The notes beneath the pieces are model-generated. The model was not told where the DNA came from. It saw only the letters and a list, made by a program, of their open reading frames with translations, and made no database searches. The translations under genes were made by a program, and so were the position numbers. A DNA stretch of 64,000 nucleotides from a virus. Location of the stretch: the IMG/VR virus record IMGVR_UViG_3300036716_000695, positions 26,103 through 90,102 of that record; one strand, given 5' to 3'. Every line of letters starts with the position of its first letter. Position 1 is the stretch's first letter. Of the stretch, positions 1 through 64,000 are shown piece after piece.

Positions 1-2817
1 AATAAGATTTATGACTTTATGCTTGAGTATGATAAAGATGGTAAATTCACTGGCTTCTATACTAAATCAATTGGTCAAAAGTATTATGAAAAATCTCAAG
101 AGCTTTATTCTGAACTAAGTGATGCTAATGGTACGCCTTATGAGTATCACAAAATATACAACATTGAAGATGCTACAGAAAAGCAACTACAAGAAAATAT
201 TGACTTAGCAAATAAAAAGAGAGCTTATAGTGATTTTTATAAAGCAGAGGATACATCAGTAGATATAGATGCAAACGGTAATCTTCCGGGTGGTAAGTAT
301 CACAGATTTACTCAAGAATTTATAGAAGTAAGAAGAAAGAATGAGACTTATGTTTATAATGAGAAAACAGGCTATGGAGAATGGATGAGAAAAGCTGGAG
401 TAAGTAATGCTCAATGGTCAGAGTATCAAGCAAAGTATTACAAGTTCAATCCTTATACAAAAGCATTAAGAAAGAATGGTGTACCTATTGGTACTATACT
501 TGAAGATCAAGTTTTTCCTGCACCTAAAGAACAATATGTTGAAGCAAGAGAGATTACATCAGAGGGTGAGGATATGCGTAGTGAAAAATATAAAGCTTTG
601 TATGATCCAACAAAAACTGATGCATTAACAATGGCTCAGAGAGAGTTCTATGAACTTTATGTAAGATTTTATGAAGAAGAGTTATTAAAAAAATTACCTC
701 AGAATACTAAAGATAGAATGGCAGGTAGAGTACCTGTGGTTAAAAATGAATTAATTAGTAAACTAAAAGGAGAGGGTCCATTGTTTAGTAAGCTTTATGC
801 TAATACTATTAGAGGGTTTAAAAACTTTACTGAGCAAACAGCTACAGAAAAAAATGTTTTACTTGATGAGCAAGGTAATTTTGTAAATGGCTTACCAATC
901 ATGTATACTGGTAGTACTAAGATAGATGGTCAACTAGAAGAAGTTGAATCTCAGATACGTGCTTTAAAAGATGAATACAAGAAAGGTAAAATATCAAGAA
1001 CCAACTATAATACAAAAGTAGCTAAGCTAAATGCAAACGCAGCTAGCCTAAGAAATCAACCTTCTCTAGGTGAAGTAAGCACTGACTTGGCAAGTAGTTT
1101 AATTAAGTTTAGTGCAATGGCTGAGCATTATGAAGTAATGGGTGAGATAGAAGACACTCTTACTGCTTTTGTAAAGGTTATAGAAAACAGAGAGTATGAT
1201 CCTTCTCCAGATACATCAACCAAATTCTTTGGGCGTGCTGTTGATGGAGTTATGAAAGGTGTTGGATACACTAAAGAAACTAAAGGTGCATCCAATGTAG
1301 CAAAGAGAGCAAGAAAATACATGTCTATGATTTTCTATGATAATGAGCTTGTAACAAAAGGGATGGCTAATAAAATAGCTGATAACTTAGTTGCTGCATC
1401 TTCTCTTACATATGTAGCATTTAACCCACTAGGTAACTTCAATAACTACGTTATGGGTAGGTTAAATAATAATATAGAGATGCTTGGTGGTAGATACTTT
1501 AGTAAGAAGAACTTTTTACGTGCTGGGAAAGAATATAATCTGCAGGCATTGCAATCAGGTATATTTAAAAGACTTGGTACTGCAACACTAGATCTTGCAG
1601 ATATTGCAACTCTAGGTAAAGCAGGGTTAAAAGTCTCTAACTATGATCCAGATAAAGCCAATAACAAATATGAAGGTTTTGTAGAAGAGTTTAGAATGAT
1701 GGATCCTTCTACTGATATACGTGAATCTGGTAGAGATAATGATGGTAAAACTGTTTGGGAAAGATTTAAAGCCTGGGGTTATGTTTTACAGGATGCTGCA
1801 GAATATAATGTACAAACAAGAGTTGGTATATCAATGCTTATGGACACCATAATAGAAAACTCTAAGACTGGTGAATCATTATCTTTTTATGATGCTCACA
1901 GCTTTAATCAAGAAACACATAAACTTGAGTTAAAAGAAGGCTATGATACAATAGTAACTAAAGATGGTAACAAAATTAAATACACTGATGAGTTTAGATA
2001 TGACATTAGAAATAAGATACGTGAAGTAAACAAACAAATTCATGGTAACTATGCCAAGGAGGACAAAATGGTTCTTCAAAGTTACACTTTAGGTAACCTA
2101 GCAGCACAGTTCAAGAAATGGGTTGCTCCTGCAATAAGGTCAAGATTTCAAAGAGAATACTTTGATGAGAACTTAGGCCATATGGAAGGAAGATATAGAT
2201 CATTCTGGAAATTTTTAGCTTACACAAAGCAACAAATCTTTTTAGGTAATAGAGATTTTAGAAAATACTCTGATGGTTTCTTAGAAGAATATGGTTTTAC
2301 TGGTAAAGGTGGTAATAGAGATCAGTTTGCTGTAAATAAACTTAAAGGTTTTTATAGAACCATGGGTGAAGCAGGTATCATATTAACTGTTATGGCAATG
2401 AACTTATTATTTGATGGTTTATTAAGTGGAGATGATGATGATAGTGATGCAATGATAAAACTAAAACATGCTTTAAAGAAGCAAGGTAGTAGAACCTATC
2501 AAGAACTTGTTGCTTTTGTACCAGTATCACCTGCTGGTTGGGAACAATTGTTTGGTATGATAGAGAGTCCAATAGCAACCACAAAGGTTTTAGGTGAAAT
2601 GACTGAAGCATTCACACAAACTATATTTACTCCAGCTGCAATGTTATATTATAGTGATAAAGAGTTTTATTCAAACTCAGACTATGTATATCAAAATAGA
2701 CCTAGAAGAGGTCAGCTTAAGTTAGCTAAAGAGTGGAAAGATGTTATTCCAATTTTATATACAATACAAAAATGGGACAACTTAATTAAAGAGCAAGAGT
2801 ACAGTATTAAGTACTAA
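1..2817 (+). CDS. C-terminal part of a giant virion-associated protein (crAss-like ejected cargo / virion RNA polymerase block), 5'-truncated
   Basis: The frame is open from base 1 (AAT AAG ATT TAT GAC TTT ATG), so the protein exceeds 938 aa. It looks helical and ends at a strong terminator. This matches the position of the giant ejected proteins in crAss-like phages; no catalytic motif is visible in this part. Confidence 0.55.
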   Translation, partial: NKIYDFMLEYDKDGKFTGFYTKSIGQKYYEKSQELYSELSDANGTPYEYHKIYNIEDATEKQLQENIDLANKKRAYSDFYKAEDTSVDIDANGNLPGGKYHRFTQEFIEVRRKNETYVYNEKTGYGEWMRKAGVSNAQWSEYQAKYYKFNPYTKALRKNGVPIGTILEDQVFPAPKEQYVEAREITSEGEDMRSEKYKALYDPTKTDALTMAQREFYELYVRFYEEELLKKLPQNTKDRMAGRVPVVKNELISKLKGEGPLFSKLYANTIRGFKNFTEQTATEKNVLLDEQGNFVNGLPIMYTGSTKIDGQLEEVESQIRALKDEYKKGKISRTNYNTKVAKLNANAASLRNQPSLGEVSTDLASSLIKFSAMAEHYEVMGEIEDTLTAFVKVIENREYDPSPDTSTKFFGRAVDGVMKGVGYTKETKGASNVAKRARKYMSMIFYDNELVTKGMANKIADNLVAASSLTYVAFNPLGNFNNYVMGRLNNNIEMLGGRYFSKKNFLRAGKEYNLQALQSGIFKRLGTATLDLADIATLGKAGLKVSNYDPDKANNKYEGFVEEFRMMDPSTDIRESGRDNDGKTVWERFKAWGYVLQDAAEYNVQTRVGISMLMDTIIENSKTGESLSFYDAHSFNQETHKLELKEGYDTIVTKDGNKIKYTDEFRYDIRNKIREVNKQIHGNYAKEDKMVLQSYTLGNLAAQFKKWVAPAIRSRFQREYFDENLGHMEGRYRSFWKFLAYTKQQIFLGNRDFRKYSDGFLEEYGFTGKGGNRDQFAVNKLKGFYRTMGEAGIILTVMAMNLLFDGLLSGDDDDSDAMIKLKHALKKQGSRTYQELVAFVPVSPAGWEQLFGMIESPIATTKVLGEMTEAFTQTIFTPAAMLYYSDKEFYSNSDYVYQNRPRRGQLKLAKEWKDVIPILYTIQKWDNLIKEQEYSIKY

Positions 2818-2820
2818 AAT

Positions 2821-2853
2821 AAAACCCCGGTGTAATTGCCGGGGTTTCTTTTT
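2821..2853. terminator. Intrinsic terminator, probably bidirectional, between convergent genes
   Basis: AAAACCCCGG-TGTAATTG-CCGGGGTTTCTTTTT hairpin with A-rich and T-rich flanks. Confidence 0.85.
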
Positions 2854-3040
2854 ATTCTGCATGATATAGTGAGTCTATAAAGATACGTCTTTCACGTTCA
2901 TCCCTTATAGAATCTTGTTTGGTATAGATGATTGTGTCTTGACCATCTACGTACCAGTCTATCACGTTAGGGTCTTTATCCGGTTTATACTCCGATTTGC
3001 AACCTAGGCAAACCAAGAGTAATAACACACTAACCTTCAC
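2852..3040 (-). CDS. Small predicted lipoprotein
   Basis: MKVSVLLLLVCLG-C: short signal peptide with a lipobox-like LGC. Overlaps the nrdA stop. Confidence 0.55.
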   Translation of the reverse strand: MKVSVLLLLVCLGCKSEYKPDKDPNVIDWYVDGQDTIIYTKQDSIRDERERRIFIDSLYHAE

Positions 3041-4655
3041 AACTAGAACACTCTAATATATTACGAGCAAAGTCTTGAGCACTACTCTTACTAAACTGAT
3101 AGTACAAAGTCTTTACACCTTCTTCCCAAGCATACATGTAAAGCTTATTAATATCTTTAGCTGATACTGACGGGTCAATCATTAAGTTTAATGACTGTGA
3201 CTGGTCAATGTACTTTTGTCTTTGTGCTGCTTGAAGTACGAGCTCTTTTGGAGATATCTCAACAAAAGACTTGAACACTGCTTTAGTAGGGAAATCTAAG
3301 TGTTGCACACTACCATCTTTCTTTAGGATAGACTTCCAAGTCTTGTCTGTATTTAGACCATAGGTTTCAAGTTCCTCTTCTAAGAAGGGATTCTTGTAAA
3401 TAGTCTTAGACTTAGCAAGATCCTTAATAAAGTAGTTAGACTTAATAGGCTCTATACCCATAGACACGGCACCGTGGATAAATGAACTAGACTTAGTAGG
3501 AGCAATAGCCATAAGAGTGGTGTTAGCATATCCTTCTCTAAGAGAAGTGTATCCATACTCATTATGCAATTCTCTAGAAGCAATCTCACTTCTATCTTTA
3601 AGTGTTCTAAAAATTTCACTGTTCAATCCTTTAGCTTGCAATGAGTCAAACTCAAGAAGCTTTGATTGAAACAAAGAGTGATATCCTAACACACCAAGAC
3701 CAATTGCTCTATGCTTCTCAGCAAAGTTAAACGCTCTCTTCATGCCCGGCATAGTCTCAGACTTAATAATGAATTCATCCATTACTGCATTTAAGAAATA
3801 CACATATGTTTCAATTGCATCAGTTTCTTTTATCTGGTCCCAATGTAATAGGTTAATAGAACCTAAGCAACATACAAAAGAATTATAACTATCAGTAGGA
3901 AGCTGGATCTCTGAACATAAATTAGATGCTGTGATATCCATTCCAAGTTCTTTATAAGGAGAATTGTTATTGGAGTTATCCTTAAACATAATATAAGGAA
4001 ATCCAAACTCACTCCTGTTCTGAATGATCTTAGCCCATACTTTACGTTTAGCTTTATCTCCTTCCTTCATTTCATTCATCCATTGATCAGTAACTGTAAC
4101 ACCATACTGTAAATTTTGTATAGGATTACCCTCTGTACCAATATCTAAGAACTCTAAGATATCCGCATGCTCAACTGGTAGGTATACTGCACAAGCACCA
4201 CGTCTGGCCTCAGACTGCTTGCAAACGTCCACTACAGTATCATATATCTTAGCGTAGTGCACTGGACCATCAGCAAAACCACCTGTAGATATTTCAGTTC
4301 CTCTTGCTCTAATGTTGCCAATAAAAGCACTTGTACCTCCGCCATATTTACTCATCATTCCAATTTCACGGCCTGCATTTAATATGCTATCTAAGTTATC
4401 ATCAACATTAGATCCGTAGCAGCTTATAGGTAAACCTTTTTGTTTACCAAAGTTAATCCATACAGGAGTAGACAAAGAGTAAAATCCTCTTGCCATATAA
4501 TCCTCAAACTTTTCTGCAAAGCCTTTTATATTCAAATACTTTTCTGCTTTAATAGCAATGTCTTTGATTCTTTGTTCAGGGCTTTCTGATATATACCCTC
4601 TTGATAAAAATGTGCGGCTGTCTTCATTCAGCCAGTAGTATTTATTATATTCCAT
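3030..4655 (-). CDS. nrdA: Ribonucleotide reductase class Ia alpha subunit (short form, no obvious ATP cone)
   Basis: Motifs PISCY, GGG, SNLCSEI (thiyl Cys), AIGLGVLG, APTKSSS, IDQSQSLN, GVKTLYY and C-terminal CSSCEG. Confidence 0.95.
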   Translation of the reverse strand: MEYNKYYWLNEDSRTFLSRGYISESPEQRIKDIAIKAEKYLNIKGFAEKFEDYMARGFYSLSTPVWINFGKQKGLPISCYGSNVDDNLDSILNAGREIGMMSKYGGGTSAFIGNIRARGTEISTGGFADGPVHYAKIYDTVVDVCKQSEARRGACAVYLPVEHADILEFLDIGTEGNPIQNLQYGVTVTDQWMNEMKEGDKAKRKVWAKIIQNRSEFGFPYIMFKDNSNNNSPYKELGMDITASNLCSEIQLPTDSYNSFVCCLGSINLLHWDQIKETDAIETYVYFLNAVMDEFIIKSETMPGMKRAFNFAEKHRAIGLGVLGYHSLFQSKLLEFDSLQAKGLNSEIFRTLKDRSEIASRELHNEYGYTSLREGYANTTLMAIAPTKSSSFIHGAVSMGIEPIKSNYFIKDLAKSKTIYKNPFLEEELETYGLNTDKTWKSILKKDGSVQHLDFPTKAVFKSFVEISPKELVLQAAQRQKYIDQSQSLNLMIDPSVSAKDINKLYMYAWEEGVKTLYYQFSKSSAQDFARNILECSSCEG

Positions 4656-4661
4656 ATTGTT

Positions 4662-4853
4662 TTAGTTTTTATTTCCGTTTTGTTTCCAATCAATCCAAAA
4701 GCCTATAGCCACCATTAAGTGTAAAAAAATAGACAGTGCATATTCATAAAAGTTATGCCAAGTAGCAAAATGCAAATGTACATGACCAATTATCCAAAAA
4801 GGTATAGCCATTTGCTGACTATACCATATAAGAAAAAATTTTATAAACTTCAT
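4662..4853 (-). CDS. Small two-TM membrane protein between nrdB and nrdA
   Basis: 63 aa with two hydrophobic segments, His-rich (GHVHLH, LH), tightly packed between the RNR genes. Confidence 0.6.
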   Translation of the reverse strand: MKFIKFFLIWYSQQMAIPFWIIGHVHLHFATWHNFYEYALSIFLHLMVAIGFWIDWKQNGNKN

Positions 4854-4872
4854 CTCTCTTTGGTGTTAAAGG

Positions 4873-5853
4873 TTAAAAAAGATCATCTTCTGTAATAGAC
4901 TTACTTTTTTTATTATAATCAACACTCTTCTTATAAAAGAAATCTCCTTCTTTAGTGCCAGTAATTTCTATATCAAACCATTCTACTGCTTTCAATATTT
5001 CCTGATTTACCTCAAAGATGGGCTTCATACCTATCTTATCTAAAGAGTTGTTGAATCTGTTTCTTATAAAATGTTGTATTGTTTCTTTAGGTAGAAAACT
5101 AAGTTCTCCTTTCTCAAAGATCCAATCAAGTATACCACACTCTGCACTATAAGCTTTCATGCATGCAGAGTAGATCAAATCTTCAAATTCTTTATCAAAC
5201 CATTCTGGATTTTCTCTTTTGATTATATTAATAATCTCAGCACCAAAATTACCATGTATCTCCTCTTCTTTACTGGTGGCCTCAACAACATTAGATATAC
5301 CTTTAAGTACATTCTTTTCTTTGTTAAAGCTCATCATAATTAAGAACTGACTAAATAGACTTACGTGCTCTATAAATAAAGAGAATAATAATACAGACTT
5401 AGTATACATTTTATTGTCTCTAGAACGTGTACCATCTAGGTACTTTTTTAAGTACTTAAGTCTACCTTCTATTGCAGGCACTTCAACCACTGATTGAAAC
5501 TCTTTTTCTAAACCTAAGATTCTCAACAGTCTAGCATAAGCATCTTTGTGCCTAACTTCTGATTCAGCAAATGTAAATCCTACATCACCAATCTCAGTAA
5601 TAGGCATTCTTTTATATAGATCACCCCAAAAAGTTTTTACATTAACTTCTATCTGGGCAATTGCTAACATAGTTTTTTTAATAACATCCCTTTCTGCTGA
5701 TGTGATAGTTACTTTAAAATCTTGTATGTCTTCTGTAAAATTAAACTCAGTATCAATCCAATATGAATGTCTAATAGCATCTTTGTATGCTAGCAATTGA
5801 GGATACTCATAAGGTAATATGTTTTGTCTTGGTAAGAAAATGTTTTTATTCAT
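4873..5853 (-). CDS. nrdB: Ribonucleotide reductase class Ia beta subunit
   Basis: Ferritin-like iron ligands ESEVRHKDAY (radical Tyr), FIEHVSLFSQF, KEEEIHG, and C-terminal DFF..Y. Confidence 0.95.
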   Translation of the reverse strand: MNKNIFLPRQNILPYEYPQLLAYKDAIRHSYWIDTEFNFTEDIQDFKVTITSAERDVIKKTMLAIAQIEVNVKTFWGDLYKRMPITEIGDVGFTFAESEVRHKDAYARLLRILGLEKEFQSVVEVPAIEGRLKYLKKYLDGTRSRDNKMYTKSVLLFSLFIEHVSLFSQFLIMMSFNKEKNVLKGISNVVEATSKEEEIHGNFGAEIINIIKRENPEWFDKEFEDLIYSACMKAYSAECGILDWIFEKGELSFLPKETIQHFIRNRFNNSLDKIGMKPIFEVNQEILKAVEWFDIEITGTKEGDFFYKKSVDYNKKSKSITEDDLF

Positions 5854-5873
5854 ATGATTATTTTTTAATGTGG

Positions 5874-5907
5874 AAAAAAAAACTGCATCCCTTTTGAGAG
5901 ATACAGC
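5874..5907 (-). terminator. Intrinsic terminator immediately upstream of nrdB
   Basis: The minus strand reads GCUGUAUCUCU-CAAA-AGGGAUGCAGU followed by a U-run. Confidence 0.7.
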
Positions 5908-5945
5908 TCTTGTTCAATTTAAGAAATATAACTGTAAATATAAAA

Positions 5946-6134
5946 TTATTGAGTCATATTAGCAAAAGAAATTGTGAAAAATATAAGACCAAACTCTACT
6001 CCAAGTACTGGACGATAGATGTCATCTTCACATAAGACTTCACAGTTTACTATTTTAATGCCTAATAGTGTTTCTGTAGGAAGAAACTCTATAGCTAGTT
6101 TATTTTTAAAAATTAAAGGATTTACTTTTTTCAT
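5946..6134 (-). CDS. Hypothetical protein
   Basis: 62-aa ATG ORF downstream of a TATCTTTG promoter-like element. Confidence 0.6.
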   Translation of the reverse strand: MKKVNPLIFKNKLAIEFLPTETLLGIKIVNCEVLCEDDIYRPVLGVEFGLIFFTISFANMTQ

Positions 6135-6144
6135 AAAATTAGAA

Positions 6145-6180
6145 TTTGTATATTAAGTATATACCATTATTGCAAAGATA
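6145..6180. promoter_or_regulatory. Face-to-face promoter pair: + strand TTTGTATATTAAG (6145-6157) and - strand TATCTTTGCA (6171-6180)
   Basis: The - strand element matches the Bacteroidetes -7 consensus TAnnTTTG. The + strand element is the recurrent GTATATT motif. Confidence 0.6.
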
Positions 6181-6191
6181 TATATTTTATT

Positions 6192-6575
6192 ATGAGCCAT
6201 TGGAAAAAAATTAAGAATTTATTTTGGTACTCTGACAGTGAGCCAACTGAATTGCTTATATCTTTCTGCTATATATTGGCTCTTCCAGCATGTATGATAC
6301 AAGAATTCAGCAACCCTAATATTATTTTTATAATAGGGGGTGTTCTCATAGGTTTATTTCAGTTGTGGTCAGTTTTATATAATGTAGTAACAAAAAATTG
6401 TTTAAGTTATAGACTTCTTGCCACAAAGCTCTCATCAATATTAGCCGTTATAGTTGTAGTTAATCTATATATAGAAGGTGTAATGAGAGGAACCAATATT
6501 GAGTGGATAATCATTATGCTTTTTGCTTTTTGGAATACAATAAGATTGTTTAAAGAAAAAATAGAAAGAGAATAA
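6192..6575 (+). CDS. Four-TM membrane protein (holin/antiholin candidate)
   Basis: Four hydrophobic segments; TAATG-coupled to the next gene. Confidence 0.6.
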   Translation: MSHWKKIKNLFWYSDSEPTELLISFCYILALPACMIQEFSNPNIIFIIGGVLIGLFQLWSVLYNVVTKNCLSYRLLATKLSSILAVIVVVNLYIEGVMRGTNIEWIIIMLFAFWNTIRLFKEKIERE

Positions 6576-6886
6576 TGGATCCTGTAGTACAAATAGTTAT
6601 AACAATAATAGGGGTCTTAGGCTCTGGTGCAATCTGGAAATATCTTGAAGCAAGGTTAAGAGTGAATTCAGATGAAAAAAAATTAGAATTACAAAACAAT
6701 GATGGCGTGCAATATAGAGACGATTTAAAAAACAGAGTTAGAAACCTTGAGGCAATGCTAGCTAACTCAAGCAATGAGAAAGACACGCTTAGACAGCAAG
6801 TACTAGACTTAGTAGCTGAAGTTAATACATTAAGAGTTAAAGTTGAGTTTCTTGAAAAAGAGAACCAACGTTTAAAGAATAAGTAA
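6575..6886 (+). CDS. Single-TM coiled-coil protein (holin or spanin-like)
   Basis: N-terminal TM (IVITIIGVLGSGAIW) followed by a heptad-rich coiled coil. Confidence 0.55.
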   Translation: MDPVVQIVITIIGVLGSGAIWKYLEARLRVNSDEKKLELQNNDGVQYRDDLKNRVRNLEAMLANSSNEKDTLRQQVLDLVAEVNTLRVKVEFLEKENQRLKNK

Positions 6887-6896
6887 ACTTTAAATA

Positions 6897-6930
6897 TTTG
6901 GAAAAGTTTCTTAAATTTTGTATATTATAG
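6897..6930 (+). promoter_or_regulatory. Bacteroidetes-type promoter (TTTG-N20-TATATTAT)
   Basis: -33 TTTG at 6897-6900 and a -7-like TATATTAT at 6921-6928, 20 nt apart. Confidence 0.6.
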
Positions 6931-6954
6931 TATATAGTAACTTAAATATTTAAC

Positions 6955-7116
6955 ATGATAAAAAGATTTTTTTATTTAGTATGGACAAGCAGTCTCCAAG
7001 ATATATGGAGATACTTGTGGTCTTTAACATCAATAGATGAGAAGACTGTTGCAGTTGTTAAAGAAACAAAGAAAAGAACCAAGGCTGTTAAAAAGGCTAT
7101 TAAAGGAAAAAAATAA
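6955..7116 (+). CDS. 53-aa basic protein (absent from the ORF track)
   Basis: MIKRFFYLVWTSSLQDIWRYLWSLTSIDEKTVAVVKETKKRTKAVKKAIKGKK. It follows the promoter and ends one base before the next ATG. Confidence 0.65.
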   Translation: MIKRFFYLVWTSSLQDIWRYLWSLTSIDEKTVAVVKETKKRTKAVKKAIKGKK

Positions 7117-7117
7117 C

Positions 7118-7264
7118 ATGGGTGATTGGACATTAGAAATAGCATTCCATTGGCCTCATAACAGATTAGCTCTGGGATGGGAAACTATAATGCCTGATGA
7201 AGAGTACAATTATAGTACTATAAAAGTCTATTTATTATTTGTAACACTCACTTTAGATTTTTAA
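7118..7264 (+). CDS. Small hypothetical protein (MGDWTLEIAFHWPH...)
   Basis: ATG 7118 follows the previous stop directly, so it is preferred over the track start at 7037. Confidence 0.6.
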   Translation: MGDWTLEIAFHWPHNRLALGWETIMPDEEYNYSTIKVYLLFVTLTLDF

Positions 7265-7267
7265 ACT

Positions 7268-7495
7268 ATGAAAAAGATAAATGTAAAAACACAAAAGGGA
7301 TTAGTTGCTTTAAAAAAGAAAGCTCCTGAAGTTGTTAAAGATATGGGTTATTTCAAATTAGGTGGTGGCACTCATAATACATTTAGTGGTTTACCTAAAA
7401 AACAAATTGGTGGTACATCTCCTGAGTTGATGCCAACAACAGAGAATAAAAACAATGCTGTAGATAGTATTAAGAAAAATTCTTTTGTAAGATAA
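7268..7495 (+). CDS. Small basic hypothetical protein
   Basis: 75-aa ORF, TAATG-coupled to the next gene. Confidence 0.6.
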   Translation: MKKINVKTQKGLVALKKKAPEVVKDMGYFKLGGGTHNTFSGLPKKQIGGTSPELMPTTENKNNAVDSIKKNSFVR

Positions 7496-8421
7496 TGAAT
7501 ATTTTAACTGACATATTAAGTTTATTTAAACGCAAGAAATTTGTTAAAGAAGCTAAAGCTAATGATGTATTAGTTTTAGGTCTTAATGAAGAACCTGACA
7601 TGACGGGTGTTGCATCTCCAATTCCTTATAAAAGTGTAAGGTTAATAAAGGTGAAAGATTTGGTTGTAAAAGGTGAAGCATGTGAATATAATAATGTAGT
7701 CAATGGTACAGGTACTAAACCTTCTTATGTATATAGAGATACTACAGAAGATCCATGCTCAGTTAATTTACGTTCAATTGCAGCTACTGGTAATTATATT
7801 AGTGTATTAACAAATAATAATGAAATTGAAATTTCTACAACTGCTGAACCAAATAGAGCAGCAAATGTAGGTAGAGGAACTGGTGTATTTAGAGATAAAA
7901 CAGGAGCTTTATTAAACTTCAAATCTCTTGTTGGTGGTGGTGATGTTACTATAAGTGACGATGGTGATACAATACAAATTACTTCAACCGGTGGTGGTGG
8001 TGGAGTAACTAGCATTATTGCAGGTGACGGTATCTCTGTTAATAGATCAACAGGTGATGTAACTGTAACAGCTACAACTGCTCCTCCAACTTTATATGCA
8101 GCCGGGTTAACACAATTTAATAATAATGCACCAACCTTGAATGTATTTGCTAATTCAATTAATAGAATTGTAACAGCTACATATGTAGATGTTGGTGTAT
8201 ATCAATTTGAATTTAGTGTACCAGTTAATATTAATAGAACAGCAATAAAGTGTTCATTAACAGGACAATCTCATCCGTTTTTGTTTAACGTTTCTAATCA
8301 AACATCAAACGGATTTAGAATATATACATATATTGTTGATGAGACAGGCGCAACTGTTCTTAAGGATGGTATATTATTTAAGACACCATTAGAAATTATT
8401 GTTTACCCAGAAGAACCATAA
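7495..8421 (+). CDS. Putative fibre/structural protein
   Basis: Fibre-like segments (ANVGRGTGVF..K.G..LNFKSL; GGGGVTSIIAGDGISV). Shares its N-terminal motif with the 9831 and 41669 ORFs. Confidence 0.6.
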   Translation: MNILTDILSLFKRKKFVKEAKANDVLVLGLNEEPDMTGVASPIPYKSVRLIKVKDLVVKGEACEYNNVVNGTGTKPSYVYRDTTEDPCSVNLRSIAATGNYISVLTNNNEIEISTTAEPNRAANVGRGTGVFRDKTGALLNFKSLVGGGDVTISDDGDTIQITSTGGGGGVTSIIAGDGISVNRSTGDVTVTATTAPPTLYAAGLTQFNNNAPTLNVFANSINRIVTATYVDVGVYQFEFSVPVNINRTAIKCSLTGQSHPFLFNVSNQTSNGFRIYTYIVDETGATVLKDGILFKTPLEIIVYPEEP

Positions 8422-8424
8422 GCT

Positions 8425-8898
8425 ATGAGTGATAAAAAACCCAAAAAGAAGTTTAAAGATACTAAAGTAGGACAGTTCCTTACAAAGAAGGTTCCAAGTA
8501 TATTAGGTATTGCAGGAGAATTACTTCCTGATGCAGGCGTTTTAGGTATGGTTAAATCTTTAATAGAAAAAGAACCAGCTTTATCTCCAGTAGATAAAGA
8601 GACTGCTTTAAAGTTATTAGAGCAAGATATGGTTGAAATGCAAGAAGTAAGCAAGCGTTGGGTCAGTGACATGAGTTCTGATTCTTGGCTTAGTAAAAAT
8701 ACAAGACCAATGACTTTGATATTTTTAACTATATCAATGGTAATATTTATGTTGTTGGACAGTTCTGAAATTGACTTTAAGGTAGACTCAGTATGGGTAG
8801 ACTTATTAAAGTCATTATTAATAACAGTCTATGTAGCTTACTTTGGTTCAAGGGGAGCTGAGAAATTTAAAACAATTAGTAATAAAAATAAAAATTAG
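8425..8898 (+). CDS. Holin of the GTA_holin_3TM-like family
   Basis: RWVSDMSSDSWLSKNTRPMTLIFL ... AYFGSRGAEK signature with TM segments. Confidence 0.75.
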   Translation: MSDKKPKKKFKDTKVGQFLTKKVPSILGIAGELLPDAGVLGMVKSLIEKEPALSPVDKETALKLLEQDMVEMQEVSKRWVSDMSSDSWLSKNTRPMTLIFLTISMVIFMLLDSSEIDFKVDSVWVDLLKSLLITVYVAYFGSRGAEKFKTISNKNKN

Positions 8899-8903
8899 AA
8901 ATT

Positions 8904-9161
8904 ATGTCAAGAAGTAATAAAGTAGGACCCAAGTATGGTAATGGTGGTTCAACAATGCAAAGCACAGATAAATATACATATGGTGGTGGATTTACAATGG
9001 GTGCTGGAGACGGAGATATGACTCCGGGTAAAGCAGGAATGAGAGCAATGGCCAAAGGTGGTGGCTTAATGGGCTTCATGGAAGGTGGAGATGTTACACA
9101 ACCAGGTTCAATGGACTACTACAAAATGGGTGGTGGCAAAGGTAAATGCTGCGGCAAATAA
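8904..9161 (+). CDS. Gly/Met-rich low-complexity small protein
   Basis: Repeated Y/M-x-x-GG units; ends in KCCGK. Confidence 0.65.
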   Translation: MSRSNKVGPKYGNGGSTMQSTDKYTYGGGFTMGAGDGDMTPGKAGMRAMAKGGGLMGFMEGGDVTQPGSMDYYKMGGGKGKCCGK

Positions 9162-9185
9162 TAATTAACTTTTAAAAATATAACT

Positions 9186-9269
9186 ATGAAACAAGGACAG
9201 CAATGTATATGTGGTGAAACACAAAACTCAGAAGGTTTATGTGACGGATCACATGCTTCATGTAAATAA
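9186..9269 (+). CDS. 27-aa CDGSH-type [2Fe-2S]-binding micro-protein (absent from the ORF track)
   Basis: MKQGQQCICGETQNSEGLCDGSHASCK*, i.e. C-x-C-x2-T-x6-CDGSH. It has an A-rich leader and fills the gap between its neighbours. Confidence 0.8.
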   Translation: MKQGQQCICGETQNSEGLCDGSHASCK

Positions 9270-9276
9270 ACAAATT

Positions 9277-9474
9277 ATGGCAAAGACAAATAAAGTAGAA
9301 AATGGATATTTTGATCCAACCTCTATACCGGCAAAGATACAAGCAAAAAAGAATGCAACTGCTACAGCAACTAGAATGAGGTTGGCAGCACGTGGTTCTC
9401 AAGCAAAACAAGTATCTACTAGAGCAACAGAACCAGTACAATCAGAAGCTTTTAAAAAAGGATATTGTAAATAA
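9277..9474 (+). CDS. Small basic hypothetical protein (MAKTNKVENGYF...)
   Basis: ATG 9277 follows the CDGSH gene stop, so it is preferred over the track start at 9211. Confidence 0.65.
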   Translation: MAKTNKVENGYFDPTSIPAKIQAKKNATATATRMRLAARGSQAKQVSTRATEPVQSEAFKKGYCK

Positions 9475-9482
9475 ATTATAAA

Positions 9483-9827
9483 ATGGCATTAATTCCACAA
9501 CAACAAATAACTCAATCTGGTCTAGTTCCAGCATATACTGCTGCATTATTAGCAGGAAATGTTTTACAGAATACAGGAATACAGTACTTTCATATTAGAA
9601 ATGAGAGTGCTTCTTCAGTTACAGCAACAGTAGTCCCTGTAATAACAACTGTAATAGATCCGGGACTGGGGGAACTTGTAAAGGAAAATGCTGTCTTAAC
9701 TTTAGCTGCAGGTGAAGCTGGTTTCCTAGGGCCTTTTGAAACAAAAGCATTTAACAGTCCAGAAGGACAAATAACACTAACTTACACTTCTGTAACATCA
9801 GTTACAGTAGCGGCATTATATATTTAA
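9483..9827 (+). CDS. Putative small structural beta-sandwich protein
   Basis: 114 aa, Ala/Thr/Val-rich; lies between structural genes. Confidence 0.55.
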   Translation: MALIPQQQITQSGLVPAYTAALLAGNVLQNTGIQYFHIRNESASSVTATVVPVITTVIDPGLGELVKENAVLTLAAGEAGFLGPFETKAFNSPEGQITLTYTSVTSVTVAALYI

Positions 9828-9830
9828 ATT

Positions 9831-12800
9831 ATGAGCATATTTATACAAGAGGTATTAGGCCTTTTAACAAGAAAAGAAATCAAGAAAGAAATTAATCCTA
9901 AAACAGATTGGTTACAACTTGGTCACAAAAAACAAAGTAAATTAACTGGTACATCCTTTACACCAAAAATGGAACCTTATGCTATTAAAGCACAAGATTT
10001 TATTTGTACGGTGACTAAAGGGTTAACTAGAACTATACAAGGATCAGGAAAAATAGGTTTTGTTCCTGTATATACTGAAACAGATGGAGTATGTAGTCTA
10101 AAAGCATTAAAAGATAGTATCATAACTCAAGATCTTGCCAATCAAACAATTTCTGTAAATGGAAATCTTCTTGTTAAAGGTGATACATCATTAAATGGAA
10201 ATGTCAGATTAGGAACTGGTGGTATAGGTTTTAAAACATCTTTTGAATCAGTAGTTGTAGATGTTAATGGTCAACAGGGTCAACCAAATCAAGTTCTTAT
10301 TGCTCAACCAGATGGTACCGTAATATGGAAAGACCAAGCCGGTGGTGGTACTTGTGTATGGCAAGTTGGTGGTGATAATGGTTTTGTTGTAGATTGTAGT
10401 GATGTAGTTTTATTTATAGGTGGTGATAAGCTTACTGCATTTCCAAATGCTGCTAATAAAAGTGTTACATTCAATCATGATAAAACGGTTGTTAATGTAG
10501 TTTCTCAAAATGTTGATCCAGGTTTTGGGGATTCTTTTGATGCTGTCTTTGAAGTAAGAGTAGATGATTATGGTCATGTAGATGGAATTACTACAAGTAA
10601 AATTACTTTACCTGAAGAAACTACTTATACTCTAAAAGGAGAAATATCAGGCACAGATGATTATGCTATATCCTTATCAGATTCAAATGGAGGAACAAGT
10701 GAGGTACTCTTAAAAGCAGGAACTAATATTACTTTACAAGATGACGGTAATGCTACAGTAACAATAAAAGCAGCAGGTGGAGGTTCACCAGTAATGACAT
10801 CTACAGTTACCGGAACAGGTAAACTATGGAGTGATGTTGTACAAGCACAACCAGCAGCAGCTGTATCAGATACAGATCAAAGAACATATGGAGTTCAATT
10901 TAATGATGCATCACAACTTGTTGTTAATGTACCATGGGTTGAAGGATCAGGTTCTGTTGTAGTTGGTAACCCAGGTAATCCTACAATAGATTTAACTTCT
11001 ATAAGTATAGATGGTACTGTTTATGGTATTGCATCAGGCGGTGGAGGATCAGTAACCAGTGTTGGTTTAGCTGCACCTTCAGCATTCACTGTAACTAATA
11101 GTCCTGTAACAAGCAATGGAACATTAACTCTTGCAGGTGCAGGAGCAACAACAGATTATATAGATGGGACAGGTGCTTTACAAGCTTTTCCTTCTATTCC
11201 AAGTGTACCAGCAAATATAGTTGAGACAGTAGATACACAAAATGGTACATACATTGATATGACACCAACAGGTGCTGTAGATGGAGATGTTGTTGTAACA
11301 GCAGAATTATCAGCAGTAGACGGAGCAGATACTTCAGGTAGATTCTTAAGTAAAGATAACGTATGGTCAGCAATTCCTGGAGGTAATGCAGGAACTGTAA
11401 CTAGTGTTGGCTTAAGTACAGATATTGCAGCATTCACAGTTGGAAGTTCTCCTGTAACAGATAATGGTGTAATAGAACTAAACCGTAATGGAGGAACTGC
11501 AGGTCAGTTTTTAAGACAAGATGGTAATTGGGCAGATATTCCTTCAGGAGGAACAGTAACTGCTCTTTCAACAGAAGTAACTCCAGTTGTAGCAGATTCA
11601 ATTGACTTTACTGTAGCTGATCCAACAACAACGCCTAAATTAACTATAGACTTTAAAGGAGTAGCTGGACAGTATATAAATGGAGAAGGTCAATTAGAAA
11701 CATTCCCTACTATCCCACCGGCATCAGAAGATGTTAAGTTTAAAATTGATGCAGCAGATACTGTAGCAGGATATTGGACTGATAAAATAACAATAGGTTC
11801 AGGTTTATCAGGTTCAGTTAATACAGATCCAAGTGGTGAAAAAACATTAACAATAAGTGCTGTATCAGTTACTACAGTAAATAGTATTAAGGTAGGAAAC
11901 ACTACTACTTCTGGAGCGTTTGAGTTTACAGGACCGGGTGTTACAATGGATACTAATCCAAATCCTCAACTAATTACTTTTGCAAGTGTATTATCATTAG
12001 GAGCAACAACAGCAGGTGATGCATTAGATGTTGCAGTAACAAATGATAGTAGTAATACAGGAGATAGTACACTAGACTTTACTTGGGCAGGATCTGCATC
12101 TGAGTATATAAACGGTCAAGGTAACTTAGTTACTTTCCCAGCAATAACAACAGGTACTGTTGAATCAATAAGCACATCATGGCCAAGCGGTGCAAATGTA
12201 GCAATGACTTTAACAGAAGTAAATTTATCTGGACCAGATGTACAGCTAAATTGGAATGTTCAAGGTACTACAGCACAATACATAGATGGTACTTTTAAAC
12301 TACAAACATTCCCAACAATACCAGCAGAATATACTGGTTGGAGTTTAGTTGGAGATTTAGGAAGTGCACAACAAATAAAAACAGGTAATACTGCATTAAT
12401 AGCAGGTGGTGTTGGTTTAACATCAACAGCAAGTGCAACAGATACATTAACTATTGATTTAGATGACACAGCAGTAACTCCAGGTGCATATAGTAATGCA
12501 GATGTAACTGTAGATCAGCAAGGTAGAATTATAAGTATCCAAGATGGAGCAAGCTCAGCAAGACCTTATAAATCATATGTTGCTAACTTCTCAATTGTTA
12601 ATAATGTTGTGGCTGTTAATATACTAGAAGATGAGCTTCAAGTACAAACTAATTGGTCTGATGACAGCCTTGGTAAAATATCTATATCATTCCGTCAAAA
12701 TTTTGACAAGAAAAGAGTTATGGTGTTCATTAATGGAATGAGTGGTGAAAAAGGAGGCGGTGGTCAAATATTCTTTGACGATGTAATTTCTGGAGTATCA

Positions 12801-12899
12801 GAGTTAACAGTGAATTGTGTACATCAAATAGTTAGCAGTGGTGCTATGACAAATGCAAATGTTGATTTTGGAAGTTTTGAATTTAGATTATATGACTAA
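9831..12899 (+). CDS. Long tail/head fibre protein with internal repeats
   Basis: 1022 aa, G/T/S/V-rich. Contains repeated GTVTSVG and G..QYI(D/N)G.G.L..FP.I units and a VTPGAYSNADVTVDQQGRI fibre motif. Confidence 0.75.
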   Translation: MSIFIQEVLGLLTRKEIKKEINPKTDWLQLGHKKQSKLTGTSFTPKMEPYAIKAQDFICTVTKGLTRTIQGSGKIGFVPVYTETDGVCSLKALKDSIITQDLANQTISVNGNLLVKGDTSLNGNVRLGTGGIGFKTSFESVVVDVNGQQGQPNQVLIAQPDGTVIWKDQAGGGTCVWQVGGDNGFVVDCSDVVLFIGGDKLTAFPNAANKSVTFNHDKTVVNVVSQNVDPGFGDSFDAVFEVRVDDYGHVDGITTSKITLPEETTYTLKGEISGTDDYAISLSDSNGGTSEVLLKAGTNITLQDDGNATVTIKAAGGGSPVMTSTVTGTGKLWSDVVQAQPAAAVSDTDQRTYGVQFNDASQLVVNVPWVEGSGSVVVGNPGNPTIDLTSISIDGTVYGIASGGGGSVTSVGLAAPSAFTVTNSPVTSNGTLTLAGAGATTDYIDGTGALQAFPSIPSVPANIVETVDTQNGTYIDMTPTGAVDGDVVVTAELSAVDGADTSGRFLSKDNVWSAIPGGNAGTVTSVGLSTDIAAFTVGSSPVTDNGVIELNRNGGTAGQFLRQDGNWADIPSGGTVTALSTEVTPVVADSIDFTVADPTTTPKLTIDFKGVAGQYINGEGQLETFPTIPPASEDVKFKIDAADTVAGYWTDKITIGSGLSGSVNTDPSGEKTLTISAVSVTTVNSIKVGNTTTSGAFEFTGPGVTMDTNPNPQLITFASVLSLGATTAGDALDVAVTNDSSNTGDSTLDFTWAGSASEYINGQGNLVTFPAITTGTVESISTSWPSGANVAMTLTEVNLSGPDVQLNWNVQGTTAQYIDGTFKLQTFPTIPAEYTGWSLVGDLGSAQQIKTGNTALIAGGVGLTSTASATDTLTIDLDDTAVTPGAYSNADVTVDQQGRIISIQDGASSARPYKSYVANFSIVNNVVAVNILEDELQVQTNWSDDSLGKISISFRQNFDKKRVMVFINGMSGEKGGGGQIFFDDVISGVSELTVNCVHQIVSSGAMTNANVDFGSFEFRLYD

Positions 12900-12937
12900 G
12901 AATTTATGATGAAGTTTAATTTTACTAAATTCTGAGT

Positions 12938-12975
12938 GAAGAGGGTAAGCAGAAATGTTTACCCTCTTTCTTTTT
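12938..12975. terminator. Intrinsic terminator between convergent blocks
   Basis: AAGAGGGTAAGCA-GAAA-TGTTTACCCTCTT followed by a T-tract. Confidence 0.85.
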
Positions 12976-13396
12976 ATTTACCCCATTTGTTTCTATTAAT
13001 CAGCATAGATATTATTGAGTAGTTAGATAAATCAATCCATGAATCTTCTAGACTTTCATTTTTAGGATTACGGTTTGACTGTACAATATTCAGTATTCTT
13101 TGTATTTTGTCATTACTACGAAACCATATACCAAGCAAACTCAGCCTACGGTTTTCTTTTAACTCTGTATCTTTACCAAGAGTAATGTTTTGAGGCCCGT
13201 AGTCTAATTGCTTCATACAAAACAATGTGTATTGTTCCTGCTGTATCTCTTTAAACTCTTTTGTTGTTTCAGGATACAACATCTCACAAGATGCTACAGG
13301 ATCCATAGTATCTTCTTGTGTGTCACTAAACGGGTGAGCAAATGGTTCTATTTTTTTATTCATCTTTAGTATATTTATTTTTACTTTGTCTAACAT
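12974..13396 (-). CDS. DUF1599 / nucleotide-modification-associated domain protein
   Basis: KQLDYG..N, R.NDKIQR, NESLEDSWIDLSNYSII pattern. Confidence 0.65.
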   Translation of the reverse strand: MLDKVKINILKMNKKIEPFAHPFSDTQEDTMDPVASCEMLYPETTKEFKEIQQEQYTLFCMKQLDYGPQNITLGKDTELKENRRLSLLGIWFRSNDKIQRILNIVQSNRNPKNESLEDSWIDLSNYSIISMLINRNKWGK

Positions 13397-13595
13397 TGGT
13401 TTTTTCTATTAAATGTAAATGATATGCAAGCTCAGAAGTATTTTTAAGTTTATTGTAATACTTGTCAATACGCTGATCAAGCTTCCGTGATTTTTGTAAA
13501 CCAAATACATTGGGCTTTGCCTTATATTCTAGTTCATCTAGTCTACCTTTTAAGTACTGTACTTCTAATAGTACGTGTAGTTCTTGTTCTGTCAT
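13356..13595 (-). CDS. Hypothetical protein
   Basis: 79-aa ORF in the overlapping - strand chain. Confidence 0.6.
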   Translation of the reverse strand: MTEQELHVLLEVQYLKGRLDELEYKAKPNVFGLQKSRKLDQRIDKYYNKLKNTSELAYHLHLIEKTNVRQSKNKYTKDE

Positions 13596-13702
13596 GATCC
13601 TTCTGCAATTATAATGTAAATGTTATTCCAAATCAAAAAAGAAATTATAAATATTACAACCCAAGCTGCAAGACCTATCCAATTAGTATTATGCTTTTTC
13701 AT
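13592..13702 (-). CDS. 36-aa single-TM peptide (absent from the track)
   Basis: MKKHNTNWIGLAAWVVIFIISFLIWNNIYIIIAEGS*, with an ATGA overlap to the next gene. Confidence 0.55.
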   Translation of the reverse strand: MKKHNTNWIGLAAWVVIFIISFLIWNNIYIIIAEGS

Positions 13703-13862
13703 AATTTTTAAAATGTTTATCAACTATCTTCCAATAATTTTCTAGTTTAACTGAGTTCATTCCGGCAACAAAACACAATATCATATCTAAATGTTTTTTA
13801 CCATCTGTATATCCCATTTTTTTATGTATTCTTGCTGCTTCATCTTTATGATCTTTTTTCAT
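13689..13862 (-). CDS. 57-aa hypothetical protein (absent from the track)
   Basis: MKKDHKDEAARIHKKMGY...YEKA*; overlaps the start of the next ORF. Confidence 0.5.
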   Translation of the reverse strand: MKKDHKDEAARIHKKMGYTDGKKHLDMILCFVAGMNSVKLENYWKIVDKHFKNYEKA

Positions 13863-13983
13863 ACATATATATATAAAAATAGAAGGCCTAAGAGAAAATC
13901 TCTTAGTTGGTTGGCCTCCTATAATTAATAGTCTTCACTTCTACTGCTAATGTAAAAGCAAAAACAAGCTAACAATACTGCTA

Positions 13984-14838
13984 TTACAAAATGCATTCAT
14001 CAATTATAATGCTTTGCTTTTCTAGTTCTTCATCAATTTCAATTGTCTCTCCATTGATACCTACTAGCTCCCATTTTTCAGTATTAGTTGTTTGATTGTT
14101 TACAACATCAGACATCATAAAATCATGAAAGTTCTGAGAATCTTGTAACCAATCCCTTGGTGTAGATAGTTTTAATGCATGTGTTACGTGATTGTAAAAA
14201 CTCCAAGCATTGTTATTATCTGTTAAGTAATCATAAGAAGGTTTATTAATCTCTTTCTTAATTATAGACATCTGTGAAGAAGTTACAATCTCTTCATCTA
14301 TAAATAGTCTACCAACTAAAGCTGCTTGCTCTGTCTTACTTAACAATGTAGACTTTAATGCATCTCTATCTTTAAGAATGCGTGAATAATGAACTTCTCC
14401 ATTCTTAATTTGATTGCTCAGCTGCATTTTAATATCATGACCTGCGGATCCTGTGTGTTTTCTTTTAAAGTTCATCATGTCTCCAGCTACCATACCATTG
14501 TTACATACCATAACATATGCACCAATTGCACACTGAAATCTTGTACTCTTATCATAAGAGTTTGTCCAGGCAAACATCATCCCTAATTCTCTTTCTTTAG
14601 AGATATCTTCATCAGTTGTCTGAGAAGGATAGATATGATATATGCCTTGTGCTACATTGGCATTCATGTTTGCTCTATATAATTCTTTACGAATAGTAAA
14701 TCCACTATTCTCCAATAAATTTTTTGTGTCATCTATCACTTGTTTATGTGATATGACTGTATAACTCTTACCATGTTTAGGTAAAGGTTGACTTTCTAAA
14801 TAATTCTGTGTTGTTTCTACTGCTCTTTTATAACGCAT
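13984..14838 (-). CDS. DUF932-like protein
   Basis: NSYDKS, G..V.VCNNG, KHTG and W.FYN.VT..LK motifs. Confidence 0.7.
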   Translation of the reverse strand: MRYKRAVETTQNYLESQPLPKHGKSYTVISHKQVIDDTKNLLENSGFTIRKELYRANMNANVAQGIYHIYPSQTTDEDISKERELGMMFAWTNSYDKSTRFQCAIGAYVMVCNNGMVAGDMMNFKRKHTGSAGHDIKMQLSNQIKNGEVHYSRILKDRDALKSTLLSKTEQAALVGRLFIDEEIVTSSQMSIIKKEINKPSYDYLTDNNNAWSFYNHVTHALKLSTPRDWLQDSQNFHDFMMSDVVNNQTTNTEKWELVGINGETIEIDEELEKQSIIIDECIL

Positions 14839-14888
14839 AGTTTAAACTTTTAAAGTGTAAATATAACTATTTTATATGGGATAACCAA

Positions 14889-15722
14889 TTAAAATATATA
14901 TCTGATTGTTTTTATAGAAAAATACTTTGAATAAATTTCTTTAAATTCAGATAACAACCTTCCTTTATGTTCTAAAGGATATCTCATAACTCCTGATTGA
15001 TTCTTAATTTCATAAGATCTTCTCATCAACTCTCTTGCTTCTGGTGTTGTTTTAATCATTTGCTTAACATGATTAGTTAAAGCAATAACTTCACATTTAT
15101 TTTCACCTGCTACATCTTTTACCATAGAAAAAAGATTATTATACTCTTCTTTCCAACCGGGGTAAAAAATTAAAGGGCTATAATTTAAATGTACTTCCCA
15201 GCCCAATTTCTTAAGCCTATTAATATCAGCTATACGGCTTACTATCTTTTGCATCTTAGGTTCTAATATATTAGAATACTTCTGAGGCATAAGACTTACA
15301 CGTACCCGTGGTGGTTTATTAAAGTGATTTACATCTAACTTTAACAACCCTGGATACTTAGTGGCCATAGTACTATTAAGTTGTGGGTGATTATCAAACC
15401 TCTTAAGATAATCAATCAAAGGTTCAGGCATGTGTTTCTGCATCAGTACTAAATCTGAATTGCAGGCAACATCTACCATAGTATATATAGGGTCTTGTTG
15501 ATCAGGGACTTTAGTAAATTCCTTTTCCCATTCAACAACAGACTCATAAATCTCATCAACGTTCTTGTTAACAAAAACTCTTTTACCATTATATCTAGAC
15601 ATATAACAATATGTATCTACACAGCCTCCAAAACACCCATATATGATGTTTGGAGCTATGCAATTACTACTATTATTATTTGTTTTGGTAATTAAAGTTT
15701 TGGTTTTCTGAACTTTAATCAA
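14889..15722 (-). CDS. Spore photoproduct lyase-like radical SAM protein
   Basis: IAPN..YGC...C....CY cluster motif, DVACNSD, ATK, RVRVSLMPQ, LEP...RI, HLNYSPLI. Confidence 0.8.
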   Translation of the reverse strand: MIKVQKTKTLITKTNNNSSNCIAPNIIYGCFGGCVDTYCYMSRYNGKRVFVNKNVDEIYESVVEWEKEFTKVPDQQDPIYTMVDVACNSDLVLMQKHMPEPLIDYLKRFDNHPQLNSTMATKYPGLLKLDVNHFNKPPRVRVSLMPQKYSNILEPKMQKIVSRIADINRLKKLGWEVHLNYSPLIFYPGWKEEYNNLFSMVKDVAGENKCEVIALTNHVKQMIKTTPEARELMRRSYEIKNQSGVMRYPLEHKGRLLSEFKEIYSKYFSIKTIRYIF

Positions 15723-16021
15723 CGGTCTTTAACAAATTGACCATTAACCATCCTACCTGTACGTTGTGAAATTACATTGTAAGCACTTTCTAAACATTTT
15801 TCTAAACTAATGTTTTGCATCTTAGCTTGAATAATCAAGGTAACCATAATATCACCCATAGCATCAATGATCTCTTCACGGTCTTTAACATTAATGGCCG
15901 TGCAAAGCTCAGTTGTTTCTTCTAATGTTTTCAGTGCTTGGGCCATTGGTGTAGCTTTAGCAAGAATACCTTTTTCCATAGCCCAGTTTTCTACTGCGCA
16001 TTCTAATTCAAAATAATCCAT
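15719..16021 (-). CDS. MazG-like nucleotide pyrophosphohydrolase
   Basis: KTLEETTEL, DAMGDIMVTL and AYNVISQRTG...NGQFVK. Confidence 0.85.
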   Translation of the reverse strand: MDYFELECAVENWAMEKGILAKATPMAQALKTLEETTELCTAINVKDREEIIDAMGDIMVTLIIQAKMQNISLEKCLESAYNVISQRTGRMVNGQFVKDR

Positions 16022-16026
16022 ATTGT

Positions 16027-16689
16027 TTAATTGTTTTTTAATAATTCTAATACTTCAGTCAATGATTCATGACGGTGGTTATCTTCTAGTACAACTTTAT
16101 ATACATGAAGAGAACTTGTAATCTTAGCAACTTCATTAATTGCAGAATAATTTTTGTCTTTTAAATCTATTTGTTGATTGTCTCCACAAAAGATCATCAT
16201 TGAATCTTTACCTAGTCTACTTAAAGCCATTGAAAACTGAGAGCGTGTTAAGTTCTGAAACTCATCTACAATAACAACAGAGTGATCAAATGTCCTTCCT
16301 CTAAAATGAGATAAAGAAACCAATTCTATTTGTTCTTCAGATTCAAGCTTCTCTAAAAGCTCAGGTTTATTATAGACCTTACGCATATTAGATTTAATAG
16401 GTACCAACCAAGGTTCCATCTTTTCTTTTTCAGAGCCAGGTAAAAAACCATTATCTTCTGTTGCCACAGTAGGCCTAGTAATAATAATCTTATTGTATTG
16501 TCTCTTAAAAAATTGATCTAGTGCTATTTGGACAGCAAGTAGTGTTTTACCACTACCTGCGTTCCCATGTATAAAACTAAAAGGATGTTTAAGTATTTGT
16601 TCTTTTGCAACCTTTTGTTCTTCTGATAATGTAATACTAAATCTGATAGACCCTTTAGGTGGTCTCTTTGTTATATTTGTTTTTGCCAT
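16027..16689 (-). CDS. phoH: PhoH-family ATPase
   Basis: GNAGSGKT, TRP, GFLPG, RGRTF, DEFQN, RLG, GD..QID. Confidence 0.92.
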   Translation of the reverse strand: MAKTNITKRPPKGSIRFSITLSEEQKVAKEQILKHPFSFIHGNAGSGKTLLAVQIALDQFFKRQYNKIIITRPTVATEDNGFLPGSEKEKMEPWLVPIKSNMRKVYNKPELLEKLESEEQIELVSLSHFRGRTFDHSVVIVDEFQNLTRSQFSMALSRLGKDSMMIFCGDNQQIDLKDKNYSAINEVAKITSSLHVYKVVLEDNHRHESLTEVLELLKNN

Positions 16690-18695
16690 TAGAATAGTGT
16701 TAATTGATTTGGAGCAACATCAATAATATTATTAATCTCTTGCTCTATAGCTTCAAGATAATATTTTTTATCAATATCATAGTTTTCCCACTTAGGTTCT
16801 AATTGCATATCATTAAATATTGACTGCAACCATTTGCCAGCTTCTAACTGTATCTCTCTTTTATCTTTCTTGTTAACTTTAAGAATCTTTACACCGGATT
16901 TAGATATAAAATATCTATTAATCTTCTGTAATTTTTCTTCATCAAATATACCATTCTTTATTTGTCTAGCAACCTGTTGCCAATCACCTTTTGATTTTCC
17001 ACCAATACAATAATCTAATATGTTTTTATTTGTATCAATATAATCTTCAGGTAACATATCATGAACAAAGTAATGATAGATTGCCTTTGGTATAACAAGT
17101 TTAGATTTATTCTTGTGCAACTGCAGGTTATGAAAATCAAATCTACCCTTAAGTTTTACCGGGGCAAAACTAAACTTATCATTCTCTACTTTAAATAAGT
17201 AATGAGGATTGTCAGTTTTTAGTTTTCTCCAAGTAGATATATCTACATCAACCCACTTATTAATACCAATGTAGTTGTTAACATCACCAATAACCATCTT
17301 CTGATATTCATCATGCTCTAAATTAAGATTGGTTTTCTTTTCCCATTCTTCACATATAAGCATGTACTCATCATAAAATGCCTTTGGTATTATAGTTTCT
17401 ACACCATCTGTGTTTTGTAATAAAGCAATAGCACCCGGTATACGCTCCATAATTTGCTCATAAAGCATCATTAGGGATAGTTGACCATTGATTGTTATTC
17501 TCATACATAACTCAGGATCATAAAAGAAGCTATTTTCATCATTGCTAAGACCAAAAGTAGAATTAAGTATAATCTTATATACATAGTTCATTGGATTGCT
17601 CTTAGGAATCTTCTTACGCTCTTCAAAGAACCACTCATATTGATTACAGAATTCTTCTTTAGGGAAATGACCCGGAGACCACTTGTTTTTAATAGCCAGA
17701 TTAGGATAAAAAGATGTTACATCAGAAGACATAATCATCATGTCATCATCCGGTTCATAAACACCTTTCTTTATAGCACCATGAACACCACCTAAACCAA
17801 AGTGTGTATTGACACCCTTATAGTTTATGTTGTATTTAAAACTACCCTTAAGACTACCTGCGTTAACTTCTAATGAAGCAAACCTATCAAACAATACCTT
17901 AAACTCTTGAGATGAGAAAGAAATGTATGGTAATATAATATCCTTAATCTTAATTGTATCCCTATAAGTTCTCATCTGTTTGAGATCTCTTTTAGGAATA
18001 TTTAAGTTTCTAGATAAATAATATCCAAATATCTCTTTACTAATCCTAGGCTCTGAGGCACTAAACATGTTAATATTGTATGTACTTGTCAATTCTTTTC
18101 TTAAAGCTACTTGAGATCTTGATCTGTTATAGATTTCTTTTGTAGACTTAACATCATTAATGCAGTATTCAAGTATAGTGTCTAGATCTTTTTGAGTTCT
18201 GATTTCAGTTTCATGATGAATAGGCATATCTAATATATTCTGCCAATCCATACTATACTGAATCCATTTAAGACTAGAACGTTTAGCCGGGTTATCCCAA
18301 TGGTGCATTTTAAATAAATCTATTTGACCTATTCTCATCTTCCATTGTGGATAATCACTAAACTCTTTATTGTTTGATTTCTGTATACATCTCTGTGCAT
18401 ACTTATAAATAATATTAGCAACTAGATGACCATCAAGACCTAAACCTTCTTCATCTTTCCATTTACTAACATTATCTAATATATAGTGAGTTACTTGCGC
18501 ATCAAATGCTAATCCATTATAGGATATATGCCACTCTTTGTTTGTGATGTTGTCTTCTAGAAAGTTTATAAATTCTGTCTGATCATTTCTTAACCGTGAT
18601 ATTACAAATATCTTAGTCTCTGTAGTTTTATAATTTTCAAAAACACCAGTAAAACAATCATAAAGTGTTTCATAATCCATTACCCAATGTTTCAT
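16689..18695 (-). CDS. DNA polymerase family B (crAss-like) with 3'-5' exonuclease domain
   Basis: Exonuclease motifs DYE, YNG..FD, YCINDV. Polymerase motifs DVTSFYPN, KIILNSTFG, NTDG. Confidence 0.9.
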   Translation of the reverse strand: MKHWVMDYETLYDCFTGVFENYKTTETKIFVISRLRNDQTEFINFLEDNITNKEWHISYNGLAFDAQVTHYILDNVSKWKDEEGLGLDGHLVANIIYKYAQRCIQKSNNKEFSDYPQWKMRIGQIDLFKMHHWDNPAKRSSLKWIQYSMDWQNILDMPIHHETEIRTQKDLDTILEYCINDVKSTKEIYNRSRSQVALRKELTSTYNINMFSASEPRISKEIFGYYLSRNLNIPKRDLKQMRTYRDTIKIKDIILPYISFSSQEFKVLFDRFASLEVNAGSLKGSFKYNINYKGVNTHFGLGGVHGAIKKGVYEPDDDMMIMSSDVTSFYPNLAIKNKWSPGHFPKEEFCNQYEWFFEERKKIPKSNPMNYVYKIILNSTFGLSNDENSFFYDPELCMRITINGQLSLMMLYEQIMERIPGAIALLQNTDGVETIIPKAFYDEYMLICEEWEKKTNLNLEHDEYQKMVIGDVNNYIGINKWVDVDISTWRKLKTDNPHYLFKVENDKFSFAPVKLKGRFDFHNLQLHKNKSKLVIPKAIYHYFVHDMLPEDYIDTNKNILDYCIGGKSKGDWQQVARQIKNGIFDEEKLQKINRYFISKSGVKILKVNKKDKREIQLEAGKWLQSIFNDMQLEPKWENYDIDKKYYLEAIEQEINNIIDVAPNQLTLF

Positions 18696-18838
18696 TCTTT
18701 TTCTTCTTTAAGTTTATCTTTAAATGTATGTAGAGTTCTTTCATTAATACCTAAAGCTTTAGCTGCACTTCTTACAGTTTTATGCTTTTTTAGAGCTAGA
18801 GTCATTAATCTCTCTTTCATTTGTAACAGTGTTTCCAT
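18692..18838 (-). CDS. 48-aa Fis-type helix-turn-helix protein (absent from the track)
   Basis: METLLQMKERLMTLALKKHKTVRSAAKALGINERTLHTF...; ATGA-coupled to the polymerase start. Confidence 0.75.
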   Translation of the reverse strand: METLLQMKERLMTLALKKHKTVRSAAKALGINERTLHTFKDKLKEEKE

Positions 18839-19112
18839 CTTTATAATTTTTAAGTGCTACTACTTTAGCTTCTAATATTAAATCCATAATACTATCATAG
18901 ATGCTTTCTACTGCTTCAGGAGATCCCTCACGCTCTAACTTTTTATCAATCTCTCTTTCATATAAGTCAACAGTCTTGATTACTTGTTTAATCTTCTGTT
19001 TAACTTGTTGTGTATGTATATACTGTAACCCATGTGCAAGTTCACCTATGCACTTAGTCATAGCAAATAGGATGTTTACATCCATTATTTCTTCATCTGT
19101 TAATTTAGCCAT
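18780..19112 (-). CDS. Hypothetical protein
   Basis: 110-aa helical ORF. Confidence 0.65.
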   Translation of the reverse strand: MAKLTDEEIMDVNILFAMTKCIGELAHGLQYIHTQQVKQKIKQVIKTVDLYEREIDKKLEREGSPEAVESIYDSIMDLILEAKVVALKNYKDGNTVTNEREINDSSSKKA

Positions 19113-19128
19113 ATAAATATATTAGAGC

Positions 19129-19153
19129 AAAAAAAAGCCCAAATTAATGGGCT
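19129..19153 (-). terminator. Intrinsic terminator
   Basis: AGCCC-N-GGGCT hairpin with a U-tract on the - strand. Confidence 0.6.
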
Positions 19154-19186
19154 CCTTTACATTATTTAATAAATAGAATAGGCTAC

Positions 19187-19603
19187 TTATTGACCAGGCA
19201 TGATAATTTTAGAAACTTTTGTTTCTTCAATATCTACAAAAAATTGTTTGTAATCATAAGAAGATGCATTGATTGCAAATATATTAATAAAGTCTTCAAT
19301 GTCTTTTTTATCTGATAAATAAAATTCAGAAAAAGTATCCACTAATCTTCTTTCTTCTTTATGTGTTTTACCTGTTTGCTTATTAGGTGTCTTAAGTCTC
19401 ATAGGTTGACCATCATCATCTAACTTAGGAACCATATGATAGGATTGTTTCATCACTTTACTGATGACTGCTAAAATGCCTGACGTAGGGTCAAACATAG
19501 CTTCTGTATAAGGTGAGTCATTACTGACTGGAATCATTGTAAATGATTTAGCATTTCTAAAACTAGAACTTACTAACATCATATTTTGTCCAATTTTTGA
19601 CAT
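19187..19603 (-). CDS. Hypothetical protein
   Basis: 138-aa ORF. Confidence 0.7.
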   Translation of the reverse strand: MSKIGQNMMLVSSSFRNAKSFTMIPVSNDSPYTEAMFDPTSGILAVISKVMKQSYHMVPKLDDDGQPMRLKTPNKQTGKTHKEERRLVDTFSEFYLSDKKDIEDFINIFAINASSYDYKQFFVDIEETKVSKIIMPGQ

Positions 19604-19615
19604 ATTGATTTTTTT

Positions 19616-20212
19616 TTATTTAGGCAAATATACATTACATTCTTTTAATAAAGAAAGAAATGCACCATTTTTATTAATAACTGTTTCTTTTATCAAGTCT
19701 GGCGGGCTGCATAATTCAAACACATCTTCTAAAAGTTCTACTTCAACATCTAGCTCATCAGCATAAAATTCATGAAATCCTTCTGGTGATAAAAATGCTT
19801 CAACAAAGTCTGAAGATTTAGAATCACTAAAGAAATCTATAATTATTACCTTAGAGTTTAAACTAAATTGAGAATATTTTCCTTTTAGAAATTTGTTAAA
19901 GTCACTTTTATAGCCTGAGAAATCAAAAACAAATAAATGTTTATTATCTCCCAGGTCTATATACTCATCAAATTTAGGATGGTTTCTTATGTATCTTTTA
20001 CAGAACTTATCAAATGAATCACACATTTTAACTTTGTATTCACAAAGAAATTTGTAATCATCAAAAGAGTGCACATTATCCATAGCTATATAAGTTTGCT
20101 TTGGAACGTATGCCAATCCTTTCTTTAAATCCAATAAAGGATAAAGAAAGACCCTACTCTTCTGAAAATAATCTGTATACACAATACCCATACTATAATC
20201 TAACTTTTTCAA
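19616..20212 (-). CDS. Hypothetical protein
   Basis: 198-aa ORF overlapping the nuclease gene. Confidence 0.7.
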   Translation of the reverse strand: MKKLDYSMGIVYTDYFQKSRVFLYPLLDLKKGLAYVPKQTYIAMDNVHSFDDYKFLCEYKVKMCDSFDKFCKRYIRNHPKFDEYIDLGDNKHLFVFDFSGYKSDFNKFLKGKYSQFSLNSKVIIIDFFSDSKSSDFVEAFLSPEGFHEFYADELDVEVELLEDVFELCSPPDLIKETVINKNGAFLSLLKECNVYLPK

Positions 20213-21191
20213 TTAAGAAATTATAAGGTAAGCTATAATTTCTTTCATTATAATGGTATTCTGCAGCCTTAATTACATTACTAAAAGCTTGCGCCCATTT
20301 ATTAAGTGTAGCATCTGTAACTTCAAAAGTATAAACTTGGTTATATTTATCTATAACAACAAACTTAAACTCAATCTTATACTCATCTACATTATCAATT
20401 GATTTACTTATATCTTCATAAACAAGTTTACAATAAATAGCAGCTTGAAGCCAGTAGTTATAAAACTCTACTGTATCATTAAAGTCAGCTATTGTTTTAC
20501 CTGTAGTTTTAAGATCACATATAGTTATAAGCTTCTCATCATGATTAACTTTATAGTAATCTATGTAACCATGCAAACCAAAAGGCATTTTAGATAATGT
20601 ACAACTCAGATATTTTTCTGCATGAGTTTCTATTGGGTCTAAATCAAAGTCTGTTGAAACTTCTTCAAATATTGCCATAACATCACTGTTACTTTTAATA
20701 AACTCTGCCTGCTCTGTACACTTTAATAAAGTATCTTGATCTACAACATCAACGTTTTTGTTAGATAAGAATTCCCAATAAGGTTCAAACTCATCTTTTA
20801 TAATCTTAACAATACGTTGCTCATCTGTTTTTAGAGACTGATACAAATTCATTTCTTTGAGTGAATCCAATACTATTTCAGATGGGACATCAAATAACTT
20901 TTCTGCATCAGTATATAAAGACATGTTCTTTAAAACCTTTCTAACACTATCTGATGGTGCTTTACCAGGTACAATACTAAACTTGTTCTCAACGTTTTCA
21001 GGTTCAAACACCAAACAATGTACAAGCTTGCCTTCTACTAAATGTTTATCTGTTCTAACCTCACGGTCATTTAAAATATAGTCCTTATAAAATAAGGATG
21101 GTGAAAATAAAAGTTTATTTAAAGAAGAGTAGCTAAACTTAAATTTATCATTTGAGTAAAACTGCTCTTCTTTTTCAATGTTTCTATTCAT
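20193..21191 (-). CDS. PD-(D/E)xK exonuclease (RecE/Cas4-like)
   Basis: FSYSSL, G..VH..V.E, E...GYID, DLKTT and Y..QAAIY. Confidence 0.8.
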   Translation of the reverse strand: MNRNIEKEEQFYSNDKFKFSYSSLNKLLFSPSLFYKDYILNDREVRTDKHLVEGKLVHCLVFEPENVENKFSIVPGKAPSDSVRKVLKNMSLYTDAEKLFDVPSEIVLDSLKEMNLYQSLKTDEQRIVKIIKDEFEPYWEFLSNKNVDVVDQDTLLKCTEQAEFIKSNSDVMAIFEEVSTDFDLDPIETHAEKYLSCTLSKMPFGLHGYIDYYKVNHDEKLITICDLKTTGKTIADFNDTVEFYNYWLQAAIYCKLVYEDISKSIDNVDEYKIEFKFVVIDKYNQVYTFEVTDATLNKWAQAFSNVIKAAEYHYNERNYSLPYNFLIEKVRL

Positions 21192-22350
21192 TAATTGAGT
21201 TATTATATTTTTCCTTTAATACAAGATGTTCTAAATCAACTTTAAATACTTCAGCTCCTGGTCCTACCATTGCATTTAAGCATTTATTGAGAAATAAAGA
21301 TCTGGTATTGTCAACAGCAAATTTAGTTAATTTTCTATCTTCTGTCAAAGCCATGATGTATCTATTATAAGAATAAACATTATTAGTATCATGACCACCT
21401 TCATATGATTTTAACCGTGACCTCATAGCTTTTACATTTACTGTATTCCAATTATTAGTAGCTTTCATCCAATCATAGTGCCACCAATACAAACTAGATA
21501 CTACATTAAATGATTTTTCTATATTAGAATTAGCTAGCATTTCAAGAGCCAATGTTCTATTTTCTATATCATTACTTGTAATCATCTGTTCTATGGTACC
21601 GTATTGATCATCTTCAATAATTGCTAAATCTTCATCAATTATTTCAGTTATTGCAGTATCAAATACAACAGTAGCTACAGAATTAACAACTCTATCATAA
21701 TCTTTAACTTTACCTTTTTCAATCATAACTACTCTAGATCCTAGATTTGCTGCTTCATGAAAAGGTTCTGTAATCTTAAGAAATTGGTCTCTCCATAACT
21801 GAACATTATTACTACTATTATAGTAGTGTTGATTAAAAGCAACAATAGAGTTTTGATCCATTCCAGATAGTTTTTCTCTAAGCTGATTAAGAGCTCCATC
21901 AGTAAACATACCTTTCTCTTTTGCTATAATACAAACTCTAACGAAGTCTCTGTAATCTAAAAATTTATTACTATACCAATTGTATGTGAATAAAGATTCT
22001 AAAAACTTATATGACACTACATGTATGTCTGCCTTATCACTATTCCTAGTAATTTTACAATCAAACCTTTCCTTTAACAAATCAAACTTTTGTCTTGGTA
22101 AGTTTAATTTAGGATATCTATAAATCTTTACATCTTGTAAGCTAATAACAGATGGTTGCTGTTTACCAGTAACTATGTTATGTAACCCAAAATTTGCAAG
22201 ATCATCACCTGATAAATGATAGTTATCACTACTACCAACATACAGTTCATCTGTTAGTTCTATATCAAATGCTCCAGATGTTAGTTCAACGTTTTTGTTG
22301 ACTGTAACATCATCTCTCTTTAAATTAAAATTATATATTTTTTTAGTCAT
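21184..22350 (-). CDS. Uncharacterised protein with a BRCT-like segment; paralogue of 22343-23380
   Basis: KIYRYPKLNLPRQKF...KITRNSDKADIHVV and C-terminal Y..I..MI.S.D.EN..LALEML. Confidence 0.7.
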   Translation of the reverse strand: MTKKIYNFNLKRDDVTVNKNVELTSGAFDIELTDELYVGSSDNYHLSGDDLANFGLHNIVTGKQQPSVISLQDVKIYRYPKLNLPRQKFDLLKERFDCKITRNSDKADIHVVSYKFLESLFTYNWYSNKFLDYRDFVRVCIIAKEKGMFTDGALNQLREKLSGMDQNSIVAFNQHYYNSSNNVQLWRDQFLKITEPFHEAANLGSRVVMIEKGKVKDYDRVVNSVATVVFDTAITEIIDEDLAIIEDDQYGTIEQMITSNDIENRTLALEMLANSNIEKSFNVVSSLYWWHYDWMKATNNWNTVNVKAMRSRLKSYEGGHDTNNVYSYNRYIMALTEDRKLTKFAVDNTRSLFLNKCLNAMVGPGAEVFKVDLEHLVLKEKYNNSINE

Positions 22351-23380
22351 TTTTTAAATATTTTTGATATTCTTTTTTTACAGCTACTTTAAAAGTATAA
22401 AGATCCCTGTTATGAATGCTTATTTCTTTTCTTACTATAGGTTCTAAATATCTGAAACTTGTTTTACATAACAATTCTCTCTCTTCTAACCAAAGTATCA
22501 TGTCCTGAGCACTCTTTCTTTCAAAATCAAGAAATCCAGATTCTTTTAACCAATACTGTAGATCTTTATCTCTGTTATCTGCATATGTTATACTACTACA
22601 GTCTTGTGAAAATTGCCATAATAAATGATAATTTTTTTTATAATCTATAGTAGGAACAATTTTAAGAGCTAAGGCCTTATCATCACCATAAGCCTTTAAT
22701 TGCGCTTTTAAATCATTAAACAGACCTTCATCAAGAGTCATTTTAGTAGCAGATGCATGTAACACAGTCTCAGGATCAATAACACTAACATGTGTGGTAT
22801 CAATTATATGAGCCAAGTTTATAGCCATACCAGTAAGCATCCAGGTATCATATAGACTATCATTTATATCTATATCATAATATCTTACATTGTCTGTAAT
22901 CTTAGGTGTAATAATACATTCTAAACCAGAATCTGAGACTTTTTTTAGGACACCTGTTTTTGTTGCATCTCCCATTGTAGTTTCATAATTCCATATCTTA
23001 TTCATCATTATAGTAGACGGGATATTTTCCGCATTCTGTAATGTATGAGTAGAAATATCCTCATGCCCAATTATAAGATCTGCTAATTCATAATCATTTG
23101 TAACAGTTATACCGTGCTCTTTAAGAGCAGCCTTTAATCTATCTTGTGATACATTACACTTAGGTAGTATAAAAGCTTTCTTTTTGGTTCTAAAAGTTTG
23201 GTCATCTTCTGTGGGGACCGTTAATATACTGTGTATTTTTTCATATGTTGTTTGATCTTGAGTACATAATACTTTATTACAGTCTGTATTAGAGAGGACA
23301 CCATAAACGGTGTCACTCTCCAATGCAAAGTAATTTAAAGCATCAGTATCAAAATCTTGATATACTGATTTATTTGCCAT
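22343..23380 (-). CDS. Uncharacterised protein with a BRCT-like segment; paralogue of 21184-22350
   Basis: KAFILPKCNVSQDRL...TVTNDYELADLII and C-terminal F..L..QL....DD.ALAL. Confidence 0.7.
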   Translation of the reverse strand: MANKSVYQDFDTDALNYFALESDTVYGVLSNTDCNKVLCTQDQTTYEKIHSILTVPTEDDQTFRTKKKAFILPKCNVSQDRLKAALKEHGITVTNDYELADLIIGHEDISTHTLQNAENIPSTIMMNKIWNYETTMGDATKTGVLKKVSDSGLECIITPKITDNVRYYDIDINDSLYDTWMLTGMAINLAHIIDTTHVSVIDPETVLHASATKMTLDEGLFNDLKAQLKAYGDDKALALKIVPTIDYKKNYHLLWQFSQDCSSITYADNRDKDLQYWLKESGFLDFERKSAQDMILWLEERELLCKTSFRYLEPIVRKEISIHNRDLYTFKVAVKKEYQKYLKND

Positions 23381-23381
23381 T

Positions 23382-24650
23382 TTATTTCATTGTCATTTTA
23401 ACAATCTCAGGGATCATCATTAATTTATTGAACTTTTGTTTATTACCACTAAATATTGATCTTACAATCAAATATTTTAAGTCATTAGTAAAATAGTCTT
23501 CAGTACATAGTGTCTTTAGTCTATCTGTATTCTTTTGACTTACGGTATTTTCTTTAGAATACACAACAGCATAATTTGCTAAACGTGTAGCTAATGTAGA
23601 TGCTATATCAGCACGGTAATTATCATCCTTACCAATACAACTTCTAAGTTCACCTAAAATATATTGCTGATTATCATGTGTCAACAAATCTTTTGGTGTT
23701 ACAAGCTTATCAAGTTTATTATTAATGAAGGTTGTGAACATTGATGCAAAAGCATCACCTACACTACCCTCACCAATCATTTGAATCATGCTGAGGTTAT
23801 CTTCAAAATTATCAAAACTTGATATAGCATTAAAGAATGTAGTAATAGATCTTGCATTTGTTTCTTGAGTTACTAACTCAGGATTCAATAACAAAAAGTT
23901 AATACATCTAGAATCTACACCTGCTTCTTCTGCCCATTGAGCCCATACATTAACATCAAACTTAAGATTTGCGGTTACATATCTAGTCTTCTGTGCACTA
24001 TCTACACTGTTAACCATATAATCTCCGTTATCCGGGTTAGCTGTTAATATAATATGCCAATCCTGTGGTAGTGTCCATGAAATATAAGACTGTCTGTCAA
24101 TCAATTCCATACAAGCTTGAATAAAACGTACATCAGCACGGTTCCAGTCATCTAGTAATAAGATACCACCTGATTTTTTATCAGCAATCCACTCTGGTGG
24201 ACAATAAGACATTCTGTTCTTACCAGTCATTTTGTATCCATTTTTTAGATACTCTTGTACAGCAAGTTCATCAACCCATAAACCAACTTTTTTGGTTTTT
24301 GCTTGAGGCATCTTTGCCAGAGATGATGATGCAGCAGCTCTTTGTGCAGCAGTATAAGATATGTCATTTTTATTTTCTGAAACTTTTGTCTCTTTATACA
24401 TTTGGAATTGTCTAACTGGGAAACCTACTAAGTCACCTAGCTCTTCTATCTGTGCTAAGTTTAACTTAACAAAGTTTAAATCATTCTCTTTAGCTAGTTC
24501 AACAATGGTTGACGTTTTACCAATACCTGATTCACCAACAACCTCAACAGATACAGATTGCTTACCTTCTTTTTGTAAGAATCTGTTGTTTGTGATTATG
24601 TGGTTTACAAATCCTTTTAGTTCTGTAGCATTTAAATTTACTTGACCCAT
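23382..24650 (-). CDS. MoxR-like AAA+ ATPase
   Basis: Walker A GESGIGKT, E.GDLVGFP, Walker B LLLDDWNRA, sensor TANP, Arg finger SAQKTR. Confidence 0.85.
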   Translation of the reverse strand: MGQVNLNATELKGFVNHIITNNRFLQKEGKQSVSVEVVGESGIGKTSTIVELAKENDLNFVKLNLAQIEELGDLVGFPVRQFQMYKETKVSENKNDISYTAAQRAAASSSLAKMPQAKTKKVGLWVDELAVQEYLKNGYKMTGKNRMSYCPPEWIADKKSGGILLLDDWNRADVRFIQACMELIDRQSYISWTLPQDWHIILTANPDNGDYMVNSVDSAQKTRYVTANLKFDVNVWAQWAEEAGVDSRCINFLLLNPELVTQETNARSITTFFNAISSFDNFEDNLSMIQMIGEGSVGDAFASMFTTFINNKLDKLVTPKDLLTHDNQQYILGELRSCIGKDDNYRADIASTLATRLANYAVVYSKENTVSQKNTDRLKTLCTEDYFTNDLKYLIVRSIFSGNKQKFNKLMMIPEIVKMTMK

Positions 24651-24665
24651 TTTTACTTTTTTAAT

Positions 24666-25829
24666 TTAATTTAGTTTTATCTTTTGTCCTGGTAATTCAT
24701 CATTTATCTCTGATATACTGCTATGTACCCATAGGGTATTTTTTGGACAGTCATCAGGAGAATATGCTTCACCGTCTGTTAAATATATAAGAGCTGTATA
24801 AACTCCTTTCTTTTCATTATAGTGATCAATTACTGGTTGGAAGCTTGTTCCACCACGACCATGTATTTCCCAATCTTTTTTAGGATTGAATTCTTTTACA
24901 CTTTTAAGCTGTGTATCACACTGTGCAACTGTAATCTTATGACCAGTTTTATGCATATGTGCTAACTCAGAGAAGAATTCTTTTAGTTCTTCTGTATTTA
25001 CAGATCCTGATGTATCAACACCAACAAGTATGTGATTCTTAAACTTTATCTTTAAACCTGGATTCTCAGAATAACGTTTATTATACTTACGTCTCATTTT
25101 TCTAGTGTAAACTATACTTGAATTACCAACAAACCTTCTTAAGTAAGCTTTCCAATTAAACTTTGCAGGTTCAACATGCATTAACTTGTGAATTAGTTCT
25201 GCTAACTCTCCTGGCACACTACCTTGCTTTTTAAGAGTTTCTTGTGTTGCTTCCTTAAGCTGATGATCAACCTGTTTTTGTACAAGCTTTTTATCTGCTT
25301 CAGATAAATCATCAAATTCATTCCATGTACCATGACAATATTGTGATTCACCATTCATTTCATCCATTAGATTATCTAATGAAGGAGAACTCCCATCTTG
25401 CTGCGCTTGTTCCAAAAGTTTATAATATTCTTTTGTTCCTGCTTTAGTAGGAAGATTTAATTCAGGAAAACTTGAGAGTAATAAACCACCTTCAGGTAAT
25501 TTACTTTCCAGTATGTACTGGTTGATCTCTAAATCAGCAGCTATGTTAAATAACTTATGATTAGAATATAGATCTCTCATTACTAAGTGCCCAAATGCAA
25601 TGTGTAATAGCTCATGCTTTACCAAACCATACCTATGATCTTCACTTAAGTTTAAGTAAAAATCAGGATTGATTGTTAACTGCATGCCAATACCGTGTTT
25701 ACTAACACCTGCTGTAGGTATTTTATCACTGTATTGTTTATTTATACCAATTAAAAAAAGCCCGTAAAAGGGCTCTTCAAATATTAAACTTTTAGTTGTC
25801 CGTGCAACTATATCTTGTATGTTCATCAT
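24666..25829 (-). CDS. Zn-metallopeptidase plus vWA domain protein (DUF2201-like)
   Basis: HELLH and FNIAADLEIN; vWA MIDAS DTSGS, GGTSF, LTDGE. Confidence 0.88.
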   Translation of the reverse strand: MMNIQDIVARTTKSLIFEEPFYGLFLIGINKQYSDKIPTAGVSKHGIGMQLTINPDFYLNLSEDHRYGLVKHELLHIAFGHLVMRDLYSNHKLFNIAADLEINQYILESKLPEGGLLLSSFPELNLPTKAGTKEYYKLLEQAQQDGSSPSLDNLMDEMNGESQYCHGTWNEFDDLSEADKKLVQKQVDHQLKEATQETLKKQGSVPGELAELIHKLMHVEPAKFNWKAYLRRFVGNSSIVYTRKMRRKYNKRYSENPGLKIKFKNHILVGVDTSGSVNTEELKEFFSELAHMHKTGHKITVAQCDTQLKSVKEFNPKKDWEIHGRGGTSFQPVIDHYNEKKGVYTALIYLTDGEAYSPDDCPKNTLWVHSSISEINDELPGQKIKLN

Positions 25830-25831
25830 AT

Positions 25832-26122
25832 CTATATAATTTTATCTAATATTTTTTTATAAGTTTCTTCATTATATGTACCACCAATATCAATAAGTAT
25901 ACATTTTATTGTAAGAGAACCTAAAGAATATTTAATGTTTCTACTTTTCAAAAACAATTTTCTTGCATCATAATGCAAAGCTTTAGCAAATAGCTTATCA
26001 GTTATATATTTATCTTGTAACTCTAAACTATTATAACAATGCATTCCTAAATCAAAATCAACAGGTAGGCCATTAAGTAATCTTAAAATATTAAAGAAAT
26101 CACTTTTCTTTATTACATTCAT
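25832..26122 (-). CDS. Small hypothetical protein
   Basis: 96 aa; its N-terminus resembles the C-terminal helical motif of the two paralogues downstream. Confidence 0.6.
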   Translation of the reverse strand: MNVIKKSDFFNILRLLNGLPVDFDLGMHCYNSLELQDKYITDKLFAKALHYDARKLFLKSRNIKYSLGSLTIKCILIDIGGTYNEETYKKILDKII

Positions 26123-26498
26123 CAGTTAATATTTCTATCCATACTCCAGGATTCTGTTTATCATATGTATATTGAATAAATACAGGAAGAATAAACTCTG
26201 CATTATCATCCTCAATCCAACCCGCTTTAACCATATCATCTTGAACTGTTTGTGCAGGATTGATGTAATCAAATTTATGTTTGGTACCCCTTACAAATGT
26301 AAAAGATATCTTAGCCGGCAAAGTACATTTAGATAATTCTGCTTTAAACTCTTCAGCATACTTTTCATAGTATTCTTTAGTAAGCTTTCTATAGTTAACT
26401 ACTGTCTTACTAGCTATAAAGTATTTACCCGTCCATCTTCTTCCATTTTTACTGGAAGGTACGGAACCTGGTATCCACCATTTTTTTGGTTTTTTCAT
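26100..26498 (-). CDS. RusA-like Holliday junction resolvase
   Basis: PG.VPSSKN, D..N.....D.M...G.I.DDN, and D..NP.V.I motifs. Confidence 0.8.
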   Translation of the reverse strand: MKKPKKWWIPGSVPSSKNGRRWTGKYFIASKTVVNYRKLTKEYYEKYAEEFKAELSKCTLPAKISFTFVRGTKHKFDYINPAQTVQDDMVKAGWIEDDNAEFILPVFIQYTYDKQNPGVWIEILTDECNKEK

Positions 26499-26499
26499 A

Positions 26500-27474
26500 T
26501 TATTTATTAAGTGTTTGCTTTAGTAATGGTTTTAATGCTTCATGTAACTTATCAAAGCCATGTTTTTCCATAGCATCTGATATGTCTTTGCATATAGTTA
26601 AGTAACATCCTTGAATATTATATGCATTTGCATATCTTTCAATTGCTTTAAAACCTGCTTCATCATTATCAAACAATGTAATAACCTTTTTATACTTTTT
26701 TTTAAAGTTTTGTATAATGTGAGGTTTAATTATAGTATTCTCTGAGTCTGGTGCTACAACTTCAACGTTATAACCCATACTTTTTAAACACATTGCATCT
26801 TTTAATGATGAACATATTACTAAATAAGGTTTCTCATATTTCAATTGATCTAGTCCCTGAAGATAAGTATTAACTTTATGAAATCTATGTTTACTCTTGG
26901 GTTGATATATTTTATATACTTCTCCATGTTTATTAAAGTAACCATAAATTCTTGGTGCCTGTATTTTCAATGTATTAATGTGGCCATCTTCTTGCTTTAT
27001 GAGATTATAATACTCAATTGGCTTGACATTATACAAATCCAACATAGACATACCTATCCTATAGGATAACCAGTAATCTGCATCTAATTGATTCCAAGGT
27101 CTGTGTTTTATAAAATCCACTTCCCATTTAGATACAGGTTTAAATTCAATTTTAGCTTTACCATTCTGCTTGACATATATATTATAGTCAGATATAATTT
27201 TCATTACAGCTTTAGTATAACCAATATTAAACATAAGTTTTACTAAGTCAACTTTATTACCATTATTACCAGTTGAGAAGTCTTTAAATTTATATTGACT
27301 TATTCTTGGGTCAACATAAACACAAAAGCTTGGTGTTTTCTCATTAGGATTAAATACTGAATGTATTTTTATATCCTGTCCTGTTAAGGTTTCTGATAAA
27401 TTTAAATAATATTGAAACACCCAATAACTTGGTATATCATCTATTTCTAATACTAAATTTTTAGTGTTAAACAT
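26500..27474 (-). CDS. DnaG-type (TOPRIM) primase
   Basis: Degenerate Zn-ribbon (SVFNPNEKTPSF..FKDF), SLKD and LFDNDEAG, KDISD. Start taken at MFNTKN, after the upstream terminator. Confidence 0.8.
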   Translation of the reverse strand: MFNTKNLVLEIDDIPSYWVFQYYLNLSETLTGQDIKIHSVFNPNEKTPSFCVYVDPRISQYKFKDFSTGNNGNKVDLVKLMFNIGYTKAVMKIISDYNIYVKQNGKAKIEFKPVSKWEVDFIKHRPWNQLDADYWLSYRIGMSMLDLYNVKPIEYYNLIKQEDGHINTLKIQAPRIYGYFNKHGEVYKIYQPKSKHRFHKVNTYLQGLDQLKYEKPYLVICSSLKDAMCLKSMGYNVEVVAPDSENTIIKPHIIQNFKKKYKKVITLFDNDEAGFKAIERYANAYNIQGCYLTICKDISDAMEKHGFDKLHEALKPLLKQTLNK

Positions 27475-27487
27475 ATTAATCAAATTG

Positions 27488-27514
27488 AAAAAAAAAGGGG
27501 GCATTACACCCCCT
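27488..27514 (-). terminator. Intrinsic terminator after the SSB-like gene
   Basis: AGGGGG-loop-CCCCCT with a long A-run on the + strand. Confidence 0.75.
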
Positions 27515-27536
27515 CTAATTTTAGGTTAATTTCTGA

Positions 27537-28211
27537 CTACAGATCAAAGTCACTTGCTGATGAAGTTGTTGGCTCAAAGCTTGTTGTTGCTGGAGCATCT
27601 GTTTTAACAACTTTTCTTAAGTGAAGAGGATTGTTAGAATCAAATGTAATTAATTTAGATGACTCTACATCAAGTGCTTCTATTGGCACATTACCTTTAC
27701 TCATTTTTGGTAGAAACAAATCATTGTTAATATAACCTTCTTTGTTTTCCCATTCACGTGCTGCAAGGCATACGTTTACAAAACCTGAATTAGAAAAGAT
27801 ACCATTACATGCACTCATGAATTCTTCAATTGTGTTTGCACTAATCTTATCTAGATCCGCTCTTTTGTTTAGAGTTTCAGCTAAAAATACCATAGCTTTC
27901 ATAACTTCATTGTCACGGCTAATCTCATTACCATTAGGAAGAATAGTATCTTTATATGCATAAGGGCTAAACCTTACTCTACCTACTTGACCTGAATAAC
28001 GTGGTCCATTAGGATTATTTTGATCTACTAAAAATCCTTGAAATTCACCTGTTACAGGCTCACTTTCTACATGCAATGTAATGTTATATGCATTTGCATC
28101 ATATGGTGTTTGATCAAAAGTAACAGAGTTAATCTTTACTTTTTGGTTACCTGTTCCAATAACTGGTTTTTCTTTGCCTGATCCGGCTGTCATTCCTTGT
28201 GTGTTAAACAT
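27537..28211 (-). CDS. Putative single-stranded DNA-binding protein
   Basis: Lies between the Sak4-like ATPase and the primase; beta-rich with an acidic/aromatic tail (SDFDL). Confidence 0.55.
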   Translation of the reverse strand: MFNTQGMTAGSGKEKPVIGTGNQKVKINSVTFDQTPYDANAYNITLHVESEPVTGEFQGFLVDQNNPNGPRYSGQVGRVRFSPYAYKDTILPNGNEISRDNEVMKAMVFLAETLNKRADLDKISANTIEEFMSACNGIFSNSGFVNVCLAAREWENKEGYINNDLFLPKMSKGNVPIEALDVESSKLITFDSNNPLHLRKVVKTDAPATTSFEPTTSSASDFDL

Positions 28212-28246
28212 AATTTTTACTTTTTAATTATTGATTTTTAAATAAA

Positions 28247-28930
28247 TTACTCTTCATATTTTTTAATGCAGTCTTTTACATACTGCAGGTTGTTTGGGAT
28301 GAAGAAGTCTTCAAACATACCTTGTGGTGATTTACATGTGTTCTCTCCATTGTTTTGAGTTTCAAAACCATATTCAAGTTCACCATCATCATTTTTATTT
28401 ACCTTTCCAAATAGAACTATAGAAAACAGACCTTCCAAAGTTAGTGTGTTATCTATCATTTTACCAATGGTTTTTGCTTTAATTTTTCTATTACCATTGA
28501 TATCAGTTGAATCTTCAGAATGAGTTAAAAATATTACAGTTAAGTCATCCCTTAGATCTTTAGGCATTTTAGCTACTGTAGCTAAGTTTGCTGCAATCTG
28601 GGTAAACTTATCATAACCTTTCTCATTAGCTCTATCAAAGTATTCAAAAGAACTCATATACTGCCAATCATCAATAACTAATGTTTTGATCTTTGGCATT
28701 TTTTGATCTACATGTGTAATTGCCTTCATTATTCCAGCTGCTGATGAAGAAGAAGCCAAATTACCTTTTGGATTTTCTTTATTGATTGCTGTATAATTAG
28801 ATTTCCAACCTTTAAAAGGTAGTGGTTTGTTTGCAATGTTAATTATAAATGTTTCATCAGGATCTAAGTGTCTAATTGATGTTGATTTACCTGTACCTGA
28901 ATCTGCTATTATTAATATGCTGTTTGCCAT
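28247..28930 (-). CDS. AAA_24 / Sak4-like ATPase (recombinase)
   Basis: ADSGTGKS, NKPLPF, VIDD.QY, KTIGKM.D, EGLF, KSP.GMF, IPN.L. Confidence 0.8.
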   Translation of the reverse strand: MANSILIIADSGTGKSTSIRHLDPDETFIINIANKPLPFKGWKSNYTAINKENPKGNLASSSSAAGIMKAITHVDQKMPKIKTLVIDDWQYMSSFEYFDRANEKGYDKFTQIAANLATVAKMPKDLRDDLTVIFLTHSEDSTDINGNRKIKAKTIGKMIDNTLTLEGLFSIVLFGKVNKNDDGELEYGFETQNNGENTCKSPQGMFEDFFIPNNLQYVKDCIKKYEE

Positions 28931-28933
28931 TAT

Positions 28934-29509
28934 TTATTTTTTTAATATTTTAATTAATTGTTGAAGTGAATTGTTTATCTCATTTAGTTTACCTGCTATT
29001 AGATTTTCATCATTGTTAGATGGTTTATCATCCGGGTTAGGTAACTCTGCAAAGTCTAGATCTAATTTACCTCTACTTGTTACATCATTAATAACCTTAA
29101 GTTCACTTGCAGGAACTAAATGTCTTTGGAAACCTGAGTTACTTGTAATCATCTCATACTCTTCTCTCCAGTGTGGATTAAATTTCAGAAGGTACAAAGT
29201 TCTCTTAGGATCTTCTGAGTCATAGTTTATACTTACAAACTCTGTATAAATGTCTTGACTCTTTTCCATCTCACTAGGAAAGAAACTTACATGTAAGTCA
29301 TCTTTACCTGGTGGTCTATATGCCATCTTAGGTATAAACAGTGCATTTAAATTACCAATAGTTTGAAAGTAATCTTCATGCTCTTCTTTTAATTTATTTA
29401 CTTTTTGTTTACGTTGTTCTGGTGTTATTCCCATTTTTTTACTTTTTAATTTGTTATCTGCGTTCTTGTTGACCAGGGGTTTGCATTTCTTCAATCTGCA
29501 TTTGTTCAA
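28934..29509 (-). CDS. Hypothetical protein (true start probably the internal MGITPEQ)
   Basis: ORF between the helicase and the Sak4-like ATPase. Confidence 0.65.
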   Translation of the reverse strand: MNKCRLKKCKPLVNKNADNKLKSKKMGITPEQRKQKVNKLKEEHEDYFQTIGNLNALFIPKMAYRPPGKDDLHVSFFPSEMEKSQDIYTEFVSINYDSEDPKRTLYLLKFNPHWREEYEMITSNSGFQRHLVPASELKVINDVTSRGKLDLDFAELPNPDDKPSNNDENLIAGKLNEINNSLQQLIKILKK

Positions 29510-30410
29510 ACTTTGCTTTAAAGAAACTCATTCTTGCATCACCATTTCTTGCTTTCAAAAAGTGTAATACCAAAGTTCTATCATTTTCTATAATATATCT
29601 ATCTGGCCCATAGAACCTAATCTTTTGTTTAGCAGGACGGTTTATACCAATAAGCATATCTGCATGTTGTAACATAGCATCTGAACCAAATATATCTGAC
29701 TCAAGAATATAATTACCATACTTACCATCTATTGCTCTATCTGGATTATCAATATTTCTATTAAGTTGTGATAGTGAAATAAACAAACATGGATAATCTC
29801 TCTTACATTGTGTAAAAAACTCACCTAATTCAAATAACATATCTAATGTGTTATTCTGATAAGGTGCTCTCTTTACAAGCATTGTATGATCCAATGTTAT
29901 AATAGTTTTTTTACCTTTATGCTTGTTCATGTACATATCAATTTGCTCACGCATTTGATTTACAGTCATAGGTGTTGAAACTATATCTACCGGATGCTTA
30001 ACTCTTTCCTTAGCATACTGATGACATGTATTCAATACATCAGAAGTAAGTATACTACCAGCACTACATAATTCTTTATATGTTTTACCAGTAATAGAAC
30101 TAAACTCTCTAATAGCTGATGTTCTACCAACCATCTCAAACTGAAATTCTAATACTCTAAAATCATCATCTGGATTTAATGCAAAAGATTCTCTTATAAT
30201 CTGATCTTTAATAAGTGTTTTACCTGAACCAGGTCTACCACCAATTACAGTTAGAGTATTCCATTCTAAACCATCAGTAGCAGCATCATTAAATTTAGGC
30301 CACGGTGTATATATAGACTTTTCAGTCCCATTTTGTCTACCTTGCATGTATTTTAATGCTTCATTGAATGCGGAATATTGCCCCACCCATCCTTCTGTTG
30401 ATTTAGCCAT
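29454..30410 (-). CDS. dnaB: DnaB-like replicative helicase (RecA domain only)
   Basis: GGRPGSGKT, FEM, LDH, SQLNR, SD..GSD...Q.AD, KARNG. Confidence 0.88.
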   Translation of the reverse strand: MAKSTEGWVGQYSAFNEALKYMQGRQNGTEKSIYTPWPKFNDAATDGLEWNTLTVIGGRPGSGKTLIKDQIIRESFALNPDDDFRVLEFQFEMVGRTSAIREFSSITGKTYKELCSAGSILTSDVLNTCHQYAKERVKHPVDIVSTPMTVNQMREQIDMYMNKHKGKKTIITLDHTMLVKRAPYQNNTLDMLFELGEFFTQCKRDYPCLFISLSQLNRNIDNPDRAIDGKYGNYILESDIFGSDAMLQHADMLIGINRPAKQKIRFYGPDRYIIENDRTLVLHFLKARNGDARMSFFKAKFEQMQIEEMQTPGQQERR

Positions 30411-30561
30411 TCTCTATTGTATATATAATACTTGTTACATTATCTATGCTTGAATTACATGATTTAGTGTCTGGTTCCCATTCACCATCTCTTAGCATTT
30501 GAAAATCTTCAAGTACAAGGTTTAATTTATTTAATACTTCTGCTTGTTCTTCTACTGTCAT
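30403..30561 (-). CDS. 52-aa hypothetical protein (absent from the track)
   Basis: MTVEEQAEVL...DFQMLRDGEWEPD...ENG*; overlaps both neighbours. Confidence 0.6.
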   Translation of the reverse strand: MTVEEQAEVLNKLNLVLEDFQMLRDGEWEPDTKSCNSSIDNVTSIIYTIENG

Positions 30562-31148
30562 ACTACTTTTTCTTTAAATGTTTGTTGTTCTGTGTCTATA
30601 CCATCTCTGATCATATCACAATAATCAGCTAATGTAGAAGACTTAACTTTATGTTTGTCTTGCTTACATATAAAATATTGACTTGTCTGCATATACATAT
30701 ATTCTGCATCTCTGTACTCATTCACATACATTCTTGTAGCTTCAAATACTTGATCCCATGTATAATCATATGTCTCAAACAACCATCTAAAAGAACTTGA
30801 TAACATTTTTACGTTGACTCTTGCAGGTTTACCACTAGGCAATCTTTGATTTGGAAATATTTCCCTATAGGTATTTATTTTATCAGCAAAGTCTTTACCC
30901 ATAAGTTGGATGTTTGTTTTCTTTTTTGCTTTTATAAAATAATTATCTAAGTGTGCTATAAAGACTTTTGCATCTGCTGTTAATTTATATGATTCATTAT
31001 CAAATGTAACATATCCATTATCAACTAATGCTTTTTTGTCATCTTCTGAAATCTTAGGTAAAGCTATCTTTAGTTTCATACCAAATAATATAGCTGCCTG
31101 ATTTGGACTAAGTTTGTTTTTGTATATTATTTGGAATAATTCCCACAT
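30558..31148 (-). CDS. Putative replication initiator / helicase-loader-like protein
   Basis: N-terminal winged-helix-like part and C-terminal Y...FP...., Y....YFI motif; lies upstream of dnaB. Confidence 0.45.
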   Translation of the reverse strand: MWELFQIIYKNKLSPNQAAILFGMKLKIALPKISEDDKKALVDNGYVTFDNESYKLTADAKVFIAHLDNYFIKAKKKTNIQLMGKDFADKINTYREIFPNQRLPSGKPARVNVKMLSSSFRWLFETYDYTWDQVFEATRMYVNEYRDAEYMYMQTSQYFICKQDKHKVKSSTLADYCDMIRDGIDTEQQTFKEKVV

Positions 31149-31569
31149 AAGTATTTATTAGTTTATTAACTTTATCAAATGCATTCATATAACTTTTATC
31201 TTTTATATAAAGCATATCATCAACGCTGTTTCTACTGTGCACTACACTTGAATGATCACGTTTAATATATTTACCTACAGCATGGCAAGTATATCTCATA
31301 GTATGACCTATATGACAGTAAATCTTTCTGAACATTACCAAGTCTTTTGTTCTGTTTAATTCAGAAAGCTTATTGATATTTTGTAGTTCAGGATAAAGCG
31401 TATGCATAACAGTTATACATGCTTTATGTATTTGTTGAAGTGTTGGCCTGTACTCTCCTTCATTGTGTAATTTTTGAAATACAATGATCTCAATTCCATA
31501 CTGTCTGAGCATAGTTTCTTTGAACTTAACTATGTCATTATCAAGCCTATTGTGTTGATTATTAGTCAT
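31108..31569 (-). CDS. Protein with a DnaA C-terminal (domain IV) HTH
   Basis: R..DLVMFRKIYCHIG...YT...VG..I.RDHSSVVHS resembles the DnaA RDHTTV signature. Confidence 0.75.
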   Translation of the reverse strand: MTNNQHNRLDNDIVKFKETMLRQYGIEIIVFQKLHNEGEYRPTLQQIHKACITVMHTLYPELQNINKLSELNRTKDLVMFRKIYCHIGHTMRYTCHAVGKYIKRDHSSVVHSRNSVDDMLYIKDKSYMNAFDKVNKLINTYVGIIPNNIQKQT

Positions 31570-31606
31570 TTATGTTTATTATCTAGTTTACAAATTTAAG
31601 GAAATT

Positions 31607-32281
31607 TTACCAGTCTATCAAAGTTTTACCTTGTTTATTTAGTTCTATGTTAGTCTTGTTAAACACGTCATTTGAATCCCAAACACCACCTCTATATGCA
31701 GCTGATGCAGGATGTGTACACTTAAGTATCTTTTGATTAGATATTAGTCTTTCCCATGCTTCTGCTTTTTTACCCATTAATATGAAAACAATATCTTTAT
31801 TGTCTTGATTAATCTTACTAAACAAATGTTCAGTAAAAGGTTTCCAATTCCAAAAATGAGACCCTATTTTATTTACTTCAACTGTAAGAGCTGTATTAAT
31901 TAATAATACGCCTTGGTTAGCCCAACATCTTAAATCAGTATGATCCGTATCAATTGCTTTATTAATATATTGTAAAGACTTTTCTACTTTATCTTTTTTA
32001 CTACAACTAAATGCTAAACCATCAGCTGATCCTAATTGAGGATAAGGATCTTGTCCTACTATAACAACTTTTAGATCATCATATTTACATTCCTTAAATG
32101 CATTAAAAATGTCTTTAAACTTTGGAGTAAATCTTTTACCCTGTTCAACTAAACTTACTAATGAATCTGTTAGATCATCATAAAGTTTACTATCTATGTA
32201 AGGAAATAATACATCTGCCCAACCTGAGCTTTCTATATCTTTTTTTAAATTGTCTTTTAGAATTATAAGGTTTTTTTCCAT
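31607..32281 (-). CDS. ung: Uracil-DNA glycosylase family 1
   Basis: GQDPY, GLAFS, WANQGVLLINTALTV, HPAS. Confidence 0.93.
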   Translation of the reverse strand: MEKNLIILKDNLKKDIESSGWADVLFPYIDSKLYDDLTDSLVSLVEQGKRFTPKFKDIFNAFKECKYDDLKVVIVGQDPYPQLGSADGLAFSCSKKDKVEKSLQYINKAIDTDHTDLRCWANQGVLLINTALTVEVNKIGSHFWNWKPFTEHLFSKINQDNKDIVFILMGKKAEAWERLISNQKILKCTHPASAAYRGGVWDSNDVFNKTNIELNKQGKTLIDW

Positions 32282-32325
32282 ATTTCTTTCAATTTTTGTG
32301 TATATTTGTATATAAATCTTTTATT

Positions 32326-32766
32326 ATGTCTGAAGAAAATCAAAATTTAGAATCAACTGTTACTTATGACTTTTCAAAAGTTATAACAGGTATTACTGTA
32401 TCAACTGCATATATTTCCGGTATTTCTAGAATCTTAACTGACATGGTAACAGACTATCCAAATCCAGCAGGACTACCTAAACTATTTAAAAAGTTTGGTA
32501 CTATAATGCAATTAGAAGATGGACAAGAAATCTCTGATGAAACAAGAGAAAATATTAAACTTGATATAAATGAATCTAATATTTATACATTGTTTTCTTT
32601 ACTTCAACTTCTAAGATTTTTAGCAAAAGAACAAGGTCTTGAACTTTTAACTGAGACTACTGCTACCAAAGATGATCTAAAAGATCTTGCTGATTTAGTT
32701 ACAGCAGGTAAATCTACAGCAGATAAAATCAAAGAGATTAACAGTAAGATGAAAATAGTTAAATAA
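32326..32766 (+). CDS. Acidic helical hypothetical protein; the only + strand gene inside the - block
   Basis: ATG 32326 (MSEENQN) preceded by its own TATATTTG element at 32301-32308. Confidence 0.7.
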   Translation: MSEENQNLESTVTYDFSKVITGITVSTAYISGISRILTDMVTDYPNPAGLPKLFKKFGTIMQLEDGQEISDETRENIKLDINESNIYTLFSLLQLLRFLAKEQGLELLTETTATKDDLKDLADLVTAGKSTADKIKEINSKMKIVK

Positions 32767-33150
32767 CTATCTTAAATTCATACCGTTAAACTCTCCAATT
32801 TCTATACATGATTGTATAGCTAAATTAAGTTCATCTTTATCACAATCTGCAAAAGATTTACAATACTCTTGTCCATCTCTAACAAAGCATAATCCACATG
32901 CTCTTTTTACTTCCATCTTTGCTTCTATAAATGTGTAGCCAATTTCTTGTGCTATTTCTCTAATCATTGCATGTACACGTGCTAACTGTGGGTTACTACC
33001 CTTATCACCACCTACACCAATAAATATTTCTAAATTAGAGTCATCAGGTAAACTACCTAACCATTTATTAAATCTGGTTTGAACTGCTTTCTTTGGAAAA
33101 TACAACTCTCCATTCTTAATTGAAGCTTTTATATATAAGTTATCTTTCAT
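32767..33150 (-). CDS. NinB/YbcN-like protein
   Basis: S..Q...H..I..IA...G......K and KSFA......L pattern. Confidence 0.55.
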   Translation of the reverse strand: MKDNLYIKASIKNGELYFPKKAVQTRFNKWLGSLPDDSNLEIFIGVGGDKGSNPQLARVHAMIREIAQEIGYTFIEAKMEVKRACGLCFVRDGQEYCKSFADCDKDELNLAIQSCIEIGEFNGMNLR

Positions 33151-33299
33151 CCTGATATAACATTACCTATTGCACATGTTATTGATACTACTAAAAATAT
33201 TAGTAGAGTCCAAAAACATCCTTTGTATATATTTGATTGTTTTTCAGGTGATCTACCTTGGTTACTTCTGTACTGTCTTATTTTTTTTTCTTTTTTCAT
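33147..33299 (-). CDS. 50-aa basic single-TM protein (absent from the track)
   Basis: MKKEKKIRQYRSNQGRSPEKQSNIYKGCFWTLLIFLVVSITCAIG...; ATGA overlap with the next gene. Confidence 0.6.
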   Translation of the reverse strand: MKKEKKIRQYRSNQGRSPEKQSNIYKGCFWTLLIFLVVSITCAIGNVISG

Positions 33300-33401
33300 A
33301 TAAACATGTGTTCATCTTGGTTAGTATTATTACTGTTGTCTTCTGGTTGGTCTAATTGAGTTTCTGGTTCTTTTGGGTCATCTGTTTTCACGTGATAAGT
33401 T

Positions 33402-33968
33402 TTAATTATAAAATTTAGTTATTGATTCACTTGTAAGTGTATATAAAGGTGCTTTTAAACCTGCTTTCTTTAATCCGTCATTCACCCATGTGTTACAGGT
33501 GTAATACCAACGGTAGTTGTCTTTACCATAATAATAATTTGGCATATATTCTGAATTATAATGTGATTCATCTACATGCTTTTTAATTATTTGGTATTGT
33601 TTTTCAGAACACTTAACTGTTTTCCAATTAAAAGAGTCAAAATAGAAAGTCTTCTGTACACGTACTAAAGTAGAAGGGTCAGTAATCAAAGTTCTATATA
33701 ATTTTCCTATAGTTAAACTATCAAAAGTATCTACTTCTGTAAAGAATACTTTAGATCCCCAACCATATAACTTAAAAACTCCATCTTCTCTTAATACTAT
33801 ATCTACATGTGCACCATTATCAGATAAATAAAATTCACGTTCTGATGATTCACTGTAAGATCCAGTAGGTATATAGTGTGCTGCAAACATTATTAGTATA
33901 AGAACTAATGATGATACACCACAAATTTTTAATATGTCTTTTATTGCCTTTTTAAAATTCATGAGCAT
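33402..33968 (-). CDS. DUF2459-like membrane-anchored protein (possible permuted papain-fold enzyme)
   Basis: N-terminal TM, NGAHVDIV, YGWGS..FF, Y....TCNTWV..GLK.AG. Confidence 0.65.
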   Translation of the reverse strand: MLMNFKKAIKDILKICGVSSLVLILIMFAAHYIPTGSYSESSEREFYLSDNGAHVDIVLREDGVFKLYGWGSKVFFTEVDTFDSLTIGKLYRTLITDPSTLVRVQKTFYFDSFNWKTVKCSEKQYQIIKKHVDESHYNSEYMPNYYYGKDNYRWYYTCNTWVNDGLKKAGLKAPLYTLTSESITKFYN

Positions 33969-34200
33969 CTAAAATTTCTTGTTCAAAATCTTCATCTATG
34001 AGATTCATGACATCAATATTAACGAAGTTACCTGTTCTATCAAGACCACTATACCATACATGAGTTATATCTGCTGATGGTCCATAACCTGGTGTTCCTG
34101 GATCTCCATTAGAATCATAATATTGATCTGGTTCTCCTGGGTCATAGGTGTACTCAATTGTAACTGATTCACCTGTTTGTGTTATAAGTTCTATTTCCAT
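33952..34200 (-). CDS. Acidic hypothetical protein
   Basis: EYTYDPGEP..Y...GDPG.PG..P pattern. Confidence 0.7.
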   Translation of the reverse strand: MEIELITQTGESVTIEYTYDPGEPDQYYDSNGDPGTPGYGPSADITHVWYSGLDRTGNFVNIDVMNLIDEDFEQEILDAHEF

Positions 34201-34201
34201 A

Positions 34202-34456
34202 TTACATAAATCTTAGTGCTCCTCCATCAACGTAAACAAACTCTTGCCCACACTCAGTGCACTTAGCATTTGATTCATTACGTAATAAAGAAACTTTGTG
34301 ACAATTAGGACAAGGAGTTTCTCCTTCTTCTATGTATTCTTCTATTGCTTTTCTAGCATAGCTGTGTATCATAGAGTCATGAACACCTTTATAAAAAGTG
34401 TTGTCTGCTTCCATTTCATTTTGTTGCTCAATAAAGAGCTCTTTCATTCTTCCCAT
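34202..34456 (-). CDS. Zn-ribbon protein
   Basis: CPNC...CTECG. Confidence 0.7.
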   Translation of the reverse strand: MGRMKELFIEQQNEMEADNTFYKGVHDSMIHSYARKAIEEYIEEGETPCPNCHKVSLLRNESNAKCTECGQEFVYVDGGALRFM

Positions 34457-34459
34457 AGT

Positions 34460-34606
34460 TTACTTTTTTTGACTGTCCATCCAGCATCTACTGCTGCAAT
34501 AACTTTCATACTCTGAAAGCTTACCACATTGTAGACACTTATGAACTTTATTAGTTTTAGTTTCTGTCTTTTTATCATCCATCCAACTCCATTCTTGAAT
34601 ACTCAT
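34460..34606 (-). CDS. 48-aa C4 zinc-finger micro-protein (absent from the track)
   Basis: MSIQEWSW...KCLQCGKLSEYESYCSSRCWMDSQKK*. Confidence 0.65.
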   Translation of the reverse strand: MSIQEWSWMDDKKTETKTNKVHKCLQCGKLSEYESYCSSRCWMDSQKK

Positions 34607-34607
34607 C

Positions 34608-35708
34608 TTAGTTTTTTAAAGGATTGTAAAATTTAATTTTAGAATTGTCAAAATCTTTCAAAGCATTGGTGACCCATGTCTCATCTTGTGTACCTGTATA
34701 ACATAGTATATGACATACTGCTGTTTCAGATGGATTAAGTCTTAGCAATCTACCTATTCTTTGTGAAGATTTTCTCTCATTACCATATGCATGCATAATA
34801 ATACCTTGTTTAAGGTTTGGAATTGTAACACCTTCTGATAATTGTAACACGCATGATAACTTATCAATTCTACCATCAGAGAATAATTCTAGATTCTCTT
34901 CTGATTTTGCATTACCAGAGTGATAACTATGCTTGCATAACTTATCTGCTTGTTTTTGTGTGTTAGCAAATATAATGCACTTACTACCTAAGTTAGAAGT
35001 TAATGATTTAACATAATCTTCTTTAGTAGAATAATCCATCAATGCTTTCATTCTCATGATTGCAGCAAATTGTCTTTGCTTTGGTGTATTGGCATCTGCA
35101 TAACGCTTTGTAGAATAACCATAATCCAAAAATTCTGATGTCCACCAAAAACCTCCATTTTTATTCTTCTTCTTTAATGTCTTAAGTTTAGACAACTGTA
35201 GTTGATGAACAAAAATTTTATAGTTGTTTAGTATTTTAGAATCTGTTGCATCATCTACACTAAATGTAAACTTGATAGGGCAATACTTTTTAACCATTCT
35301 ACCTTTTACAGAATCAGCACGCTTTGGTGGTGTACCTGTTAAACCTAATATTTTACCTGTAAATACAGACAAAAATGGCTCATGTGATTCTAATAAGCTA
35401 TGACATTCATCTAAATAAACTATATCATAGTCATTTGGATTCTGTTTGTTTATAGATAAATATGTTGTAAACGTTATATGTTTAACTAAACCTTCTAAGT
35501 TCATTTTATCTAATTCATCAATCCAAGACTGGGCTACTGAATGTTTTGGTATTACTACCAATGCTTTTATGAAAGGATTATAGTTTCTTTGTAAGTGTTG
35601 TATAGCAATTCTTGTCTTACCTACACCCATAGATATGCCTAAACCACATCTTTTATGTTGTGCAGCTATAGATAATGCATCTGCTTGTACTATTTCTCTT
35701 TTAGTCAT
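34608..35708 (-). CDS. Superfamily 2 (ResIII/DExH) helicase
   Basis: MGVGKT, DECH, LGLTGT, LSEGVTIP, QRIGRLLR. Confidence 0.88.
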   Translation of the reverse strand: MTKREIVQADALSIAAQHKRCGLGISMGVGKTRIAIQHLQRNYNPFIKALVVIPKHSVAQSWIDELDKMNLEGLVKHITFTTYLSINKQNPNDYDIVYLDECHSLLESHEPFLSVFTGKILGLTGTPPKRADSVKGRMVKKYCPIKFTFSVDDATDSKILNNYKIFVHQLQLSKLKTLKKKNKNGGFWWTSEFLDYGYSTKRYADANTPKQRQFAAIMRMKALMDYSTKEDYVKSLTSNLGSKCIIFANTQKQADKLCKHSYHSGNAKSEENLELFSDGRIDKLSCVLQLSEGVTIPNLKQGIIMHAYGNERKSSQRIGRLLRLNPSETAVCHILCYTGTQDETWVTNALKDFDNSKIKFYNPLKN

Positions 35709-35749
35709 AATTATTACATGAATTTTTTAATTTTTTAGATTTATAAAGG

Positions 35750-35823
35750 TGCACCCTACAGGACTTGAACCTGTGACCTTTTCATTATGAGTGAATTGCT
35801 CTAACCAACTGAGCTAAGAGTGC
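35750..35823 (-). tRNA. tRNA with CAT anticodon (elongator Met or Ile2)
   Basis: GCACTCTTAGCTCAGTTGGTTAGAGCA-ATTCA-CTCATAA-TGAAA-AGGTC-ACAGG-TTCAAGT-CCTGT-AGGGTGCA cloverleaf. Confidence 0.9.
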
Positions 35824-35912
35824 TGGTAGCCGGAGTGGGATTTGAACCCACACGGACATTGCTGTCCAAAGGATTTTAAGTCCTTCATGTCTACCAATTT
35901 CATCATCCGGCC
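35824..35912 (-). tRNA. tRNA-Leu(TAA), CCA encoded
   Basis: GGCCGGA...AAGGA-CTTAAAA-TCCTT, long variable arm, GTGGG-TTCAAAT-CCCAC, TCCGGCT-ACCA. Confidence 0.93.
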
Positions 35913-35917
35913 AACAG

Positions 35918-35991
35918 TGATCCCACAAGGACTTGAACCTTGAACCTACAGCTTAGAAGGCTGTTGCTCTATCCAATTGAGCTATAGGACC
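35918..35991 (-). tRNA. tRNA-Arg(TCT)
   Basis: GGTCCTATAGCTCAATTGGATAGAGCA-ACAGC-CTTCTAA-GCTGT...CAAGG-TTCAAGT-CCTTG-TGGGATCA. Confidence 0.93.
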
Positions 35992-36003
35992 TGATGATCA
36001 AAT

Positions 36004-36408
36004 TTAAATCCTCTTTTCAGAAAAACCTAATTCTATAGCCTCTTTTGGATGTTCTTCTATCCACATGTGACATGACCTGCATGATGATAGCCAAGTGCTA
36101 ACCTTTAAATGATATTCTCCACGTCCTTTCTTATGATGTACATCTGTAGAATGTAACGTGCAATTGTGCAAAGCTGCTTGACATATTGGATTCTCTTCAA
36201 GAAACTTACGTCTAAGTTTACTGTAAGCTAACTCAATAACTTGCATTTTCTTTGACTTTTGCTTAATGGGTTTTCTCATTAAAGGTTTAGCATCTGAACT
36301 CTTACTTTTGTACCAGCAACTTTTGCAATAACGGCTTCCTTTATCATTTTTCCAGATAAACTGTTCCGTATTGCAATTGTTACATAGTTTCTTTTTTTGT
36401 TGAATCAT
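36004..36408 (-). CDS. HNH-type nuclease with Zn fingers
   Basis: CNNC/CKSC, then C...C...DVHH.KGRG...CRSCHMWI. Confidence 0.75.
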   Translation of the reverse strand: MIQQKKKLCNNCNTEQFIWKNDKGSRYCKSCWYKSKSSDAKPLMRKPIKQKSKKMQVIELAYSKLRRKFLEENPICQAALHNCTLHSTDVHHKKGRGEYHLKVSTWLSSCRSCHMWIEEHPKEAIELGFSEKRI

Positions 36409-36947
36409 GCTTTCAACTTTTTCTGATTGTCATTTGGACTTAAAGTTAAGTAATTTGCTGGTAATAAACCCTTTGACATGAATAAAAGTATCACATCTTC
36501 ATATACTATACCTAAATCTTTAAAAGACATTGTGTTATTATAGTCTTCTAAATACTCATCAACCGGTATAGATATCAAGAATTCAACTGATTTACCTTTA
36601 AATGTTCTTTTAAAGTAGTTGTTGATCTTTTTACTGCAAATCATTTGTTTCCAGGCATTAATTTCCCTTTGACCTCTTCTCCAAACTTTAGAGATTCTTC
36701 TTTTCTTATCCCAATGTAATTTTTCAACCTCAGCTTTATCATACACGTTTAACCCATGTAACACTCTCTTAAACAAGAAGTGTTGGTATGAATTTAACTT
36801 GGTATACTCAAAGTTGTTAATAATTGTAGGTGGATGTAACTGATATTCATCAAGTATTCCATAATAGTGGTAACGTTGAAGTCTTTTACTTAGGAGATCT
36901 TTACTTTCATTTTGTTTTAGTTGTTTTAATTGTTCTTGAGATAGCAT
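36405..36947 (-). CDS. Hypothetical protein
   Basis: 180-aa ORF. Confidence 0.7.
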   Translation of the reverse strand: MLSQEQLKQLKQNESKDLLSKRLQRYHYYGILDEYQLHPPTIINNFEYTKLNSYQHFLFKRVLHGLNVYDKAEVEKLHWDKKRRISKVWRRGQREINAWKQMICSKKINNYFKRTFKGKSVEFLISIPVDEYLEDYNNTMSFKDLGIVYEDVILLFMSKGLLPANYLTLSPNDNQKKLKA

Positions 36948-36993
36948 ACATATAGTTTTAATTTTTATTTAATATAATTCTAGATTTAATAAT

Positions 36994-37038
36994 AAAAAAA
37001 GGGACTATCACACTATTTCTAGTGGTCAAGTCCCTTTT
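36994..37038 (-). terminator. Bulged hairpin terminator
   Basis: AAAAAAAGGGACT-atca-CACTA-tttc-TAGTG-gtca-AGTCCCTTTT. Confidence 0.65.
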
Positions 37039-37062
37039 CAGTCATCCTTCAGAGATGTTTAT

Positions 37063-37632
37063 TTAGAGTTCAAATGTCTCTTCTTCTTCTACTACTAATT
37101 CTTCTGCTTTCTCATCAACAATTTCATCTTCTACTTTTTCTTCTGATGAGTCAAATCCAAATGCCTCAGCTGTTGTAGCTTTCTTTGGTTTTTTCTCTAA
37201 GTTAAATGAAGTTGAAGCGTTTGCTTCTTTTATTGCAGCACCATTATTATGAGCTAACAATACATCCTCCGCTGTTGCATCAGCAACAAAAAAGGTTTTC
37301 CTATAAATAGGTTCTCCATCAACACAACAGATAATACCTGTATCACCTGCATACTTTAGGTCTCTATCAGGATCATTAGTTGAAAATGCATCAAATTGTT
37401 CTTTGATGATGATTTTACCTGGTAATGTTGTCATAGATTCTAAACCAATAGATTGTAGATCTTCTAATTTACCATGTAATAATGTACTTATGTTTGATTT
37501 CTTAACCCAACCTCCATTACCAAAGGTAACTCTGTCTTGTTGTAATCTTACATAACCGTACTCTGAACTTGTGCTTGATTGGCGGATAACATTTCCCATG
37601 TCATCAGCAATGATGTTTACTTTACTTTGCAT
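37063..37632 (-). CDS. Hypothetical protein with an acidic tail (SSB-like candidate)
   Basis: K.AG..G..C...G.PIYR motif and an E-rich C-terminus. Confidence 0.7.
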   Translation of the reverse strand: MQSKVNIIADDMGNVIRQSSTSSEYGYVRLQQDRVTFGNGGWVKKSNISTLLHGKLEDLQSIGLESMTTLPGKIIIKEQFDAFSTNDPDRDLKYAGDTGIICCVDGEPIYRKTFFVADATAEDVLLAHNNGAAIKEANASTSFNLEKKPKKATTAEAFGFDSSEEKVEDEIVDEKAEELVVEEEETFEL

Positions 37633-37684
37633 AATTTTTGCTTTTTAAAATTTAATAAAATGTGTGAATGATTCTGTCTATCTT

Positions 37685-37954
37685 TTAGACATCATCTGGA
37701 TGAAAATACGGGTCCTCCAATTTCTCTGAACTATCTATCTCATCTAAAGATCTAGAATCTTCAATGATCCTTTCAGGATCTTCATCAGGTTCTTTCTCTT
37801 GTGTTCCAGAAAATTGATTGTAAAAAGGATTACCCACTTCTTTGGTATATACTCCACCTAAACCATTGAGGTCATTTATCTCATCATCTGATAAAGATAA
37901 ATATTGCTCAACTGAACATTCTATTATGCGTCCATTAGGTAACTGTATTATCAT
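37685..37954 (-). CDS. Acidic hypothetical protein
   Basis: MIIQLPNGR.IE.S.E.YL...; preceded by TATTTTTG at 37977-37984. Confidence 0.7.
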   Translation of the reverse strand: MIIQLPNGRIIECSVEQYLSLSDDEINDLNGLGGVYTKEVGNPFYNQFSGTQEKEPDEDPERIIEDSRSLDEIDSSEKLEDPYFHPDDV

Positions 37955-38068
37955 TTTATTTGCTAAGTAAGTTTAACAAAAATATGATAATTTATGTATC
38001 TAATATAACATAATAAGGATGTCTTTTATTATTAGGAGTAAAAAGTCTGCATATATATAGCTAACAGG

Positions 38069-38317
38069 TTATTTTATTATTAGCTTTCTACCTACTCTTT
38101 TAATATAATCTTGGTCTTTCAGTTCTTTTATCAGTCTCTTTGTGGTTCTTTGACTTATATTTAAGTCATCCGCTAATGTTGATATAGAAGGAAAACAAGA
38201 TCTTTGTTTGTTTGCATAACATGCTAAAACTGAGTATAGTGCTTTAGCTTTTATTGATAAGTCTGGTGACAATATAACCTCACGGCTAACTACACCAAAT
38301 CTATAATTCTGTGACAT
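38069..38317 (-). CDS. Winged HTH (HTH_36-like) DNA-binding protein
   Basis: LS..AK.LY..L..YA.....CFPSI.TLA.DL..S.RT..R.I.EL...YI.R. Confidence 0.85.
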   Translation of the reverse strand: MSQNYRFGVVSREVILSPDLSIKAKALYSVLACYANKQRSCFPSISTLADDLNISQRTTKRLIKELKDQDYIKRVGRKLIIK

Positions 38318-38486
38318 GTTTAGACATGATGATCAATAAAGCAAAGTTATGATCTACTTCATTACTTAGTTCATCATCTCTCATACCGTATCTATCATTC
38401 ATCATCTTACCAAAAGGTATTGACCTATCACTCTTTAACCACTTGTTATACTCACTGGTTAATAATTCACTAGTTATTGTTGCCAT
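38301..38486 (-). CDS. Hypothetical protein
   Basis: 61-aa ORF in the chain. Confidence 0.6.
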   Translation of the reverse strand: MATITSELLTSEYNKWLKSDRSIPFGKMMNDRYGMRDDELSNEVDHNFALLIIMSKHVTEL

Positions 38487-38495
38487 GTCTTGATT

Positions 38496-39065
38496 TTAAA
38501 TTGATATTTCATTGATATCAGTTCCATTAATTTCACTGAATAATTCTGTTTGAACTACTTTATTAAAGAAAGGGATAGTCTTTTTATCTACTACCTCAAT
38601 GTCAAATGTATTAATTTTTACTGACTCTTCTTTTATAACCTGGTTCTCTACATCATAATAATAAAGCATTACCTCCATATCTATATGATACGGATCAAAC
38701 CCATCACTCCATGAACCATCTGATTTAATTCTACCATAGACATAACCATCCATAGTACCAAGACCTTTATCAATTAGGACATCCCATTCAAAGTGTGAAC
38801 CTGCATGATAGTTTGGTGGTTTTACTTTAACAATATCACCTATCTCTAAAGTTTTAATTTCTTTATAAGATAAAACACTGTTTAAAACAAAACTCATATG
38901 TGCGTCACTTAATCCTTCATTAAGGATATTCATGATATGCACAATATTTTCAGGATTAGACAACTTTGATTTGTTGATTATCCCATATATAATTTCTTTA
39001 GTTGTTTTTTCTGATATTACGTATGTTGTACTTGTTCTTCCCATTGATTTAATTTTAATAAACAT
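38496..39065 (-). CDS. Hypothetical protein (start may be the second Met)
   Basis: 189-aa ORF. Confidence 0.65.
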   Translation of the reverse strand: MFIKIKSMGRTSTTYVISEKTTKEIIYGIINKSKLSNPENIVHIMNILNEGLSDAHMSFVLNSVLSYKEIKTLEIGDIVKVKPPNYHAGSHFEWDVLIDKGLGTMDGYVYGRIKSDGSWSDGFDPYHIDMEVMLYYYDVENQVIKEESVKINTFDIEVVDKKTIPFFNKVVQTELFSEINGTDINEISI

Positions 39066-39211
39066 AGTGGGCCAATACTAATGATTGAACCCACTATGTT
39101 AGGTTACCACTAACCATATATGCTGTGTATTTCCCTAGCCTTACTACCTAGTAATAATATATATAATAATACTGGTGTTGTTAGGGTGTCAGGTGTGGCA
39201 CTTTTAATTTG

Positions 39212-39547
39212 TTAAACTTGTTGTTTTATCTCCAATGACACAAATGGGATAAATATAATTACAGAAAAATCTTTTCCATGATAACCAAGGTCAACACCTA
39301 TTCCTATACCAACTAATGGTAGAAACTCTATGTCAAACTTTGGTAGCATACTTACCCTTGGCAGATAATAATATACTATAATTGCTAATATCAATACTGT
39401 AAAGTAAGATAATATAAGTCCCGTCCACACTAATGGTGTAGATATGAACCCATCATTAAATACGATTGCTGCAAATGTTACTGTTGCTAATATAGGTTGT
39501 ACTACAACGAATATTATTTTAATAAGTGATCTAAGAAATTTTTTCAT
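39212..39547 (-). CDS. Membrane protein
   Basis: Two N-terminal TM segments. Confidence 0.65.
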   Translation of the reverse strand: MKKFLRSLIKIIFVVVQPILATVTFAAIVFNDGFISTPLVWTGLILSYFTVLILAIIVYYYLPRVSMLPKFDIEFLPLVGIGIGVDLGYHGKDFSVIIFIPFVSLEIKQQV

Positions 39548-39551
39548 GGCT

Positions 39552-39836
39552 TTATTTATTATAGGATTGACAATAGTTTATATATTCTACCATAGAGAAT
39601 CTTTTTACCTCTATTAGGTTGTTGTCCAAGGCCAGTGTTCTTAACTCATTATTGTTAATTAACTCTGCGTTTAAATCTTCCATTAGTGGTGATTCAAGTT
39701 CATTACGTTTGATTACGAAATGTTGTTCTCCTGTAAATAGGTTAACTGTTGGACTTTCAATGTTAGTATACATTAGTATACCAATTTTGTTGTTGTGCTG
39801 AACAAATTGTTCAGGATTAATGATTTTTACTTGCAT
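39552..39836 (-). CDS. Hypothetical protein
   Basis: 94-aa ORF. Confidence 0.6.
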   Translation of the reverse strand: MQVKIINPEQFVQHNNKIGILMYTNIESPTVNLFTGEQHFVIKRNELESPLMEDLNAELINNNELRTLALDNNLIEVKRFSMVEYINYCQSYNK

Positions 39837-39857
39837 GGTTTTGTGGTATTAATTAAT

Positions 39858-39883
39858 AAAAAAAGGGATAGACTATCTACCCC
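39858..39883 (-). terminator. Intrinsic terminator
   Basis: The - strand reads GGGGTAGA-TAG-TCTATCCC followed by T7. Confidence 0.65.
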
Positions 39884-40046
39884 ATTTAGAACGTTTGTGT
39901 TTTTTCTTGGATACCCAATAGTTTTTCTTGGCCCAAGCTTTTTTGTTTTTTGATGTCCCACATCTATTACGTGTGGATCCACATGATTGTAATACTGGTC
40001 CTCCAATAAAGAGTAATAGCATTAGATAAAGAAACTTTCTTTTCAT
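39873..40046 (-). CDS. 57-aa basic lipoprotein (absent from the track)
   Basis: MKRKFLYLMLLLFIGGPVLQS-CGSTRNRC...: lipobox LQSC followed by a Lys-rich mature part. Confidence 0.65.
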   Translation of the reverse strand: MKRKFLYLMLLLFIGGPVLQSCGSTRNRCGTSKNKKAWAKKNYWVSKKKHKRSKWGR

Positions 40047-40056
40047 AGTTTAAGGA

Positions 40057-40263
40057 TTAGTGATTAAGTTTTTCATTTACGTCTTGACCAACGAATATTG
40101 CTGGTAACCATCCAAAGATTACTGATACCCCTATGGTTGCACCATGGCCAAAGCATTCTTTAAATGTCCAAGTATCTTCTAGATACCATACGATTGTATT
40201 TATAAATATTACAGTTAGGATAAATGTTGTTACTGTTGCCAACATGATTTTAGAATTTTTCAT
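40057..40263 (-). CDS. Small two-TM membrane protein
   Basis: Two hydrophobic segments. Confidence 0.65.
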   Translation of the reverse strand: MKNSKIMLATVTTFILTVIFINTIVWYLEDTWTFKECFGHGATIGVSVIFGWLPAIFVGQDVNEKLNH

Positions 40264-40621
40264 TTGATTTAATGTTAGTGGTTAAAAATAACTTAGAGTG
40301 CTTATCCATTATTGGCTGACACTATTACAGAATAGTCAGTGGTATTGCGTGACTCATTGCTCTAAGCTTTTGATTTTAATATTGCGGGTAATATGATACT
40401 ATTCCTATAGAGGAAGAGACAACAACTACTCATGTTATATTGTTGAGTGTAATTGTTACTCTTGTAGTATTGTTAGCTATATTTATATATATAGGGTCCA
40501 GTTATTATTTTAATGGCCTTAAAGGTATATTATATGGCTTATATGATGTCATCTTCATTGTGCAACACCCAAATAAATAATTTTTACATAACTAATTACT
40601 AATTATTAGTAAGATGCAGAG

Positions 40622-40638
40622 ATTAGTTGGGGAGCAGA
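40622..40638 (-). promoter_or_regulatory. Repeat motif TCTGCTCCCCArCTAAT, copy 1 (candidate early promoter)
   Basis: 16 of 17 bases identical to 41142-41158; intergenic and upstream of - strand genes. Confidence 0.55.
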
Positions 40639-40749
40639 GGTTGATATTGGAAGATGAGCAGAAATAGAGGTAAAGAATTGGTTAATGTAACATAGGAATT
40701 GTAACAATGGTTATTATAATGACCGTGCTTTTACACACGGCCATTAAGA

Positions 40750-41079
40750 TTATACTGCTTCCACCCACATTAGTGTTGTGAGTTCTCCGGTTCTCAGGTC
40801 CGTTACTGCATTATCTGACATACGGAATCCAGGCATCTCTTGTCCAGGCTCTAATTTTTTCATTAGCTCTTGGATTGTTGGATGATTAGCTCTCATTACC
40901 AGATTGGTTTCTGGGTCTATAAGAGATAATTGACCGAAGGTAATATTACCTTGAGTTCTACTACCCACAGCAAGACCAGCAAGTGTAGTCTTTTTGTTTG
41001 TGATTGGTGTTGATGTACACTGAATCATTGCTGAGCCTGTTGACTCATTGATTTGTACTTTTCTGAAGAATACTGACAT
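40750..41079 (-). CDS. Hypothetical protein; first gene of the - strand block
   Basis: 109-aa ORF with an A-rich leader. Confidence 0.7.
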   Translation of the reverse strand: MSVFFRKVQINESTGSAMIQCTSTPITNKKTTLAGLAVGSRTQGNITFGQLSLIDPETNLVMRANHPTIQELMKKLEPGQEMPGFRMSDNAVTDLRTGELTTLMWVEAV

Positions 41080-41141
41080 AATTTATGAATTTAAAATAAT
41101 TATGGATACCACTTACATACGGGGGTACCCTATCCGCAATA

Positions 41142-41158
41142 ATTAGCTGGGGAGCAGA
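41142..41158 (-). promoter_or_regulatory. Repeat motif TCTGCTCCCCArCTAAT, copy 2 (candidate early promoter)
   Basis: About 60 nt upstream of the ATG at 41079. Confidence 0.55.
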
Positions 41159-41293
41159 ATAGTAGATCCTCTTCAGAATGCCAAACACAAAACTTTTACA
41201 ATACCGTGGGGGGTACAAAAATTAAAAATAAAATTTTTTTTAATCTGGTGAAACTGGGAAATATGGAATTTAATTTTCAACCCTCACAAATAA

Positions 41294-41305
41294 TTTGTAT
41301 ATTAA
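41294..41305 (+). promoter_or_regulatory. TTTGTATATTAA promoter-like motif heading the + block
   Basis: Same motif as at 6145, 6918, 52280 and 59108. Confidence 0.6.
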
Positions 41306-41339
41306 TTATATAAACGCAACTAACTCTATAATTTAAGAT

Positions 41340-41666
41340 ATGAGTAAAGAAGAAGACGGGAGGGAGTATGATCCTATGGAAGAAATTAAGAAAAAAGAAG
41401 CTGAATTAGATCAAGTAAATTTGGCTTATGACAATTCATATAAAGTTCTTACAGGAGAAATTGATTTCCATACATTACTAGAAGATTCATTTAAGGATGG
41501 GGATTCTGCACTGATGGCTTTTGATCCGGATTCTGGCCCTTTACAAACTGAATTAGAAGGAATGATTGCGTGGTATATTGAATCAGAGGAGTATGAAAGA
41601 TGTGCTATGCTGAGAGATATACTAGAAGAAAAGTTTCCAAGCTTACTAATAAACCAAACCAAATAG
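41340..41666 (+). CDS. Acidic protein with a UVR-like motif
   Basis: EEYERCAMLRD. Confidence 0.7.
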   Translation: MSKEEDGREYDPMEEIKKKEAELDQVNLAYDNSYKVLTGEIDFHTLLEDSFKDGDSALMAFDPDSGPLQTELEGMIAWYIESEEYERCAMLRDILEEKFPSLLINQTK

Positions 41667-41668
41667 AA

Positions 41669-41989
41669 ATGGGAAATATATTACAAGACATGATTAGTAT
41701 GCTGACTAGAAAAAAGTCAGTGATACCAAAAGCTGATGATTACATTGCTATTGCTAGATACGCAAGTACACAAGAAAGATTAAAACAACATCCTAAATTA
41801 AACTCTGAGCTTACTACGTTAGCAGATTTAAAAAAGTTTACATGTGGTAACTCTGTTAATATAGGGTCAGATCAAACTATAACCGGAACTAAAACTTTTT
41901 CTCGTATAGTAATAGTTTCTGAAGATGGTACTAAGTGGGAACAAACTATTAGTAATGATGGAGTAACTCAATACAATAAAATATCTTAG
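41669..41989 (+). CDS. Short fibre-like protein with the shared N-terminal anchor motif
   Basis: MGNILQDMISMLTRKK...; DQTITGTKTF fibre motif. Start 41669 preferred over 41600. Confidence 0.7.
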   Translation: MGNILQDMISMLTRKKSVIPKADDYIAIARYASTQERLKQHPKLNSELTTLADLKKFTCGNSVNIGSDQTITGTKTFSRIVIVSEDGTKWEQTISNDGVTQYNKIS

Positions 41990-41992
41990 GAA

Positions 41993-42247
41993 ATGGCAAC
42001 ACCAAGAAAAGGAAAGGCTAGAGTTAAAGTAACTAAATCCGGAAAGAAAGTTAGTTACGGACAAGCTGGTAAGGCTAAAGGGGGCGGACCAAGAGTAAAG
42101 CCTGGTACTTCAAAGGGTGATAGTTATTGTGCAAGAAGTTTAGGAATTAAGAAAAGACTTTCTGCAAAAAAAAGAAATGATCCTAATACACCAAATAATT
42201 TATCCCGTAAGCGTTGGAAATGCTCTGGGGCAAAATCAAGAAAGTAA
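41993..42247 (+). CDS. Highly basic small protein (DUF6321-like)
   Basis: KKVSYGQAG, PGTSKGDSYCARS, DPNTPNNLSRKRWKC. Confidence 0.75.
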   Translation: MATPRKGKARVKVTKSGKKVSYGQAGKAKGGGPRVKPGTSKGDSYCARSLGIKKRLSAKKRNDPNTPNNLSRKRWKCSGAKSRK

Positions 42248-42438
42248 TGGCAGCAAAGAAAAAAAGTACAGTAAACAAGGCGGGCAACTATACTAAACCT
42301 GCAATGCGTAAAAGACTCTTCAACTCTATTAAAGCAGGGGGGAAAGGTGGAGCACCTGGACAATGGTCTGCACGTAAAGCTCAGATGCTTGCTAAGCGTT
42401 ATAAAGCTAATGGTGGAGGCTACAAAACTAAGAAGTAA
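42247..42438 (+). CDS. Highly basic small protein resembling the N-half of DUF5872
   Basis: YTKP.MR..L...IKAG.KGG.PGQWSARKAQMLA..YK..GGGY; TAATG start at 42247. Confidence 0.8.
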   Translation: MAAKKKSTVNKAGNYTKPAMRKRLFNSIKAGGKGGAPGQWSARKAQMLAKRYKANGGGYKTKK

Positions 42439-42563
42439 TGGCACTACCAAATAAAAAATCAAAAAAGAAATCAGCTTGTTGGACTGGTTATGTCAAGAAA
42501 GGCGTGAAGAAAAAAGGTGGCAAGATTGTAAATAATTGTGTACCTATTAAAAAGAAAAGGTAA
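42438..42563 (+). CDS. 41-aa basic protein with a CWxGY...NCVP motif (absent from the track)
   Basis: MALPNKKSKKKSACWTGYVKKGVKKKGGKIVNNCVPIKKKR*, with TAATG at both ends. Confidence 0.8.
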   Translation: MALPNKKSKKKSACWTGYVKKGVKKKGGKIVNNCVPIKKKR

Positions 42564-42805
42564 TGGCAAAAGCTAAATCACAAAAGAGTTTAGACAAATG
42601 GACTAAACAGAAGTGGAGAACTCCTTCTGGTAAAAAGAGTAAGGATACCGGAGAAGTATATGCACCTTCTAAGACTATTGCTAAACTTAAAAGCACTGCA
42701 GCAGGAAGAAAGAAGTTAGCTGCTGCTAACAAGAAGAAAAGAGCAGCTACCAAGAAAGGTAAGCAACACGCAAAGCATGGCCTTCATAAAGGCAAAAAGC
42801 GTTAA
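42563..42805 (+). CDS. Highly basic small protein resembling the C-half of DUF5872
   Basis: SQKSLDKWTKQKWRT..G, Y.P, N.KK.....KGKQ. Confidence 0.8.
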   Translation: MAKAKSQKSLDKWTKQKWRTPSGKKSKDTGEVYAPSKTIAKLKSTAAGRKKLAAANKKKRAATKKGKQHAKHGLHKGKKR

Positions 42806-42906
42806 ATGAAAAAATAAAATAAATATAAAAGGGCCTAAACTTTTTTTATTTAAACTATTTATATATATATTTGTATAAATTACGTTTAATAATTAAAAAA
42901 AGCAAA

Positions 42907-43212
42907 ATGGCAAATTCTAAAAACCAAAATCCATTACAAGACCAAGATCCTACTTTATCTAAAGAGGAAATGGCAGCACGCAGAGAAGAAATTACTGCAT
43001 TCTACAAAGACAACATTCCTCATTTAGAAGTACAAGCAGAATATGAAATGTTACTGGCTACTATTGAAAAGTCCAGAGCAGAACGTATGCAAGCTCAAAT
43101 GTTTATGGCTCAACAATATGCTTCTCAAGAAGAAGGGTCTAATCCAAACTCTGATGAAGCTAAGGCATTTAAACAAGCAATGGAGGAAGCTGCATCTAAA
43201 ATAGAAGATTAA
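42907..43212 (+). CDS. Helical hypothetical protein
   Basis: ATG 42907 (MANSKNQ) downstream of TATATTTG at 42866-42873. Confidence 0.7.
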   Translation: MANSKNQNPLQDQDPTLSKEEMAARREEITAFYKDNIPHLEVQAEYEMLLATIEKSRAERMQAQMFMAQQYASQEEGSNPNSDEAKAFKQAMEEAASKIED

Positions 43213-43213
43213 C

Positions 43214-44134
43214 ATGAAACTTCTAAAGAAAGGTGATAAAGGGCAAGATGTCAAAACACTTCAAACGGCATTAAAGATAGCAGTTGATGGTCATTTTGGA
43301 CCATTGACTGAGAAAGCAGTAATTAGATTTCAGCTTTCTAATAACTTTCCTGTAACAGGAATAGTTGATTCTCCTGTATGGACACTTCTTTTAAATAAAT
43401 CTATATTAGTATTAGATGAAATAGATGAGGATAGTGATATTTCTGATGAGTATTTTATTACGGAATATAATCAAACTATTCACAGATACTATTTACCTAA
43501 AGGTGAATATGTTAAGGGACCTATAACTAATGAATATATATTTCTACACCATACGGCAGGTAGAGAAAACCCATACAGAACAGTTGATCACTGGGGTAGA
43601 GATAAAAGAGGAAGAGTAGCAACAGAGTTTGTATTAGGTGGAAGAAATCATAGAACAGGTGATACTGAATATGATGGTGTTATGGTACAAGCATTTCCAG
43701 AAAAGTGCCAGGGGTGGCACCTTGGAAGAACTGGATCAGGATGGATGAATAGACATTCTGTAGGATTAGAAATTTGCAGTGCTGGATACCTTGATGAAGA
43801 TCACAAAACATACTTTAATAGCAAATGTGCTGATTCTGAGGTTATTGAACTAGAAAAACCTTTCAGAGGTCATTCTATATGGCATACTTATTCGGAAGAA
43901 CAAATTAAGGAAACTGAAAAGTGGATTAAATTTGTAGCAGAAAGAGATAATATTGATATTAGAATAGGACTTCAACAGTATATTCATGAGCATGGTGCAC
44001 ATAAAGCCTTTGGATTTCATGAAGATGCTTTCTATGGAAAGGTAAAAGGATTATTAACACATACCAATGTAAGGAGAGATAAGTCTGATTGTTATCCACA
44101 TCCTGACTTTGTAGATATGATAATGAGTTTATAA
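43214..44134 (+). CDS. Endolysin: peptidoglycan-binding domain plus N-acetylmuramoyl-L-alanine amidase (Amidase_2)
   Basis: L.KG..G.DV..LQ..L....DG.FG..T..AV..FQ; LHHTAG, WHLG, S.G.EI, H...R.DK.D. Confidence 0.88.
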   Translation: MKLLKKGDKGQDVKTLQTALKIAVDGHFGPLTEKAVIRFQLSNNFPVTGIVDSPVWTLLLNKSILVLDEIDEDSDISDEYFITEYNQTIHRYYLPKGEYVKGPITNEYIFLHHTAGRENPYRTVDHWGRDKRGRVATEFVLGGRNHRTGDTEYDGVMVQAFPEKCQGWHLGRTGSGWMNRHSVGLEICSAGYLDEDHKTYFNSKCADSEVIELEKPFRGHSIWHTYSEEQIKETEKWIKFVAERDNIDIRIGLQQYIHEHGAHKAFGFHEDAFYGKVKGLLTHTNVRRDKSDCYPHPDFVDMIMSL

Positions 44135-44135
44135 T

Positions 44136-44507
44136 ATGGCTGTAGTAAACAAAGTAGATATAAAATTAAAGGTTGATATTAATCAAACAGTTAAGTATCA
44201 AATACTTACGTATTGTTTTTTTAATAATATCCTGTTGACTAAAACAGATTTAGATTTTTTAGCAGAATTATCTTTTAATCCTAAAATTGAGATAGCTAAG
44301 TTTTGTAATCTGTTAACTGAAAAAGGTATATTTAAAAGTTCTCAATCAGCTAGAAATGCAATTTCTAAAATAGAAAGAAAAGGACTATTAAGTAAAATGG
44401 GTACTAATAAAAAAACAATAGTCATTAATAAAACAATCAATGTACAAACAAGTGGTTTAGTTTTATTGGATTACAAAATATTAGGTAATGAACCCAAAGA
44501 AGCATAA
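44136..44507 (+). CDS. Winged-helix-like protein
   Basis: FKS.QS.RN.ISK.E.KGL; adjacent to the HU/IHF gene. Confidence 0.6.
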   Translation: MAVVNKVDIKLKVDINQTVKYQILTYCFFNNILLTKTDLDFLAELSFNPKIEIAKFCNLLTEKGIFKSSQSARNAISKIERKGLLSKMGTNKKTIVINKTINVQTSGLVLLDYKILGNEPKEA

Positions 44508-44841
44508 TGAGTTTAAGAAAGGTATTGCTGAAGAAGTGGGTGTACACTCACAGTTAGTTGATGATTTTATAACATTTTATTTTAGTAGAGTAAGGAAAAA
44601 ATTATCATCACTTGCTCATCCTAGGATTTATGTGGAAGGATTAGGTACCTTTTATCTTAGAAAAAAGAAGTTAGAACATGCAATTAAAAAACAAAAAAGC
44701 ATGTTGGGTAATGTAGCAAAGCGTACCTATAATGGATATGCAAAAAGTGAAACAATAACTTCAAATATTAATGAGATGGAAAAGGCTCTTGAAGTAATTA
44801 AAAATGATATCTTAAGTAAGAAAAAGTTTAGAGGAAAATGA
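44488..44841 (+). CDS. HU/IHF-like DNA-binding protein
   Basis: IA.E.G.....V...I..Y...V...L......RI.V.GLGTF. Confidence 0.75.
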   Translation: MNPKKHNEFKKGIAEEVGVHSQLVDDFITFYFSRVRKKLSSLAHPRIYVEGLGTFYLRKKKLEHAIKKQKSMLGNVAKRTYNGYAKSETITSNINEMEKALEVIKNDILSKKKFRGK

Positions 44842-45170
44842 GCAAGATAAAAAAATACTTAGATGCCTTTAAAAATGCAGGAAAGATTGCAGAAGGAATA
44901 AAGAATAATGTATTTAAAAAAGAACATGTTGAAGCTATAGCAACTGAAAGGTTTCAGATCTGCATAAAATGTAGTTTGTTTGATGCTAAAGGAGATAGTT
45001 GTTTAGCACCTGGAACACAACCATGTTGTAGTGATTGTGGTTGTAGTCTGGGTTTTAAAGTAAGATCTTTATCTTCAGAATGTCCAAAAGGTTTTTGGGA
45101 ATCAGTTACTACTGAGGAAGAAGAAGAACAAATATTTGAAAAAATTATAAAAGATGAAAATGCAAATTAA
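44838..45170 (+). CDS. Cys-rich Zn-binding protein
   Basis: R..IC..C...C...CC..CGC....K.......CP.G.W. Confidence 0.75.
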   Translation: MSKIKKYLDAFKNAGKIAEGIKNNVFKKEHVEAIATERFQICIKCSLFDAKGDSCLAPGTQPCCSDCGCSLGFKVRSLSSECPKGFWESVTTEEEEEQIFEKIIKDENAN

Positions 45171-45249
45171 TTACATATACAAAGACACAACAACAACAGT
45201 AGAAACTAACACAGAAGGTTTGTGGTGGTATACTACTACAACACTATAA
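45154..45249 (+). CDS. 31-aa Thr-rich peptide (absent from the track)
   Basis: MKMQINYIYKDTTTTVETNTEGLWWYTTTTL*; fills the gap before the nuclease. Confidence 0.45.
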   Translation: MKMQINYIYKDTTTTVETNTEGLWWYTTTTL

Positions 45250-45251
45250 TT

Positions 45252-46064
45252 ATGGCTATTATATTTAAAGAAGAGGGTCATTCATATGAAAGTATAGATA
45301 ATGACTCTATTAATTGGTTAAGCGTAACTTCTTTTATTGGTAAATTTAAACCTAAGTTTGACAGAGAAGGACAAGCAAAAAAATCATCTAAAAACAAAAG
45401 GTCCAAATGGTATGGTATGACTGAAAAAGAAATACTTACTGCATGGGACAATGAAACTAAAAGAGCTATTGGTCTAGGTAATTACTACCATGATCAAAGA
45501 GAAGCTGATATGCTTGATTTTAAGACAATAGAAAGGGATGGTACACAAATACCTATTATCAAACCTATTACTAATGAGAATGGTGTTAAAATGGCTCCAG
45601 AGCAAAAGCTTAAAGAAGGTATTTATCCAGAACACTTGGTATATTTAAAATCAGCAGGAATATGTGGACAGGCAGACTTAGTTGAAATTGTAAATGGTTA
45701 TATAAACATATATGATTATAAAACCAATAAGGAAATAAAAGAGAAAGGATTTACTAATTGGGAAGGTATAACAAACAAAATGTATAGTCCTGTTAACAAT
45801 TTAGATGATTGTAATTTAAACCATTATAACCTACAACTCAGTATTTATGCGTATATTATTAAAAAGCACAACCCCAAACTTAAGATAGGTAAGTTGGTTA
45901 TACAGCATGTTAAGTTTGAAAAAGTTGGAGATGATGATAATGGTTATCCCATTACTAAAATAGTAAATGGAGAACCTTCATTAGAAGGTATAAAAATGTA
46001 TGAATTACCATACTTAAAATCAGAAGTAACATCACTAATAATGTGGTTAAAAGACAATAGATAA
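45252..46064 (+). CDS. PD-(D/E)xK nuclease
   Basis: F.EEGHSY, SVT, G...H, PE, GQAD, DYKTN, Y.LQLS.Y. Start taken at MAIIF. Confidence 0.82.
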   Translation: MAIIFKEEGHSYESIDNDSINWLSVTSFIGKFKPKFDREGQAKKSSKNKRSKWYGMTEKEILTAWDNETKRAIGLGNYYHDQREADMLDFKTIERDGTQIPIIKPITNENGVKMAPEQKLKEGIYPEHLVYLKSAGICGQADLVEIVNGYINIYDYKTNKEIKEKGFTNWEGITNKMYSPVNNLDDCNLNHYNLQLSIYAYIIKKHNPKLKIGKLVIQHVKFEKVGDDDNGYPITKIVNGEPSLEGIKMYELPYLKSEVTSLIMWLKDNR

Positions 46065-46066
46065 TT

Positions 46067-46345
46067 ATGAGCAATATAACATTAACAAAAGTAGCTGTAA
46101 GAGTAAGTTTAAGTAATGGTCAACCTTATAAAGAATATGTAGAAGCAGGTAGTTATCAAGATCTTTATATAGATGCAACTTGTATAATGGCAGCAACCCC
46201 ATACTATTCTACACTTAACAAAGGGGTTATGAACGGTTTGGTTTTATTAACTTTAAAAACAGGGACGCAGATAGTAGATCCATCACCTATAGTTGTTCAA
46301 GCAAACTTTCAAGATATTAAGGATATAATGGATGCAAATAAATAA
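46067..46345 (+). CDS. Hypothetical protein
   Basis: 92-aa ORF. Confidence 0.7.
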   Translation: MSNITLTKVAVRVSLSNGQPYKEYVEAGSYQDLYIDATCIMAATPYYSTLNKGVMNGLVLLTLKTGTQIVDPSPIVVQANFQDIKDIMDANK

Positions 46346-46348
46346 ATT

Positions 46349-46867
46349 ATGCTAGTAAGACTATTTGACGTACAAAACAGTAAAGTAATTCCAACAGAAC
46401 ATTGCTATGCTTTACCTTTTCTAAAAGCAATTATGACTGAATATCCTGATACATACTTACAGGTTTATCAATATATTTTTTATATGAGTTGTCCTAATCC
46501 TGATATGAATCCATTTTTTAATTTACCTGAGCATGAGAAAGAAGATATTATAATTGAAGAAGTAAAGTTGGAGGAATCACCAGAAGATGGAAAGATAAGA
46601 TATGCTCTAGACATGTGTAAGAAATTATATGAAACACCAACATACAGAGCTTATGTAGGTATAAAATCCATGTTAGATAGATTAGGTAAGTATATGGAAG
46701 TCACACCTATAGAACATGGTAGAGATGGAAATATTAATTCCATGGTAAATGCAGCAGCTAAATTTGAGAATATAAGACAATCATACAAAGGAGCATTTAG
46801 TGATATGAAACAAGAGCAAGAAAGTTCAGTGCGTGGAGGTGCCGGATTAGCTTATGATCAAATGTAA
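46349..46867 (+). CDS. Helical protein upstream of TerL (terminase small subunit candidate)
   Basis: 172 aa, helical, C-terminal RGG...AYD; position near TerL. Confidence 0.5.
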   Translation: MLVRLFDVQNSKVIPTEHCYALPFLKAIMTEYPDTYLQVYQYIFYMSCPNPDMNPFFNLPEHEKEDIIIEEVKLEESPEDGKIRYALDMCKKLYETPTYRAYVGIKSMLDRLGKYMEVTPIEHGRDGNINSMVNAAAKFENIRQSYKGAFSDMKQEQESSVRGGAGLAYDQM

Positions 46868-46868
46868 A

Positions 46869-47021
46869 ATGAAAGTACAAGAAAAATGGCTATTCTGTTA
46901 TTGGGATGAACCAATATTTGAAAAGGAAGTAAAAAAAACTAACAATACAAAAACTAAAAACAATGGCACAACAAGTAATACCAATAGGAAAAAAGATTCT
47001 AATCAAACAAAAGGAAGCTGA
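46869..47021 (+). CDS. Possible 50-aa peptide overlapping the groES start
   Basis: MKVQEKWLFCYWDEPIF...; begins one base after the previous stop. Confidence 0.4.
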   Translation: MKVQEKWLFCYWDEPIFEKEVKKTNNTKTKNNGTTSNTNRKKDSNQTKGS

Positions 47022-47241
47022 ACAGTATTTTAAAAATACTACAATTATGATTCCTTCATCTGCACAAGAACAAGAAAATATAGGAACTGTAGTTGGTGTA
47101 GGTCAAACAGTTTCAGAAATAAAAGTGGGGGATGTTGTACAATATACAGATCATTGCCTACCCGTACCAATGAAGCATGATGAAACAGAACACTTGCTTA
47201 TACAAGAAGGAGATATATTTGCTATTCTGAGAGATGTATAA
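46963..47241 (+). CDS. groES: GroES co-chaperonin
   Basis: P.G.KILI, I.IP, G.VV.VG, IKVGD.V, ..LI.E.DI.AI. Confidence 0.85.
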   Translation: MAQQVIPIGKKILIKQKEAEQYFKNTTIMIPSSAQEQENIGTVVGVGQTVSEIKVGDVVQYTDHCLPVPMKHDETEHLLIQEGDIFAILRDV

Positions 47242-49420
47242 AACCATTCCTACATATAATAATAATAAGTGGGAAACAACAGAGTTTGAAGATAGAGAAA
47301 GTTTTATAAAGTTTTTATTGGATATATTTAAGGAGCCTGGTAATTATAATTTTACCAGTATGTCTAAAGAATTCAATAGTGAAGCTAAAACTTTTAATAA
47401 ACTTGGCTTCTATTGTGATAAACCTTTTAGATCTAAAGACTTTATAGCATATTGGGAAGATCAGAAGATTAAGTGTAGAGAAGGTGTGATATATAAACAC
47501 AATGGACTTACATGGTACCTAACACGTGACTACTACATGTGGCTTAATTTTTTACCCATATATGATAAAGAAGAGAAAAAATATGGTTTTGCTAAAGTGC
47601 GTGATGCTCAGTATCATATGGCTTTGTATGAAATACTTGCAGAGTTGCATTATCAACACTCTGCAATATTAAAGAAACGTCAGATTGCATCTTCCTATTT
47701 TCATATGGGAAAAATAATTAATACATACTGGTTTGAAGAAGGTAGTACATGTAAAATTGGTGCATCATTAAAAGATTACATAAATGATAAAGGTTCTTGG
47801 AAGTTTTTAGATGAATACAAAACATTTCTGAATGAGCATACTGCATGGTACAGACCAAGTAATCCAGAAAAGGTTTTACTATGGCAGCAACAGATAGAAG
47901 TTAAAGTTGGTAATAGGAAAACAGCCAGGGGTTTAAAATCTAAAATACAAGGGGCATCATTTGAAAAGAATGCAACATCTGGAGTAGGTGGACCTACAAC
48001 ATACTTCTTTCATGAAGAAGCTGGTATAGCACCAAAGATGATGCAAACATATGAGTATTTACGTCCTGCAATGTCTTCAGGTATGGTAACAACAGGTATG
48101 TTTATAGCTGCAGGATCTGTTGGTGACTTGGAACAGTGTAATCCTTTAAAGGATATGATACTCAATCCAAAAGCAAATGATATATATGCAGTAGAAACTA
48201 ATCTAATGGATGCTGACGGAGGCATTGGTATGGCAGGGTTATTTATTCCTGAACAGTGGTCTATGCCACCTTATATTGATGATTATGGTAACTCTTTAAT
48301 TGATGAAGCTATTGAAGCTATAGTAACGGAAAGAGCACGTTGGAAGAATGAATTAAGTGGAGAACAATATCAGTTAAGAATATCTCAAAAACCTTTGAAT
48401 ATAGCAGAAGCATTTGCATATAGAAAAGAATCTGTTTTTCCTCAAGGAATATTAAGTAAACAACAAAAAAGAATTCAAGAAAAAGAATATCCTTATGAAT
48501 TAATTAAATTAGATAGGGATGAAAAAGGAATTTTTGCTAAAAGGACAAATAAATTACCTATTACAAGATTTCCAGTAGATAAAAAACAAACTGATAAAAC
48601 AGGTACTATAGTTGTATGGGAAAGGCCTGTAAAGAATCCAGAGTTTGGTGCATATTATGCTTCTATTGACCCCGTGTCAGAAGGAAAAACAACTACATCT
48701 GATTCTCTTTGTAGTATCTTTGTATATAAAAATGCAACTGAAGTTACAAGAACTACAGCAGCAGGTGATGTTGAACAGTTTATTGAAAAAGATAAAGTAG
48801 TAGCTGCATGGTGTGGTAGATTTGATGACATTAATAAAACTCATGAAAGACTTGAATTAATAATTGAATGGTATAATGCTTGGACATTGGTAGAGAATAA
48901 CATTTCACTTTTTATCCAGCATATGATTGCTAGAAAAAAACAGAGATACTTAGTACCTAAACAACAAATACTTTTCTTAAAAGACTTGGGTTCCAATAGA
49001 ACTGTATATCAAGAATACGGTTGGAAGAATACAGGAACATTATTTAAAAGCCATTTGATTTCTTATGCAATTGAGTTTTTAAGAGAAGTAATAGATGAAG
49101 AAACTGATATTAACGGTGTAGTTACAAATCAAACATTAGGTGTTGAAAGAATACCGGATCCAATGTTAATTAAAGAAATGTTAGCTTACTATCCAGGATT
49201 GAACGTGGATAGACTGGTTGCATTTGGTGCATTAATTGCATTTGTAAAAATACAACAGTCTAACAGAGGTTATTCTAAAAGACGGGAATCAGAAGATAAT
49301 TCTTTGGTAAATTCAGAAAAATTCACTAAATTAAAGTATAGTCCGTTCAAAAATATTGGGCAAAATAAATCAAGAAATAGCTCCAGACCAAGAAGGTCAG
49401 GTTTTAAAAATTATAAATAG
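47234..49420 (+). CDS. Terminase large subunit
   Basis: Walker A-like LKKRQIASS, Walker B FFHEEAG, nuclease IDP, DS, VENN, and NVDR; lies upstream of the portal. Confidence 0.9.
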   Translation: MYKTIPTYNNNKWETTEFEDRESFIKFLLDIFKEPGNYNFTSMSKEFNSEAKTFNKLGFYCDKPFRSKDFIAYWEDQKIKCREGVIYKHNGLTWYLTRDYYMWLNFLPIYDKEEKKYGFAKVRDAQYHMALYEILAELHYQHSAILKKRQIASSYFHMGKIINTYWFEEGSTCKIGASLKDYINDKGSWKFLDEYKTFLNEHTAWYRPSNPEKVLLWQQQIEVKVGNRKTARGLKSKIQGASFEKNATSGVGGPTTYFFHEEAGIAPKMMQTYEYLRPAMSSGMVTTGMFIAAGSVGDLEQCNPLKDMILNPKANDIYAVETNLMDADGGIGMAGLFIPEQWSMPPYIDDYGNSLIDEAIEAIVTERARWKNELSGEQYQLRISQKPLNIAEAFAYRKESVFPQGILSKQQKRIQEKEYPYELIKLDRDEKGIFAKRTNKLPITRFPVDKKQTDKTGTIVVWERPVKNPEFGAYYASIDPVSEGKTTTSDSLCSIFVYKNATEVTRTTAAGDVEQFIEKDKVVAAWCGRFDDINKTHERLELIIEWYNAWTLVENNISLFIQHMIARKKQRYLVPKQQILFLKDLGSNRTVYQEYGWKNTGTLFKSHLISYAIEFLREVIDEETDINGVVTNQTLGVERIPDPMLIKEMLAYYPGLNVDRLVAFGALIAFVKIQQSNRGYSKRRESEDNSLVNSEKFTKLKYSPFKNIGQNKSRNSSRPRRSGFKNYK

Positions 49421-49441
49421 AACAATTAAATATATTCTAGA

Positions 49442-52201
49442 ATGAAAGTATTAAATGCAATGCAGTTAAAAAATGGAGCTAAGGCAGAGAGCGGCCCTAC
49501 GTTCTCTAGTTTAACTCAACCAGTTCAGTTTATTTCATCTAAACAAAAAACTGATGAGTGGGCTGCATGGAATTTAGATTGGCTTGAAGTTCAAGGAATA
49601 GAATTTTTGCGTTTAAATGCTAGAAGGCTTTTAAAGAATTATAAATTAGCTAAAGGTATTATTGATAAAACAGATTACATTGTTGAAGAAGACAATGATT
49701 ACAAAGAACTAATGGATGTTCTAACAACAGAAAATGAATCTGCGTTAGAATTAAAGTTTTATCCTATTGTACCTAATGTTATTAATGTTTTAAGCGGAGA
49801 GTTTGCTAAGAGATATAATAAAGTTCAATTTAGAGCTGTAGATGACAAGTCATACAATGAAATGTTGGAGCAGAAGAAAGTTGAAATTGAACAAGTATTA
49901 CTTGCTGATGCAGAAAGGAATCTTGTTCAGTCAATGATAGAAGCAGGAATGGATCCGGCATCAGAAGAAGCACAACAGAAACTATCTCCAGAAAATTTAA
50001 AATCATTACCAGAAATAGAAGATTACTTTAGTAAGTCTTATAGAAGTAGTGTAGAAGAATGGGCATCACATCAATTAAATGTTGATGAGGAAAGATTCAA
50101 AATGCAAGAGCTTGAGGAAAGAGGTTTTAGAGATAGCTTAATTGCAGATAGAGAGTTCTGGCATTTCCGCATGTTAGAGGATGACTATGATGTTGAATTA
50201 TGGAATCCTGTATTAACATTTTATCAAAAGTCTCCAGATCAAAGATATATATCTGAATCTAATTATGTAGGTAAGATAGATTTAATGACAGTATCTGATG
50301 TAGTAGATAAGTATGGGTATTTAATGGATGAGAAGCAATTAAAATCTTTACAAAAAATATATCCAGCTAGATCTGCACAATACCAAGTTAACGGTTATCA
50401 AAATGATGGATCTTATTATGATGCAACAAGGTCACATGAATGGAATACTAATTCTCCTAGTCTAGCATATAGACAATATACAAGTAACTATTGGAATGAC
50501 CCATCAAGTGGTGGAGATATAGTATCTCAAATATTAGATGAAAGTGAAGACTTAATACAATGGGGTGATAGCAACCTGATGAGAGTTTCTACAATCTATT
50601 GGAAAACTCAAAGAAAGGTAGGACATCTTACTAAAATTGAACTAGACGGTGAGGTTACTCAAGAAATAATTGATGAAACATTTAAGATTACAGAAAAACC
50701 TGTATATGATACATCAATATTTAAAAATAAATCTAAAGAAACTTTATTACAGGGAGAACATATTGATTGGATCTGGATTAATGAAACTTGGGGTGGAGTA
50801 AAAATAGGACCTAATGTACCAGCAATGTGGCATACTACAATGGGTGATAACGTTAATCCTATTTATGTAGGTATTAATAGAACTAAACCTGGTAGGTTAC
50901 CTTTCCAATTTAAAGGTTCTAATACATTATATGGGTGTAAACTTCCAGTAGAAGGTCGTGTATTTTCTGATAGAAATACAAGATCTACTTCATTAGTAGA
51001 TTTAATGAAAGCTTATCAGGTTGGGTATAACATGGTAAATAATCAAATAGCAGATATACTAATTGATGAATTAGGTACTGTAATTATGTTTGATCAAAAT
51101 GCTTTACCACGTCATTCAATGGGAGAAGATTGGGGTAAAAATAATTATGCTAAAGCATACACTGCTATGAAAGATTTTAGCATGTTACCTTTAGATACAT
51201 CTATTACTAATACAGAAAATGCTACAAACTTTAATCACTACCAGACTCTTAATATGGAGCAAACAGGTAGATTAATGTCACGTATTCAGTTAGCTAATTA
51301 TTTTAAACAACAATGTTTTGATGCAATTGGAATCAATCCACAACGTCTAGGTGGAGCTGTATCAGCACAAACTGCAACAGGTGTAGTTAATGCTATGCAA
51401 CAATCCTATGCGCAAACAGAAATATACTTTGTACAACACTCAGATCATTTAATGCCTAGGGTGCATCAAATGAGAACTGACTTAGCACAGTTCTATAATA
51501 GTACAAACCCAAGCGTCAGACTTAGTTATATATCTAGTGAAGCACAAAAAGTAAACTTTACAATTAATGGTACTGATTTATTATTAAGAGACTTTAATGT
51601 TTTTGCAACAACTAAAACAAATCATAGAGCAATTCTAGAACAGCTAAAGCAAATGGCTTTAACTAATAATACTACTGGAGCATCAATATATGAGTTAGGT
51701 AATATTGTAAAAGCAGACTCTATTGCTGGAGTAACAGATATACTAAAAGATTCTGAAGCAAGAATACAAGCTCAGAGACAGCAAGATATGCAACAACAAC
51801 AGCAAATGCAGCAAGAGCAACTACAAGCTAAAGCTCAAGAAGAACAAATGAAACTGCAAGCTGAGCAAATGGAAAATGATAAGGATAGACAAAATGATTT
51901 AACTATTGCTGAAATTAGAGCTGCTGGTTATGGTTCAATGAGTGATGTTAATGAAAATAAAGTATCTGATTTTCAAGATGCTATGAAAGACATTAGAGAA
52001 ACTACACAATATAGAGAGCAAGCTAATCTTAAGCGTACAGAACTAACTCAAAAGGGAATACTTGAGCAATCTAGATTAAATGTAGAAAGAGAAAAAATAT
52101 CTGCAGATAAGCAAATAGCTAATACTAAATTAGAGATAGCTAGAGAAAACAAAAACAAGTATGATGTACAATCTTCTAATAAAAAGAAGAAAGATAAATA
52201 A
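49442..52201 (+). CDS. Portal protein (crAss-like)
   Basis: 919 aa after TerL, with YPI.PN.IN.L.GE, SLVD.MK.YQ..YN, GI.PQR.G and a Q-rich coiled-coil tail. Confidence 0.88.
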   Translation: MKVLNAMQLKNGAKAESGPTFSSLTQPVQFISSKQKTDEWAAWNLDWLEVQGIEFLRLNARRLLKNYKLAKGIIDKTDYIVEEDNDYKELMDVLTTENESALELKFYPIVPNVINVLSGEFAKRYNKVQFRAVDDKSYNEMLEQKKVEIEQVLLADAERNLVQSMIEAGMDPASEEAQQKLSPENLKSLPEIEDYFSKSYRSSVEEWASHQLNVDEERFKMQELEERGFRDSLIADREFWHFRMLEDDYDVELWNPVLTFYQKSPDQRYISESNYVGKIDLMTVSDVVDKYGYLMDEKQLKSLQKIYPARSAQYQVNGYQNDGSYYDATRSHEWNTNSPSLAYRQYTSNYWNDPSSGGDIVSQILDESEDLIQWGDSNLMRVSTIYWKTQRKVGHLTKIELDGEVTQEIIDETFKITEKPVYDTSIFKNKSKETLLQGEHIDWIWINETWGGVKIGPNVPAMWHTTMGDNVNPIYVGINRTKPGRLPFQFKGSNTLYGCKLPVEGRVFSDRNTRSTSLVDLMKAYQVGYNMVNNQIADILIDELGTVIMFDQNALPRHSMGEDWGKNNYAKAYTAMKDFSMLPLDTSITNTENATNFNHYQTLNMEQTGRLMSRIQLANYFKQQCFDAIGINPQRLGGAVSAQTATGVVNAMQQSYAQTEIYFVQHSDHLMPRVHQMRTDLAQFYNSTNPSVRLSYISSEAQKVNFTINGTDLLLRDFNVFATTKTNHRAILEQLKQMALTNNTTGASIYELGNIVKADSIAGVTDILKDSEARIQAQRQQDMQQQQQMQQEQLQAKAQEEQMKLQAEQMENDKDRQNDLTIAEIRAAGYGSMSDVNENKVSDFQDAMKDIRETTQYREQANLKRTELTQKGILEQSRLNVEREKISADKQIANTKLEIARENKNKYDVQSSNKKKKDK

Positions 52202-52261
52202 GTGTTAGCTATATACTGCAAAAAACTTTACTAAAATTTAAAATTATATAAGTTTATTGCA

Positions 52262-52292
52262 TTGTATGTGAAAAAACATTTTGTATATTATA
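52262..52292 (+). promoter_or_regulatory. Promoter (TTG-N19-TATATTAT) for the scaffold/MCP genes
   Basis: Bacteroidetes-type spacing; recurrent motif. Confidence 0.6.
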
Positions 52293-52326
52293 TATATAAG
52301 GATTTAATATTAAAACCAACAATAAT

Positions 52327-53628
52327 ATGGATACCAAAACAAACACTGTGAACAGTAACGTAGAGACATTAGACATTAACATTGATGAAATATTTGATGG
52401 TGCTCCAGGAAGTGGAGCTGTCACATTACCTGCGGAAGAAAAACCAAAAAGAAATATTTTATCAGGATTGCAAGAAAAAGCAGATTTTTCTTTTGCTGAT
52501 CCAGATAAAGATGATGCTGATGACTTAACTGCTAAAGTTGATGAAACAGAAAAAGAAGAGGTAACTGCAGAAAAAGAAACTGCCAAAGAAGATACTAGTA
52601 GCAAAGTAGAAGAAGCTGCTGATATACTAGAATCTTTAGATGAAGTTGATGAAGTTGCAGAAGAAGAAAAACCATCTAAAAGAGGTAGAAAGAGTATATC
52701 AGGAATATCTGATGTATTTTCTAAACTTATTAAAGATGATAAGATAGTTCCTTTTGATGATGATAAAGAATTAGAAGACTATACTGCCAAGGATTGGGAA
52801 GAATTAATTCAAGCTAATTTAGAAGAAAAAGCTAATCAAGTAAGAAGAGAAACCCCAAAACAATTTTTTGCTAGTTTACCTGAAGAACTTCAAGTAGCAG
52901 CAAGATATGTAGCAGATGGTGGTCAAGATCTTAAAGGATTATTTTCAACATTAGCTCAAGTTGAAAAAACTAAAGAGCTTAGCATTAAGAAAGAACAAGA
53001 CCAAGAAACAATTATTAGAGAATATTTAGGTGCTACAGGATATGGAACACAAGAAGAAATCTCTGAAGAAATTGAAATTTGGAAAGATTTAGGTAAACTA
53101 GAAAAACAAGCATCTAAGTTTAAACCTAAATTAGATAAAATGCAAGAAAAGGTTGTTGCTAAAAAGATAGAAGAGCAAGAGCTTAAAAAGAAGCAGCAAG
53201 AACAAGCATCTAAACAATACATGTCTAGTGTATATGAAACATTAAAGGATGGTAATTTAGGTGATATAAAAGTTGATAAGAGAACACAAACAATGTTGTA
53301 TAATGGTTTAGTACAACCAAGTTACCCATCTGTTAGTGGACGTAATACAAATTTGCTTGGTCATCTTTTAGAAAAGTATCAGTTTGTTGAACCAAACTAT
53401 ACATTAATTTCTGAAGCATTATGGTTGTTACAAGATCCAGATGGATACAAAGCAAAAATAATGGATAAAGGTGCACAGAAAAGTGTTGAGCAAACTGTAA
53501 GAAAATTAAAGACTGAACAGGCAAATGCAGGCGGATCTAACTCTTTAGGAATACAGAGTAAGGAAGAAGGAAAGAAGAAGTCAGGAAGAAAATTACCTAG
53601 AACCAACAACATATTCAAACGGATTTAA
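52327..53628 (+). CDS. Putative capsid scaffolding protein
   Basis: Very acidic N-terminus and coiled coil; lies between portal and MCP. Confidence 0.7.
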   Translation: MDTKTNTVNSNVETLDINIDEIFDGAPGSGAVTLPAEEKPKRNILSGLQEKADFSFADPDKDDADDLTAKVDETEKEEVTAEKETAKEDTSSKVEEAADILESLDEVDEVAEEEKPSKRGRKSISGISDVFSKLIKDDKIVPFDDDKELEDYTAKDWEELIQANLEEKANQVRRETPKQFFASLPEELQVAARYVADGGQDLKGLFSTLAQVEKTKELSIKKEQDQETIIREYLGATGYGTQEEISEEIEIWKDLGKLEKQASKFKPKLDKMQEKVVAKKIEEQELKKKQQEQASKQYMSSVYETLKDGNLGDIKVDKRTQTMLYNGLVQPSYPSVSGRNTNLLGHLLEKYQFVEPNYTLISEALWLLQDPDGYKAKIMDKGAQKSVEQTVRKLKTEQANAGGSNSLGIQSKEEGKKKSGRKLPRTNNIFKRI

Positions 53629-53679
53629 CAATCAAAAATAAATAACAATTAATATTAACAACAAAAACAAGTAAAAATT

Positions 53680-55299
53680 ATGGCAACTCCAGTATTAAAT
53701 AATGGAATTTTCCTAAGAGATACAAGCTACAAAGCTAGTTCTCATGTTGATTCTTATCACTTGACTCAGATGCTAGGTTCAGCAGAACCTATGGATATGG
53801 GACCAGTAGACCTTTGGGCAATGACCCAAAAGGTTGAAATGCCTTTATATCAAATGGCATCTTTCGGTGGAAAGAATACAATCATGGTGGACAATGCACG
53901 TGGTGAGTACAAATGGCAAACTCCAATTGCACAAGATCTTCCCTACATTGTAGCAGATATTGAAGCAGGAAACACAAGTAAAGGTGTAGACGGTACTACA
54001 TTTAAAATTAAGATTTCCAAAAGAACATTTGGACATGGTGATATTATCACATATGACAAATACAATGGATTAGAGCTTTACATCACAGCTGATGATATTA
54101 TCCCAGCAGGTGACGGCTACATCTATACAGTTCAATTGGTAAACAACAACAATGCAGCTAGCTTAGATAATAAGTATTTAGCTCAAGGTACAAAGTTCTT
54201 CAGAAAAGGTTCTGCAAGAGGTGAGTACGGAGAAAGATTCTCTGACATTGAAACAGGTTCTGGTTTCCGTGAATTCTACAATTTTGTAGGAGGAGCTGAA
54301 GCACATGTACATTATTCTATTTCTAGCCGTGCTGATCTAATGATCAAAGGTGGTTTGAATGCTGATGGTACTGTACCAGTAACTGAGATCTGGAGAAACT
54401 TTAACACTGACTCAGCAAATCCATCTGTTCCTTCAATTGAAGGTTTAGTAGCAAATATGGGTAAAGCTGGTGCAAGAGAAGCTATGGAAAATGGTACTCT
54501 TACACGTACTTTCATTACAAATATGGAAGCAGCTCACTTATCTAAAATTGCAACGGATATTGAAACTTACCTAATGTGGGGTAAAGGTGGTAGAATTAAA
54601 CAAGACGGACCAGATGATATTAGATTATCTGTAGGTTTATGGGCACAGTTAGATAACTCTTTCAAAAGAGTATATAACAAGTCTTCATTTACTCTTGATA
54701 TGTTTAAGTCTGAGCTTTACAACTTCTATCAAGGTAAAGTTGAGTTTAAAGGACCGGACCCACAAAGATCACTTGTTGTACAAACAGGTATTGCAGGAAT
54801 GCAATTGATCAACAAAGCTATTGCTGATGAAGTATATGGTTCTGGTTTAGTTCAAAATGCATCTGATATAGGAGCTGTTAAAGGTTCTGGTATGGATTTG
54901 GATTACGGTTTTGCTTACACAAGCTTTACTATTCCATTCTTAGCTAACGTTAAGTTTGTATTGAATCCAGCATTTGATAACTTAAATACAAATGACATTG
55001 AGAATCCATTAATTGATGGAAGACCTCTAAGTTCTTATAGCTTTATTATCTTTGATGTAACTGATGAAGGAAATGACAACATTCACTTGTTGAAACTTTC
55101 TTGGGATAATCAACTTAAGTGGTTCTACCAAAATGGTACTATGGACTACATGGGAAGAACTCAAGGGTTTGCATCTTCTGGAAACTTCAATGGATATAGA
55201 GTTATGATGACTCAAACAATGCCAGCTATTTGGGTTAAGGATCCAACTAAAGTTCTAAAAATTGTAATGAGAAACCCTATCACAGGAGGATCATTCTAG
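53680..55299 (+). CDS. Major capsid protein (crAss-like)
   Basis: 539 aa after the scaffold, followed by a strong terminator; E..LMWG, GLW.QL. Confidence 0.85.
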   Translation: MATPVLNNGIFLRDTSYKASSHVDSYHLTQMLGSAEPMDMGPVDLWAMTQKVEMPLYQMASFGGKNTIMVDNARGEYKWQTPIAQDLPYIVADIEAGNTSKGVDGTTFKIKISKRTFGHGDIITYDKYNGLELYITADDIIPAGDGYIYTVQLVNNNNAASLDNKYLAQGTKFFRKGSARGEYGERFSDIETGSGFREFYNFVGGAEAHVHYSISSRADLMIKGGLNADGTVPVTEIWRNFNTDSANPSVPSIEGLVANMGKAGAREAMENGTLTRTFITNMEAAHLSKIATDIETYLMWGKGGRIKQDGPDDIRLSVGLWAQLDNSFKRVYNKSSFTLDMFKSELYNFYQGKVEFKGPDPQRSLVVQTGIAGMQLINKAIADEVYGSGLVQNASDIGAVKGSGMDLDYGFAYTSFTIPFLANVKFVLNPAFDNLNTNDIENPLIDGRPLSSYSFIIFDVTDEGNDNIHLLKLSWDNQLKWFYQNGTMDYMGRTQGFASSGNFNGYRVMMTQTMPAIWVKDPTKVLKIVMRNPITGGSF

Positions 55300-55313
55300 A
55301 GAACATTAATATT

Positions 55314-55347
55314 AAAGGGGAGGGGTTAATCCTCCTCCCTTTTTTTT
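55314..55347 (+). terminator. Intrinsic terminator after MCP
   Basis: AAAGGGGAGGGG-TTAAT-CCTCCTCCCTTTTTTTT. Confidence 0.85.
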
Positions 55348-55367
55348 AATCCTTAAATAAAATAAAA

Positions 55368-55604
55368 ATGGCACAATTAAAAAAAGTTACACAGAAGTTT
55401 CAAGATAAAGCTTATGTAGGTAAAGTAAATACTACCGGTCTAGCAAGATTGCTTCATGTTAATGAAGTAATTGATTGGGTTAGAGGAGCGGCAGATTTAG
55501 AGTTTGTATCTAATGTTGAAGCAATAGCTGCAGGTTTGGAAAAAGGAGACTTATACCATACAGCAGGTGTATTAAAAATAGTTATAGACGCTGTAGAAGA
55601 ATAA
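55368..55604 (+). CDS. Small putative head decoration/fibre protein
   Basis: F.SN.EA.AAGL..GDLY...G.LKIV motif; directly after MCP. Confidence 0.6.
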   Translation: MAQLKKVTQKFQDKAYVGKVNTTGLARLLHVNEVIDWVRGAADLEFVSNVEAIAAGLEKGDLYHTAGVLKIVIDAVEE

Positions 55605-55723
55605 ACGTCAAAAAACTTTAGCAAGACTAAACATCTTGCTTTAGAAATTATTAATAAATAAACTGTACAATATTTGTACTTTTGACTAGTAAATAATTAT
55701 TAATTTTAAAAACCAAAAAAAAA

Positions 55724-56740
55724 ATGGAGGATTACACAATTGTAGAAAAATATCAGCAAACAAAAAGTAAGACTATAGCCATACGTCCTTTCTTTAATGC
55801 AAATAAAGAAAACATGGGACTTGAGCAATATGGATTATCATTGCATGATGGTGTTTTTCATGAAGAAAGTTTAGCATGTTTAGAAATGAATGGTGTTAAA
55901 CGTTATGTTACAGGTTTAAATGAGTTTGCACCTGAAGTAAAAATGCTTCCAAAATCAGAGAAGAAAGCAAAAATTAAAGAGATAAGAACAGTTGTAGCAC
56001 AGTTAGAAGCTGAATTAGCTGCTAATGTTGTTGACACAGAGGATAAAGAGTTTTGGAATAAACTTACAATAATGAAACCTGATAATTCTGCATTTTGGGA
56101 TAAGATTAGTTTAAGATGTGGTAATGATCCAACATTCCTAGATCCAGCTACAGACCCTTATGATCTTATTAAATTACATGCAATTAATGCAGGTGGTTTT
56201 TCTATTGTTGCTAAATCATTAAAAGCAGCAAAGGAATCTAATACACCTTTTAAGTTTTTCTTAGATACTGCAAAAGAATCATTATCTACAAGAACTGAAT
56301 TAAGTAAACTTAGAAATAAAGCACTAGTTGCATTACAAAATATGTATGATTCTAATGTTGCTAAACTTATGTACGTTGCAAAAATATGTGATGTAGACAG
56401 TGTTCAATATGTAAAAGCTACACCTAATGATGTATTATATGAAAATATGGATGCATACATTAATGGTTTTGGTGCCGAGTCATCTAAAAAAAGAGCAGCT
56501 TCTCAATTTTTAGAAGTAGCTAGTTTAGACATGGAAGAATTAAAAATAAGAGCATTGATTAAAGATTCTCTTTACTATAGATTTATAACAACTAAAGCCG
56601 GAGGTTGGATTGAACCAATTGATAGTGGTGTTAAGTTGGGTAAATCACCATCTGAATGTATGCAACACTTAAAGAATCCAGAGAATGAAGATACTTTAAT
56701 GTCATTACTTGCTAAGGTGGAACCATACTGGAACTCATAA
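55724..56740 (+). CDS. Capsid-module protein of unknown function
   Basis: 338 aa; position after MCP as in crAss-like phages. Confidence 0.7.
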   Translation: MEDYTIVEKYQQTKSKTIAIRPFFNANKENMGLEQYGLSLHDGVFHEESLACLEMNGVKRYVTGLNEFAPEVKMLPKSEKKAKIKEIRTVVAQLEAELAANVVDTEDKEFWNKLTIMKPDNSAFWDKISLRCGNDPTFLDPATDPYDLIKLHAINAGGFSIVAKSLKAAKESNTPFKFFLDTAKESLSTRTELSKLRNKALVALQNMYDSNVAKLMYVAKICDVDSVQYVKATPNDVLYENMDAYINGFGAESSKKRAASQFLEVASLDMEELKIRALIKDSLYYRFITTKAGGWIEPIDSGVKLGKSPSECMQHLKNPENEDTLMSLLAKVEPYWNS

Positions 56741-56750
56741 AATTTGAATA

Positions 56751-57458
56751 ATGAATAACAATACTCTTTTATTAAAATTAAAGCAAAGGCTTAATAAACT
56801 AGATAGTCAAGATTATGACAATATAGAATGTTGGCAATTTGTAGAAGCTTTTAATAAAGTACAATTAGAATGGTGTAGAAGACAGCTACATGGTGGTAAT
56901 ATGTACAAAGAAGGGGATGAGTTATCTAAAAAAAGAATTGATGATTTACAACCCCTATTAATAGAACTTTTATTAACAGGAACTGTATCAGAAACTTATT
57001 TTGAATCAAATAATTTTCCAGTAGATCAATACTTAGAATATAAAAAAGTAAGTACAGACGCTACTTCAGAATGTTGTCCAGATCCTAGATCAATGACTGT
57101 ATACCTTTCTGAAGTAGCTAATGTACCATTACTGCTAAGAGATCCTTTAAAAAATCCAGATTATGAATGGGGTGAAACTTTTTGTACTATGCAAACTAAT
57201 ACAATAAGAATATATAAAAACAATAACTTTAATATTGTCAACCCTGTTTTAACATATTATAGAAAACCAGTCTATATAGAAGTATTGGGATGTACAGATC
57301 CATATACAGGTGTTACAAGCCCTGTTAACATAGACTGTGAATTTAAAGATGATGTAGTTGAATTAATGTTAGATGACACAGCATCTTTAATAGCAGGTGA
57401 TATTGAAAATCAGTATCAACAACAAAGAGGACAAGCTGCAGCTGAACGCAATAATTAA
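56751..57458 (+). CDS. Putative head-tail ring / tail tubular protein
   Basis: LNK.DS, FNK.Q, R.DDL..L, Y.R.P, CE pattern. Confidence 0.6.
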   Translation: MNNNTLLLKLKQRLNKLDSQDYDNIECWQFVEAFNKVQLEWCRRQLHGGNMYKEGDELSKKRIDDLQPLLIELLLTGTVSETYFESNNFPVDQYLEYKKVSTDATSECCPDPRSMTVYLSEVANVPLLLRDPLKNPDYEWGETFCTMQTNTIRIYKNNNFNIVNPVLTYYRKPVYIEVLGCTDPYTGVTSPVNIDCEFKDDVVELMLDDTASLIAGDIENQYQQQRGQAAAERNN

Positions 57459-57569
57459 ACAAAAAATTATTTATACAGTATAGCTTTCTTATTTAAAATT
57501 AATTACGTATATTATTAATGTACACAATGTACAAACTTTATATATTTATAACAACAAAAAACAAAAATT

Positions 57570-59024
57570 ATGGCTTATTTTAATCATGCGTTTTACAAAA
57601 CGTTTGTAGTAGGTTCCACTGAGGCTAATGCCGGAATCTCTACATCAGCACTAGCTGCTGGAGAAATGGGTATTGTTAGTGACTCAGATTGGGAAACTAT
57701 TGCAATACCAGGAGGTGCTTTGCCAGCTAATTCATTAGCTTACTTAGTACAAGGTTCATTTTACACTAAAGACACTATTGGAAACAATCCAGGTCACGGT
57801 GGATACAAAGAATCTGTAAAATCTAAAGGAATCAATCCTAGATATGTATCTAGAGCTTGGTATACAAACTGTTTGGTTGCATCACAGTCTAAGGCTTCAT
57901 TGTCTTTAGGTTCTGATTGTACTCCATGTGGTTCAACACAATTTATGAGAATGGATGTTAAGGGTTCACCTGCATTAAGATTCTTAAATCACAATGCATA
58001 TGCTATTGGAGATTCAGCAAACATTTGCTGTATTGATGGACAAGAGTTTCTTGATCCTGCATTAGTTGGTGCTACTATGGCTGATATGGTATTAGCTAAT
58101 CCTTTAATCAAACCTTTTGTTGCTGAAGCAGATGTTGATGGTGCAAAAGATGCAACTTTAGTTGGTGGAACAGGTTATTCTGTTGCTGCAGGTGTTGCAG
58201 TAACTGGTGGATCTGGATCTGGTGCAGCTGTTAATATTTTAACTGTTGCAGGTGGTGCCGTTGCTACATTTAGCTGGGCTGCTGTAGGTTCTGGATATGC
58301 TGTAGGTGATGTATTAACAATTTCTGGTGGTGGTGCTGATGCAACATTAACTCTTACTTCTGTATCAGAAGGTGGTGTTGTTGTATCTGTAGAAACTGCA
58401 GGAGTAGTTTCACAAGAAGTTTTCACTATTGCTGAAGTATTAGCTGGAACATATGTTGCTTCAACTGATCCAAATGGTGCTAGTAAAGTTTCTGCTACTG
58501 TAGAGTTTGTAGGAGCATACGTAGGTACTAAATTTGGAAATTGTTCTTTTGATTCAAGAGATCACTTTAATGCTGAGCCAGTAGAAATTATTGCTTCTGT
58601 ATTAGATGAAACAGGTGAAGTATGTAATGATTGTGGTGTTGCAACAATGACTCCAGGTCAAATGCAACAAACACAAGGTGAGCAAGTAATCAGAGACTTA
58701 ATCTTATCTGAAAGATACCGTCAATCTCCTTACAACCAAGGAAACGCTGACAGTGCTAGAATCAGAGAAATTGAAATGTCTGATGAGTTACTTTCTGCTG
58801 TAGATAGAAGTGCTACATATAAAGCATACTACTTACAACACAGTGTACCACGTTTCAACAATCCAAGTGGATTATTTGATAATGATCAGTATGTTTACCA
58901 AATCTATGTTAAGTGTGATGATGATGCAGCAAATGTTGCTGTCAAAGCTTTACTTGACAAAGTTGTTGCTTTAGCTAATGCAGCTGGGAATCCAATTGCA
59001 GTAGAATACAACAGTGCTTGGTAA
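57570..59024 (+). CDS. Abundant structural protein (auxiliary capsid / tail candidate) with a Gly-rich insert
   Basis: Has its own promoter-like motif (57506-57515) and terminator; Ala/Gly/Val-rich. Confidence 0.65.
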   Translation: MAYFNHAFYKTFVVGSTEANAGISTSALAAGEMGIVSDSDWETIAIPGGALPANSLAYLVQGSFYTKDTIGNNPGHGGYKESVKSKGINPRYVSRAWYTNCLVASQSKASLSLGSDCTPCGSTQFMRMDVKGSPALRFLNHNAYAIGDSANICCIDGQEFLDPALVGATMADMVLANPLIKPFVAEADVDGAKDATLVGGTGYSVAAGVAVTGGSGSGAAVNILTVAGGAVATFSWAAVGSGYAVGDVLTISGGGADATLTLTSVSEGGVVVSVETAGVVSQEVFTIAEVLAGTYVASTDPNGASKVSATVEFVGAYVGTKFGNCSFDSRDHFNAEPVEIIASVLDETGEVCNDCGVATMTPGQMQQTQGEQVIRDLILSERYRQSPYNQGNADSARIREIEMSDELLSAVDRSATYKAYYLQHSVPRFNNPSGLFDNDQYVYQIYVKCDDDAANVAVKALLDKVVALANAAGNPIAVEYNSAW

Positions 59025-59053
59025 AATGTAATATATTTTTACACAAATAAACT

Positions 59054-59086
59054 AGAGCAGGAGAATTAAAAACTCCTGCTCTTTTT
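59054..59086 (+). terminator. Intrinsic terminator
   Basis: AGAGCAGGAG-AATTAAAAA-CTCCTGCTCT-TTTT. Confidence 0.88.
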
Positions 59087-59146
59087 ATTTTATATTGTCT
59101 GTTATTTTTTGTATATTATATATATAGCATGTTAAAGTATTAAAAA

Positions 59147-59698
59147 ATGGCAGATAAGCATATATTAAGTTTAGAAATCCCAACTGTATCTAATTGCGGT
59201 TTATTATGTATTAAAGACACTAGCCAATACTCATCTGAGTTAGCTGTGGATTGTGAAGAATTACTTATCACATTACCAGGTTTCAGTGTGCCTGTACTAA
59301 TAAAAGTTGATAAGGATTTTGATATGTGTTTGACTGCATGCACATTAGCATTACAAAAAGAAAATTGCGGCAATAGCCAGCAAGATATACCTGATGGTAT
59401 ATATGTTATAAGATATAGTGTATCTCCAAATGCAAAAGTATATGTGGAGTATAATCACTTAAGAGTTACTTCTCTACTTACTACTTATTATGAAGTTTTA
59501 TGTAAACTTGATGTTCAGGCTTGTCAGCCAGAATTTCAAAAGCAAGATCTTTTAAATGAAATGTCATTTATTAGAACTCTTATAGATGCAGCAGTTGCAA
59601 ATGCAGAATATTGTCAATCATCTGCTCAAGCAATCCAGCTATATACTTATGCAAAACAAAGATTGAATAAAATAGCTTGTCCTTCAGGACAATGTTAA
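59147..59698 (+). CDS. Cys-rich structural protein (tail hub-like)
   Basis: I.D.S.Y, PDGIY.IRYSV.P; preceded by the TTTGTATATTATA motif. Confidence 0.6.
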   Translation: MADKHILSLEIPTVSNCGLLCIKDTSQYSSELAVDCEELLITLPGFSVPVLIKVDKDFDMCLTACTLALQKENCGNSQQDIPDGIYVIRYSVSPNAKVYVEYNHLRVTSLLTTYYEVLCKLDVQACQPEFQKQDLLNEMSFIRTLIDAAVANAEYCQSSAQAIQLYTYAKQRLNKIACPSGQC

Positions 59699-59726
59699 AT
59701 ATACATAAACCAAAATGTAAAATATT

Positions 59727-59939
59727 ATGAACTGTGCCCATTGTAATAAACCGTTCACATGCGGATGTCAAAAGACTCAAGTAGATGGAGTTACTATACA
59801 CAAAACGTGTAGAACTTCATTTGCTGCTAATAAGGCTGAAGTAATTGCTAAAGCTAATGAAGAAAAAGTTAAAGCATCATCACGTGATTTTGATTTACAA
59901 TTGGCTTCACATCAAATTAAAAACTTAAGAAATACATAA
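59727..59939 (+). CDS. Small Cys/His metal-binding protein
   Basis: MNCAHC.....CGCQ.......H..C. Confidence 0.65.
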   Translation: MNCAHCNKPFTCGCQKTQVDGVTIHKTCRTSFAANKAEVIAKANEEKVKASSRDFDLQLASHQIKNLRNT

Positions 59940-59945
59940 CTGCTG

Positions 59946-60482
59946 ATGCCTACAACACATACATCAAATAGTGATTATAAAAAAGAGCAAGCTCTTATAA
60001 AGAGAATAAACACAGAGCAAAATTTTGCTCAACAGGTGTATGTTCTTTTTAGAGAAGTTAAGTATGGAATATCACCATGCTGTTATTCTGATTTTGAATC
60101 AGCTGTGTTAAAGAAATCATTGTGTGATTGGCAAAATGCAGCTAGTAATAAAGTAGTAGCATCAACTGAAATAGAAGGTCAATTTGTAGAACCTTTAGCA
60201 CAAATAAATTTAAAAGCAAGCATACCTTGTCCTGTTACACCAACTAATGTAGTTACAATATATGACTTAGAAGATTTACTTGAAGATGGAGGTACATACA
60301 CTCAATGTTTTGAGGTTGCATCTGATGAATGGATTATTACACATGGTTTAGGTTCATATCCATCAGTTACAGTTGTAGATAGTGCTAATACTACAGTAGT
60401 AGGAAATGTAGAGTATATAAGTACTCAACAATTAAAAATAACATTTAATGCATCTTTTTCAGGGTGTGCATTTTTAAATTAA
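59946..60482 (+). CDS. Structural protein with a C-terminal fibre-tip-like domain
   Basis: W.ITHGLG.YPSVTVVDS.....G.V.Y.....L.I.F...FSG.A.LN. Confidence 0.65.
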   Translation: MPTTHTSNSDYKKEQALIKRINTEQNFAQQVYVLFREVKYGISPCCYSDFESAVLKKSLCDWQNAASNKVVASTEIEGQFVEPLAQINLKASIPCPVTPTNVVTIYDLEDLLEDGGTYTQCFEVASDEWIITHGLGSYPSVTVVDSANTTVVGNVEYISTQQLKITFNASFSGCAFLN

Positions 60483-60516
60483 ATAAGTAAAATAAATAAT
60501 AAATAAATAAAACAAA

Positions 60517-62922
60517 ATGGCAGTACAATTTTTAACGGGACTCAATGTCCAAGGAAATTTAAATCTGAATGATAATCAAATACAAAATGTAATCATTCAG
60601 CCTCTTGGCGCAGACCCGTCAGGAATTGCAGGTAAAATCTATTATAACTCTGGTACAAATAAACTAAAATTATATGATGGTTCTGCTTGGGTAGATATAA
60701 CAACAGGTGCAGATGGTAACACAACCTATGACTTAACAGCAACAGGATCTGGTAACGGAACAGCAACATTAAATTTAGTTGCTTCAAATCCAGCTAGTAC
60801 TGATGCAATAGTATATACAGGTACAGGTACAACCACAGTAACACGTGCTGGTTCTACATTTACTATTAACTCAGCTGATCAATACGTTGGTACAGTAACA
60901 GATGTTGTAGCTGGTACTGGTATTAGTATAACTGGTAAATCAACAGACGTACCTACAGTAAATATTCTATATGATACTGCAGCGAATGCAATCTTATCAG
61001 CAACTGCACAGAGTCCAACAGCAGAAGACTTTTTATGGTTCTCAGCTGTAGCAGATGATGTTATCTACAGGACATCAATTGATAAAATGCCAGGTTTTGG
61101 TAAAGATGGTACAGTTACTTCTGTAGGATCTGGAGCAGGTTTAACAGGTGGTACAATTACTGCAGCAGGAACACTAGCAGTAGATTATGCAGGAGTAGAC
61201 AACGTTGTATTAGCAGCCAGTGATGGAACAGCTGTTGATTTAGTTGCGGATGATAAAATTTTATTTTCTGATGATACAGATAGCAATGCTAAATTTGCAA
61301 ACTTATCTCAAGTAGCAAGTTATATTAATGCAGGTGCAGGTTCTGTAACTTCTGTTGATGTTAGTGGTGGAACTACTGGTTTAACAACAAGTGGTGGTCC
61401 AATTACAGCTAGTGGAACAATTACTTTAGCTGGTACATTAAACGAAGTAAACGGAGGTACAGGATTAGCAGCATATACCAAAGGAGATATATTATTTGCA
61501 GACGGTGCAAATTCATTAGCTGCATTAGGAATTGGTGGAAATGGGCAAAGACTTGCTGTTTCCTCATTAGGTGTAGTAGAGTGGGTTAATGATTCTGGTT
61601 CAGGTGTAACAAGTATTGAAATAACAGAAACAGGTAATGCATTAACAATTACAGGTGGACCAATTACTACTTCAGGTACAATAAACATTGCAGGAGCAGG
61701 TTCATCAAGTCAAGTAATACTTGGTGATTTAACTTTAGGTACTCATACAACTGGTACAGTAACAAGTGTTGGTACAGGTAAAGGTCTTACAGGTGGAACA
61801 ATTACAGCTACAGGAACAATTGATGTTGATTATGGTATAACTGGTCTTATAGAAGATGCTCCATTAATGGCACAACTTCCAGCGACTGATGACCTTATAT
61901 TAATACAAGATGCAGCAAGTGGTAAAGGAGAAACAGTTAAACAACCGCTTGGTAAGGTTTCATTATCTGTATTTGATGCACCTTCTGCTGATTTAAGTTT
62001 TGGAGCTTTCAAACTTACAGCTTTAGCAAATGGTACAGCATCAAAAGATGCAGTTAACTTAGGGCAAGTACAAGCACTTGTGGCCGGAGTTGGTGTATTC
62101 CAAGGTGGATATGATGCATCAGCAAACTCACCAGCAATAGCAGGAGCAAGTAACATTGCACTAACAACCGGGGATTTCTTTGTTGTTACTAAAGATGGTA
62201 CTATAGCATTTAATGGAAGTAATGTAGATGTAGAGGTTGGAGATACAATTTATGCTAATCAAGCAATTGCAGCAAGTTCTAATCCTCCAGCTTCAGATTA
62301 TGCTATTGTTATTCAAGATCAAAACATTGCAGGAGTAGGTGCTACAGATGGAGCAACTGAAAAAGGTGTTGCTGGATTTAGTAGTGCAACTTTTGCTGGT
62401 ACAGCAACTGGATTTATTACTGTTAAAGCAGGTGGAATTAGTGATGCTCAACTAGCAAGTACATTCAACAAAGAGATTGGTACTAGTACAGATCTTGATA
62501 CAAGTGATGTAGATGTAGTTGATCAGATTAATGTTACAGATGGTGTTATTACATCAATGAGTAAAAGAACATTACCTAATGCTGCAACAGGATCAGTTGG
62601 TGTTACAGAGATAGCAACACAAGCTGAAGTTGATGCGGGAACAGATACATTTAGATATGTAACTCCAGCAACATTAAATAGTGCTCAATCTAAAAGATCA
62701 TACACAGGTACTTATCCAGCAACTACTACAAACACTTTTAGTATTGCTACTGGTGTTCATGGATTAGCTAATGGACCTTGGATTATTCAAACTTATGATT
62801 CTAAAGGAAATCAAGTATTTATGGATGTTCTTGCAGATAAAGCTTCAGGAACTGTAACATTTACTGCAACTGCTAATATGGGTGCAAATAACATTACAGT
62901 AGTAATGCAACTTGTAGGATAA
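60517..62922 (+). CDS. Tail fibre protein
   Basis: 801 aa with GTVTSV..G.GLTGG.IT..GT repeats, DAVNLGQ, and ATQAEVDAGTD..RYVTP..L. Confidence 0.8.
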   Translation: MAVQFLTGLNVQGNLNLNDNQIQNVIIQPLGADPSGIAGKIYYNSGTNKLKLYDGSAWVDITTGADGNTTYDLTATGSGNGTATLNLVASNPASTDAIVYTGTGTTTVTRAGSTFTINSADQYVGTVTDVVAGTGISITGKSTDVPTVNILYDTAANAILSATAQSPTAEDFLWFSAVADDVIYRTSIDKMPGFGKDGTVTSVGSGAGLTGGTITAAGTLAVDYAGVDNVVLAASDGTAVDLVADDKILFSDDTDSNAKFANLSQVASYINAGAGSVTSVDVSGGTTGLTTSGGPITASGTITLAGTLNEVNGGTGLAAYTKGDILFADGANSLAALGIGGNGQRLAVSSLGVVEWVNDSGSGVTSIEITETGNALTITGGPITTSGTINIAGAGSSSQVILGDLTLGTHTTGTVTSVGTGKGLTGGTITATGTIDVDYGITGLIEDAPLMAQLPATDDLILIQDAASGKGETVKQPLGKVSLSVFDAPSADLSFGAFKLTALANGTASKDAVNLGQVQALVAGVGVFQGGYDASANSPAIAGASNIALTTGDFFVVTKDGTIAFNGSNVDVEVGDTIYANQAIAASSNPPASDYAIVIQDQNIAGVGATDGATEKGVAGFSSATFAGTATGFITVKAGGISDAQLASTFNKEIGTSTDLDTSDVDVVDQINVTDGVITSMSKRTLPNAATGSVGVTEIATQAEVDAGTDTFRYVTPATLNSAQSKRSYTGTYPATTTNTFSIATGVHGLANGPWIIQTYDSKGNQVFMDVLADKASGTVTFTATANMGANNITVVMQLVG

Positions 62923-62937
62923 TAAAGAGTAGAATTT

Positions 62938-62984
62938 AAAGGGGGAGCATTTAAATCTAGAATTTAGTGTTTCCCCTTTTTTTT
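62938..62984 (+). terminator. Intrinsic terminator
   Basis: AAAGGGGGAGCATTTAAAT...ATTTAGTGTTTCCCCTTTTTTTT. Confidence 0.8.
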
Positions 62985-63019
62985 AAAATATGTATATTGC
63001 AAACAAAGAATAAAATGTC

Positions 63020-64000
63020 ATGGCTATAAGTTTTTTATCTTCAATAGAAATAAACGGATCATGTACTGTCACTAGTATAGCGAATGATAACAGTACATAT
63101 ACTGGTATATTAGTATGGGATGGTTCAGGATTGAAGTACAGAACTAAAGCTCAACTTTTATCAGATATTGGTGCAGGTTCAGGAACAGGTACTGTGACTT
63201 CAGTTACTGTTACAGGTTCTAATGGTTTATCTGGTACAGGTACAATAACATCAAGTGGTACAATAACCTTATCAAATAGTGATAGAGGTTCAGCTCAAAA
63301 CATATTTAAAAATATTGCAGCAGCTGGTCAATCTAACATTGTTGCAGATAATAATAATGATACACTTACATTTAAAGCAGGTAGTAATATTACAATAAAG
63401 ACTGATGCAAGTACAGATACTATTGAGATTATATCTAAGGATACAACAACAAACTATTATTTAAGTTCTGCATCTTTTGATACAGGTAATGGTGTATTAA
63501 CACTTAATAGATCTGGACTTACTGCAGTAACAGTTGATCTTGATGGAAGATATGCTACAAGCTCAGGTGTTACTTCTATAGCTACTTCAAATGGTATTAC
63601 AGGGGGTACAATAACCTCAACGGGTACAATTCAACTAGACAGTACTGTTATAAGAACTACAGGTGATCAAACTAAAGCAGGAAACTTAACAATTTATGGT
63701 AGTGGATCTACTGGTAACGCTCTTAGTGTAACAAGAGGTAGTGATGGGGCTAATGCTTTTAGAATACAAAACTCTGGTGAGGTTGTAACTGGTGCAAATT
63801 ATTTTTATGCATCTGCTTCTGGTACATCAATGTATGTGCAAAACACAGCAGTATTTAGAGGGTCTATTATAAATGATACTGCTAATGCTCCTGTATTAAT
63901 TAATGATAGTTTAAAAGTTGATGTTGATTTAGAAGTTGCAGGTGGTGATATTACATTGGGTGGTACAGGTAGAATACAAGGTGTTGATACTGTATCATCT
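63020..64000 (+). CDS. Tail fibre protein, 3'-truncated (absent from the track)
   Basis: MAISFLSSIEING... is open to the window end, with GTVTSV/GVTSI repeats and a VDLDGRY fibre motif. Confidence 0.8.
   Translation, partial: MAISFLSSIEINGSCTVTSIANDNSTYTGILVWDGSGLKYRTKAQLLSDIGAGSGTGTVTSVTVTGSNGLSGTGTITSSGTITLSNSDRGSAQNIFKNIAAAGQSNIVADNNNDTLTFKAGSNITIKTDASTDTIEIISKDTTTNYYLSSASFDTGNGVLTLNRSGLTAVTVDLDGRYATSSGVTSIATSNGITGGTITSTGTIQLDSTVIRTTGDQTKAGNLTIYGSGSTGNALSVTRGSDGANAFRIQNSGEVVTGANYFYASASGTSMYVQNTAVFRGSIINDTANAPVLINDSLKVDVDLEVAGGDITLGGTGRIQGVDTVSS

Follow-up and report, generated by a model that had tools for sequence, protein, structure and literature searches.

Locus and gene neighbourhood

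The window, i.e. the whole stretch of 64,000 nucleotides analysed here, carries a radical SAM gene resembling spore photoproduct lyase (SPL) on its minus strand (14889..15722; 277 aa, TTG start, from the ORF list). The TTG start codon (15720-15722) overlaps the TGA stop codon of a MazG gene (15719-15721) in the sequence TTGA (15719..15722, minus strand, read from the sequence). The translational coupling to MazG described in the initial annotation therefore exists in this genome, as a 4-nt start/stop overlap. PhoH lies just upstream, and PhoH and MazG here separate the SPL-like gene from its conserved upstream neighbour, a DNA polymerase gene (16689..18695, minus strand) recognised by tblastn at 32-34% identity to annotated phage polymerases. 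The most conserved downstream neighbour is a DUF932 gene (13984..14838, minus strand; PF06067, 60.1 bits).

Neighbours were counted in 82 related loci spanning at most +/-8 kb, several of them one-sided; a gene was scored as present if tblastn detected it with E <= 1e-5 at any point of the locus. DUF932 occurs in 62 loci and the DNA polymerase in 61, MazG in only 27 and PhoH in 10, some loci ending early upstream. Many of the related loci have the SPL start directly abutting the DNA polymerase stop, and no MazG cluster is among the recurrent neighbours of further viral relatives. The functional weight placed earlier on the MazG gene is thus not borne out, MazG being a minority neighbour and the polymerase often the direct one. 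DUF932 also adjoins an SPL-like gene of 33% identity in the viral locus L083, and turned up in 12 of another 82 viral loci. A structure model of its product (pLDDT 80.9) matched none of the solved folds searched (Foldseek best E 1.2e-2, VIA-align best Z 5.1) and contributes nothing on mechanism.

The surroundings are those of replication and repair, comprising the DNA polymerase, a DnaB-like helicase, a ResIII/Helicase_C helicase, AAA_24 and PD-(D/E)XK. A match to DUF1599 (Nucleotide modification associated domain 1; Nmad1-like) at 12974-13396, 1.5 kb downstream of the SPL-like gene, reaches 24.7 bits at a cut-off of 25. The SPL-like gene of L083 comes directly after genes for GATase_6 (glutamine amidotransferase) and Amidoligase_2 (amidoligase). 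Neither a photolyase FAD domain nor Pyr_excise was detected in five records of the phage group, four of them 98-100% complete, so that the phage is without another recognisable UV-dimer enzyme.

Family placement and predicted fold

The ORF scores 61.9 bits (E 6.5e-17) against the Pfam SPL family PF20903, above the gathering threshold of 27; the genome-wide profile search gave 60.8 bits for the same pair. SPL is also the sole strong sequence match of the protein in the PDB, both by single-sequence phmmer (E 2.6e-8) and with the family profile (E 2e-28 over chain 94-366). The best NCBIfam match is TIGR03886 with 141.2 bits over profile positions 61-346, below the cut-off of 437.55, and the score on TIGR04070 (Firmicute SplB) is 63.6 bits at an equivalog cut-off of 400. 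Matches to the NCBIfam SPL models begin at position 61-82. Phylogenetically, the short forms are placed next to the clade of long bacterial TIGR03886 proteins. The phage ORF is a real member of the SPL fold and family, of the radical SAM type, and sits in a TIGR03886-like branch, not with Firmicute SplB. PHROGs contains no family for it.

The AlphaFold model (pLDDT 96.1, pTM 0.93) is predicted to form the partial (beta/alpha)6 TIM-barrel core of the radical SAM superfamily. VIA-align superimposes model residues 1-277 on residues 62-341 of Geobacillus SPL (4fhc) with Z 26.4, an rmsd of 2.4 A and 265 aligned residues; the runner-up is RlmN (Z 14.1), and RlmN, PFL-AE, viperin and NifB all range within Z 12-14. 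Foldseek likewise places 4fhc first (E 4e-16), the next fold being NifB (2.7e-4). The SPL-family radical SAM identity assigned in the initial annotation is supported by profile, PDB sequence match and both structural comparisons.

Two parts of SPL are reduced. The phage protein is without the first ~61 SPL residues, as the model spans SPL 62-341 only, and consequently does not possess the complete N-terminal alpha/beta domain of four strands and three helices. Furthermore, the beta-hairpin, a putative lesion-flipping element in SPL, is shortened (residues 236-248, ...E-I-K-N-Q-S-G-V-M-R-Y with the conserved R247-Y248 at its end; 14979..15017, minus strand, from the alignment), with model strands at 238-239 and 245-247 only. 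The profile alignment to 4fhc places a Tyr opposite Tyr305 in longer family members and none in the phage clade; the long SPL hairpin with its Arg304/Tyr305 tip is replaced by a shorter one with no aromatic tip.

Spacing of the cluster cysteines

Residues 30-40 read C-F-G-G-C-V-D-T-Y-C-Y, i.e. the cluster motif is C30-x3-C34-x4-C39 followed by Y40 (15606..15635, minus strand, read from the sequence for C30 to C39). The motif departs from the canonical radical SAM CX3CX2C in its spacing only. Relative to SPL C90/C94/C97 it holds a two-residue insertion: phmmer against the PDB opens a two-residue gap in G. thermodenitrificans SPL between cluster cysteines two and three, a register reproduced with the family profile. 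The three cysteines are located in the equivalent loop and do not vary in 50/50 aligned sequences as well as in 40/40 distinct gapless phage copies.

The CX3CX4C reading of the initial annotation holds, and a survey of this spacing among homologues had been suggested with it. In all 120 close homologues (>=80% identity) the motif reads C-x-G-G-C-x-x-[ST]-Y-C. Of the 150 representative clusters listed, 83 possess the motif, with X4 in 22, X3 in 2 and X2 in 59. Legionella, Lewinella and Odyssella likewise have the X4 spacing, in short genes on their chromosomes. On a tree from a quick search, with the motif columns kept in, X4 and CX3CX2C switch at least four times among close relatives. CX3CX4C in the phage SPL family is not an accident; it is conserved and recurrent.

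Other radical SAM proteins share with the phage protein three cysteines near the barrel N-terminus in non-standard spacing, such as the CX4-11CX2C clusters of RadicalSAM.org and ThiC (CX2CX4C). The variants in PMC9477430 concern only the first spacer (CX4, 5, 6, 7, 8, 9 or 11, then CX2C), and ThiC, Dph2 and PhnJ are set aside there as differently built. The phage protein, in contrast, lengthens the second spacer (C-x-x-[ST]-Y-C) in an otherwise ordinary SPL barrel, an arrangement that has no tested counterpart in the set of barrel-type enzymes given by PMC9477430. Our literature search did not find CX3CX4C together with radical SAM; judged by titles and the beginnings of abstracts, papers with this cysteine spacing in any spelling concern other proteins.

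Catalytic and substrate residues

The segment D-V-A-C-N-S-D (residues 84-90; 15453..15473, minus strand, from alignments) contains C87, the counterpart of the H-donor Cys140/141, and S89/D90, the counterparts of Ser142/Asp143. Both phmmer and the family profile align A-C-N-S-D with A-C-T-S-D of the SPL Cys140 segment; Cys140 of Geobacillus SPL is Cys141 in B. subtilis (PMC3467042). C87, N88 and D90 are retained in 40/40 distinct phage copies, S89 in 35/40, the rest having Thr. The H-donor Cys is hence kept, as had been suspected from the motif.

Residues of SPL are assigned to cluster, SAM, lesion and H-donation in PMC3467042, with Ser142/Asp143 as SAM-amino contacts. Identical aligned pairs are found for the cluster and its tyrosines (C90/94/97 = C30/34/39, Y96 = Y38, Y98 = Y40), for SAM and H-donation (C140 = C87, D143 = D90, K174 = K122, S195 = S143) and for the lesion (R193 = R141, E268 = E211, Y339 = Y275, S79 = S18). 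These SPL-identical residues, Y38 and Y40 among them, occur in 40/40 distinct gapless phage copies, a count that excludes S18, which is nearly invariant in the 50-sequence alignment. Going by the alignments, S89/D90, K122 and S143 would be the SAM-binding residues, C87 and Y40, invariant in the phage clade, the putative fourth cysteine and Tyr98 of SPL, and the invariant R141, E211 and Y275 the probable readers of the lesion bases, with Asn15 in place of Ser76 in the Ser76-Ser79 loop. Y275 lies in the C-terminal I-R-Y-I-F preceding the stop codon (14889..14903, minus strand) and is matched to Tyr339 by the profile alignment; SPL Tyr339 hydrogen-bonds the 5'-dihydrothymine (PMC3467042).

The phosphate contact is different. 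Arg273 and Lys309 hold the bridging phosphate in SPL (PMC3467042), and Arg273 is replaced by an invariant Thr (T216) in the phage family; R247 may stand in for Lys309, in an uncertain register. Among 78 aligned family members, 14 have Glu instead of the H-donor Cys, which suggests that the chemistry varies within the SPL family. Median pairwise dN/dS is 0.087, calculated from 51 of 83 copies after dropping gapped, partial and N-bearing ones (40 distinct gapless sequences; 612 of 780 pairs usable, dS 0-2.5).

Distribution and bacterial relatives

The shortened SPL-like family is present in >750 viral contig stretches and virtually absent from deposited phage genomes. A tblastn search of 50,697 deposited phage records, a collection that may omit records near the window, returned nothing for the query or for the central member P0130, and only two weak matches, both uncultured faecal phage records, for a viral member with canonical spacing. 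P0140, P0155 and P0126, each used on its own to scan viral contigs, yielded no relatives. Metatranscriptome contigs from four runs of four studies match stretches of the ORF with 95-100% identity, which is consistent with its transcription; gaps in this coverage are meaningless and DNA carry-over is possible.

Long bacterial relatives score 526-600 bits on TIGR03886 (cut-off 437.55), other short forms 257-321. The bacterial relatives are stand-alone chromosomal genes. Their neighbours are uninformative: ABC transporter, SDR, M28 peptidase, DoxX, DUF2461, DinB_2, Exo_endo_phos, GGDEF and, once, SAM synthetase. Our literature search turned up no account of an SPL repair enzyme encoded by a phage, and a JBC 2026 review names spore photoproduct lyase in its reference list only.

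Proposed function and alternatives

Spore photoproduct (SP) has been described in DNA that is dry, frozen or in the A form. A shortened, strongly conserved SPL relative with unusual cysteine spacing is probably a dark UV-repair route for the phage, and, judged from the retained residues, the function we lean towards is repair of an SP-type thymine dimer by a reaction that needs no light. The gene encodes an N-terminally shortened SPL member in the replication module of an abundant uncultured marine phage of ~115 kb. We infer that C30, C34 and C39 coordinate a [4Fe-4S] cluster at the X4 spacing, in a loop two residues longer than usual, and that SAM sits on the fourth iron, contacts S89/D90, K122 and S143, and is cleaved there. 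The resulting 5'-deoxyadenosyl radical would take an H atom from C6 of a flipped-out dimer of the 5-thyminyl-5,6-dihydrothymine type, the presumed substrate, held by R141, E211, Y275 and the N15-S18 loop. The methylene bridge would then break, and C87 would give the H atom back to the allylic thymine radical, with Y40 as a likely relay. Used after injection, alongside the replication genes, such an enzyme could reverse UV cross-links in phage DNA without light. Counted against SP repair are the scores far below both NCBIfam equivalog cut-offs, the change of Arg273 to T216, the shorter hairpin and the unprecedented second spacer. The states of DNA in which SP is known, the amidotransferase and amidoligase genes in L083 and the DUF1599/Nmad1-like gene downstream also weigh against it.

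More tentatively, we propose that sunlit, aerosolised or frozen virions gain the SP-type methylene-bridged dimer in their packed DNA, and that the shortened SPL family reverses it in the dark after injection, part of the family through a CX3CX4C [4Fe-4S]/SAM site. Our literature search, judged by titles and the beginnings of abstracts, found no measurement of spore photoproduct in virions.

A rather unlikely alternative is that the same radical chemistry, with an altered DNA-binding mode, serves a lesion different from canonical 5R-SP. Candidates are intrastrand cross-links, further pyrimidine adducts of the methylene-bridged or C5/C6 kind, and SP when the DNA is single-stranded or replicating. 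This alternative would fit a protein in which the base contacts are kept and the backbone and flipping elements changed (Arg273 to Thr, a short non-aromatic hairpin, no residues 1-61), a phage from sea water with hydrated DNA, and a family in which the H-donor Cys can give way to Glu. However, R141, E211, Y275 and the S18 loop, which read the SP thymines in SPL, are invariant or nearly so, and no other substrate is known for SPL relatives except for the very remote M6 gp53.

M6 gp53 itself is the model for a second alternative, that the enzyme modifies (tailors) thymine in DNA, which we consider quite improbable. Apart from this precedent, the DUF1599 match just below its cut-off and the pairing of GATase_6 with Amidoligase_2 in L083, a pairing which the available part of PMC8989533 lists in metagenomic hypermodification clusters, would agree with such a role. 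Amidoligase_2 is absent from this record, though, and the relationship to gp53 is minimal (BLASTP E 0.8; hhalign probability 84% over 55 columns only). Genes for 5-hmdU modification, as in a gp53-type cluster, were not found: ThyA-type dUMP hydroxymethylase (PF00303) and ThyX (PF02511) are missing from this record and from 4-5 relatives 98-100% complete, Tet_JBP (PF12851) from five records including near-complete relatives, and single-protein searches of limited reach and with no positive control gave no M6 gp51 (aGPT-Pplase2) or gp54 (5-HMUDK) in five records. The suggestion in the initial annotation that the enzyme modifies nucleotides found no support in these searches. With the H-donor Cys and the second-base loop retained and the bacterial relatives stand-alone, a gp53-type modification enzyme was rejected.

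Inactivation of the cluster site by the altered cysteine spacing, leaving a relic or a non-radical role in DNA binding only, would accord with the departure from CX3CX2C and with the variants of PMC9477430, which alter the first spacer and not the second; it is hardly credible, and was rejected, given the dN/dS of 0.087 and the invariance of the checked cluster, SAM and substrate residues apart from S89, while X4 also persists in motif-bearing clusters and bacterial chromosomes, interchanges repeatedly with the canonical spacing and keeps the Tyr before the third cysteine. A joint action with MazG on the nucleotide pool, e.g. on a damaged or modified dNTP, is suggested by the start/stop overlap and the nearby PhoH of this genome, but is very improbable and was likewise rejected, as the association with MazG is not conserved and fold and residues match a DNA-lesion enzyme.

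If the phage family is active in dark repair of SP-type dimers, UV photochemistry in packaged viral DNA would extend to a lesion that nobody measures in virions, and marine phages would gain a light-independent means of surviving sunlight, which is relevant to how fast viruses decay at the ocean surface. The catalytic core of SPL would then be functional without half of the N-terminal domain, and a radical SAM enzyme of the barrel type would accommodate two additional residues in the 'CX2C' half of its cluster loop. The X4 variant would escape motif-based searches such as those behind RadicalSAM.org, and the SPL-like family provides natural pairs of close relatives, X2 versus X4, for mechanistic comparison.

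Comparison with known systems

SPL is the textbook example of a 'spore-only' repair enzyme; to our knowledge, no radical SAM enzyme besides SPL and M6 gp53 is known to act on DNA. With SplB/SPL of Bacillus and Geobacillus (4FHC/4FHD/4FHF; TIGR04070; PF20903) the phage protein shares the barrel fold, the position of the cluster loop and equivalents of Tyr96/Tyr98, Cys140/141, Ser142/Asp143, Lys174, Ser195, Arg193, Glu268, Tyr339 and Ser79. It differs in an identity of ~20%, the missing residues 1-61, CX3CX4C, Thr for Arg273, a shorter hairpin and no equivalent of Tyr305; its gene, unlike SplB, is phage-borne in a replication module and not under sporulation control.

Closer are the TIGR03886 proteins of non-sporulators (Myxococcus; Cytophagales such as Larkinella and Rufibacter), which have the I-R-Y-I-F C-terminus, the invariant T216 and a D-I-G-C-N-S-D-type segment in common with the phage protein. 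Their long forms comprise 343-390 aa with the cysteine motif at about residue 84-129 in canonical spacing, whereas the phage protein starts at profile position 61. We know of no TIGR03886-type protein with demonstrated activity. An 'SPL family protein' of the non-sporulating Curtobacterium is induced by UVC, induction being all that the available part of PMC12029717 reports.

According to the available part of PMC8989533, M6 gp53 is a radical SAM enzyme that isomerises N-alpha-glycinylthymine in thymidine hypermodification. Like the phage protein it is phage-encoded, and it was modelled on SPL by its authors and targets the thymine C5-methyl in DNA; it has 480 aa and canonical CX3CX2C, as against 277 aa and CX3CX4C here. 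The gp53 gene clusters with aGPT-Pplase2, a PLP enzyme, a 5-hmdU kinase and thymidylate synthase, of which the gp51, gp54 and PF00303 counterparts were not found for the phage group.

Other virus-borne enzymes for UV pyrimidine dimers include photolyases and T4 endonuclease V. These act on cyclobutane dimers by light and flavin or by glycosylase/AP-lyase chemistry, unlike the reaction proposed for the SPL-like phage protein.

The SPL-like gene and its module

The gene for the radical SAM protein resembling spore photoproduct lyase (SPL) lies on the minus strand at 14889-15722, exactly the coordinates of the initial annotation, and is an ORF of 277 residues with a TTG start. Reading this ORF confirmed both motifs noted there, the cluster motif C-F-G-G-C-V-D-T-Y-C-Y (CX3CX4C) at residues 30-40 and D-V-A-C-N-S-D at residues 84-90. 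The TTG start and the TGA stop of the MazG gene directly upstream (100 aa, Pfam MazG 33.5 bits) have the letters TTGA in common. Upstream of MazG are a PhoH gene (171.8 bits) and the gene of a 668-aa DNA polymerase, which shares 32% identity with the polymerases of Cellulophaga phage phi14:2 and a few further phages. A DUF932 gene (13984-14838, minus strand) is located downstream. Farther downstream, 12974-13396 (minus strand) encodes a 140-aa protein that matches phrog_1485 and scores just under the cut-off for DUF1599 (Nucleotide modification associated domain 1, Nmad1; 24.7 bits, cut-off 25). The remainder of the module comprises replication and nucleotide metabolism genes, i.e. class I RNR, primase, DnaB-like helicase, AAA_24, PD-(D/E)XK, a UDG-superfamily protein (31607-32281, minus strand) and an SNF2-like helicase.

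The IMG/VR virus record has 90,102 bases and a completeness rating of 78%; the window covers its bases 26103-90102. Records of close relatives measure 113-116 kb and are rated 98-100% complete, one of them with direct terminal repeats. Marine metagenome runs from many studies contain the 2.2-kb stretch with the SPL-like gene. In four metatranscriptome runs, each from a different study, contigs match portions of this stretch at 95-100% identity, which is compatible with transcription but no proof of it.

Family and fold

The query matches Pfam SPL (PF20903) with 61.9 bits (cut-off 27). Its scores for NCBIfam TIGR03886 'spore photoproduct lyase family protein' (141.2 bits, profile positions 61-346) and TIGR04070 'spore photoproduct lyase' (63.6 bits) are below the cut-offs of 437.55 and 400, and it belongs to neither curated equivalog. 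The sole significant PDB sequence matches are the SPL entries of Geobacillus thermodenitrificans, with E 2.6e-8 for the single sequence and E 2e-28 for the 50-sequence family profile. An AlphaFold2 model built on the same family alignment is very confident (pLDDT 96.1, pTM 0.93); Foldseek places SPL at the top (E 4e-16), followed by NifB (2.7e-4), and VIA-align superimposes model residues 1-277 onto SPL 62-341 (Z 26.4, rmsd 2.4 A, 265 residues aligned), with RlmN as runner-up (Z 14.1). Fold, PF20903 and PDB matches thus agree on the SPL-like radical SAM identity proposed initially. Because model and profile align from about SPL residue 62 onward, the query is an SPL without the first ~61 residues, about half of the four-stranded N-terminal alpha/beta domain described in PMC3467042. 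It is a truncated, phage-borne SPL-family enzyme of a TIGR03886-like branch, with the second cluster spacer lengthened.

Genomic context in viruses

Relatives were located in 82 viral loci, 80 at 76-99% identity and two distant, with neighbours identified by tblastn. DUF932 is a neighbour in 62 loci, DNA polymerase in 61, MazG in 27 and PhoH in 10; the polymerase stop directly adjoins the SPL start in many of them. Eighteen close loci differ in setting, e.g. L044 with the order helicase, SPL, UDG-superfamily, DnaB-like; some 2 kb separate its UDG-superfamily gene (11095-11895) from the SPL-like one. The translational coupling to MazG noted initially holds for this genome through the TTGA overlap, but not for most loci, and is local to this lineage.

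A second viral scan, for which the alignment was chosen so that the pattern misfits the query clade, gave at least 600 matches, all 600 confirmed, and 80 loci were kept. Together with the distant loci L083 and L084, spacing was CX3CX2C in 77, CX3CX4C in four and unreadable in one. Recurrent neighbours are a DnaB-like helicase (46 loci), a ResIII/Helicase_C helicase (38), DUF932 (12), AAA_24 and family A DNA polymerase. The SPL-like family is thus widespread in uncultured phages and always in replication modules; in the deposited phage genomes searched it is virtually absent. Photolyase FAD and Pyr_excise domains were found in none of five records of this phage group.

Of all neighbours, DUF932 accompanies the SPL-like gene most constantly across divergent phages (62/82 loci of the first set, L083, and 12/82 others). 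No solved fold matches the model of the DUF932 protein (pLDDT 80.9), the best values being E 1.2e-2 in Foldseek and Z 5.1 in VIA-align.

The CX3CX4C spacing

The two residues that the query has in excess of SPL are placed between the second and third cluster Cys, and the Tyr directly preceding the third Cys is kept (C-x-[GAN]-G-C-x-x-[ST]-[YF]-C). The survey among homologues suggested initially found CX3CX4C in 120/120 at ≥80% identity. Of 199 representative clusters (50% identity level), the best 150 were surveyed; the motif is present in 83 of these, as CX3CX2C in 59, CX3CX4C in 22 and CX3CX3C in two.

A scan of bacterial species-representative genomes gave at least 594 pattern matches, 574 confirmed, of which 80 were kept: 67 canonical, 12 with CX3CX4C and one fragment. 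The canonical ones are mostly long forms (343-390 aa) of Cytophagales, Sphingobacteriales and Myxococcus. One CX3CX4C row comes from a phage-like contig of 100 kb and has 72% identity to the query; the other eleven are genes of ~291 aa from Lewinella, Neolewinella, Cesiribacter, Legionella, Odyssella, Paracaedibacteraceae, Rickettsiaceae, Burkholderiales and Janthinobacterium- or Neisseria-labelled MAGs. The spacing is not restricted to phages and occurs in bacterial chromosomes too.

In a quick IQ-TREE tree of 80 rows, motif columns left in, a starred clade unites the long bacterial forms, and another grouping (SH-aLRT 94) comprises 55 forms, most of them short (about 280-300 aa). The CX3CX4C state requires at least nine changes, four forced by starred branches. 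The homologue P0123, for instance, shares 49% identity and an equally short hairpin with the query, yet has CX3CX2C. Median pairwise dN/dS among phage copies is 0.087, i.e. strong purifying selection. From these sequences we conclude that CX3CX4C is a genuine variant of the predicted cluster loop, one that is tolerated and has arisen repeatedly, not a sign of decay. In the extracts of the RadicalSAM.org perspective (PMC9477430), spacing variants concern the first spacer only (CX4 to CX11, then CX2C), and ThiC, Dph2 and PhnJ are set aside. A literature search found no paper joining 'CX3CX4C' and 'radical SAM'; judged from titles and abstract starts, papers with any spelling of the motif concern other proteins.

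Several further members were observed alongside. In Candidatus Odyssella thessalonicensis (L093, 4249-6861) a short CX3CX4C-type gene lies directly downstream of an S-adenosylmethionine synthetase gene. A contig labelled 'MAG: Clostridium sp.' (L085, 100,089 bases) and a Pseudomonadales bacterium MAG (P0008) carry 72-97% identical copies on contigs of ~100-115 kb; both have the appearance of phage genomes that ended up in bacterial bins, which makes their host labels unreliable. Some Myxococcus-type and metagenomic members have much longer frames upstream of the SPL domain (L157 5254-6852, L163 4342-6852 and P0161; 532, 836 and 451 aa), which may be fusions or merely early in-frame start codons.

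Repair or modification

Sequence and model predict an SPL-like mode of action as the most likely one for the query; that it repairs a non-canonical lesion appears unlikely. A serious rival follows from phage M6 gp53, an SPL-like radical SAM enzyme that isomerises N-alpha-glycinylthymine (Lee et al. 2021, PMC8989533), although such a thymine-modifying role is more doubtful still. In its favour, the SPL-like gene of distant locus L083 comes after a glutamine amidotransferase and an amidoligase (3285-7987, also in L205; GATase_6, Amidoligase_2, SPL-like with CX3CX4C, DUF932, then DnaB), a pair included among the metagenomic modification clusters of PMC8989533, and the DUF1599-like gene is close by in the window, a gene present in only 5/82 related loci. 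However, gp53 has no BLASTP similarity to the query (E 0.8), and hhalign matches 55 columns only. The hmdU-pathway genes are absent: ThyA-family and ThyX from this record and five relatives 98-100% complete, Tet_JBP from this record and four such relatives; Amidoligase_2 is also absent from this record, and searches with M6 gp51 (aGPT-Pplase2) and gp54 (5-HMUDK), with no positive control for either, were empty. Moreover, the long relatives in bacteria are solitary genes scoring above the TIGR03886 cut-off, and a protein bearing the TIGR03886 product name is reported to be induced by UVC in Curtobacterium, which does not sporulate (PMC12029717).

Comparison with Geobacillus SPL

Residue roles follow the relevant passages of Benjdia et al. 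2012 (PMC3467042), mapped through HMMER alignments with chain numbering minus 27. The query differs from SPL in several positions: Arg273, a phosphate contact, corresponds to an invariant Thr (T216) in the query family, Ser76 to Asn, the beta-hairpin is several residues shorter in the query clade, and this clade lacks the aromatic residue that longer members of the family place opposite Tyr305. In 14 of 78 aligned family members (e.g. P0155, P0157, P0183), including some passing or approaching the TIGR03886 cut-off, the H-donor position is occupied by Glu (D-I-G-E-x-[ST]-D), which makes this sub-branch unable to use a Bacillus-type Cys donor.

The query retains the H-atom donor Cys140 (Cys141 of B. 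subtilis) as C87 of A-C-N-S-D, so the Cys141 segment had been assigned correctly. Equally retained are the cluster Cys90/94/97 (C30/C34/C39), Tyr96 and Tyr98 (Y38, Y40), Ser142/Asp143 (S89/D90), Lys174/Tyr175 (K122/Y123), Arg193 (R141), Ser195 (S143), Glu268 (E211), Tyr339 (Y275) and Ser79 (S18), the last on the loop holding the 3'-thymine; the second Tyr of the radical relay is likewise present. The 50-sequence alignment shows no variation at C30, C34, C39, R141, E211 and Y275, and all retained residues, S18 not counted, occur in 40/40 distinct phage copies, except for S89 (35/40, the others Thr).
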